Shown here: piece by piece, positions 1 to 32,000 of the stretch | Numbering within the stretch: position 1 is the stretch's first letter | Layout of the letters: each line of letters opens with the position of its first letter | Assembly (NCBI RefSeq): GCF_003945235.1 | Contig: NZ_RSDW01000001.1 | Span: 1,830,001 to 1,862,000 of the forward strand | Direction of reading: 5' to 3' | Origin: Edaphobacter aggregans | GTDB taxonomy: Bacteria > Acidobacteriota > Terriglobia > Terriglobales > Acidobacteriaceae | DNA length: 32,000 nucleotides | Made by a program: the position numbers and the translations under genes | The notes under the pieces: generated by a model | Told to the model about the DNA's origin: nothing | Database searches by the model: none | Seen by the model: the letters and a program-made list of their open reading frames with translations, nothing else

Positions 1-1
1 A

Positions 2-382
2 CAAGGGGTCCGACGATTGGGTGTTGCATCGGAGTTCCACTTCGGCAAGCAAACGCTCTGGCGTCGGAATGCTGCACCCGCGATCGACCGCGCCAAAGTG
101 AACAAGCCGAAGCTAGGCTGGCATTCTCTGCGTCGGTCGTATGCTTCCCTTCTCTTGTCGAGCGGAGCAAGCCTTCGCGCGAGCATGGAGCTGATGCGGC
201 ACTCTACACCAGAGATGATGCTAAGCACCTACGCTCAAGCATCGGCGATGAAAAGTGAGACGCGGGAGAGAAGGTTGCGCTGTTGTGTTGGAAGGCGGGA
301 AAGCTGCCTAGCTGACCCTTATCTGACCCACGCGGCTGAAATCGCCTCTTTCGTGAACCAGATTTTCGAGGAAAACCCTTGA
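2..382 (+). CDS. tyrosine recombinase / phage-type integrase, C-terminal catalytic portion (5' end outside window)
   Basis: Frame is open from the window edge. Translation contains GWHSLRRSYASLLL (H-x-x-R box), LMRHS (His box) and LSTYAQ (catalytic Tyr). Stop TGA 380-382 lies 6 nt from the 3' CCA end of tRNA-Ala. Confidence 0.75.
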   Translation, partial: QGVRRLGVASEFHFGKQTLWRRNAAPAIDRAKVNKPKLGWHSLRRSYASLLLSSGASLRASMELMRHSTPEMMLSTYAQASAMKSETRERRLRCCVGRRESCLADPYLTHAAEIASFVNQIFEENP

Positions 383-388
383 ATTCTT

Positions 389-464
389 TGGTGGAGCTGA
401 GCGGGATCGAACCGCTGACCTCCTCGTTGCGAACGAGGCGCTCTCCCAGCTGAGCTACAGCCCC
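389..464 (-). tRNA. tRNA-Ala, anticodon CGC, CCA encoded
   Basis: Reverse complement folds by hand into a 76-nt cloverleaf. Acceptor stem GGGGCUG/CAGCUCC has the G3:U70 Ala identity pair. Anticodon stem CCUCG/CGAGG carries loop UUCGCAA. T arm is AGCGG-UUCGAUC-CCGCU, with 3' ACCA. Confidence 0.92.
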
Positions 465-549
465 CAACCAGACGCGCATCGCACACTGCTCACGCAGAAG
501 CCACGCCGTCTAACGACTCCATTAAGTGTACCAGCAAGCGCCTCTACGC

Positions 550-834
550 TCAAACCTCACGCGCGCCCACCCGTCCCGAAACCGCAGTCCCCGCAGCCAG
601 CGGCTTCTCCACCACATGCCACACCTCGCCCGCCGCATCTATCTCTACGCCAAGCACCGGGACCTGCAACCGAGCTCCACTACGAGCGACAGCCTCCAAC
701 TCCCCAACATCGCCGGCGCGAAACTCCGTGCGATCCAGCGCCATCTGCCATCGCTGCCGCCCCGCTACCCGAGACTCCTCGCGAATATCCGTCACGACTG
801 CCATAAACGCAACACCCTCTATGCGACTCACCAC
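550..834 (-). pseudogene. short ORF, possibly a truncated remnant of an AlaX-like (AlaRS-related editing protein) N-terminal domain
   Basis: 94-aa ORF. The stretch FMAVVTDIRE..WQMALDRTEF..VLGVEIDAAGEVWHVVEKPLAAGTAVSGRV resembles (from memory) the F-x-A-x-V ... LDRT-x-F ... H-x-V-x-x-PL-x-x-G-x-x-V-x-G pattern of AlaX N-domains. The GGGQ motif is degenerate and the HxxxH editing core that should follow is missing (stop at 550). Overlaps the fbp stop by 7 nt. Confidence 0.25.
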
Positions 835-1832
835 ACCGGCTCCGCTCGCAACGCTTCCATCTCGCGCTTGCTGCCCACGCAGAACGGCGTGCGCTGATGA
901 ATCCCCTCTGGCTTAATGTCCAGAATCCTGCCAACACCAGTCGTGGCCACTCCACCCGCCTGCTCCGCAATAAACGCCAGCGGATTCGCCTCATACAGCA
1001 GCCGCAACTTGCCCTTCGGCTGCTTCGACGTAGGCGGATACAAAAACACCCCGCCCTTCAGTAGCGTCCGATGAAAGTCCGCGACCAGGCTGCCGATATA
1101 CCGCGAGCTGTACTCCCTACCCAGGCCACCCGTCCGCAACATCTCCAGATACGCGCGATACCCTTCCGGCCAGCTCGCCGCATTCGCCTCATTCACCGAG
1201 TAGTAGCTTCCCTGCTCCGGCATCTGCATCCGCTCGTTGCTCAGCACAAACGCGCCAATCGCAGGATCGAGCGTAAATCCATACACGCCATTGCCCGTCG
1301 TGTAAACCAGCACCGTCGAAGGCCCATACAACACATAGCCCGCCGCAACCTGCCGAAAGCCATGCTGCAAAATCGACTCCTCAAGCGTTCCATGTTCGGG
1401 CGGAAGCCTCCGCAGCACGCTGAAGATCGTGCCCACGTTCACATTCACATCAATATTGCTCGACCCATCCAGCGGATCGAAGACGATGATGTACTTTCCT
1501 GTCTCCGGATCGCGATTGAACGTCACCGGCTCTTCATCCTCTTCGCTCACTAGAGCAGCCACGCTGTCGCGCAATCCAAGGCAGTGCAGCAGCGCCTGAT
1601 TCGCGTACACATCCAGCTTCTGCTGTTGCTCACCCTGAACATTCTCCGCGCCAAACGCGCCCAGCACGTCGATCAGCCCCGCCGAGCGAATCTTCGCCTC
1701 CACCATCTTCGCGGCCAGCGTAATCCCGCTCAGCAACCAGCTGAATGTCCCTGTCGCCTCGCGCCCGGTCGCCTTCAACATGTCCTGCTGCTGTTGCAGA
1801 ATATGCTGTTGCACCGTCGTAATCATCGCCAT
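828..1832 (-). CDS. fbp: fructose-1,6-bisphosphatase class 1
   Basis: Class-1 FBPase motifs: VSEEDEE, FDPLDGSSNIDVNVNVGTIFSV, GKLRLLYEANPLAFIAEQAGG. Start placed at ATG 1830-1832 behind GAAGGTGGA. The ORF-track start at 1913 adds 27 unrelated residues. Confidence 0.92.
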   Translation of the reverse strand: MAMITTVQQHILQQQQDMLKATGREATGTFSWLLSGITLAAKMVEAKIRSAGLIDVLGAFGAENVQGEQQQKLDVYANQALLHCLGLRDSVAALVSEEDEEPVTFNRDPETGKYIIVFDPLDGSSNIDVNVNVGTIFSVLRRLPPEHGTLEESILQHGFRQVAAGYVLYGPSTVLVYTTGNGVYGFTLDPAIGAFVLSNERMQMPEQGSYYSVNEANAASWPEGYRAYLEMLRTGGLGREYSSRYIGSLVADFHRTLLKGGVFLYPPTSKQPKGKLRLLYEANPLAFIAEQAGGVATTGVGRILDIKPEGIHQRTPFCVGSKREMEALRAEPVW

Positions 1833-1945
1833 TGGCAATCCACCTTCATAGGAAATTTTGTCGAGGCTCCAGAATCGAAGCCTACCATCCGTGCGAAATG
1901 GAATCCACTTCACCGATTACCGCCCATTTCGCACCACGCGCACGT

Positions 1946-1951
1946 TACAAT
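1946..1951 (+). promoter_or_regulatory. -10-like hexamer TACAAT exactly 6 nt upstream of the M24 start codon (possible leaderless transcript)
   Basis: TACAAT-CCACCC-ATG(1958) with no purine-rich SD in the preceding 20 nt. No convincing -35 found. Confidence 0.35.
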
Positions 1952-1957
1952 CCACCC

Positions 1958-3265
1958 ATGCCATCCAGACGAAGCTTCCTCCTAGCCGCCACCGCAGCAG
2001 CCGCAGCACCGTCACTCTCCCTTCAAGCCCAGCGCCCCTCCACAGCGCCCCCGTCCGACCTCAAGCTCCCCGCGCCAATCGCCGCGCTCACCAGCCGCCG
2101 CTCCGAAGCCGTGCCCATCACCCTCGAAGAGCGCGAGCAGCGCGTCGAACGCGCCCGCCAGCTTCTCGCCGAGCACAAGATCGACGCCCTCGTCATCACC
2201 ACCGGCACCTCGCTCAACTACTTCACCGGTCTGCGTTGGGGCCAGTCCGAGCGCTTCTTCGCCTGGGTCCTCCCCGTCAAAGGAAGTCCCTTCATCGTCA
2301 GCCCCGTCTTCGAAGAAGGCCGCGTCCGCGAGCGCATGGAAGCCAAGCCCGCAACGCTCCCACAAGCGTCCAACACCAAGGTCTACACCTGGAACGAAGA
2401 CGAGAACCCCTACGCTCTCGTCGCCAAAGCACTGAAGGAAGCAGGCATCACCACCGGAAAGATCGGCGTCGAGGAGCGCACCCAGTTCGCCTTCTCCGAC
2501 GGCATCGCCCACGCCAGCCCCACCCTCACCGCTGTCAGCGGAACCCCCATCACCTTCGGCTGCCGCGGCGTCAAAACTCCCGCCGAGCTGGCCCTCATGC
2601 GCCTCGCCAACGACGTCACCTTCAACGTCTACGAAGCCGTCTACAAATCCGCACAGCCCGGCATGACCAACCGCCAGTTCAGCGAGCTCGTCTCCGCCGC
2701 CTACAACCGCGTCGGCTTCCCCGGCGACGCCAGCTGCCAGGTCGCCGAGTACTCTGCCCTGCCCCACGGCTCCCTCCAGCCGCAGGTCATCCGCGAGGGC
2801 CAAATCATCCTCATCGACGACGGCTGCACCGTCGAAGGCTATCAGTCCGACATGTCTCGCACCTTCGTCCTCGGCAAAGCCACCGACAAGCAAAAGAAGG
2901 TCTTCGAGATCGTCCACAAAGCCCAGGCCGCAGCCCTCGCCGCAGCGCATCCCGGTGTGCAGTGTCAGGCCATCGACGCCGCAGCCCGCAAGGTCATCAG
3001 CGATGCAGGCTTCGGCCCCGACTACAAATACTTCAGCCACCGCGTCGGCCACGGCATCGGCATGGACGGCCACGAGTGGCCCTATCTCGTCCGCGGCAAC
3101 ACCACACCGCTCGCCGCCGGCATGACCTTTTCCGACGAGCCCGGCATCTACATCACCGGCGAGTTCGGCGTCCGCCTCGAAGACGACTGGGTCGTCACTC
3201 CCAGCGGCGGAGAGATGTTCACCCCGCAAAGCCCGTCGCTTGAAGACCCCTTCGCCAAAGCCTAA
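1958..3265 (+). CDS. M24-family Xaa-Pro aminopeptidase/dipeptidase with Tat-type signal
   Basis: N-terminus MPSRRSFLLAATAAAAAPSLSLQA (twin-arginine-like). Pita-bread metal-site motifs DDGCTVEGYQSD, HRVGHGIGMDGHEWP, SDEPGIY, VRLEDD. The ORF-track start at 1832 overlaps the divergent fbp start and is unlikely. Confidence 0.88.
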   Translation: MPSRRSFLLAATAAAAAPSLSLQAQRPSTAPPSDLKLPAPIAALTSRRSEAVPITLEEREQRVERARQLLAEHKIDALVITTGTSLNYFTGLRWGQSERFFAWVLPVKGSPFIVSPVFEEGRVRERMEAKPATLPQASNTKVYTWNEDENPYALVAKALKEAGITTGKIGVEERTQFAFSDGIAHASPTLTAVSGTPITFGCRGVKTPAELALMRLANDVTFNVYEAVYKSAQPGMTNRQFSELVSAAYNRVGFPGDASCQVAEYSALPHGSLQPQVIREGQIILIDDGCTVEGYQSDMSRTFVLGKATDKQKKVFEIVHKAQAAALAAAHPGVQCQAIDAAARKVISDAGFGPDYKYFSHRVGHGIGMDGHEWPYLVRGNTTPLAAGMTFSDEPGIYITGEFGVRLEDDWVVTPSGGEMFTPQSPSLEDPFAKA

Positions 3266-3289
3266 GACATCCTCGTAGGCGATAATAAT

Positions 3290-3328
3290 CCGGTCGGCAA
3301 GCACAGCAGATCCAAGCCTGCCGACCGG
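3290..3328 (+). terminator. perfect 10-bp stem (CCGGTCGGCA/TGCCGACCGG) with 19-nt loop between the M24 and M13 genes, no U-tract
   Basis: Read directly from sequence. Function (terminator, processing or stability element) unknown. Confidence 0.3.
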
Positions 3329-3339
3329 AGCAAACCAAG

Positions 3340-5418
3340 ATGAATCTCATCGCCCGCCGCCTCCTCCCCATCGCCGGCAGCCTCCTCCTCACCTTCAGCG
3401 TCTCCGCCACAGCCCAAACCGCAGAAAAGACCGCGGCCCCCCTCGCCCACGGCATCGCCATCGCCAACATGGACACCTCCGTCCGGCCCGGCGACGACTT
3501 CTACTCCTTCGCCAACGGCGGCTTCATCGCGCACACCAAGCTTCCCCCCGACCGCGCCACCATCGGCGTCTTCACCGTCCTCTCCGACCTCAGCTCCGAG
3601 CGCACCACCAGCATCATTCAGGACGCCGCTAAAGCGAACGCCGTGCCCGGCACAGACCAGCGCAAGATCGCCGACCTCTACCACTCCTACATGGACGAGG
3701 CTGCCATCGAGACCCACGGCCTCGCCACCCTCAAGCCCCACCTCGCCGAAATCGCCGCGATCAGCTCTCCACAGCAACTCGCCCACGCCCTCGGCCTCTC
3801 CCTCCGCGCCGACGTCGATGCCCTCAACAACACCAACTTCCACACGCCGAACATCTTCGGCCTCTGGGTCGCACCCAGCTTCAACGATCCCGACCACTAC
3901 GCACCCTACCTCCTGCAAGGCGGCCTGCAACTCCCCAACCGCGACTACTATCTCTCCACCTCCCCGCGCATGCAGGAGATCCGCACCAAGTACCAGGCCC
4001 ACATCGCCGCCATGTTCCGCCTCGCTGGCATCTCCGACGCTGAGGCGCGCGCCACCCGTGTCCTCACCCTCGAAACCGCGATAGCCAAGGTCCACATCTC
4101 ACTCGCCGACAGCGAAGACATCCACAAAGCCAACAACCCCTGGACACCCGCCGACTTCTCCACCAACGCCCCCGGACTCAACTGGCCCGAGTTCTTCCGC
4201 GCCGCCGGCCTCGATAAGCAGACGACCTTCATCGTCTGGCAGCCTATTGCCTTCACTGGTGAGGCCGCGCTCGTAAGCTCCCAGCCCATCGACGCCTGGA
4301 AGGACCTGCTCGCCTATCACCTCATCGAGGCCTACGCCGCAGCTTCATCCAAGGCGCTCGCCGACGAAAGCTTCGCCTTCTTCGGTCAGACCCTCTCCGG
4401 CACGCCCCAGCAGCGCCCGCGCGACGTCCGCGGAGCCCGCCTCGTATCCGGCCTGCTCGGCGGTCCCGTAGGCCAGATCTTCGCGCAACAATACTTCTCC
4501 CCCGAGGCCAAAGCCCAGGCAGAAGCCCTCGTCTCCAACCTCATCGCCGCATTCCGCCAGCGCCTCGAGAACCTGACCTGGATGGCCCCCGCCACCAAAG
4601 CCGAAGCCCTCGCCAAACTCGGCACCCTGCAAGTCGGCATCGGCTACCCCGACCACTGGCGCAGTTACGCCGCGCTTGAAGTCACACCCGACAACCTCTT
4701 CCTCAACCTCTGGCGCAGCGATCTCTTCGAATACCACTACGATGTCGGCCGCATCGGAACCACCGTCGACCGCCGCGAGTGGACCATGAACCCGCAAACC
4801 GTCAACGCCGTCAATCTTCCTCTCCACAACGGCCTCAACTTCCCCGCCGCCATCCTGCAACCACCCTTCTTCGATCCCAAGGCCCCCGCCGCAGTGAACT
4901 ACGGAGCCATCGGCACCGTCATCGGCCATGAGATCAGCCACACCTTCGACTCCGAGGGCGCCGCCTTCGACTCCAAAGGCCGTGTCCGCAACTGGTGGAC
5001 ACCCGAAGACCTCGCCCACTTCAACGCCGCTGCCGCCGCACTGGCCGCACAATACGACACCTACAAGGCCTTCCCGGATCTCGCCGTAAACGGTCGCCAA
5101 ACCCTCGGAGAAAACATCGCCGACGTCGCCGGCCTAACCGCCGCATACGATGGCTACCACGCCTCACTGAACGGCAAGCCCGCTCCCATGGACGGCAACT
5201 TCACCGGCGACCAGCAGTTCTTCATAGCCTTCGCACAGAACTGGGGCTCCGTCGTCCGCGACGCCACGCTCCGCCAGCAGATCCTCACCGATCCCCATGC
5301 CCCCGGCCGTTTCCGCGCAGCCACCGTCCGCAACAACGACGCATGGTATCCCGCCTTCGACGTCCAACCCACCGACAAGCTCTACATCGCCCCCAAGGAT
5401 CGCGTTCAACTCTGGTAG
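3340..5418 (+). CDS. M13-family zinc endopeptidase (PepO / endothelin-converting-enzyme-like), secreted
   Basis: HEISHTFD (HExxH) and ENIADVAGL (ExxxD) zinc site, NAVNLP, about 690 aa. N-terminal signal peptide MNLIARRLLPIAGSLLLTFSVSATAQ. GGAG lies 9 nt upstream. Confidence 0.92.
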   Translation: MNLIARRLLPIAGSLLLTFSVSATAQTAEKTAAPLAHGIAIANMDTSVRPGDDFYSFANGGFIAHTKLPPDRATIGVFTVLSDLSSERTTSIIQDAAKANAVPGTDQRKIADLYHSYMDEAAIETHGLATLKPHLAEIAAISSPQQLAHALGLSLRADVDALNNTNFHTPNIFGLWVAPSFNDPDHYAPYLLQGGLQLPNRDYYLSTSPRMQEIRTKYQAHIAAMFRLAGISDAEARATRVLTLETAIAKVHISLADSEDIHKANNPWTPADFSTNAPGLNWPEFFRAAGLDKQTTFIVWQPIAFTGEAALVSSQPIDAWKDLLAYHLIEAYAAASSKALADESFAFFGQTLSGTPQQRPRDVRGARLVSGLLGGPVGQIFAQQYFSPEAKAQAEALVSNLIAAFRQRLENLTWMAPATKAEALAKLGTLQVGIGYPDHWRSYAALEVTPDNLFLNLWRSDLFEYHYDVGRIGTTVDRREWTMNPQTVNAVNLPLHNGLNFPAAILQPPFFDPKAPAAVNYGAIGTVIGHEISHTFDSEGAAFDSKGRVRNWWTPEDLAHFNAAAAALAAQYDTYKAFPDLAVNGRQTLGENIADVAGLTAAYDGYHASLNGKPAPMDGNFTGDQQFFIAFAQNWGSVVRDATLRQQILTDPHAPGRFRAATVRNNDAWYPAFDVQPTDKLYIAPKDRVQLW

Positions 5419-5474
5419 ACATAGGCAAACCCGAGCTCTGACCATCGTTGTTCGACCGAACGCACAAAGAAAGA

Positions 5475-5507
5475 GGGGCGGCAGTATATGGCCTGCCGCC
5501 CTTTTTT
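5475..5507. terminator. bidirectional intrinsic terminator between the convergent M13 and S15 peptidase genes
   Basis: Stem GGGCGGCAG (5476-5484) / CTGCCGCCC (5493-5501), 8-nt loop, followed by TTTTTT (5502-5507). The opposite strand has CTCTTTCTTT after the stem. Confidence 0.75.
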
Positions 5508-5540
5508 AAATCAGTGTCATCGGTGTAAATCGGTGTTAGG
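5505..5540. repeat. solo copy of the triple ATCGGTG-unit array (units at 5510, 5519, 5529)
   Basis: TTTAAATCAGTGTCATCGGTGTAAATCGGTGTTAGG is 30/36 identical by hand alignment to 12827-12862, with the same 9/10-nt unit spacing. Lies between the terminator and the S15 stop codon. Confidence 0.7.
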
Positions 5541-5548
5541 TTTTTCGC

Positions 5549-7477
5549 TTACGGCATCACCAGCACTTCAACCCCGCTGGCCGCATCCGCATTCCGGTAG
5601 ACACTCTCCGTAGCCTTCACAAACTGTTCCGGCTTGGCCAGCGGAATATCCACAAACGTCTGCGGATTCCGATCCACCAGCGGGAACCACGAGCTCTGCA
5701 CCTGCACCATGATCCGGTGTCCCGCACGGAACGTGTGGTTGATGTCCGGCATCTCCGCGTTCACAGAGGCCATCTTCCCCGGAACCAGCGGCGTCGGCTT
5801 CTCCCAGCTATCGCGGAACTTCGCCCGCATAGGCTCGCCGCGCACAAGCTGCTGGTACCCGCCCATCACAACTGGAGCAGCACCGACAACCCTCTTGTTT
5901 CCGGCATCCGCGGCGCTCGCATAGTCATACGGATACACATCGATCAGCTTCACCACAAAGTCCGAGTCCGTTCCAGTCGAAGCAATCTTCAGCTTCGGCC
6001 GCACCGGCCCCACGATCGTCACATCCTCTTTCAGCGGCTCCGACTCATACACCAGAACATCCGGCCTCGTCGAAGCAAACCGCTGATCATCCGCCATATA
6101 CCGCTGCGGAACCGTATCCGTCGGATACCCCACAAACGGCACCGGATGCGCAGGATCGCTCACATACTCATCCACGCCGGCCTTCTCCGTCGGCGCATCG
6201 AAGCTCAACTTCCCACCCGCATGGAAGTAAAGCGTCTTCGCAACCGCAGGCTTAGGAGGCCAGGCATCATACGTCTTCCAGACGTTGCTTCCCGTCTCGA
6301 ACACATAAGCCTTCGGCATCGGTGCGCCATGCACGCCCTTCAGGTAGTACTCAAAAAACGGATACTCGATCTTCGCCCGATAGAACTGCGACGTCTTCGA
6401 ATTGAACGTCACATCGCCCAGATGATCGCCATCCGTCCGCGACCATCCGCCATGCGTCCACGGCCCAATCACCAGCGTATTCACCGCACCCGGATTGAAC
6501 TCATCGATAGCATGAAATGTCTTGAACGGCCCCGACAGATCCTCCGCATCAAACCACCCGCCAACAGTCATCACCGCCGCATGAACGCCCTTCATATGTT
6601 GCGACAGATCACGCTTCTTCCAATACTCGTCATACGTCGTGTGCATCACCTGGTCGTGAAACAGCCAGTTGCTGCCATTCAGATACTCCTTGCCCGTATC
6701 CAGATTCCCGGTCGGTCCCGCAGCCAGCAACGCCGCATACGTATCCGGATTCTCATCCGCCGAAGGCCCACCACCCCTCGGTCCACCCGTCGGAATAACC
6801 GGATTCTTCTGCGGAGCGAAGAACCGATAAAACCCATAGTTCGCGCCCAGCATAAACGCGCCGCCATGGTACCCATCATCGTTGAAGAACAAATTCGTCA
6901 TCGGAGCCTGCGGACTCGCCGCCTTGATCGCCGGATGCGAATCGATAATGCTCGCCGACGTATAGAACCCCGGGTAGCTGATACCCGTAATCCCAACCTT
7001 GCCGTTATTGTTCGGCACATGCTTCAGCAGGAACTCCACCGTGTCGTACATATCGCTCGACTCATCCACATCCTTCGCCGACTTCTTCTCATCGATATGT
7101 ACATTCATCTCCTGAAACGCACCCTCGCTCGCCGTGCGCCCACGCGCATCTTCACAAACAAAGATGTACCCCGACTCCATCAGCTCCTGGCTAGGCCCAA
7201 TCCTCGCAGGAAACTTGTCCTCCCCATAAGGAGCGCAGCTATAAGGAGTCCGCGTCATCAAAAACGGATAAGGCCCCGAATCCTTGAACGCTCCCGCCTG
7301 CGGCACATACACCGAAGCAAACAGCTTCACCCCATCCCGCATCGGAATCCGATACTCATACTTCGCATAGTGCGTCTTCACAAAATCATCCGCTGCCGCA
7401 GCCGCTGGAGCCTGCGCAGACGCCGCAACCGAGTATGCAACTAACAAACAAGCCGCAAGACAAAGCTTCGCCTTCAT
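5549..7477 (-). CDS. S15-family CocE/NonD hydrolase (X-Pro dipeptidyl-peptidase-like), secreted
   Basis: Nucleophile elbow GISYPGFY (GxSYxG), about 640 aa with a C-terminal PepX_C-like region. Signal peptide MKAKLCLAACLLVAYSVAASAQA. SD AAGGTGA lies 5 nt upstream. Confidence 0.88.
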   Translation of the reverse strand: MKAKLCLAACLLVAYSVAASAQAPAAAAADDFVKTHYAKYEYRIPMRDGVKLFASVYVPQAGAFKDSGPYPFLMTRTPYSCAPYGEDKFPARIGPSQELMESGYIFVCEDARGRTASEGAFQEMNVHIDEKKSAKDVDESSDMYDTVEFLLKHVPNNNGKVGITGISYPGFYTSASIIDSHPAIKAASPQAPMTNLFFNDDGYHGGAFMLGANYGFYRFFAPQKNPVIPTGGPRGGGPSADENPDTYAALLAAGPTGNLDTGKEYLNGSNWLFHDQVMHTTYDEYWKKRDLSQHMKGVHAAVMTVGGWFDAEDLSGPFKTFHAIDEFNPGAVNTLVIGPWTHGGWSRTDGDHLGDVTFNSKTSQFYRAKIEYPFFEYYLKGVHGAPMPKAYVFETGSNVWKTYDAWPPKPAVAKTLYFHAGGKLSFDAPTEKAGVDEYVSDPAHPVPFVGYPTDTVPQRYMADDQRFASTRPDVLVYESEPLKEDVTIVGPVRPKLKIASTGTDSDFVVKLIDVYPYDYASAADAGNKRVVGAAPVVMGGYQQLVRGEPMRAKFRDSWEKPTPLVPGKMASVNAEMPDINHTFRAGHRIMVQVQSSWFPLVDRNPQTFVDIPLAKPEQFVKATESVYRNADAASGVEVLVMP

Positions 7478-7556
7478 GGTTCACCTTTTCGAAAGGAGGT
7501 TGGAATGGATTTCATCCGAGTCTATCGCAAATCCATCTGCGTGCTACTCAAAACAC

Positions 7557-8492
7557 TCAGCGATGGGCGTAGTAACCCGTTCTCACATCGAAAAACGCCG
7601 TCCTGTGCGGGCAGTCCAGCTTGATTCGATGAAAGACCCCATCCGCCTTTAGGTTCATCGGTTTATAGACAACCTCATATTGATTCCTCACGTCGCCTTC
7701 GATCAATCTCAGGTTCTCAAGCTGCCCCTTGCCCTGGTCGTAGAGCACCCTCCCTCCGCTCTTCGCCGCAAGCTCCTGCAGTACCTTCTGCCCTTCTTCA
7801 TGCGACGGCTTTGACCCGTCGCTAAAGACGTAGATTGACGTATGCGATTTCTGGCACCGGTTGATCACATCCTCAATGCGAGCGTGGCTCTCGTTATCCA
7901 GCCCGTCTGAAAAGAGCAGGATGAAGTTGCCTGTCCTCCCTGACGCTGCGCCTCCAAACTGATCGCGGCACGCAATGTAGATCGAATCGAATATTCCCGT
8001 GCCTCCCAGCCTGCTGCGCCAGTCCTTCGCTACACCATTCATACTCGCGGTCAAAGCCGCGCTGTCCCGCGTCCAGTCCTGCTTGATCCTGGCCTGAAAA
8101 TCAAACTGCATCACGAATGCCTCATCCGACCCTGACCGCAAAATGTGCTCCGCCATCTCCGACACAATCAGCCGATTGCGCGGCATATCATGCACCATCG
8201 ACCGGCTCGTATCCACCAGAATCCCGGCATGCACCGGCAGGTTCGTCAGCTTCTGAAAGCTGAGAACCTTCAAAGGCTTCTTACCGTTATCCAGCAATCT
8301 GAGGTCTGGGAGCTGCAGATCGTCGATCCATCGCCCCACCTCATCCTTCACGCTAAACGTGAGATTCACCTCGTCAACATTCACCGGAATCGTATAAGGA
8401 ACATCAGTTTCGGGAGTTTGCGCACCGGCCGCTCTCGCAGACCCGATCACGCACAAGATCCAAGCCGTCGCTGCAAGGCCCCGGTTCAACAT
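7557..8492 (-). CDS. VWA domain protein, acidobacterial TIGR03436-type
   Basis: MIDAS-like ILVDTSRSM, LFSDGLDNES, IYVF, and the C-terminal NQYEVVYKP...YHRIKL...R.GYYA pattern typical of the family. Signal peptide MLNRGLAATAWILCVIGSARAAGA. Start ATG 8490-8492 shares its A with the M14 stop (TGATG). Confidence 0.85.
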   Translation of the reverse strand: MLNRGLAATAWILCVIGSARAAGAQTPETDVPYTIPVNVDEVNLTFSVKDEVGRWIDDLQLPDLRLLDNGKKPLKVLSFQKLTNLPVHAGILVDTSRSMVHDMPRNRLIVSEMAEHILRSGSDEAFVMQFDFQARIKQDWTRDSAALTASMNGVAKDWRSRLGGTGIFDSIYIACRDQFGGAASGRTGNFILLFSDGLDNESHARIEDVINRCQKSHTSIYVFSDGSKPSHEEGQKVLQELAAKSGGRVLYDQGKGQLENLRLIEGDVRNQYEVVYKPMNLKADGVFHRIKLDCPHRTAFFDVRTGYYAHR

Positions 8493-10366
8493 CACTGAAC
8501 CGGAACCCCGTCCAAACTCCCCAGCCGTCCCACCGGATACAAACCCACCCGATTCGCCGCAAACCATGGCGACCGCTCATAAAAAAACTCCAGCCGCGCC
8601 ATAGGATTCCCCGCAAATACCGGATCACTCCCCACCTTCTTCTCAAACTCCGCCTTCAGCTTCGGATCCTTCGCCATCATCTCCCGAGCCAGCTCCTCCA
8701 GCACATACGCCTCGCCATACTCCTTCTGCTCGAAGATCGGGTCAAAGAATCCCCACTGCAGCGCCGAGTCAGGCCCCGCCGGCTCTAGCCACTGCACCGC
8801 AACCCGCGACAGCCGCTGATTCAGTTTCACCACCACCGACCCCGCCGGAAAACTCATCCGCTCCCGCACCAGCGCACAGCTCCCAAACTTCCCCGGACTC
8901 CGAATCGCCTCTCCATTGAACGTCGGGTGCCGCCCCTCAAACGGAGGCTCCTGCCACGTCATCCCCGCGCACTGATACGTCTCCACATCACCCGACCACG
9001 CCGCCGTCGTCCGCTTCATCTCCACCTGGTGAGCCGCCAGCACATCAATCACCTTCGTCCACTGCGCCGGAACAATATAAGCCGCAGGCAACGTCGCCTC
9101 CGCCGTCACCTTGAACCCCGTCTGAAAAGGCAGCGACACGTTCCAAGGCTCATGCGAATACTTCACCCACATCGCACCCGAAACCTCACTCAGCGACCGC
9201 TGAAACGCATACCCCCGAAATAGAAACGGAGTCGTCTGCCCACCCCAACCCAGCGCCAGAGGATACTTCACATTGCTCAGCGGATGCGCTCCCATCCCCT
9301 CGGCCTCTTTATCCGCCGCCGCATTCAACGCAATCACCTTATCCGCATCACGATTCATCAGCTCCATCAGCCCCGCAAGAATCTCGTAATTCCCCGTCAC
9401 CCGAGTCTTATAGTCCTTCAGCATATGCAGCTCGACCAGCATCCCCGGCCGACCCTCAAGAATCATGTACCCGGTCGAAAACCGTGGTGGATTGTCATTG
9501 AACCCCAACCCCTGCGCAGGATCATTGTCATTCACCAGCGTGATGTACGTAGGCGCGGCCAGATGCCCATGATCATCGACATACTTCTGCAGTGTCGGCG
9601 TCGCCACGTCATCCACCCACTTCGCCGTACCGCTAGGCAGATTCGGCCCGTCATCAATCGTGAACGTCACGTCGTACTGATAATCCGCGCCATCCGTCAC
9701 ATGGTCATCGACAAAAAAGTCCGGCAGCCAGCGATGAAACATCGCCATAAACGCCCGCGTCTCCGGAGTATCCGCCTTCATATAATCCCGATTCAAATTC
9801 AGATTCGTCCCATTCCCCCGCCACCCCATCTCCACCGGCCCATTCTGGTTGATCCGGTTGTAAGCGCCCCGCCGCTCATGCCCATCCGCGTTATAGACCG
9901 GAATAAACACAAACACCGCTCGCTCCAGCAGCGCAGCCTTCGTCTTCGAGATCACCATATCCCGCAGCAGCGCAAGGCAAGCATCCTTGCCATCCATCTC
10001 ACCTGCATGGATCGAGTTCTGCACCAGCACAATCGGCCGCTTCGCCGCATGAATCGCCGCCGGATCGAACACCCCATCCCGCGAGACGATCACAATATCC
10101 AGCGCCCGCCCCTCACCCGTCTTCCCAAATGACTCAATCCGCACCTGCCCCGGAGCAGCCGTCTGCACCCGCCTCAGATAAGCCATCGTCTCGTCATGCA
10201 GCGGAGTCGTCGCATAGCAACTCTTCTCCGCCGGAGTAGACCACTCATTACTGGCCGCACACTCCATCGCCCGCGGACCACTCATCAACGGAGGACGCGC
10301 CACAGTCTGCCCAATCGCCACGCCACCACACACGACCGCCGCCGCTAACCCCAACCCAATCCGCAT
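8492..10366 (-). CDS. M14-family zinc carboxypeptidase, secreted
   Basis: HAGEMDG (HxxE zinc ligands), NLNRDY, YNADGHERR. Signal peptide MRIGLGLAAAVVCGGVAIGQ. Confidence 0.85.
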   Translation of the reverse strand: MRIGLGLAAAVVCGGVAIGQTVARPPLMSGPRAMECAASNEWSTPAEKSCYATTPLHDETMAYLRRVQTAAPGQVRIESFGKTGEGRALDIVIVSRDGVFDPAAIHAAKRPIVLVQNSIHAGEMDGKDACLALLRDMVISKTKAALLERAVFVFIPVYNADGHERRGAYNRINQNGPVEMGWRGNGTNLNLNRDYMKADTPETRAFMAMFHRWLPDFFVDDHVTDGADYQYDVTFTIDDGPNLPSGTAKWVDDVATPTLQKYVDDHGHLAAPTYITLVNDNDPAQGLGFNDNPPRFSTGYMILEGRPGMLVELHMLKDYKTRVTGNYEILAGLMELMNRDADKVIALNAAADKEAEGMGAHPLSNVKYPLALGWGGQTTPFLFRGYAFQRSLSEVSGAMWVKYSHEPWNVSLPFQTGFKVTAEATLPAAYIVPAQWTKVIDVLAAHQVEMKRTTAAWSGDVETYQCAGMTWQEPPFEGRHPTFNGEAIRSPGKFGSCALVRERMSFPAGSVVVKLNQRLSRVAVQWLEPAGPDSALQWGFFDPIFEQKEYGEAYVLEELAREMMAKDPKLKAEFEKKVGSDPVFAGNPMARLEFFYERSPWFAANRVGLYPVGRLGSLDGVPVQ

Positions 10367-10439
10367 CGAAGCTCCTTGTGAGGCCGATTCTAAAGGAACT
10401 TCCTGATACGCGGAGTCTGAGGCAGCGAGGACAACCCGA

Positions 10440-10856
10440 CTACGCCTGCGCAGGCGCTTCCGTATTCACCATCCACGGCACATCGAACTTATCCACACAC
10501 ATCCCGAACCCTGGAGACCAGAAGGTCTTCTGGTAGGCCATATGCGCCTGTCCGCCATCAGAAAGCGCCTTGAAAATACGCTCCCCTTCCGCAGCATCCT
10601 TCACCGTCACCGACACGCTAAACCCCGCCGGCTTCGTCGCTCTTCCCTGCGGATTATCCGATCCCATCACAAGGCCGCCCGGTGTCTGCAGCGTCGCATG
10701 CATGATCTTGTCCTTCCACTCCGGCGCGGTCTTGTCTGCCATCGGCGATTCGCCATGCGTCATCATGAACAGGATCTTCCCGCCCAACGCGTTCTCATAA
10801 AACTGAAAAGCGTCCTTACAGTTTCCGTTAAATACCAGATACGTATTTACCATCAT
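10440..10856 (-). CDS. VOC-superfamily protein, PhnB-like
   Basis: 138 aa with YLVFNGNCKDAFQFYENALGG ... FGMCVDKFDVPWMVN, typical of the PhnB / 3-demethylubiquinone-9 methyltransferase-domain family. SD GAGGAGGA upstream. Confidence 0.8.
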   Translation of the reverse strand: MMVNTYLVFNGNCKDAFQFYENALGGKILFMMTHGESPMADKTAPEWKDKIMHATLQTPGGLVMGSDNPQGRATKPAGFSVSVTVKDAAEGERIFKALSDGGQAHMAYQKTFWSPGFGMCVDKFDVPWMVNTEAPAQA

Positions 10857-10966
10857 CGCGAATTATCCTCCTCGATACTCCCGAAAAACTCTACCCGGAT
10901 CACACCCAAAAGCGCAATTAACCCCGTCACAAAATTCAACGAACATAAACCGTTTATCCTCTCCCC

Positions 10967-11659
10967 ATGAGCCACGAAAAGCCCGAAGAGAAAAACAACG
11001 AACTCTGGACCGCAGTCGACACCTACATCACCCAAAACCTCATCCCCACCGACCCCATCCTCGATGAGACCCTGAAGTCCAACGCCGAAGCCGGCCTTCC
11101 CTCCATCGACGTCTCCCCCACGCAGGGCAAATTCCTGCATCTCCTCGCCACCATCAAAGGCGCAAACCGCATCCTCGAAGTCGGAACCCTCGGCGGCTAC
11201 TCCACCATCTGGCTCGCCCGAGCACTCCCCACCGACGGCAAGCTCATCACCCTCGAGGTCAGCCCCAAACACGCCGAAGTCGCCGCCAAAAACATCGCCC
11301 GCGCCGGCCTAACGTCCCGTGTCGAGCAGCGCGTCGGTCCCGCCCTCGACTCCCTTGCCCAGCTCCAAGCCGAGCACGCCGCACCCTTCGACCTCATCTT
11401 CATCGACGCCGACAAGCCCAACAACCCCAACTATCTCGACTGGGCCCTGCGCCTCTCCCATCCCGGCACCATCATCATCACCGATAACGTCATCCGCGAA
11501 GGCGGCATCATCAACGCCGACGACCCCGACCCAGCCATCCAGGGCACACGCCGCCTCTTCGAAAAACTAGGCACCGAGCCCCGCCTCGAAGCCACAGCCC
11601 TCCAAACCGTAGGCTGCAAAAAACACGACGGCTTCGCCATAGCCATCGTCAAAGAATAG
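10967..11659 (+). CDS. class I SAM-dependent O-methyltransferase (family 3, caffeoyl-CoA OMT-like)
   Basis: ILEVGTLGGYSTIWLARAL (motif I), LITLEVSP, FDLIFIDADKPNNPNY, GTIIITDNV. Confidence 0.85.
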   Translation: MSHEKPEEKNNELWTAVDTYITQNLIPTDPILDETLKSNAEAGLPSIDVSPTQGKFLHLLATIKGANRILEVGTLGGYSTIWLARALPTDGKLITLEVSPKHAEVAAKNIARAGLTSRVEQRVGPALDSLAQLQAEHAAPFDLIFIDADKPNNPNYLDWALRLSHPGTIIITDNVIREGGIINADDPDPAIQGTRRLFEKLGTEPRLEATALQTVGCKKHDGFAIAIVKE

Positions 11660-11662
11660 CGA

Positions 11663-11714
11663 GTAGGGGATAGGGGCAACCAGCATGTACTACACCCTTC
11701 CCCCTATCCCCTAC
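11663..11714. terminator. perfect 14-bp palindrome arms (GTAGGGGATAGGGG / CCCCTATCCCCTAC) with 24-nt loop between the convergent OMT and ispF genes
   Basis: Read directly. No U-tract on either side. Confidence 0.4.
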
Positions 11715-11722
11715 ACCCTCTC

Positions 11723-12334
11723 TTAAGTCAGATCATCCGTATCAAACGCAGGCTTCCGCCCCAGCGCCGACACATCGCGCGACCCACCCACAAGCCCTTT
11801 CACCACCTGATCGATCTCGTCCTCCACATCAGCAGTGGCAACCATCCGCGCAGATGACTCAGCAAGCCCAACGCTCTCAAGCAGCACCGTCGCATGGGCG
11901 ACCGCAACATGGTCCTGATTCAACCCTTCAGGCGTCTTGGCCTTGATCCCGACCTCGCCCGGCTTCACGCCCAACAACTCCGCCACGCGCTCCCGCAGCT
12001 CCCCGGCAATCGGCACAATCTTCGGCTTCGCCAGCACCAGCACCGTATCGATATTGACGATCTTGTACCCCGCCGTCGCCACCTCTTCGAGCGCGGTCTG
12101 CAAAAACACACTAGAAGCCGCACCTTTCCACCGAGGATCGCTAGGCGGAAAGAAAGTCCCAATATCCCCCGCCGAAACCGCACCCAGCAAAGCATCCGTA
12201 ATCGCATGCAGCAACACATCCCCATCCGAGTGCCCAGCCAGCCCCTCCGAATGCTCAATCGCCAAGCCACCAATCACCAGCGGCACGCCGGGCTTGAACG
12301 CATGCGAATCAAACCCATATCCAATTCTCATCAT
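11723..12334 (-). CDS. ispF: 2-C-methyl-D-erythritol 2,4-cyclodiphosphate synthase with a C-terminal extension of about 45 aa
   Basis: GYGFDSHAF, GHSDGDVLLHAITDALLGA, DIGTFFP, and the KAKTPEGL region. The canonical domain ends near VLLE. Start ATG overlaps the upstream ORF stop (ATGA, 12331-12334). Confidence 0.9.
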   Translation of the reverse strand: MMRIGYGFDSHAFKPGVPLVIGGLAIEHSEGLAGHSDGDVLLHAITDALLGAVSAGDIGTFFPPSDPRWKGAASSVFLQTALEEVATAGYKIVNIDTVLVLAKPKIVPIAGELRERVAELLGVKPGEVGIKAKTPEGLNQDHVAVAHATVLLESVGLAESSARMVATADVEDEIDQVVKGLVGGSRDVSALGRKPAFDTDDLT

Positions 12335-12804
12335 GGAATCATCTCAGGAGCCAAAAAAGGCTCAACACCGATTGTCACCGATTCCACCGATTTATGTATC
12401 GGCTTCTTCAACTCATTGTCCATCACGAACCTTTTGAACCTTGGCGATGGCCCAAAATTCATAAGCAAGCCAACCTCGATCGTGGTTGCTCGCAGATAGT
12501 GCATCGTCTGCGATTCATGTTGCCGCATCATCTGATCGCTAGCCTTCAATTCAACAAGCACAGCGTCATTTACGATCAAATCGGCTCTAAATACTCCAAC
12601 AACACTTCCACGAAAGCTCACCGGCACAGGAACCTCCGTATTCACCCTCAAACCCACCTGCGTCAATGCCAGCCTCATCGCCTCCCGATACACCGACTCA
12701 AGAAACCCATCCCCAAGCTCGTTATACACATCATAGAAAACCCCAATAATTCGCTCCGTGAGATCATCATGCTTGCCACGAGTTCGCTTCTGATCGGTTT
12801 CCAT
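12331..12804 (-). CDS. GxxExxY protein (PD-(D/E)XK-like small protein family) with a read-through C-terminal tail
   Basis: GFLESVY signature, VLVELKA, GLLMNFG, all typical of the family. ATG at 12802-12804 (a TTG at 12805-12807 is also possible). The last ~30 codons (KKPIHKSVESVTIGVEPFLAPEMIP) are translated from the flanking repeat array. Confidence 0.8.
   Translation of the reverse strand: METDQKRTRGKHDDLTERIIGVFYDVYNELGDGFLESVYREAMRLALTQVGLRVNTEVPVPVSFRGSVVGVFRADLIVNDAVLVELKASDQMMRQHESQTMHYLRATTIEVGLLMNFGPSPRFKRFVMDNELKKPIHKSVESVTIGVEPFLAPEMIP
12364..12399. repeat. left inverted array: CACCGAT x3 (12366, 12376, 12385)
   Basis: Its reverse complement ...AAATCGGTGGAATCGGTGACAATCGGTGTT aligns with 12827-12862 (about 26/32 by hand). 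Confidence 0.7.
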
Positions 12805-12826
12805 CAATAATCAGGCCTTTGCTTGT

Positions 12827-12862
12827 TTTTAATCGGTCTAATCGGTGTAGATCGGTGTTAAG
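12827..12862. repeat. right array: ATCGGTN x3 (12832, 12841, 12851)
   Basis: TTTTAATCGGTCTAATCGGTGTAGATCGGTGTTAAG. The last unit runs into the ispD stop codon (TTA 12858-12860). Confidence 0.7.
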
Positions 12863-13574
12863 CCTTCGCCTGCCCTAAGTAGAACTCCGCCAGCTCAATA
12901 TCCCCCGGCTGAGTAATCTTGAAATTCCTGGCCGACCCCGGCACTACAGCCACCTCAATCCCCGCCCGCTCCAGCAGACTAGCCTCATCCGTCCCGGCAA
13001 ACCCATCCGCCTCGGCCTCCGCATAGGCCCGCCGCAACAACCCCACCCGAGCACCCTGCGGAGTCTGCGCATGCACAATCCGTTCCCGCGGAATCGTCGC
13101 CGTCACAATCGCCCCCTCGGCCGTCCGCTCCACCTGCTTGATCGTGTCCACCGCCGGCAACCCAACGATCGCCGCGCCATGCTTCACCACCGCATCAATC
13201 GTCCGCTCAATCGTCGCCGGATCGATCAGCGGCCGCACCGCATCATGCACGAGCACGACATCGTCCTCATCGCACTCCAACGCAGCCAGAGCATTCCCCA
13301 CCGACTCCTGCCGATGATCGCCACCCTCGACCATATGCACCAACGGCCCCAGCTTGTACTCCGCCACCTGAGCCTCCACCCGATCCTTCTCGGCGCCGCG
13401 CACAGCAACACAAACCGCGTCCACCCGAGGCACCGCCAAAAACGCCCTCAGCGACCGGATCAGCACCGGCACACCGCCAATCTCAAGAAACTGTTTCGGC
13501 GCCACCGTCGACGCACCACCCGCGGCCATCCGCGTCCCAATACCCGCTGCAGGAAGAATCACAAAAACTCGCAT
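12858..13574 (-). CDS. ispD: 2-C-methyl-D-erythritol 4-phosphate cytidylyltransferase
   Basis: VILPAAGIGTRM, KQFLEIGG, VLVHDAVRP, VDTIK, and the C-terminal NFKITQPGDIELAE. Start taken at ATG 13572-13574 (MRVFVILPAAG). The upstream in-frame Mets add a non-conserved leader. Confidence 0.88.
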   Translation of the reverse strand: MRVFVILPAAGIGTRMAAGGASTVAPKQFLEIGGVPVLIRSLRAFLAVPRVDAVCVAVRGAEKDRVEAQVAEYKLGPLVHMVEGGDHRQESVGNALAALECDEDDVVLVHDAVRPLIDPATIERTIDAVVKHGAAIVGLPAVDTIKQVERTAEGAIVTATIPRERIVHAQTPQGARVGLLRRAYAEAEADGFAGTDEASLLERAGIEVAVVPGSARNFKITQPGDIELAEFYLGQAKA

Positions 13575-13678
13575 AACCACCGGAGTATACAAGATTGGGG
13601 TGCTCATGCAGACCGCCACATCTTCGTCCAACTCGTAAACGGGTGATGCGCTATCATCACTGCGCCGAGGTCAGGACC

Positions 13679-14175
13679 ATGCCAGTCGCTACTCTCACGC
13701 AAACCAACAACAGAGTTGGCAGGATTCTTCGTACCATCACTCTGTTGTTCCTTGGAACTGCGGCTGCATATTCACAGACTCAATCTCTTGATCCACTCAA
13801 GAATATAGTTTTCTCCGGGCATGTGACGGACCCACCGGCGCATCCATCCCCAAAGCTACGATCAGCCTTGAAGCCAAAGAAAAAACCATCCTGTTAGTAA
13901 ATGGCGACCAGGCAGGCCATTTCGCAATCGAGGCGCGACCAGGAGAATACACGTTGAGAGTGCTTTCCCCTGGTTTCGCAACTTATCAGCAATCAATCAA
14001 TCTCGCCGATGCCACCGCAACCAAGAAAGACATTGTTCTTCAGGTAGCTAATTGCAGCCCTTGCCTCGAGGTCCTGAGCGGTCCTCAAATCGAAACTCTC
14101 GATGCCTCACTCACATCCATGCTGACTCTCAACCCACTCCCGCCACTCAAACTTCACAAACGCACCGCCCGCTAA
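13679..14175 (+). pseudogene. carboxypeptidase-regulatory-like (CarboxypepD_reg) domain protein, disrupted by a 1-nt frameshift
   Basis: Frame 2 gives a signal peptide plus ...IVFSGHVTDP. Frame 1 continues TGASIPKATISLEAKEKTILLVNGDQAGHFAIEARPGEYTLRVLSPGFATYQQSINL. Joined, these form one canonical domain. The shift maps to the C-run at 13831-13833. Confidence 0.65.
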
Positions 14176-14187
14176 GATAAAAGCTGC

Positions 14188-15264
14188 ATGCCTGCAGCCC
14201 CCACCCTCGCCTTCGACCGCACCCACATCCACCCCGGCGACCGCATCTGCGTAGCCATCTCCGGCGGAGCCGACTCCGTAGCGCTCCTCCTGACCCTCCA
14301 CGCCGCCAACACAGCGAAGCATAACGCTCTCGGAGTAGGCCTCTCCGCCGCCCACGTCGACCACGGCATTCGCACCCCCGAAGAATCCGCCGCCGACCTG
14401 ACCTTCGTTCAACACCTCTGCACCCGCCTCGACGTCCCCCTCCACATCCACCGCGCCAACGTCCCGGTCCGAGTCGCCCAAACCGGTGAGACCATCGAAG
14501 AAGCCGCCCGCGCCATCCGCTACGACTTCTTCCACACCCTCATCACCTCCGGCCAGGCCGACTCCATCCTCACCGCCCACACCCTCGACGACCAAGCCGA
14601 AACCGTCCTCATGAAGCTCCTCCGCGGAGCCTGGACCGAAGGCCTCTCCGCCATCCACCCCGTAGTCACCGTCAACACCCCGGGCCAGCGCCCCGGCAAA
14701 ATCCTCCGGCCCTTCCTCCAAACCCGCCGCGCCGACATCGAAACCTACCTCCGCGCCCTCAACCAGCCCTGGCAGGAAGACGCCACCAACACCGACACCG
14801 CCTACACACGAAACCGCATCCGTCACCACCTCATGCCCCAGCTCCGCGACTACAACCCCAGCATTGACCAGACCTTAGCCAATCTCGCCGACCTCGCCCG
14901 CGAAGAAGAGTCCCGGTGGCAAACCGAGCTCACTCGCCTCCTCCCCCAGCTCCTGCTCCCCGGCAAGCCCGTCCGTGGCGGAGGCCGCTCCGTCAGCACA
15001 ACCCCCGGCGAAGCCGCCATCTCCATCGAAATCGACCGCCTCCGCACCCTCGACCCCGCCCTTCGCCGCCGAGTCCTCCGAGCCGCCGCACGCCAGCTCG
15101 GCGCCCGCCTCAGCTTCGACGAGACCGCCCGCCTCCTCGCCCTCTGCGGCTTCCATACCATCCCCACCGTCTCCTCCCGCCCCGGATCCACCCTCCATCT
15201 TGCTGACAACCTTCGAGCCGAACGCTCCCCCCGCGAAATCCGCCTCTACCGGCAAAAGCCGTGA
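14188..15264 (+). CDS. tilS: tRNA(Ile)-lysidine synthase
   Basis: PP-loop ICVAISGGADSVALL, HVDHGIR, TAHTLDDQAETVLMKLLRG. Lies upstream of ftsH (conserved synteny). Confidence 0.9.
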   Translation: MPAAPTLAFDRTHIHPGDRICVAISGGADSVALLLTLHAANTAKHNALGVGLSAAHVDHGIRTPEESAADLTFVQHLCTRLDVPLHIHRANVPVRVAQTGETIEEAARAIRYDFFHTLITSGQADSILTAHTLDDQAETVLMKLLRGAWTEGLSAIHPVVTVNTPGQRPGKILRPFLQTRRADIETYLRALNQPWQEDATNTDTAYTRNRIRHHLMPQLRDYNPSIDQTLANLADLAREEESRWQTELTRLLPQLLLPGKPVRGGGRSVSTTPGEAAISIEIDRLRTLDPALRRRVLRAAARQLGARLSFDETARLLALCGFHTIPTVSSRPGSTLHLADNLRAERSPREIRLYRQKP

Positions 15265-15524
15265 CCCACACCCACCCCACCCTCACTCCTTAGTTGCAGC
15301 AACATTCCCATTTCAGAAACCCCTGAATCGTTCCCCGAAAGAGTAGAATCTGATTAACTGACGGACAGGGCAGTTACTGAGGTGCTGAGCGTCTCCCGCC
15401 AGCCTTCCCCAGAACTTTCCCTTATTGATATCGTCTAACGATTGGGGCTTCAGGACATGCAGGTGTCCGGCAGCCGGGTCTGACAGCAAAACTAGCTTCA
15501 GACCGGAAAAAGAGGAAATTCGCT

Positions 15525-17441
15525 TTGAACTCGACCGTCAAACAAATTCTGATCTGGGTCTTCATGGCTACATGCCTGGTCTTCCTTTGGCAGTTCGTCG
15601 TCAAGGGCACCGGCACCAGCCAGGAAAAGAACATCAGCCTGACCCAACTCCTCAACGACGCCGACCAGGGCAAGATCAGCGAGGTCACGGTCAATGGCGC
15701 TGAGGTTACGGGCAAGTACCGCGAGGGCAGTGTCCAGTTCCACACCACCATTCCGGGCAACTATCCGGACATGTACAAGACCCTGCGCGATCACGGCGTC
15801 AATATCACCATCAAGGACCAGAACTCGAACGCGTGGCTCGGATTCCTTATCCAGCTAGCGCCCTTCGCTCTCCTCCTTGGTCTCTGGTTCTTCCTTCTGC
15901 GCCAGATGCAGTCCGGCGGAAACAAGGCCATGAGCTTTGGCAAGTCCCGCGCCCGCCTGCTCTCCATGCAGCAGAAGAAGATCACCTTCAAGGATGTCGC
16001 TGGCGTCGACGAAGCCAAGGAAGAGCTCAAGGAGATCATCGAGTTCCTCCGCGAAGCTCAGAAGTTCCAGCGCCTCGGTGGCCGCATCCCCAAGGGCGTC
16101 CTCCTCGTCGGACCTCCGGGAACCGGCAAGACCCTCTTGGCCCGCGCTGTCGCTGGCGAAGCCAACGTTCCCTTCTTCTCCATCTCCGGTTCTGACTTCG
16201 TCGAGATGTTCGTAGGCGTCGGCGCATCCCGCGTCCGCGACCTCTTCGAGCAGGGCAAGAAGAACGCCCCTTGCATCATCTTCATCGACGAAATCGACGC
16301 CGTCGGTCGTCACCGTGGCGCAGGCCTCGGCGGCGGACACGACGAGCGCGAGCAGACCCTCAACCAGCTTCTCGTCGAGATGGACGGCTTCGAATCCAAC
16401 GACGGTGTCATCCTCGTCGCCGCGACCAACCGGCCCGACGTTCTTGACCCCGCGCTTCTCCGCCCCGGCCGTTTTGATCGTCGCGTCATCGTCGATCGTC
16501 CCGACATCCGTGGCCGCGAGGAAGTTCTCAAGGTCCACTCCAAGAAGGTCCCCATGGCCGAAGACGTCAATCTCAACGTCCTCGCTCGTGGAACACCAGG
16601 CTTCTCCGGTGCCGACCTCGCCAACATGGTCAACGAGGCCGCACTCACCGCCGCCCGCTACAACCGCAAGTCGGTCCACATGTACGACTTCGAAGTAGCC
16701 AAGGACAAGGTCATGATGGGTGCCGAGCGCAAGTCGATGCTCCTCACGGACGAAGAGAAGAAGGTCACCGCCTATCACGAAGCCGGTCACACCCTCGTCT
16801 CCGCACTCCGCGAGCACTCCGACCCGCTCCACAAGGTCACCATCATCCCCCGCGGAATGGCCCTCGGAGTCACGGTCTACCTCCCCGAAGAGGACCAGCA
16901 CACCGTCACCAAGGAGTATCTCGAGACCCGTCTCGCGACTCTCATGGGCGGACGCTGCGCCGAAGAGATCTTCCTCAAGAAGATGACCACAGGCGCAGGC
17001 AACGACATTGAGCGCATCACCGAACTCGCCCGCAAGATGGTTTGCGAGTACGGCATGTCGAAGCTGGGTCCCATGACCTACGGCAAGAAGGAAGAGCAGA
17101 TCTTCCTCGGCCGCGAGATCGCCCAGCACCGCGATTTCTCCGAAGAGACAGCCCGCCAGATCGACGGCGAGGTTCGCTCCTTCGTCGACACCGCCTACCA
17201 GTCGGCCTACAACCTTCTCAACAGCAACCACGACATCATGCACCGCATGGCAGCCGCCCTGCTCGAGCGTGAAACCCTGGACGCAGCTGAGATCAAGCTG
17301 ATCATCGAAGGCAAGGAACTCTCAGCCATCAAGTCGCCTCTCTCCGGAGTCGACCCCGGCTCAGGCGAAGCCCAGAAGGTCCTCAAGCCCGAAGGCGGCC
17401 GCAAGCCCGGCTTCGGCGAAGGACAACCTTCTCCGGCATAA
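15525..17441 (+). CDS. ftsH: ATP-dependent zinc metalloprotease FtsH
   Basis: Walker [19 protein letters not shown], Walker [33 protein letters not shown], and HEAGH zinc site, with two N-terminal TM helices. A TTG start at 15525 behind AAGAGGAAA keeps TM1 intact. Confidence 0.95.
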
Positions 17442-17444
17442 CTT

Positions 17445-17942
17445 CTAACCCAGCATCAAAAGAGAGGCAGCCCCCGTGGCTGCCTCTCTTTTTTGACTTG
17501 TCGCTTTCTCAAAGCCTTCCCTTAATGCCACTAACACGCCAAACCCAACACAGACGAAGGGAAACATCATTCCGTACCCTTCCCACATGAGGAGATAAAA
17601 ACCGCTGTGGTCCGGAGTCGCAATGGCATTTCCACCAAGGTAGCGGTCACCAAAGAAAAATCCGATGTAGCACACCGCAACCGCTACCAGAATGCCATTC
17701 AAAAGAGCCCGGGCTGCCGTAACGCGATAGAGCGGTCGAATTATCCGGGCAAGCATATTCGTGAAAAGAGCCAACAAAAGGACCAGCCCGATTAGTTTAA
17801 AGCGAACGGAATTCGCCTTCGGCTCCCTGGTCATCGCTACCCACCCACTATCGTAGTAATAGAAAGTAAATAGCCCCAACAACACAGTGAACAAAATCCA
17901 ACTGGTAAGAACAAATCGCTTACTTGATCTATCCAAACGCAT
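17445..17942 (-). CDS. hypothetical integral membrane protein (4-5 predicted TM segments)
   Basis: Hydrophobic segment pattern and lower GC than neighbours. TAGAAT lies exactly 6 nt upstream of the ATG (17949-17954) with no SD. The C-terminal ~15 codons are read from the ftsH terminator hairpin. Confidence 0.5.
   Translation of the reverse strand: MRLDRSSKRFVLTSWILFTVLLGLFTFYYYDSGWVAMTREPKANSVRFKLIGLVLLLALFTNMLARIIRPLYRVTAARALLNGILVAVAVCYIGFFFGDRYLGGNAIATPDHSGFYLLMWEGYGMMFPFVCVGFGVLVALREGFEKATSQKREAATGAASLLMLG
17458..17495. terminator. intrinsic terminator after ftsH (symmetrical A/T tracts, potentially bidirectional)
   Basis: AAA-AGAGAGGCAGCC (17461-17472), loop CCCGT, GGCTGCCTCTCT (17478-17489), then TTTTT. 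Confidence 0.8.
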
Positions 17943-18049
17943 GGACGAATTCTAACCGGCTAGCGATCGCGTCCCTCTATCGTTCTTACTAAGAAGACTC
18001 CCCCCTCCTCATTTACCATCGGCAGACACACCCGAAAGGAACCCAAAAC

Positions 18050-18754
18050 ATGAAGCTACACGTTCACGAGTGGGGTACCGGCGACAAAACCGCCATCCTG
18101 ATCCACGGCCTCTTCGCCGACCACCAGAGCTGGTGGCGACTCGGCCCCGCCCTCGCCACCCGAGGCTACCGCGTCCTCGCCCCCGACCTGCGCGGACACG
18201 GCCTCAGCCCCCGAGGCCCCTACTCCCCCGAACACTGGGCCTCCGACCTCGTCGACTCTCTCCCCCATCACGCCGACCTCGCCATCGGACACTCCCTCGG
18301 AGGAATGTCGCTAGCCCTCGCCGCTGAACTCCTCCAGGTCAAAAGCGCAATCTACGTCGACCCCGCATGGAAGCTCACCCCGAGCCAGGAACTTACCTTC
18401 AAAGTCGAATGGTCCCCTGAACTCGACTGGACCGTCGAACAATGGCTCGAAGCCCATCCATTCTGGGCCGCCGGCGACATCACTGCCCGCCTCTCCTCCA
18501 TCAAAAACTTCGACCCCGCATGCATCGACGGCCTGCTCACCGGCAACGGCTACAACCACATGCCGCACAGAGTCACATGCCCCTCGCTGGCCCTGCTGGC
18601 CGACCCAAGCGCCTTCGTCAGCGAACAAGACGCGGCGCATCTCCAATCTATTGGAATGCAGGTCTGGGCCCTCCCCCACACCACCCACTCCATGCACCGC
18701 GAAGACTACGAGCTCTTCCTGACGTCCATAGATCACTGGCACAACCAACCCTGA
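18050..18754 (+). CDS. alpha/beta-fold hydrolase
   Basis: HGLFADHQSW (oxyanion region), GHSLGG nucleophile elbow, C-terminal HTTHSMH (catalytic His region). Confidence 0.8.
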   Translation: MKLHVHEWGTGDKTAILIHGLFADHQSWWRLGPALATRGYRVLAPDLRGHGLSPRGPYSPEHWASDLVDSLPHHADLAIGHSLGGMSLALAAELLQVKSAIYVDPAWKLTPSQELTFKVEWSPELDWTVEQWLEAHPFWAAGDITARLSSIKNFDPACIDGLLTGNGYNHMPHRVTCPSLALLADPSAFVSEQDAAHLQSIGMQVWALPHTTHSMHREDYELFLTSIDHWHNQP

Positions 18755-18911
18755 AACCATGCCGCCCACTAACCACATTAGCCACACATTTCACCATCAA
18801 CAAACCACCAAAAACCAATTCCTATAGCCCTTTTCCTCAGCAAAAACAAGGTTCCACCACGTCAGAAATTTTCAGACAAATTCCCACCAATGCGACAATA
18901 GAAAAAGCCGC

Positions 18912-19427
18912 ATGAACCTCCGCACCCTAACGCTCCTCCTACTTACCACCCTCACCGGATGCGGCTACCACCAAGCCGGCTCGGCCACCCACATCCCCGC
19001 GAACGTCCGCACCCTCGCCGTCCCCATCTTCGCCACCAAAGCCCAGGCCTACCGCACCGAAATGTCCTTCACCCAGGCCGTCATCCGCGAGCTCAACACC
19101 CGCACCCACTACACCGTCCTCAACACCGACTCCCCCGACGCCGACGCCACCCTCCGCGGCACCATCCTCTCGCAGACCGCCTCTCCCCTCACCTACGACG
19201 CCACCACCGGCCAAACCTCCAGCTACCTCGTCGCCATCACCGCCAAAGTCATCCTCACCGCCCACGACGGCCGCGTCCTCTACCAGAACGACTCCATCAC
19301 CTTCCGCGAACAATACCAATCCACGCAAGACCTCAGCGGCTTTATCCAGGAAGATTCCCCCGCCGTCCGTCGTGTCGCAAGAGACTTCGCCCAGGCCATC
19401 GTAAGCGATATGCTGGAGTCCTTCTAA
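18912..19427 (+). CDS. lptE: LPS-assembly lipoprotein LptE-like
   Basis: Lipobox LTGC, about 170 aa, with the LAVPIF...T and FAQAIVSDM regions as in the LptE/RlpB family. Its stop overlaps the holA start (TAATG), the conserved lptE-holA arrangement. Confidence 0.7.
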   Translation: MNLRTLTLLLLTTLTGCGYHQAGSATHIPANVRTLAVPIFATKAQAYRTEMSFTQAVIRELNTRTHYTVLNTDSPDADATLRGTILSQTASPLTYDATTGQTSSYLVAITAKVILTAHDGRVLYQNDSITFREQYQSTQDLSGFIQEDSPAVRRVARDFAQAIVSDMLESF

Positions 19428-20719
19428 TGCCCTCACTCCGCAGCTTCGCCGCAACCGACCGCTTCATCACCGAAATCGCCGACCCCGCGACCCTTCGTCC
19501 CGGCTACGTCCTCATCGGCGACGAAATATTCCTCTACGACCGCTGCCGCCGCGCCGTCCTCTCCACCCTCATCCCTCCCGACACCCGCGACTTCTCCCTC
19601 CACGACATCGACCTCGCCGAGACCAGCATCTTCGAGGCCCTCGACCGCGCCCAGACCCCATCCCTCATGGCGCCCTTCCAGGTCCTCTTCCTCCGCAACC
19701 TCAAAACCCTCTACGGCCGCGGCAGCAAAAAAGAAGAATTCGCCGCCATCGACACCTACTTCCGCTCCCCCAACCCGCAAGCCCTCATCCTCTTCGTAGC
19801 CGACCATCTCCGCATCCCCACCGACCTCCGCAAGATGGACTACCAGGACAAGGAGCGCTTCGAGCGTATCCGCGAGACCCTCGGCGACTGGTGCGGCATC
19901 ATCGAACTCGCCCGCGTCGACGAATCCGACGCCATCAAATGGGTCACCACCACCGCCGAATCCCGCAACATCCGCTTCGACCCCGACGCCGCCCGCGAGC
20001 TAGTCGACTCCCTCGGCGCCGACATGATGCTCATCTCCAGCGAATTCGAAAAGCTCCTCCTCTACGTCTCCGCCCCCGCACCAGCTGCCCCCAATAACGC
20101 CGTCATCCTGAGCGGAGCGCACAGCGCGCAGCCGAAGGACCCCGAGGAATCAAATAGTGCCACAGCCCTCCCTTCCTTTCAGCCACCAGTTTCAACCGAA
20201 GCGCCCCAAACTCCGCCCCTTGCACGCAATCGAGTCACCCTCGGCGACGTAGAAACCATGGTCCTCGCCGCCAAGCAGCGCAGCCTCTACGAGCTCACCG
20301 ACGCCATCTCCGCGAAGGACCGCCCCCGAGCACTCCTCCTCCTCCACGGCCTCCTCAACGCCTCCGACGGCGGCGAAGACGCAGCCATCGGCCACCTCTA
20401 CATGCTCGCCCGCACCTTCCGCCAGATGCTCATCATCTCCGAAAAAAACGTCCGCGACCCTCGAGCCATCTGGCAGGTCCTCTGGCAAGGCTTCCGCATG
20501 CCCCCCTTCGCCGCCGAAGACCTCATCAAGCAAGCCCGCCGCTACAAATCTCGCCGCGAACTCACCCGAGCCATCCGCCTGGTAGCCCGCGCCGACCTCG
20601 AACTACGCAGCAGCCCCGCCAACAAACTCCTCGTCCTCGAGCGCCTAATCCTTGACCTCTCCACCGAGCCCAAACCAACCCTCTACAAACCCTCCCACCA
20701 ATTCGCCATGGAACTCTGA
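19427..20719 (+). CDS. holA: DNA polymerase III subunit delta, with an insertion of about 54 aa
   Basis: YVLIGDEIFL, SLMAPFQVLFLRN, EFEKLLLYV, then VTLGDVETMV..SLYELTDAISAKDRPRALLLLHGLL. Real start is ATG 19427. The ORF-track N-terminus (18959) is another frame of lptE fused in. Confidence 0.85.
   Translation: MPSLRSFAATDRFITEIADPATLRPGYVLIGDEIFLYDRCRRAVLSTLIPPDTRDFSLHDIDLAETSIFEALDRAQTPSLMAPFQVLFLRNLKTLYGRGSKKEEFAAIDTYFRSPNPQALILFVADHLRIPTDLRKMDYQDKERFERIRETLGDWCGIIELARVDESDAIKWVTTTAESRNIRFDPDAARELVDSLGADMMLISSEFEKLLLYVSAPAPAAPNNAVILSGAHSAQPKDPEESNSATALPSFQPPVSTEAPQTPPLARNRVTLGDVETMVLAAKQRSLYELTDAISAKDRPRALLLLHGLLNASDGGEDAAIGHLYMLARTFRQMLIISEKNVRDPRAIWQVLWQGFRMPPFAAEDLIKQARRYKSRRELTRAIRLVARADLELRSSPANKLLVLERLILDLSTEPKPTLYKPSHQFAMEL
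20645..20675 (+). repeat. direct repeat X1 (inside the holA 3' coding end)
   Basis: CTAATCCTTGACCTCTCCACCGAGCCCAAAC is 28/31 identical to 23406-23436. Confidence 0.8.
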
Positions 20720-20744
20720 GATCACGTACTGATAACGAGGAAAA

Positions 20745-21836
20745 GTGAGAACGTCAGCGCTTTTAGCTCTTCTTACGCCCTGCCTATGGTCCTTTGCAGC
20801 AACGGCGCAGGTATTACAACATTCGATTGACCTGACAAAACAGGGGTTGCGATCACCTGCAACGCTTCGTAACAGTGAGTTCGAAGGCGCAGAAACGAGT
20901 CATCTTGCGATAGATAGTCGTGGAGTTGTCTATGTCGGTTTTCCGGCTGATGATTCATCCGGACTGTTGCGAAAAGGTGTTGGCACTGGCGTTTATCGCG
21001 TACTTGGAATCACGGCCGGAGGAAAGATTGTACGGCACCTCGATTATTCGATGCAGTCGCCGTACCGAGTAGGCATCAATCTGAATGCCTCAGATGAGCT
21101 TCTCGTCACCTCCAACTATGCGATAAGACTTGTGGATGCAGAGGGAAACATTAAGAGTTCGTTTGCTTTGACAAGCTATGAGCACAACACAGTTGCCGCA
21201 TGGGGGGTTAGCTCATCTTCCTCCGGCAAGACTCTCTTGACGAGTCCGGACGGCTTTCGCGAATTTACCTTTCTTTCCGCTGAGAATCTGTCGATCATTG
21301 CCCACTGCAGCGGCAATCGGCAAGAGAACATACCGCGCAGTTTCAACGAAGAAACCGAGGTCGCAACCAGCGGCGGTGTTGAACACTACATCTACCACGC
21401 CGAACTTTGCGGAAAGACACAGCTCTACCACTACTCTGACGAAACGTATGTAGTTCCGATCCTCCTTACAAATGGGGGTACGTTGGAACTCGACGAGTCA
21501 ATGCTTAGACTGCGCGCGATCAGCGGCGATCTACTATGGAGATCTGATCTCCCGGAACACCACCGGCCGGTATTCAATTTTCAAAATGAAGCAGCAGCAT
21601 TAACTCGAAGCAACAACCGCTTCGCTGTTGTGATGGCAGAGTGGTCGGCAGGAATTGCCACACTGGATGTCTCTCAAAAACTGAAGTCAGAAACCATTCA
21701 GGTGTATGACACGTTGAGCGGTGAGCTTATGGCGACCTTACCCCTCAAAAAGCTCGGTTGTGAATTCGCACTCAACCAAGATGGCACTGAAGTGGCCATT
21801 CTGTGCGGTAGTTCTCTGGAGATTTGGAAATTGTGA
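20745..21836 (+). CDS. hypothetical secreted protein, possibly beta-propeller-like; low GC (about 50% by eye)
   Basis: GTG start behind GAGGAAAA. Signal peptide MRTSALLALLTPCLWSFAATAQ. Beta-strand-rich repeats end in ...VAILCGSSLEIWKL. I recognise no family. Confidence 0.6.
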   Translation: MRTSALLALLTPCLWSFAATAQVLQHSIDLTKQGLRSPATLRNSEFEGAETSHLAIDSRGVVYVGFPADDSSGLLRKGVGTGVYRVLGITAGGKIVRHLDYSMQSPYRVGINLNASDELLVTSNYAIRLVDAEGNIKSSFALTSYEHNTVAAWGVSSSSSGKTLLTSPDGFREFTFLSAENLSIIAHCSGNRQENIPRSFNEETEVATSGGVEHYIYHAELCGKTQLYHYSDETYVVPILLTNGGTLELDESMLRLRAISGDLLWRSDLPEHHRPVFNFQNEAAALTRSNNRFAVVMAEWSAGIATLDVSQKLKSETIQVYDTLSGELMATLPLKKLGCEFALNQDGTEVAILCGSSLEIWKL

Positions 21837-21884
21837 GGCTGCCAGGTGCTGGGTGCGCCCCCACATTGATTCTGACGTGTGGTA

Positions 21885-21908
21885 CATCGTCCGAAGAACG
21901 ACCGCACT
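21885..21908 (+). repeat. 24-nt repeat Y1
   Basis: CATCGTCCGAAGAACGACCGCACT is 22/24 identical to 23377-23400. Confidence 0.7.
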
Positions 21909-21915
21909 CTTCAAC

Positions 21916-22374
21916 CTACTCCGTAATCACCCGATCAGCCCACTCAACCAACGAAACAAATATCGTCGGATTCCCAAACTTCGCTCCATAGTTATTCAGA
22001 TCCGCCTCAGTCACTCCCCTGGCACGCGAGCACGCGCCACAAGCGTAGATCTGCATATGCTTCGCGGCGAGCTTATCCAACGTCTCTCCCACAGGTGGCC
22101 ACCCAACCGGAGTAACCGCATTAGCGAGCGTCTTCCGCATCAGCCCAACCGCCTCTCCCAGCAGAAAAATCTGCACTTCATGCCCCGCCTCCACAAGCGC
22201 CAGCCCGTGCAGAAAAGGAAACGCCGCCTTGGTCGGATCATCCGAGCCCCACGCGCTCTTCATCATGATTTTGAGCGGCTTGTGCATCGCCTGTCCCTGG
22301 ACAAAACCTCCAGCCATCGCCACAGGTACAGCCGCCAATTGCGCAAGACGCGAAAAGAATTGTCTACGTACCAT
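21916..22374 (-). CDS. DsrE/DsrF-like family protein with a twin-arginine signal
   Basis: MVRRQFFSRLAQLAAVPVAMAGG (Tat-like). DsrE-fold pattern KIMMKSAWGSDDP...FLLGEAV...IYACGACSRARGV. Strong SD AAGGAGAGG. Confidence 0.65.
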   Translation of the reverse strand: MVRRQFFSRLAQLAAVPVAMAGGFVQGQAMHKPLKIMMKSAWGSDDPTKAAFPFLHGLALVEAGHEVQIFLLGEAVGLMRKTLANAVTPVGWPPVGETLDKLAAKHMQIYACGACSRARGVTEADLNNYGAKFGNPTIFVSLVEWADRVITE

Positions 22375-22421
22375 AAGCCTCTCCTTTTGGATGGAAAGAG
22401 CTTACGCTCACGCTCGATAGA

Positions 22422-22443
22422 TCGAAATCAATATTTGATTCGA
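22422..22443. promoter_or_regulatory. AT-rich imperfect palindrome TCGAAATCAA-TAT-TTGATTCGA in the divergent DsrE-like / TIGR03435 intergenic region (possible operator)
   Basis: AATCAA (22426-22431) / TTGATT (22435-22440) are perfect arms. The outer TCG/CGA pairs require a 1-nt offset. Confidence 0.25.
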
Positions 22444-22625
22444 AGATGCCGGGTGCCCCATGCATCGATTTTGATGTGTGGGCATCGTGTAAGGCACGAC
22501 CCGACTCCAACCCACTGGCGCCCATTATCATCTCTCCAACCACATGCCGGAGCTACCCAACATCACCGCCTACTCTCCGCTCTGAGGCTCAACACTTCTA
22601 TACTGAACGCAGCTACCCTAACGCC

Positions 22626-23375
22626 ATGGCTCTACTGAAACTCCTGCTACCCTTATTCCTCGCGACTCAGCTAGCCCACGCGCAGACGTCTACCCCATCC
22701 TTCGAAGTAGCCACCATCAAGCCCGCTGCTCCCTCTCCCGACGGCCATACCCACATCAACTACCCACCAGACGGCCGCTTCAGCGCCATCAACATCACAC
22801 TTCGCGCGCTTATGCAGTGGGCTTACGCCATGCCCGAAAAGCAGATTCTTGACGGACCGGCTTGGCTTGCCACCACTCGCTTCGATATCCAGGCTAAAGT
22901 AGACGACGACCAAATCAAGCCTTTCACACCGGATCCAAACCACGAAATCATGCGCCACATGGTCCAGGCCCTACTTGCCGACCGCTTCCTCCTTAAACTT
23001 CATCAGGAAACACGCACCATGCCAGCCTACGATCTCATCTTTGCTAAAGGCGGTTCGAAGCTCCAACCCACTCAATCCAACGGAAAAACCATTAGTAGCG
23101 GCCGCACATATTTCAACGGCCAGGGCCTTACCACAACCATCATCGCCCAAGAGCTCTCCCAAATCACCGGCCGTATCGTCGTCGATAAAACCAACCTCAC
23201 CGACCGCTACGACCTCAAGCTCCAGTGGACCCCCGACGACGCTCCCGTCACCGACAACTCCGCTCCATCCCTCTTCACCGCCATCCAGGAGCAGCTCGGC
23301 CTCAAGCTCGAACCCACCAAAGAACCCGTCCCCGTGCTCGTCATCGACCAACTAGACCCACCCACCCCCAACTAG
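22626..23375 (+). CDS. TIGR03435-family (soil/Solibacter-type) protein, secreted
   Basis: PSFEVATIKP, RFSAINITLRALMQWAY, ILDGPAWL...RFDIQAK, DRFLLKLHQETR, DKTNLTDRYDLKLQW, SLFTAIQEQLGLKLEP, VLVIDQLDPPTPN. Start at ATG 22626 (signal peptide MALLKLLLPLFLATQLAHA). Confidence 0.85.
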   Translation: MALLKLLLPLFLATQLAHAQTSTPSFEVATIKPAAPSPDGHTHINYPPDGRFSAINITLRALMQWAYAMPEKQILDGPAWLATTRFDIQAKVDDDQIKPFTPDPNHEIMRHMVQALLADRFLLKLHQETRTMPAYDLIFAKGGSKLQPTQSNGKTISSGRTYFNGQGLTTTIIAQELSQITGRIVVDKTNLTDRYDLKLQWTPDDAPVTDNSAPSLFTAIQEQLGLKLEPTKEPVPVLVIDQLDPPTPN

Positions 23376-23376
23376 G

Positions 23377-23400
23377 CATCGTACGAAGCACGACCGCACT
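23377..23400 (+). repeat. 24-nt repeat Y2
   Basis: CATCGTACGAAGCACGACCGCACT. Starts 2 nt after the TIGR03435 stop and ends 5 nt before X2. Confidence 0.7.
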
Positions 23401-23405
23401 GAGGG

Positions 23406-23436
23406 CTAATCCTCGATCTCTCCACCGAACCCAAAC
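23406..23436 (+). repeat. direct repeat X2: displaced copy of the holA 3' end, now intergenic
   Basis: CTAATCCTCGATCTCTCCACCGAACCCAAAC. Its three differences from X1 are all synonymous third positions in the holA frame. It is preceded by an in-frame TGA. Confidence 0.8.
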
Positions 23437-23512
23437 ACACTCAATCAGGCACCCGTTTGTCTATGATGGACAAGCGTACCGATGTCAGGCTTGATGCCCA
23501 CAAGGTGATCCC

Positions 23513-24064
23513 ATGGTCCACTCACAGGCTGACGTTAGCGTCGACCCTTGCCAGGTTTTAGTGGAAAGTTATGCCGTAAACGAGCGAATGAATCAGATTG
23601 TCCTCGAGCATCTCGATTCCGCTGCATGGCGCGCTAAACTGCCGGGAAGTAAAGGACGGACTATCGCCGCCATCATCACGCACGTCCACAACATCCGTCG
23701 CAAATGGCTAAGGCTATCCGCCCCTCATCTAAAACTCCCTGCCCCGCTCAACCGCACCAACTGCACACAGAAGCAGGCCCGGGCCGCTCTTCTTGAAAGC
23801 GCCGCACGCTGCTCCGAGATGCTTGCGGACGCGCTGTCTCAGCCGCAGAGCCGGGTCGAAACCTTTCGCCGCGACGGTTGGGCGAAACCATGGCCCGCAG
23901 GCGCAGCCATGTTTGCCTACATGATTTCGCACGACGCGCATCATCGCGGCCAGGTGTGTATGCTGGCCCATCAACTCGGATTCCCGCTGCCGACCAAGGC
24001 CACCGCTGGAATCTGGGGTTGGGAAAAGCTATGGAAGGAGTGCGGATTCACTCATCCACGATAA
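23513..24064 (+). CDS. DinB-family protein
   Basis: Four-helix DinB pattern with metal-binding His residues (ITHVHNIRRKW ... MISHDAHHRGQVCMLAHQLGFPLP). SD AAGGTGA. Confidence 0.8.
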   Translation: MVHSQADVSVDPCQVLVESYAVNERMNQIVLEHLDSAAWRAKLPGSKGRTIAAIITHVHNIRRKWLRLSAPHLKLPAPLNRTNCTQKQARAALLESAARCSEMLADALSQPQSRVETFRRDGWAKPWPAGAAMFAYMISHDAHHRGQVCMLAHQLGFPLPTKATAGIWGWEKLWKECGFTHPR

Positions 24065-24106
24065 AAAGTGGGCTACGCTGTTAGGCTCGTCAACGAAGCC
24101 AACCAC

Positions 24107-25006
24107 ATGCCAGAGCTACCCGACATCACGGCCTATCTCTCCGCACTCGAGTCGCGCATCGTAGGCCAGCCGCTCACCCATATCCGCATAGCCAGCCCGT
24201 TTCTCCTTCGCACCGTGCAACCGCTCATCGAAGAGATCGAAACCCACACCGTCCGCAGCCTCCATCGCATCGGCAAACGCATCGCCCTCGAATTCGACAA
24301 CGGCCTCTGGCTCGTCCTTCACCTTATGATCGCCGGCCGCCTCCACTGGCGCCCCCTCGGAGCCAAACTCGGCGGCCGAAACAACCTCGCCGCCTTCGAC
24401 TTCCCCAACGGCTCACTCGTCCTCACCGAAGCCGGCTCCAAACGCCGAGCATCCCTCCATCTCTTCCCCAACGAAGCCGCCACCAAAGTGATCGACCCCG
24501 GCGGAATCGACGTCTTCGCCGCCACCTTCGATGACTTCCGCGCCGCCCTCACCGCCGAAAACCGCACCCTCAAGCGAGCCCTCACCGACCCACGCATCCT
24601 CTCCGGCATCGGCAACGCCTACTCCGACGAGATCCTCCACGCAGCCAAGCTCTCCCCCATCCTCCAAACCCACAAGCTCACTCCAACCCAGTGGCAGAGT
24701 CTCTACGCCGCCACCCGCGACACCCTCCAACTCTGGATCGACCGCCTCAACGCCGAAGCTACCCAATCCTTCCCCGAAAAAGTCACAGCCTTTCGCCCAG
24801 ACATGGCCGTCCACGGACGCTTCGGCCAGCCCTGCCCCACCTGCGGCAAACCCATCCAGCGCATCCGCTACGCCGATAACGAAACCAACTACTGCGCCCA
24901 ATGCCAGACCAGCGGCAAAGTGCTCGCAGACCGTAGCTTATCGCGGCTCCTCGGCGCAGACTGGCCCCGCACCCTCGACGAACTCGAAGCCTTAAAAAGA
25001 AGGTAA
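24107..25006 (+). CDS. Fpg/Nei-family DNA glycosylase / AP lyase
   Basis: N-terminus MPELPDI (catalytic Pro2, Glu3), H2TH region [19 protein letters not shown]-terminal zinc finger [25 protein letters not shown]. Start fixed at 24107 by the Pro2 requirement. Confidence 0.88.
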
Positions 25007-25201
25007 GAATCAGATCGACGGCCCGCTGGCACTCCCCAAATCCACACGTGGCGGAGACAAAATCGAGACAAAAAGAAGACAACCATTTGACAGCAGCGCA
25101 ACACCAGCCATGGTGCCCCATGTATATACTTCGTTCACCTTTACTCGGGCCCCGCACGAAATAGAAATTCCGGCGATCTTGCCAACCTGAGGAGCCTCCC
25201 C

Positions 25202-26308
25202 ATGTTTAAGCCTCACTCTATCGACCGTTTTCTAAAAGCGACGTGCGCGATCGCGTTGGCCTTTGCTCCCATGTACCTGCGTGCCGACTCGTTCACCCAG
25301 ACCAACCTTGTGTCCAACGTACCTGGACTTGCCGTCACGACTGATCCCAATCTCCAGAACCCGTGGGGCGTTTCCTTTTCGGCGACGTCACCCTTTTGGG
25401 TCGCAAATCAAGCAGCCGGGAACTCCACTCTGTATAACGGTGCCGGAGCCATCACTCCCTTGGTTGTCACAATCCCGCCAAGCGCCACCCCACCCACCGG
25501 CCCCACCGGCACTGTCTTCAACAACAGCACCGGATTCAAGGTGGGTACAGCGGCGTCGAACTTCATCTTCGACACTCTCAACGGCACGATTGCTGCATGG
25601 AATTCAAGCGCTGGAACCACCGCACAAGTAATGGCCACAACACCGGGTGCGGTTTACACCGGTCTCGCTCAAAACACGAGTGGCGGGGCGACATTCCTGT
25701 ATGCGGCAAGCGCAACCGGCTCAATCCATGTATTCGATTCGAACTGGAATGACGTCACAAGCACAATGTTCTCCGGTAAGTTCACCGATCCGAGCCTGCC
25801 CACCGGCTATACGCCGTTCAACATCCAAACCATCGGCTCGAACCTTTATGTAACCTACTCTGGCACGACAGGCGGCTTTGTCGATGAGTACGATACAAGC
25901 GGCAATTTCATAAAACGAATCGCAAGTGGCGGCGCTCTCTTCTCACCTTGGGGACTTGTTATCGCTCCCGCCAACTTCGGCATCTTCAGCAACGATCTGC
26001 TGGTAGGCAACTTCGGCAACGGCGAGATCCTTGCCTATGACCCAACCACGGACGCCTTCCTGGGTATGCTCGACGGACCGAACGGGCAGCCGCTCGTTAA
26101 CGATTTCCTCTGGTCACTCGAGACCCGCACTGGAGGAGCAGGCGTGAATCTGAACGCGGTATATTTCACGGCCGGCATTGACAATCAGAAGGACGGCATC
26201 TTTGGAGAGCTCACTGAAACCACACCCGAGCCCGCAACAATCTTCGAAACTGCCTCCGGCCTGATCGCGCTTGCGCTGTTCAAGGTGCGTTCACGCCGAA
26301 GATCCTAA
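25202..26308 (+). CDS. TIGR03118-family protein with a C-terminal PEP-CTERM sorting signal
   Basis: FTQTNLVSNVPGLAVTTDPNLQNPWGVSFSATSPFWVANQAAGNSTLY is typical of the family. The C-terminus TPEPATIFETASGLIALALFKVRSRRRS shows PEP motif, TM segment and Arg cluster. SD GAGGAG. Confidence 0.8.
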   Translation: MFKPHSIDRFLKATCAIALAFAPMYLRADSFTQTNLVSNVPGLAVTTDPNLQNPWGVSFSATSPFWVANQAAGNSTLYNGAGAITPLVVTIPPSATPPTGPTGTVFNNSTGFKVGTAASNFIFDTLNGTIAAWNSSAGTTAQVMATTPGAVYTGLAQNTSGGATFLYAASATGSIHVFDSNWNDVTSTMFSGKFTDPSLPTGYTPFNIQTIGSNLYVTYSGTTGGFVDEYDTSGNFIKRIASGGALFSPWGLVIAPANFGIFSNDLLVGNFGNGEILAYDPTTDAFLGMLDGPNGQPLVNDFLWSLETRTGGAGVNLNAVYFTAGIDNQKDGIFGELTETTPEPATIFETASGLIALALFKVRSRRRS

Positions 26309-26329
26309 CGAACCTCACAGTTACGCTCA

Positions 26330-26366
26330 CCTTCTGTGCCGGGATATCCCTACCCGTCACAGAAGG
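26330..26366 (+). terminator. perfect 9-bp stem (CCTTCTGTG/CACAGAAGG) with 19-nt loop, 22 nt after the TIGR03118 stop, no U-tract
   Basis: Read directly. Confidence 0.3.
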
Positions 26367-26421
26367 TGGCCGCATCTACATCTCTGGACTCCTCGCTCCA
26401 CCGGGCGTATCATTCCGGCCC

Positions 26422-26670
26422 ATGAGCCAACAGGACTACCAATCGACCGAGACCTACATCACTGTGGTGCACGAGCACATGCTCCCCGTCGTGCTCTTTG
26501 TTCTCGTGGCCGCTCTGATCCTCATCATTCCTTACTGGAAGATATTCGGTAAGGCAGGCTTCCCACGCGTCTTTGGCGTCTTCATGATCTTCCCCCTCGT
26601 GAACCTGATCCTCCTCTATGTTCTCGCCTTCTCCCGATGGAGGATCCCTCCACCGCGACCTGAAAACTAA
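26422..26670 (+). CDS. small membrane protein (two TM segments), DUF5684-like from memory
   Basis: PYWKIFGKAGFPRVFGVFMIFPLVNLILLYVLAFSRW resembles the WK-x-F-x-KAG-x-PGW...P-x-VN motif of that family. Confidence 0.55.
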   Translation: MSQQDYQSTETYITVVHEHMLPVVLFVLVAALILIIPYWKIFGKAGFPRVFGVFMIFPLVNLILLYVLAFSRWRIPPPRPEN

Positions 26671-26894
26671 GCATCCCCTTTCCCAAGGGCACCTCCCTTT
26701 GACACCATTGACCAACTTAACTTGACAGGAGAAGCACAGGCCCGGCACACCACCGGGCACCTTCATTTAAGAAGGTACCTACTCGAAGTCCGGACCCAAG
26801 TCATTTCCTTCGAAGACTTTAGGACTTTTTGTAGGGGGAAGGGGTACTATCAACCCGTCGAGCCAACAACCCGAATCCACGAGCGAGCAACCAA

Positions 26895-27980
26895 ATGCAG
26901 ATGGACCTTCACCAACCGGCACAAGACACCGTCCTGAAAAATATCTGGAAGCAGATCACCCTCTTCCTGCTGACCTTCGGCGCCGTCGTCATCTGCTTCT
27001 TTATCATCCACCCTTTCCTCTCTGCCATCATCGGAGCCATCGTCCTGGCCGTCATCACCCAGCGCCCTTACAAAGCGCTGACCCGCAAGATCAAAAACCG
27101 TAACCTCTCCTCTACAATCGCACTCGTCCTCGTCATCCTCAGCGTCGTCATTCCCTGCTTCTTCATCCTGCAGGATCTCGTCCAGGGAACCACTACCATC
27201 ATCATCTTTCTCCGCAGCGACGTCCCCCAAAAGAGCCTCGCCCAATTCCTCGAAGCCCATCCCACCATCGCATCTGACATTCACATCATCTCCAATAACA
27301 TTGATCTGCAAAACACTGTCCGCACGATGGCCGCCGTTCTGGGTGGCCTCCTTACTGGCTTCCTCAGTTATTCCTTCAGCGCCACCGTGCAGCTCATCAT
27401 CTTGCTCTTCATCCTCTTCTTCCTCTACCGCGATCAGGAGATGGCGATCGCCTTCGCACGTTCTCTCCTGCCTCTCAACGAGCAAGAGACCGATGCGCTA
27501 CTCACCAACATGAGCAGCACCATCAATGCCACCGCCCTTGGCAGACTCGTCATCGGACTCGTTCAAGGCCTCCTCGCCGGCCTCGCCTTCTGGGTATTCG
27601 GAGTACCCAACACCATGCTATGGATGGCCGTAACAGTCATCGTCTCCATACTCCCTGCCGTGGGCGCAAGCATAGTCTGGGTTCCCATCGCGCTGTACCT
27701 CGGCCTCACCGGCCACTGGGGCAAGGCCGCCCTCCTCACCGCCTGGGGGACCTTCGTCGTCAGCAGCATCGACAACTTCCTCTATCCCGTGCTCGTCGGC
27801 TCCAAACTCAACCAACACACCGTCTCCATCCTTCTCGCAATCCTAGGCGGCGTTGTCATCTTCGGATTCTCTGGCGTCATCTTGGGCCCTCTGGCCTTCA
27901 CCATCGCCTCGACACTGCTCGATATTTGGCAAGCACGCAACAACAATCTGAATCCCCGCCCGCCACTCCCCCAAAGTTGA
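26895..27980 (+). CDS. AI-2E family transporter (PerM/UPF0118)
   Basis: About 8 TM segments. Conserved C-terminal half: LSILPAVGASIVWVPIALYL, VSSIDNFLYPVLVGSKLNQHTVSILLAILGG, GVILGPLAFTI. Confidence 0.85.
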   Translation: MQMDLHQPAQDTVLKNIWKQITLFLLTFGAVVICFFIIHPFLSAIIGAIVLAVITQRPYKALTRKIKNRNLSSTIALVLVILSVVIPCFFILQDLVQGTTTIIIFLRSDVPQKSLAQFLEAHPTIASDIHIISNNIDLQNTVRTMAAVLGGLLTGFLSYSFSATVQLIILLFILFFLYRDQEMAIAFARSLLPLNEQETDALLTNMSSTINATALGRLVIGLVQGLLAGLAFWVFGVPNTMLWMAVTVIVSILPAVGASIVWVPIALYLGLTGHWGKAALLTAWGTFVVSSIDNFLYPVLVGSKLNQHTVSILLAILGGVVIFGFSGVILGPLAFTIASTLLDIWQARNNNLNPRPPLPQS

Positions 27981-28033
27981 CAGCCCCTCTGCGGAGGCGA
28001 ACACTTATCTATTGAAGGAAGTACCTCTCTTTT

Positions 28034-29866
28034 ATGAAGACCGAAACGGCCACCGTAACCCTTGCCGCCCCTCCCACAACCAACAAGCATCTCATCCGAT
28101 GGGTCGAAAAGATGGCAGACCTCTGCCAGCCCGACCACATCCACTGGGTCGACGGCTCCCAAGCCGAATACGACTTCCTCTGCGATCAGCTCATCCAGGC
28201 CGGCACCTTTACCCGTCTCAACCAGAAGCTCTGGCCCGGCTGCTTCTACGCCCGCTCAGCCCCCAACGACGTTGCTCGAGTAGAAGACCGCACCTTCATC
28301 TGCTCCCTCTCCAAAGACAACGCCGGCCCCACCAATAACTGGGAAGACCCCTTCGTGATGCGCCGCAAACTGAAGCAACTCTTCCGCGGTTCCATGCGTG
28401 GCCGCACCATGTACGTCCTGCCCTACTCCATGGGTCCCGTAGGCTCACCCATGTCCCAGATCGGCGTCCAGCTCACCGACTCCGCCTACGCCGTCGTCAA
28501 CATGCGGATCATGGCCCGTATCGGCACGCCCGTCTTCGCCGAGATCGACAAGGACGAGAAGCGCGTCGTCCCCTGCATGCACACCGTCGGCGCTCCCCTC
28601 GCACCCGGCGAACAAGACGTCCCCTGGCCCTGCAACGACGAGAAGTACATCGTCCACTTCCCCGAAACCCGCGAGATCTGGTCTTACGGCAGCGGCTACG
28701 GCGGCAACGCACTCCTCGGCAAAAAGTGCTTCGCCCTCCGCATCGCCTCCAACATCGCCCGCGACGAAGGCTGGATGGCCGAGCACATGCTCATCCTCGG
28801 CGTCGAATCCCTGACCCACGAAAAGACCTACGTTGCAGCAGCCTTCCCCAGCGCCTGCGGCAAGACCAACTTCGCCATGATGATCCCGCCCAAAGGCTTC
28901 GACGGCTGGAAGGTCTGGACCGTCGGTGACGACATCGCCTGGATCAAGCCCGACGTCACTGGCCAACTCCGTGCCATCAACCCCGAGGCAGGCTTCTTCG
29001 GCGTAGCTCCCGGCACCAGCGCGAAGACCAACCCCAACGCCATGGCCACTCTGGCCAAAAACACCATCTTCACCAACGTGGCCCTCACTCCCGAAGGCGG
29101 CGTCTGGTGGGAAGGCATGACCGACACGCCACCCGACGAACTCATCGACTGGCGTGGCAACAAGTGGACACCCGCGATCGGCAAGGCAACCGGCCAACCG
29201 GCCGCCCATCCCAACGGACGCTTCACCGCCCCTGCAAGCCAGTGTCCCAGCATCGACCCCGATTGGGAGGCCCCCGAAGGCGTCCCCATCTCCGCCATCA
29301 TCTTCGGCGGACGCCGCGCCACAACCATGCCCCTCGTCTACCAGGCCTTCAACTGGTCCGGAGGCGTCTACGCCGGTGCCACCATGGGCAGCGAGATCAC
29401 CGCAGCAGCCGGAGGCACGCTCGGCAAAGTCCGCCGCGACCCCATGGCCATGCTCCCCTTCTGCGGCTACCACATGGGCGACTACTTCCGTCACTGGATC
29501 AAGATGCAGCGCACCCTCTCCTCCACCCCGCGCGTCTTCCACGTCAACTGGTTCCGCAAGGACGAAAACGGCAAGTTCCTCTGGCCCGGCTACAGCGAGA
29601 ACATGCGCGTCCTCAAATGGATCGTCGACCGTGTCCGCGGGCGCGCCCAGGGCAAAGAGACCCCGATCGGCTGGACCCCCCACTTCGACGATATCAACTG
29701 GAAGGGCCTCGACTTCCCCCAGGCCACCTTCGACCGCCTCCAGGAGGTCGACCGCACCGCTTGGCGCCGTGAAGTCATGGACCACGAAGAGCTCTTCCTT
29801 TTGCTCCACGACCACCTCCCCCCAGAGATGATCTACGAGCGCGAGCTCCTCATCTGCCGGCTCTAA
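28034..29866 (+). CDS. pckG: phosphoenolpyruvate carboxykinase (GTP)
   Basis: 610 aa with GTP-PEPCK motifs [39 protein letters not shown] (kinase-1a), [34 protein letters not shown]. Confidence 0.95.
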
Positions 29867-29877
29867 ACCAACAACAG

Positions 29878-29911
29878 GTCCGGCCTCCAGCGCCCATCGC
29901 AATGGCCGGAC
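29878..29911 (+). terminator. 8-bp stem (GTCCGGCC/GGCCGGAC) with 18-nt loop, 12 nt after the pckG stop, no U-tract
   Basis: Read directly. Confidence 0.3.
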
Positions 29912-30022
29912 TAAACTCTCACTATCTATTTGAAATAAATAGCCTTAATACCCAGAATCCCTGTAATCCCCGCCTACCCAGTACCAACAAGGGAAAGGCC
30001 CCGTTTCTCCACAATCTCTCTC

Positions 30023-30051
30023 TTGACTCCATGTGAATTTCCCGTTATCTT
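30023..30051 (+). promoter_or_regulatory. near-consensus sigma-70-type promoter TTGACT-17 nt-TATCTT
   Basis: TTGACT 30023-30028, 17-nt spacer, TATCTT 30046-30051. No protein gene follows on this strand before a terminator. Confidence 0.45.
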
Positions 30052-30056
30052 AGATG

Positions 30057-30168
30057 AGTGGCAAGACTCCCTTCGGGTTGAGTCGGTCATAACGAAGTCC
30101 ACCCACTTCGTTGCTTTACTGGAACACCCACGCAACAGCCCCCACCGCGCTGCGTGGGTTTCCATTTT
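30057..30168 (+). ncRNA. candidate small RNA of about 110 nt (three hairpins, the last an intrinsic terminator)
   Basis: Hairpin 1: GACUCCC-UUCG-GG(UU)GAGUC, 30065-30084. Hairpin 2: AACGAAGU-CCACCC-ACUUCGUU, 30091-30112. Hairpin 3: ACCCACGCA (30126-30134) / UGCGUGGGU (30151-30159) followed by UUUCCAUUUU. The 5' end is inferred from the promoter only. Confidence 0.4.
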
Positions 30169-30180
30169 AAGGCGAATTAT

Positions 30181-30690
30181 TCACGCCATCCTCTGATTGT
30201 GAGGCAGTTCGAGCACCACGCGTGCAGTCTCCGCCCCAAACACCGGCAGACCAACGTCCGTCAGCAACCCAATCTGCTTAAGCACCGAAGCCTGGTCCCA
30301 ATAGACACGCTCGTGCGCCAGTTTGCCATCGCGGAACCGCACAATCGCCACCAGCGGTACCTCCACATGGCGGCCCGTCGGAGCAATACCCGGCAGAATC
30401 CACGGCATCTCCACCGTGTGGGTAAACGAGATCACCATCTCGTCCACCAGCTGATCTTCCCCAACCGTTCGAGACACATCGGTCAGTGTAAAGTCAGGCG
30501 GCATGCACGGTAAAAAGTCCTTGCCGTAGAACACTCGCAACTCACTCTTGCCTCTGCCGCCGGTCATCACCGGAACGTGGTTGACATACGCATCCGCTGC
30601 CATCGTGGACAGTGTGGCCTCCACATCAGGAGTCGCGAACTCATACTTCGTGTGCTCGTCCCAAAGCTTTTCGAGGTCATACCGTTTCAT
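30181..30690 (-). CDS. NTF2-like / SnoaL-like family protein
   Basis: 169 aa. The HTKYEF...VNHVP..TGG.G...FY ... RFRDGKLAHERVYWDQASVLKQIGLL pattern is typical of SnoaL_2/NTF2-fold proteins (from memory). TAGAAT (30697-30702 on +) lies 6 nt upstream of the ATG, with no SD. Confidence 0.6.
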   Translation of the reverse strand: MKRYDLEKLWDEHTKYEFATPDVEATLSTMAADAYVNHVPVMTGGRGKSELRVFYGKDFLPCMPPDFTLTDVSRTVGEDQLVDEMVISFTHTVEMPWILPGIAPTGRHVEVPLVAIVRFRDGKLAHERVYWDQASVLKQIGLLTDVGLPVFGAETARVVLELPHNQRMA

Positions 30691-30716
30691 GCGGGCATTC
30701 TACGCCCCATCCCGAC

Positions 30717-30745
30717 TTGACGCCGCCGCCCAAACCCTCTAACCT
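30717..30745 (+). promoter_or_regulatory. putative promoter TTGACG-17 nt-TAACCT placed to start transcription at the sORF ATG
   Basis: TTGACG 30717-30722, 17-nt spacer, TAACCT 30740-30745, then 6 nt (TTTCCC) to ATG 30752. Its -35 overlaps the divergent SnoaL-like upstream region. Confidence 0.4.
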
Positions 30746-30751
30746 TTTCCC

Positions 30752-30838
30752 ATGGGATTGATGCGCATCGCAGCCTGTACTTGTTGCCTTTGTTGTAAGG
30801 GCACTTGTTGCTGCTGCGTTGGACTCTCCCTCACCTAA
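30752..30838 (+). CDS. 28-codon polycysteine sORF MGLMRIAACTCCLCCKGTCCCCVGLSLT (candidate leader peptide)
   Basis: Translated by hand; too short for the ORF track. It has 9 Cys codons (5 TGT, 4 TGC), no SD, TAA at 30836-30838, and a terminator 35 nt downstream. Confidence 0.5.
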   Translation: MGLMRIAACTCCLCCKGTCCCCVGLSLT

Positions 30839-30872
30839 GCGAACCGAACCAATTCGGCCTTAGAGGATCTCA

Positions 30873-30917
30873 GGAACCCACGTATCAGCGCTAGCCGCGA
30901 ACGTGGGTTTTCTTTTT
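30873..30917 (+). terminator. intrinsic terminator / attenuator hairpin
   Basis: GG-AACCCACGT (30875-30883), 17-nt loop, ACGTGGGTT (30901-30909), then TTCTTTTTG. Confidence 0.65.
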
Positions 30918-30957
30918 GCCCCAACACCAACTCAAACATTCGGAATCAAGGAGCCAC

Positions 30958-31080
30958 ATGGCACCCCTCCACAACGGCAAAACAGCAAGCCGCATCAACG
31001 TCGACCTCATCGCCGTAGCCATCGCCCTCACCCTGGCTGCGCTCATCCGTTTCAACGTCATCCCTCCGATCTCCTTCTAG
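30958..31080 (+). CDS. 40-aa single-TM small protein MAPLHNGKTASRINVDLIAVAIALTLAALIRFNVIPPISF
   Basis: Consensus SD AAGGAG 5 nt upstream of the ATG, a hydrophobic helix, and codon third positions GC-rich like the neighbouring genes. Ends 13 nt before the transporter start. Confidence 0.55.
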   Translation: MAPLHNGKTASRINVDLIAVAIALTLAALIRFNVIPPISF

Positions 31081-31093
31081 CAAACAGAGAGAA

Positions 31094-32000
31094 ATGTCCG
31101 CCGCCCACACCATCACGACACCGATCGCCATCCCGGCACCATCGCCCGCGACCCGCCTCGCGCGCGCGCTCCCCGGCATCGGCCTTCTCTTCGGTATCGG
31201 CTTCCTGGGCAAGTTCCTCGAACACACCTTCACTCAACTCCGCACCGCCCACCCGGGCATCCCTTTCCCTCACCTCGAATACGTCCTCTGGGCCATCGTC
31301 CTCGGCCTCGCCATCGGCAACGTCTTCGGTGTAGCCGAAATCTTCCGTCCGGGCATAGCCACCTACGAGCTCTGGCTCAAACTAGGCATCGTCCTCGTAG
31401 GCGCCCGCTTCCTCTTGCAGGACATCCTCCACATCGGGGGCCTATCCCTCGCCCTTGTAGCCGTCGAGCTCATCCTCTCCCTCAGCGTGATGCACCTGCT
31501 AGGCCGCATCTTCAAGCTCCCACCCAAGCTCACGTCTTTGCTCGCCATTGGCTCCAGCATCTGCGGAGTCACCGCCATCATGGCCGCCCAGGGAGCCATC
31601 GAGCCCGAAGAAGAAGACACCAGCACTGCCATCGCCGCCATCCTCACCCTCGGAGCCATCGCCCTCTTCACCTTCCCCGCCATCGGCCACGCTCTCCACA
31701 TGAGCCAGCAGGGCTTCGGCATGTGGGCCGGCCTTGCCGTCGACAACACCGCCGAGTCCCTTGTCACCGGCTCGCTCTTCGGCGAAGAAGCCGGTCGCTG
31801 GACCGTCCTCGCCAAGACCGCCCGCTCCGGCTTCATCGGCTTCGTCGTCCTCGCCTACGCCGTCTACTGGTCCTCGCGCGGCCTCGCCCCCGACGTCGAG
31901 CACAAGGGCGTCTTCCTCTGGCGTAAATTCCCCAAGTTCATCCTCGGTTTCATCGCGCTCTCCATCCTCGCCACCAGCGGATTCTTCACCCACACCCAAC
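31094..32000 (+). CDS. UPF0324 / YeiH-family membrane protein ('putative sulfate exporter family transporter'), 3' end outside window
   Basis: Open frame from ATG 31094 to the window end, translated by hand and absent from the ORF track because it has no stop. Multi-TM sequence with LLAIGSSICGVTAIMAAQGAI and GMWAGLAVDNTAESLV regions matching my memory of the family. Confidence 0.75.
   Translation, partial: MSAAHTITTPIAIPAPSPATRLARALPGIGLLFGIGFLGKFLEHTFTQLRTAHPGIPFPHLEYVLWAIVLGLAIGNVFGVAEIFRPGIATYELWLKLGIVLVGARFLLQDILHIGGLSLALVAVELILSLSVMHLLGRIFKLPPKLTSLLAIGSSICGVTAIMAAQGAIEPEEEDTSTAIAAILTLGAIALFTFPAIGHALHMSQQGFGMWAGLAVDNTAESLVTGSLFGEEAGRWTVLAKTARSGFIGFVVLAYAVYWSSRGLAPDVEHKGVFLWRKFPKFILGFIALSILATSGFFTHTQ

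Follow-up and report, generated by a model that had tools for sequence, protein, structure and literature searches.

An ispD–ispF-wedged GxxExxY gene flanked by inverted heptamer arrays as the putative coding member of a dispersed repeat family in Acidobacteriaceae

In Edaphobacter aggregans, the GxxExxY gene that lies between ispD and ispF is bracketed by two inverted arrays of three heptamers each, and the same kind of array recurs as outward-facing doublets and solo copies in the intergenic DNA of Acidobacteriaceae genomes. The gene probably encodes a resident PD-(D/E)XK protein for which the heptamer arrays would be putative binding sites, an arrangement similar to that of RAYTs and REPINs that would be built on an unrelated enzyme and on non-palindromic repeats; this reading, drawn from sequence comparison, is held with moderate confidence.

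The window, meaning the whole stretch of 32,000 nucleotides analysed here, carries the three genes on its minus strand. The upstream neighbour is ispD (12858-13574; PF01128, 2e-61), and the downstream neighbour is ispF (YgbB; 11723-12334; PF02542, 5e-54), between which lies the co-oriented GxxExxY/PDDEXK_3 gene, encoding 157 amino acids (12331-12804/12807). The sole Pfam match of this ORF is PF13366, PDDEXK_3 (1.4e-36, 125.8 bits, cut-off 22), and it also matches the NCBIfam model TIGR04256 (5e-36, 123.5 bits, cut-off 35). Its stop codon overlaps the ispF start codon in an ATGA on the minus strand (12331-12334), which is kept in orthologues and suggests translational coupling. At the other end of the gene, the right array adjoins the ispD stop codon (TTA on the plus strand, 12858-12860), and the arm that holds this array contains the last two ispD codons together with the stop (AAG GCT TAA). 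The only Rfam match in the window is a tRNA.

The head arm, situated upstream of the GxxExxY gene, spans 12831-12866 and is composed of ATCGGTC, ATCGGTG, and ATCGGTG at 12832, 12841, and 12851, followed by TTAAGCCTT; the tail arm spans 12357-12392 and possesses three CACCGAT units at 12366, 12376, and 12385, with AAGGCTCAA before them on the plus strand. A repeat search of the window recovered the two arms as a 36-nt inverted repeat that is 83% complementary and 438 nt apart, and the unit spacing is mirrored between them, 10/9 in the tail arm and 9/10 in the head arm. The preliminary description of this DNA had reported the coordinates of ispD, ispF, and the units, as well as the mirrored spacing, all of which hold by gene calls, Pfam, and the repeat search; it was equally right that the flanks are inverted copies of each other and that the right array ends at the ispD stop codon. 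Several features had escaped it: the ATGA overlap, the ispD codons in the head arm, the position of the tail array inside the ORF, an additional unit near the ORF start, and a solo array elsewhere in the window (5508-5541). The tail arm falls within the 3' tail of the GxxExxY ORF and encodes KSVESVTIGVE, and the additional unit, which is degenerate (ATCGGT on the plus strand, 12793-12798), is located inside the ORF start and encodes T-D-Q; some GxxExxY orthologues carry two such degenerate start units (TDNTDQ).

The window contains 13 copies of ATCGGTG (4.9 expected), a number that none of 100 shuffles reached, and the two-unit ATCGGTG pattern was seen three times against 0.15 expected; the heptamer arrays at the locus are not explained by chance. 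The solo array, on the plus strand, consists of ATCAGTG, ATCGGTG, and ATCGGTG, then TTAGG, and belongs to the arm family of the GxxExxY cassette. It is positioned between convergent genes with a terminator-like hairpin (5476-5501) adjoining it, and a GxxExxY gene is absent nearby. A role of the arms as sigma-70 promoter or terminator was considered and found unsupported, the regional totals of promoter-like and terminator-like signals being within the shuffle range. In an alignment of seven orthologous cassettes, the most conserved DNA is the tail array together with TTAAGCCTT, the spacers between the tail units are variable, and the rest of the GxxExxY gene is saturated at third codon positions (dS approximately 1). 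The head arm is likewise conserved among orthologous loci. This pattern points to constraint on the heptamer units at the DNA level.

Arrays also occur away from this locus, as the idea of an insertion cassette in the preliminary description had supposed, and outward-facing doublets are dispersed through Acidobacteriaceae genomes. A scan of one genome per species with the strict two-unit pattern ATCGGTGNNNATCGGTGTTRRG returned at least 120 blocks of 8 kb from at least 55 assemblies. Among the matches listed, 50 of 55 assemblies carry the label Acidobacteriaceae, Granulicella, Edaphobacter, or Acidobacteria; three are single in-gene chance matches; and two are labelled otherwise (CAVUSA01 and JANXWZ01) and were treated as mislabelled. 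JANXWZ01 has a GxxExxY tail array and then ispF directly. Horizontal transfer into Gammaproteobacteria, which the label of the MAG CAVUSA01 would imply, was rejected; that label is wrong because the locus has the Acidobacteriaceae tilS-ispD-GxxExxY-ispF synteny and an ispF that is approximately 85% identical.

Aligned in register, 136 distinct arms among the matches listed give the consensus wwATCGGTgyc-ATCGGTGyaa-ATCGGTGTTAAGCCTTT; in these listed arms, the third unit is 85-88% and the outer CCTTT 65-85% conserved, though neither was part of the search pattern. An arm profile identified 192 arms in 126 sources, also among the matches listed, and arm density is roughly estimated at approximately 100 sites per genome. 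Rfam contains no family for the arms, a plasmid BLAST search with the arm yielded nothing beyond a 22-nt chance match in Pantoea, and a viral-contig scan with the arm DNA pattern gave a single in-gene chance match. A second dispersed family, ATCCG[CT]G...GGTCG, shares the Acidobacteriaceae loci, and no cognate gene for it was found in those loci.

For the 192 arms among the matches listed, neighbouring arms no more than 1 kb apart are outward-facing in 41 cases, inward-facing in four, and direct in four, the outward-facing doublet having AAAGGCTTAACACCGAT on one side of its middle and ATCGGTGTTAAGCCTTT on the other. Approximately 40% of these arms lie in outward-facing inverted doublets and 110 are solo, and at least some solo arms have a decayed partner arm. 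The doublet middles in the matches listed form a continuous range of 2-174 nt, apart from a separate group of eight with 388-433 nt, which are the GxxExxY cassettes. Approximately 90% of the listed arms are intergenic, compared with 82% of the DNA being genic; 59 of 144 strict arms in the listed matches lie no more than 60 nt from the 3' end of a gene, with 11 of them providing the TAA of that gene. Among the matches listed, 83 arms are oriented towards a stop and 76 towards a start.

This closeness to stop codons would suit a function of the arms as RNA, namely a long stem in the ispD-GxxExxY-ispF transcript acting as an RNase III-type substrate, mRNA stabiliser, or attenuator, with the dispersed doublets as hairpins of 3'- or 5'-UTRs and the protein incidental or RNA-directed. 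REP elements are known as mRNA stabilisers, and the 561-nt transcript does pair both arms in its minimum-energy fold (z-score -5.0); however, arm pairing is automatic for any inverted repeat. The spacers in the two arms of one doublet are no more alike than those of random arm pairs (8% versus 12%); therefore, it is the heptamers and their spacing that are conserved, and not a stem. The absence of spacer covariation, the large share of listed arms that are solo and cannot form a stem, and the near equality of the two gene orientations all speak against the RNA stem, which is considered unlikely.

In 163 of 199 comparisons with related genomes, the arm recurs at its orthologous position, and current mobility is therefore low or absent. 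The sole clean case of presence and absence recovered is a doublet found in L022 and absent in L030, where the flanks are approximately 93% identical. The change replaces 26-36 nt with no duplication and is not a clean insertion, and the filled allele in L022 gives the upstream gene its stop codon and places GGAGG before the downstream ATG. A target-site duplication, for which the preliminary description had suggested a search, was seen neither in 37 doublet junctions nor in the L022/L030 pair, the ends of the element not being exactly defined.

The GxxExxY protein retains E36, D75, E85, and K87 in all 16 aligned orthologues; across 44 diverse family members, E85 and K87 do not vary, and conservation of E36 and D75 is at least 90%. 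The conserved helix glutamate and the D...(D/E)xK signature of the PD-(D/E)XK superfamily are thereby present, and the catalytic residues that the preliminary description had wished to see confirmed are intact. An AF2 model gives a confident core for residues 9-135 (pLDDT approximately 90), and the array-encoded residues 1-8 and 136-157 are disordered in the prediction. The top PDB folds in Foldseek are lambda exonuclease, Cas4 SSO0001, and LHK-Exo, with modest scores (E approximately 4e-4, TM approximately 0.4), and a sequence search of the PDB gave no solved structure matching the protein. It is predicted to have the restriction-endonuclease-like alpha/beta fold of the superfamily. The best 120 homologues are 68-100% identical and mostly 157-160 amino acids long, and the array-encoded C-terminal tail is kept in 16 aligned homologues. 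Between the window and L004, dN/dS is 0.13 for the GxxExxY core (dN 0.128, dS 1.01), 0.11 for ispF, and 0.23 for ispD, and the GxxExxY protein is under purifying selection.

The wedge is present in 13 further loci besides the window, with at least 10 sequence-distinct wedges and ispF identity down to approximately 61%; the wedge loci examined comprise L001-L004, the repeat-scan loci L011, L065, L088, L113, and L114, and the distant lineages L126, L210, and L211-L213. The ispD, GxxExxY, and ispF proteins are 81%, 80%, and 91% identical to those of the window in L004; 77%, 69%, and 86% in L001; and 56%, 59%, and 62% in L126. The GxxExxY gene therefore diverges in step with ispD and ispF. The empty ispD-ispF junctions that the preliminary description had hoped to find in relatives are lacking among the junctions recovered, all of which are occupied, and a protein HMM found no second copy of the GxxExxY gene in approximately 0.95 Mb of sampled Acidobacteriaceae DNA (126 sources), where its matches are the ispD-ispF orthologue only. 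Judged by these comparisons, the wedge is old and not a recent insertion, and synteny together with co-divergence supports vertical inheritance of the GxxExxY gene.

The terminal inverted repeat layout had led the preliminary description to propose an insertion cassette with selfish or homing behaviour, in which cleavage of empty sites by the nuclease would let the gene bounded by terminal inverted repeats copy itself in. Gene-less doublets resemble deletion derivatives, the L022 doublet is missing from L030 between closely similar flanks, and family members are wedged in other operons, for instance, prfB-miaB-yebC in L128. However, the GxxExxY gene occupies this locus in all relatives sampled, deeply diverged ones included, and its dN/dS is 0.13; neither a second gene copy in the 0.95 Mb, nor an empty site among the recovered ispD-ispF junctions, nor a target-site duplication was seen. 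Furthermore, PD-(D/E)XK enzymes hydrolyse DNA and are not known to transfer strands. The fixed locus, the co-divergence, the dN/dS, and the lack of duplication, second copy, and empty site in the DNA covered therefore favour a domesticated resident with dispersed non-autonomous relatives over a selfish homing cassette, which is regarded as improbable. What stands of the earlier proposal is a cassette with defined terminal inverted repeats; recent insertion does not stand, since the same arrangement occurs in every relative examined, and selfish or homing behaviour is the poorer fit.

A search of 1.84 billion representatives identified 13,786 representatives as GxxExxY relatives at E<=1e-3. The termini of 270 GxxExxY proteins read as translated arrays, with N-termini such as MNADER..., MDAD..., MNTDQ..., and MSHGFSRIFTDQ... 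and C-termini such as ...IRVHPRESAA, ...IRENPCESVAK, and ...NLCQSVV. At the DNA level, all 15 bacterial GxxExxY genes for which DNA was at hand have phased units at the head and/or tail, with at least four unit types and protein identities as low as 31%, the other units being ATCCGCG, ATCCGTG, and ATCTGTG; the possibility raised in the preliminary description that other GxxExxY genes carry equivalent arrays was thus borne out, with units that differ. For instance, the ispD-ispF wedge of L126 has three CACGGAT at its head and three ATCCGTG at its tail; those of L210 and L211 have three CGCGGAT at the head and three ATCCGCG at the tail, running on to ...GGTAG. L128 carries two genes, the first between prfB and a miaB-like gene (head CGCNGAT units, tail ATCNGCG units) and the second between the miaB-like gene and yebC/ruvC (head CRCAGAT, tail ATCTGYG). 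In other contexts, the L322 gene (31% identical) has head and tail arrays outside its ORF, and the L247 gene (44% identical) has a head array that overlaps the ORF start (MNAD) and a tail array outside the ORF. None of 57 distinct viral-contig relatives, a giant-virus-like LGPGYSERVYHNAMEV clade, carries arrays, and a viral-contig scan with an alignment of close orthologues found no relatives.

In orthologous wedges, the unit changes jointly in both arms (ATCCGTG in L126; ATCCGCG in L210 and L211), and a solo array 4.9 kb from the GxxExxY gene in L210 has the ATCCGCG unit and the GGTAG end found in the gene's own arms. The unit type covaries across the two cassette arms and the dispersed arms. 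Dispersed arms are absent from the 20 kb of flanking DNA of L126, and covariation between the arms and the gene would also follow trivially from their co-inheritance as one unit. A metagenome scan for three ATCCGCG units gave at least 120 loci; among the matches listed, there are 138 strict arrays, only three of them beside a GxxExxY gene, and 214 relaxed arrays with 56 outward-facing, three inward-facing, and 14 direct neighbours. These metagenome arrays are an independent replicate of the dispersed doublet pattern.

The small minority of arrays with a gene nearby, together with the second array family for which no gene was identified in its loci and the persistence of arms at orthologous sites, which would be expected of sites useful to the host, could be taken to mean that the arrays bind another host factor (a nucleoid protein, regulator, or recombinase, for example) and that GxxExxY genes merely tend to sit inside them. 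Such a host factor is quite improbable in view of the arrays at the head and/or tail of all 15 bacterial genes, across unit types and distant proteins, of the joint change of unit type in both arms between lineages, and of the family-wide overlap of arrays with ORF ends. The homing cassette, the RNA stem, and the host factor are each less likely than a resident protein with the heptamer arrays as its putative binding sites.

As published accounts describe it, RAYTs were tied to REPs and REPINs by a hallmark, that is, a vertically inherited gene flanked by inverted copies of a dispersed repeat (PMC3337134, PMC5581495, 10.1101/2022.05.22.493013). The GxxExxY gene is likewise an apparently vertically inherited gene flanked by an inverted dispersed repeat, and its protein is therefore proposed to bind its own heptamer. 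The gene with its two arms is probably the protein-coding 'master' copy of the heptamer-array inverted-doublet family. Three 7-bp sites one helical turn apart, with a short conserved outer end, would allow cooperative binding of an oligomer along one face of the duplex, and the protein, with its PD-(D/E)XK fold and intact E...D...ExK, may recognise its own heptamers, cut at them, and spread or maintain the arms. Such activity would account for the gene-less doublets and solo arms in intergenic DNA. Spread of the arms would have to pass through host repair or recombination, for example, repair of a break templated by another arm, because a hydrolytic nuclease cannot join strands. The gene copy would now be fixed, helped by its ending of ispD and its coupling of translation into ispF.

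The likeness to REPIN-RAYT systems, as set out in published accounts (PMC3116915, PMC3337134, PMC5581495, bioRxiv 10.1101/2022.05.22.493013), extends to a vertically inherited gene between two inverted repeat copies, single-copy in RAYTs and found here once in the approximately 0.95 Mb sampled; to repeats dispersed intergenically as inverted doublets and singlets; and to long persistence at orthologous sites, with a repeat sequence that co-diverges with the gene. The RAYT is a HuH Y1 transposase of the IS200/IS605 type and the REP is a palindromic hairpin of 20-40 nt with a GTAG or CGTC head, whereas the protein here has the PD-(D/E)XK fold (approximately 125 core residues) and the repeat consists of three direct heptamers at helical-turn spacing. 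Further differences are that the spacers here do not pair and that the arms overlap the ORF ends and the stop and start codons of the neighbouring genes. Phased direct heptamers fit cooperative oligomer binding to duplex DNA, and not recognition of a single-strand hairpin.

MITEs and their parent insertion sequences share with this family the terminal inverted repeats of approximately 36-40 nt, the many short gene-less derivatives, and presence/absence polymorphism at one site. They differ in that the cassette here encodes only the PD-(D/E)XK protein, with no DDE, serine, or tyrosine transposase; in that no target-site duplication was detected at the 37 doublet junctions or in L022/L030; in that doublet middles vary in sequence and length (2-174 nt) and are not conserved; and in that the coding copy occupies a single fixed locus. 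PD-(D/E)XK homing endonucleases such as I-Ssp6803I are also known, as are the multi-site transposon ends of Tn7 and Mu, and TnsA is restriction-enzyme-like. Similar to these, a small PD-(D/E)XK protein is encoded here within DNA on which it might act, and there are several phased, inverted, putative protein-binding sites per end. In contrast, the GxxExxY gene lies outside any intron or intein and has no empty allele among the recovered junctions, and the element is only approximately 500 bp long with no adjacent strand-transfer partner.

The literature searched on GxxExxY, PDDEXK_3, PF13366, TIGR04256, and a repeat association contained incidental mentions only, and within it the association of GxxExxY genes with heptamer arrays appears undescribed; a 2012 superfamily survey lists the function of GxxExxY/PDDEXK_3 as unknown. 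The present reading would give this large nuclease family a concrete putative function, sequence-specific action on phased heptamer arrays, and would identify the principal short dispersed repeat in the genomes of Acidobacteriaceae. More tentatively, and with distinctly less assurance than the reading of this locus, the GxxExxY/PDDEXK_3 family might be the enzyme partner of an unrecognised class of bacterial repeats, the phased-array inverted doublets of the ATCNGYG type, in which each subfamily recognises its own heptamer and creates or maintains copies through hydrolytic nuclease action and host repair. It would then be a symbiosis similar to REPIN/RAYT of independent origin, with another fold and with recognition of double-stranded DNA. 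If the parallel holds, long-lived vertical partnerships of repeat and enzyme would have evolved at least twice with unrelated enzymes, and the heptamer-protein pairs could supply a natural repertoire of programmable DNA-recognition specificities.

Translated repeat DNA would also explain odd peptides at the N- and C-termini of GxxExxY proteins (MNADER..., ...IRVHPRESAA, ...KSVESVTIGV), and the arms affect gene calling because they supply stop codons and occupy operon junctions. As for longer homology between the head arm of the cassette and the dispersed arms, it is limited to a T-run; a longer TGYCTGTTYTT box is present in 12 of 125 arms, which is a weak signal.

The Acidobacteriaceae genomes that carry the dispersed ATCGGTG arms also harbor a second dispersed array family, which is composed of three ATCCG[CT]G units and ends in GGTCG or GGTTGC. 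Perfect three-unit arrays of this second type occur 13 times in the 946 kb sampled, with outward-facing doublets among them, and are found in L010, L014, L023, L034, L051, L085, L089, L099 (for instance, at 1804-1890), and L120, among other fetched loci. A cognate GxxExxY gene for this family was not found in the same 946 kb of Acidobacteriaceae loci. Because ATCCGCG or ATCCGTG units serve the distant ispD-ispF orthologues, the family might be what remains of a former specificity.

The two families also meet in composite arms, in which an ATCCGYG array lies directly on the inner side of an ATCGGTG arm and in the same orientation. This arrangement was observed in eight of the 135 ATCGGTG arms from the sampled Acidobacteriaceae loci, including L010 (3113-3194), L055 (4909-4990), L074, L085, L103, and L120, among others. 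Among these 135 arms, none had an inner array in the opposite orientation, and only one had an ATCCGYG array on its outer side. It looks as if the composites are older arms with newer ones joined on the outside.

In the window, the solo array (5508-5541) is directly adjoined by a strong, GC-rich hairpin with a 9-bp stem (5476-5507), flanked on both sides by T-runs and located where the genes 3340-5418(+) and 5549-7477(-) converge; its make-up looks like that of a bidirectional terminator.

Another operon, prfB-miaB-like-yebC-ruvC-ruvA in loci L128 and L129, was found to contain two different co-oriented GxxExxY genes (10001-10438 and 11861-12217), each with its own array type, the first of which overlaps the start of the next gene. 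GxxExxY genes may in general tend to be wedged into operons with housekeeping functions. Representatives of 250-280 aa, such as P0121, P0122, P0124, P0126, P0127, P0174, and P0185, among others, possess two tandem GxxExxY domains.

Two orthologues of the window gene appear to be disrupted: the copy in L114 has an in-frame TAA at about 2305-2345, and that in L088 has an apparent frameshift (3242-3340). The two copies may have become pseudogenes, or the assemblies may be in error at these points. L114 (CAVUSA010000013.1), titled as a "Gammaproteobacteria" MAG, is of Acidobacteriaceae type in sequence, with tilS-ispD-GxxExxY-ispF synteny and arrays, and L008 (JANXWZ010000020.1), titled "Rhodanobacteraceae", is likewise of Acidobacteriaceae type, with a GxxExxY tail array followed by ispF. 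Both taxonomic labels are probably wrong.

The window ispF encodes 203 aa, with a C-terminal extension of approximately 50 aa past the YgbB domain (11723-11880) that reads ...ALGRKPAFDTDDLT; it is present in L001, L004, and L114 and absent from the distant wedges L126, L210, and L211. Third-position GC is lower in the GxxExxY gene (12331-12804; 0.55) than in ispF (0.67) and ispD (0.71). A minus-strand tRNA gene is also present in the window at 392-464 (Rfam RF00005, 66 bits).

Follow-up and report, generated by a model that had tools for sequence, protein, structure and literature searches.

The 32,000-nucleotide stretch of Edaphobacter aggregans DNA analysed here (the window; coordinates refer to its plus strand unless stated otherwise) contains a short, cysteine-rich open reading frame followed by an intrinsic terminator and the beginning of a transporter operon. 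The reading frame (30752–30838) consists of 28 codons, MGLMRIAACTCCLCCKGTCCCCVGLSLT, with the stop codon TAA at 30836–30838, and is putatively leaderless. The first structural gene of the operon (30958–31080) encodes a 40-residue protein with a single transmembrane (TM) segment, MAPLHNGKTASRINVDLIAVAIALTLAALIRFNVIPPISF. It is preceded by the Shine-Dalgarno (SD) sequence AAGGAG at 30948–30953, and an SD-like motif is present at the homologous ORF in nearly all related leaders. The small protein is conserved upstream of yeiH at type A as well as type B loci; no family was found for it in Pfam or NCBIfam, and the exact sequence is annotated only as hypothetical in E. aggregans (RSL16048.1). The gene that follows (31094–32000) codes for a YeiH-family (PF03601/UPF0324) transporter and runs past the window end; its product is 366 residues long in close relatives. 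The YeiH-like product matched PF03601 with E=7.4e-61 and 206 bits (gathering cut-off 24.5), and a full-length relative did so with E=7e-73 and 245.6 bits; the TIGR00698 score, obtained on the partial YeiH sequence, was 104 bits and thus under the cut-off of 232.6. An earlier, sequence-only reading of this DNA had described an ATG at 30752 opening a 28-codon ORF with nine cysteine codons, five of them TGT, followed by an AAGGAG SD, a 40-residue TM ORF and a UPF0324/YeiH transporter, and each of these elements was recovered here as described.

That reading had also proposed a search for cysteine-run sORFs and terminators upstream of YeiH orthologues in Terriglobia, and both were found across genera of the Acidobacteriaceae and in soil metagenomes. 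We found the leader architecture again in 57 distinct leaders, whose sources are Edaphobacter, Terriglobus, Granulicella and soil metagenomes; about 90 related sequences of soil Acidobacteria have kept the leader. A cysteine-rich sORF occupies the matching position upstream of yeiH at 42 of ∼58 genome loci, representing several genera, and at 38 of 78 metagenome loci; of the 78 cysteine-rich short ORFs in related loci totalling 388 kb, 42 lie in exactly this position. The reading frame and its cysteine codons survive indels of 3 and 6 nt. In the more distant relatives that constitute type B, the cysteine sORF is retained and the terminator is absent, an observation that counts against an attenuator; these leaders have the cysteine-run ORF in common with type A and not the RNA sequence. 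In distant relatives the peptide has shrunk to about 22 residues and retains only a C-terminal CCC(C)R.

Cysteine accounts for nine of the 28 codons (codons 9, 11, 12, 14, 15 and 19–22, read from the sequence), or 32% of the leader ORF versus ∼0.8% across the ORFs of the window. The resulting runs are CC, CC and CCCC; mycobacterial polycysteine sORFs are recognized by at least two consecutive cysteines. Five of the codons are TGT and four are TGC. A TGC:TGT ratio of about 10:1 had been given for pckG, and our recount yielded 10:1; the suggestion built on it, that the rarer cysteine codon is enriched, holds for the count itself (five of nine) but only marginally for its significance (p about 0.05, binomial estimate against window usage). 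Since the ratio over the long ORFs of the window is 52:17, TGT enrichment is a weak argument when taken alone. Codon conservation and constrained folds point to cluster 1 (codons 9–15, C-T-C-C-L-C-C; 30776–30796) as the proposed sensor. All 21 Edaphobacter-type leaders have TGT at codons 11, 14 and 15, and codon 12 encodes cysteine throughout. The cysteine codons of the leader ORF hardly vary, synonymous sites included, non-cysteine codons are freely swapped between amino-acid classes, and the second codon position is more variable than the third (0.45 versus 0.39). The excess of variability at the second position and the class switches make up a pattern that is unlike that of a conserved protein. 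The exact peptide had no match in the protein collection, and the leader ORF is therefore unannotated.

Upstream of the ATG lie a −35 hexamer, TTGACG (30717–30722), and, 17 nt further on, a −10 hexamer, TAACCT (TAnnnT; 30740–30745), which is separated from the start codon by the 6 nt TTTCCC. The sequence-only reading had recognized this arrangement and the lack of a Shine-Dalgarno sequence, and both proved to be general: the geometry TTGAC[G/T/A]-17/18-TAnnnT-6..10-ATG is kept in 56 of the 57 distinct type A leaders, with the −35 element at a constant distance from the ATG and a spacer that is variable in sequence and 17 nt long in 53 leaders, and no SD-like motif occurs within 16 nt upstream of the leader-ORF ATG in any of the 57. 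A simple sigma-70 scan of the window did not list this promoter because its −10 hexamer agrees at only three of six positions; we accept it as a putative promoter on the strength of its conservation in homologous leaders. The promoter geometry amounts to a phylogenetic footprint that fits a leaderless start, with the transcription start site (TSS) predicted at the AUG. A consensus search of the gap that separates the terminator from the next ORF (median 50 nt) detected a promoter-like motif in none of the 57 leaders and none in the window. The small-TM and yeiH genes, with no promoter-like motif of their own, would depend on read-through.

The intrinsic terminator (30873–30917), defined by folding and covariation, is composed of the stem GGAACCCACGU / ACGUGGGUUUU (30873–30883 paired with 30901–30911), an inner helix and the U-tract UUUUCUUUUU, which extends to 30917. 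It is present in both the minimum free energy (MFE) and the centroid folds, and its hairpin was calculated at about −20 kcal/mol. A strong terminator had been placed 35 nt after the stop codon, in good agreement with our result, in which the core stem AACCCACGU begins at 30875, 36 nt past the stop. The terminator is both conserved and covarying: 88–91% of its cells in the alignment are paired and compensatory pairs occur (e.g. UA:32 / CG:22). The module CCCACG..CGTGGG(T/C)TT is found 63–90 nt past the leader-ORF stop in all type A leaders. This invariance of CCCACG / CGTGGG exceeds the needs of a plain terminator and counts against a simple attenuator; together with its occurrence in a neighbouring candidate sRNA, it hints at an additional factor.

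Two conserved hairpins precede the terminator in the MFE fold. Hairpin H1 (region 1:2; 30754–30830) lies inside the leader ORF and is formed by CGCAGC at 30769–30774 and GCUGCG of cysteine cluster 2; at the base of the stem, GGGA of the start-codon region pairs with UCCC near the end of the ORF. In the alignment, 79–84% of its cells are paired and both sides have changed in six of nine outer pairs. Hairpin H2 (30831–30867; CUAAG/CUUAG) has a 5′ arm that includes the stop codon, at a constant place among the leaders, and is nested in the predicted antiterminator; both sides have changed in eight of nine pairs. For H1 and H2, the observed covariation score was reached by 0 of 500 shuffles. Rfam covariance models run over 30300–31400 at E≤10 returned nothing relevant, including the His, Leu, Thr, Trp and Phe leaders, and at gathering score only a tRNA was found in the whole window.

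The predicted layout of the leader is trp-like, with alternative pairings 1:2 / 2:3 / 3:4. Region 2, the switch strand, comprises cysteine cluster 2 and the next codons (GCUGCUGCGUUGGACUC; 30810–30826) and is the predicted partner of either region 1 or the 5′ arm of the terminator, which constitutes region 3 (30873–30889). A check by folding under imposed ribosome footprints had been suggested, and its outcome was divided. With a ribosome on cluster 1 and the 3′ arm of the terminator still untranscribed, 47 of the 57 leaders were predicted to form the antiterminator between region 2 and the terminator 5′ arm (mean gain −7.2 kcal/mol); for the window's own leader the gain was just −2.0 kcal/mol. 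In full-length thermodynamic folds, in contrast, the terminator persisted with every footprint, and the region 2 switch was visible solely in the co-transcriptional folds without the 3′ arm; the switch must therefore be kinetic. Within the leader ORF, the best partner of the terminator 5′ arm was cysteine cluster 2 in about 52 of 61 leaders, and the core helix of the antiterminator was 82% paired versus 26–38% in slid controls. With hardly any variation in either strand, the antiterminator showed no significant covariation (145 of 500 shuffles scored as high), and we therefore report this helix as a prediction. A further point against an attenuator is the ambiguous role of the four codons of cluster 2: a ribosome stalled on them would hide region 2 and promote termination.

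We consider it likely that the leader is a leaderless, ribosome-mediated, Cys-tRNA-sensing transcription attenuator. It combines a leader ORF rich in one amino acid with a terminator ahead of the first gene and no downstream promoter-like motif of its own, as leader-peptide attenuators do. The sequence-only reading had seen attenuation in the succession of a polycysteine sORF, a terminator and a sulfur-linked operon, and this interpretation is now supported by conservation, the promoter footprint, terminator covariation, the predicted antiterminator and the lack of a promoter-like motif for the downstream genes. Transcription would start at A30752 or within a few nt of it, so that the mRNA would begin at the AUG of the 28-codon leader ORF, on which a 70S ribosome could load directly. 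With plentiful Cys-tRNA, the ribosome would pass both cysteine clusters and reach the stop codon at 30836, where region 2 would be covered or re-paired with region 1; the terminator would then form and RNA polymerase would halt before the 40-residue membrane ORF and yeiH. With scarce Cys-tRNA, the ribosome would stall in cluster 1, hiding region 1 and freeing region 2, which could pair with the terminator 5′ arm around H2. The terminator would thus be blocked and transcription would read through into the small-TM/yeiH operon, probably up to the downstream outer-membrane receptor gene. Most likely, the element turns the transporter on when cysteine runs short. What we infer is where transcription starts, that the sORF is translated, that an antiterminator switch operates, which way the response runs and why a YeiH transporter would be tied to cysteine. 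Experiments in Salmonella that connect YeiH with sulfur and sulfite physiology (PMC12880088), precedents for cysteine-codon leaders and the presence of other polycysteine sORFs nearby speak for the attenuator; a point against it is that yeiH does not belong to cysteine biosynthesis and is known for a sulfite-resistance phenotype.

The nine conserved cysteines, arranged as CxCC, CCxCC and CCCC, recall metallothionein-like peptides in which only cysteine is conserved, and a strong terminator directly after the sORF is what a gene with its own promoter and terminator would have. The sORF could thus be a true small-protein gene for a metal-, redox- or membrane-associated micropeptide, with leaky read-through feeding the transporter genes; some leader peptides, such as peTrpL, are known to act in trans. 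We find this improbable. The variability at position 2 over position 3 and the frozen synonymous sites of the cysteine codons indicate selection at the level of the RNA and not of the peptide, which is moreover hydrophobic, unlike metallothioneins, and is cut to about 22 residues with a C-terminal CCC(C)R in distant relatives. The cysteine codons are complementary to the terminator arm, no separate promoter-like motif serves the downstream genes, and unrelated polycysteine sORFs of different sequence stand ahead of neighbouring genes. It is also unlikely that translation of the sORF controls the terminator in response to sulfite, reactive sulfur, oxidants or thiol-reactive compounds and not to plain cysteine supply. 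Such compounds might lower Cys-tRNA charging or affect the nascent poly-thiol peptide, and the leader would be an indirect sulfite/thiol-stress sensor replacing the enterobacterial YeiE. In support of such a signal, sulfite induces yeiH of Salmonella via YeiE, and sulfite resistance there depends mainly on this gene (Westerman et al. 2026, PMC12880088). Likewise, no LysR regulator was present among the ORFs examined adjoining yeiH in acidobacterial loci, and the anatomy of such a sensor would be identical to that of a cysteine-supply attenuator. A run of one codon type is, however, most simply a sensor of tRNA charging, and nothing in the sequence separates a stress signal from a cysteine-supply signal; we know of no precedent for a nascent poly-cysteine peptide that senses small molecules, which further weakens this explanation.

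Strong conservation at the nucleotide level, the conserved hairpins and the invariant CCCACG / CGTGGG arms, which are common to the neighbouring candidate sRNA and could mean a common binding factor, would also suit a purely RNA-based element (a riboswitch, a protein-binding leader or an sRNA of ∼165 nt ending at the terminator) in which the ORF is incidental. This is very unlikely, as all 57 leaders keep a constant spacing between promoter and ATG, frame and cysteine codons are kept despite the indels, the stop codon holds its place in H2, no Rfam model matched, and type B shares the cysteine-run ORF without the RNA sequence. There is next to no chance that the real coding feature is an antisense poly-glutamine ORF (30739–30834, minus strand; MRESPTQQQQVPLQQRQQVQAAMRINPMGKG) upstream of a divergent SnoaL-like gene. 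That frame is open because runs of TGC/TGT read as CAG/CAA on the other strand, and synonymous cysteine changes are synonymous for glutamine as well. Its GTG start (CAC on the plus strand, 30832–30834), however, becomes CGC, CTC, TTG or TAG in relatives, the frame is without a start in type B, and the orientation of promoter and terminator is that of the plus strand. In many relatives (L001, L010, L013, L014 and L016) no SnoaL gene separates the sORF from the conserved upstream block, whereas the linkage between sORF and yeiH is kept. With neither start nor SnoaL neighbour conserved, the antisense ORF was rejected.

The trp, his, leu, thr and phe attenuators of Proteobacteria, described by the Yanofsky model, have SD-led leaders, respond to other amino acids and control biosynthetic operons. 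The Edaphobacter attenuator proposed here is like them in its four regions, which pair as 1:2, 2:3 (antiterminator) and 3:4 (terminator with U-tract), and in the location of regulatory codons in region 1; it differs by H2 nested in the antiterminator and by a second block of regulatory codons in region 2.

Mycobacterial polycysteine leaderless sORFs (the 'Cys ribulon') had been put forward as a precedent for cysteine-responsive attenuation. Cysteine-responsive leaderless sORFs do exist there, but they work by SD sequestration: the cysteine tract base-pairs with the SD that precedes the following gene, and a terminator plays no part (Canestrari et al. 2020, bioRxiv 10.1101/834739 / Mol Microbiol 114:93). 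Both systems feature unannotated leaderless (in our case predicted) cysteine-run sORFs that head a sulfur- or cysteine-linked operon at several loci per genome, and in both stalling at cysteine codons is the proposed signal. Unlike this translational control, the Edaphobacter leader has an intrinsic terminator with a U-tract, and sequestration of the SD by the cysteine tract was tried and is not predicted, the SD at 30948–30953 pairing only locally. It also belongs to another phylum, has no sequence homology and precedes a YeiH-family target instead of cysK/cysE/cysA2-type genes. The leader therefore resembles the mycobacterial sORFs in what is sensed and is not a member of their mechanistic class.

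Closer analogues are predicted attenuators with cysteine uORFs upstream of cysS. The uORFC-8-2 motif of Rhodobacterales is such a predicted attenuator, in which the cysteine codons lie within a stem and an intrinsic terminator comes next (Brewer et al. 2021, PMC8632094). It shares with our leader the predicted ribosome-mediated control of transcription, the placement of the cysteine codons and the terminator; it is alphaproteobacterial, has two tandem cysteine codons only and cysS as its target, is not described as leaderless and is known from prediction only. Deinococcus deserti has leaderless leader peptides with experimentally mapped TSSs, among them a 10-residue cysS leader with two cysteines (de Groot et al. 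2014, PMC4007540). Here the likeness lies in a TSS at the start codon (predicted in Edaphobacter, mapped in Deinococcus), in the cysteine codons and in predicted attenuation, whereas the Edaphobacter leader contains nine cysteines. In Salmonella, too, a PF03601 transporter is under dedicated sulfur-related regulation; there it is exerted by the sulfite-binding LysR protein YeiE (PMC12880088), and in Edaphobacter it would be exerted by a cis-acting leader peptide and terminator.

Literature searches found no description of a leader-peptide attenuator of this kind in Acidobacteriota or for YeiH, in line with what the sequence-only reading had stated for the phylum and the transporter family. Within the literature searched, the element would be the first leader-peptide attenuator in Acidobacteriota and the first leaderless regulatory sORF backed by evidence in this phylum, whose members are abundant in soil and whose gene regulation is, to our knowledge, almost unstudied. 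It would link cysteine status by an independent regulatory route to the widespread and poorly understood YeiH/UPF0324 family, and so give a testable idea of its function. It would also indicate that a leaderless start, together with sensor codons packed unusually densely, is compatible with classical attenuation by a terminator. The about 90 unannotated sORFs have been overlooked by annotation pipelines.

Further polycysteine sORFs were observed near the locus. One overlaps the yeiH stop codon ahead of a gene for an outer-membrane protein (OMP), and a second, predicted to be leaderless and accompanied by a terminator, lies ahead of another OMP gene; these neighbouring OMP genes are outer-membrane receptor genes. 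It is conceivable, although doubtful, that an acidobacterial 'Cys ribulon' exists in which several unrelated leaderless cysteine-run sORFs, namely the one ahead of small-TM/yeiH and these two, independently place the YeiH transporter and the adjacent TonB-dependent-type OMPs under the control of tRNA-Cys charging. If this were true, this branch of YeiH / 'sulfate exporter' proteins would become part of a cysteine-starvation-induced route by which sulfur is acquired, or would serve as a safety valve for sulfite. An additional polycysteine ORF in the window (1780–1851) is an artefact, being the antisense of a QQQQ stretch in an fbp-like gene. Finally, an ultra-conserved candidate sRNA is located at 30052–30168 and contains the CCCACG...CGUGGGUUU module of the attenuator. 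Its pairing in trans with the terminator 3′ arm was calculated at −17.4 kcal/mol in the window and was not relied on, only the GUGGG core being conserved in the other leaders. The candidate sRNA may act on, or derive from, the attenuator switch.

In the window, a 28-codon sORF (MGLMRIAACTCCLCCKGTCCCCVGLSLT) extends on the + strand from ATG 30752 to the stop codon TAA 30836-30838 (30752-30838) and contains nine Cys codons (five TGT, four TGC) in two clusters, codons 9-15 and 19-22. It is preceded by a putative promoter consisting of TTGACG (-35, 30717-30722, +), a 17-nt spacer and TAACCT (-10, 30740-30745, +), and the 6 nt between TAACCT and the ATG lack a Shine-Dalgarno (SD) sequence. A simple sigma-70 scan of the window did not list this promoter because its -10 element matches at only 3/6 positions. 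Downstream, a long terminator hairpin with an inner helix (30873-30883 paired with 30901-30911, +), seen in both MFE and centroid folds, is followed by the U-tract UUUUCUUUUU up to 30917. The SD AAGGAG (30948-30953, +) then leads into a 40-aa single-TM ORF (30958-31080, +), and a YeiH-like gene starts at 31094 (+; PF03601, Cons_hypoth698/YeiH, E=7e-61). The sORF, its Cys clusters, the promoter geometry, the missing SD, the terminator and the downstream genes were all found as the sequence-only reading had described them. Its argument from rare-codon usage fared less well: the TGC:TGT ratio of 10:1 in pckG was reproduced, but the sum over the window's long ORFs is 52:17, so that the TGT enrichment of the sORF, taken alone, is marginal.

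Scanning one genome per species with a YeiH fragment yielded 61 Acidobacteriaceae loci, Edaphobacter, Terriglobus and Granulicella among them; a metagenome scan provided 80 additional loci. A same-strand, Cys-rich sORF lies 200-450 nt upstream of yeiH at 42 genome and 38 metagenome loci, and in 388 kb of related DNA (six frames), this exact position is taken by 42 of 78 short ORFs containing CCC or five or more Cys. The Cys-run sORF followed by a terminator, which the sequence-only reading had proposed to look for upstream of YeiH orthologues, is conserved in 57 distinct leaders with the window's architecture (type A leaders). All 57 have CCCACG...CGTGGG(T/C)TT 63-90 nt past the sORF stop, 56 have TTGAC[G/T/A]-17 nt-TAnnnT-6-10 nt-ATG (with an 18-nt spacer in three), and none has an SD-like motif within 16 nt of the ATG; the spacers between -35 and -10 are unrelated in sequence. 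Judged from this comparison, the conserved geometry is the phylogenetic footprint of a promoter, which would place the TSS on the start codon or a few nucleotides before it.

The leader RNA also has conserved structures. In the 57-sequence alignment, pairing reaches 88% in the terminator, where compensatory changes include UA:32/CG:22 and AU:43/GC:10. Hairpin H1 lies inside the sORF (+) and joins CGCAGC (30769-30774) to GCUGCG of Cys cluster 2, and the start-codon region to UCCC close to the end of the sORF; its pairing reaches 79-84%, and both sides have changed in 6/9 outer pairs. Hairpin H2 (30831-30867, +) contains the stop codon and shows changes on both sides in 8/9 pairs. The covariation score and percentage paired of the whole structure were matched by 0/500 shuffles, and a 30-sequence alignment gave the same picture. 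Region 2 (30810-30826, +; GCUGCUGCGUUGGACUC) has two complementary partners: region 1, with which it pairs in H1, and the terminator 5' arm (30873-30889). When a ribosome footprint occupies cluster 1 and the terminator 3' arm is still untranscribed, region 2 joins the 5' arm in the MFE fold, with H2 nested between them. The same constrained fold forms in 47 of the 57 leaders (mean gain -7.2 kcal/mol; only -2.0 in the window itself), the second Cys cluster is the best sORF partner of the terminator arm in ~52/61 leaders, and the core helix is 82% paired versus 26-38% in slid controls. Its covariation is not significant (score reached by 145/500 shuffles) because both strands are nearly invariant; we infer an antiterminator from these folds. 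A footprint-dependent switch, for which the sequence-only reading had proposed constrained folds, appears in folds lacking the 3' arm and not in full-length folds, in every one of which the terminator wins; any switch must therefore be kinetic, as in trp-type attenuators, with which the leader would share the classical four-region logic. Region 2 would alternate between region 1 and the terminator 5' arm in an attenuator that reads charged tRNA-Cys. We consider this model probable, and the comparative evidence supports the attenuator interpretation put forward earlier.

The pattern of selection on the sORF bears on its rivals. Among 21 Edaphobacter-type leaders, the Cys codons are essentially invariant, synonymous position included: codons 11, 14 and 15 are TGT in 21/21, codon 19 is TGT in 20/21, and codons 20-22 are nearly always TGC. 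Non-Cys codons exchange chemically different residues (L/S/K, R/H/N/Y, L/P, K/M/I, T/N/S), and mean entropy reaches 0.45 at codon position 2 against 0.39 at position 3, an order that ordinary protein-coding selection would reverse. With few exceptions, indels preserve the reading frame, and the stop codon remains in the H2 5' arm. The sORFs of more distant relatives (type B leaders) have only the terminal run ...ACCC(C)R-stop in common with those of type A. Together, these observations favour a regulatory leader peptide, whose function would rest on the Cys codons, where they lie and the RNA rather than on a conserved protein. A functional Cys-rich micropeptide, with which the conserved Cys residues would agree, is unlikely given the codon-position entropies and the frozen synonymous sites of the Cys codons; a purely RNA element, for which the conserved hairpins could speak, is more improbable still, the frame-keeping indels and invariant Cys codons being set against it. 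That the antisense poly-Gln ORF is a real coding feature can practically be dismissed, since its start is not conserved and many relatives lack its SnoaL neighbour.

The downstream operon probably depends on read-through of the terminator. The median gap from terminator to next start codon is ~50 nt in the 57 leaders, none of which contains TTG[AC][CA]N-16..18-TAnnnT there; the promoter scan of the window likewise found none in this stretch. The 40-aa TM protein is identical to RSL16048.1/WP_260472733.1 (Edaphobacter aggregans), annotated only as a hypothetical protein. Its family (37-56 aa, C-terminal ...R[FL]..[IV]...I[SGP][FW]) always lies ahead of yeiH, at type A and type B loci alike, and may provide an accessory subunit. 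After yeiH, ~26/28 type A genome loci carry a same-strand gene with CarboxypepD_reg and outer-membrane beta-barrel domains (OMP, TonB-dependent-receptor type). In Salmonella, YeiE mediates the induction of yeiH by sulfite, and yeiH is what sulfite resistance mainly depends on; an E. coli yeiH mutant shows poor growth with glutathione (PMC12880088). Induction of YeiH by Cys starvation would fit sulfur-source uptake with the OMP, a sulfite safety valve during derepressed assimilation, or an indirect readout of sulfite or thiol stress by way of the cysteine pool. A translation-dependent sensor responding to a signal besides cysteine supply would suit the sulfite response of Salmonella yeiH; we regard it as unlikely, a run of one codon type being read most simply as a sensor of tRNA charging.

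Terminator-less Cys leader peptides have been predicted in Actinobacteria (PMC1262725), terminator-bearing two-Cys uORFs upstream of cysS in Rhodobacterales (PMC8632094) and a leaderless two-Cys cysS leader in Deinococcus deserti (PMC4007540). Mycobacterial Cys leader peptides were shown to act translationally (10.1101/834739), whereas an intrinsic terminator follows the sORF described here; no pairing is predicted between the small-ORF SD and the Cys tract, and the mycobacterial mechanism therefore does not apply. The literature searched held no description of a Cys leader in Acidobacteriota or for the YeiH family, in agreement with the novelty claimed previously, and Rfam has no family for the leader. 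In a leader predicted to sense Cys and to be leaderless, the new elements would be the phylum, the type of target and the unusually dense Cys-codon block.

Type B leaders lie ~200-250 nt upstream of yeiH (loci L034, L035, L037, L039, L041, L045, L055, L061, L098, L101 and L122). Their sORF is different, putatively leaderless, ~22 codons long and GTG-started (TTGCAa-17-TAAAGT-7-GTG), ends in ...SACCC(C)R-stop, and has a hairpin, AACAGGC/GCCUGUU, overlapping the first Cys codon. The sORF is followed by the small TM ORF and then yeiH, and an intrinsic terminator is absent; these leaders may be a translational or Rho-dependent variant. At ~14 type A loci, the OMP gene is preceded by a second polyCys sORF, which ends in ...RCCCR-stop and starts in an ATGA overlap with the yeiH stop (L010:4092-4139, L014:4092-4190, L017:4092-4181, L024:4101-4145, L028:4059-4112 and ~10 more loci). 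The lineage to which the window belongs retains the post-yeiH sORF in degenerate form (...CRCRR/H-stop), and there the yeiH stop is overlapped instead by a single-TM ORF of 49 aa (L142:2824-2973 and 3119-3187; L001:4098-4248 and ~4440-4461; beyond the window's end). One Terriglobales MAG contains a leaderless-looking Cys sORF with its own terminator (L044:5163-5249, L046:5235-5321; TTGACT-17-TATAAA-6-ATG; MPLNSTAKTCCLYPCIQDRGRVRCCFYR), the L044 copy preceding another CarboxypepD_reg OMP gene. The yeiH locus and its surroundings therefore make repeated use of Cys-run leaders. Another polyCys ORF in the window (1780-1851, +; MSCCCCRICCCTVVIIAIGNPPS) is an artefact, antisense of QQHILQQQQ in a fructose-1,6-bisphosphatase-like gene (828-1913, -).

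CCCACG/CGTGGG is invariant in 57/57 type A terminators, and the CCCACG...CGTGGG module occurs only twice in the 32-kb window (0.08 expected). The other copy serves as terminator for a candidate sRNA with a strong fold (30052-30168), just upstream of the leader. The candidate gene (30022-30172, +) comprises a promoter CTTGACT-17-TATCTT, three hairpins and the terminator ACCCACGCAACAGC...GCUGCGUGGGUUU; its fold reaches -46.8 kcal/mol (z -3.8), and it has no Rfam match. Some 100 nt of it are nearly invariant in 32 related loci with variable flanks, and in most relatives 50-110 nt separate it from the polyCys leader promoter downstream. The shared module may reflect common origin, a shared factor or an interaction in trans. 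Between the candidate sRNA and the leader promoter, the window (also L002, L003 and L142-144) carries a SnoaL-like gene (PF07366/PF12680; 30181-30690, -); it is absent in L001, L010, L013, L014 and L016 and is therefore a lineage-specific insertion outside the system. At gathering score, Rfam matches the window only at a tRNA gene (392-464, -).
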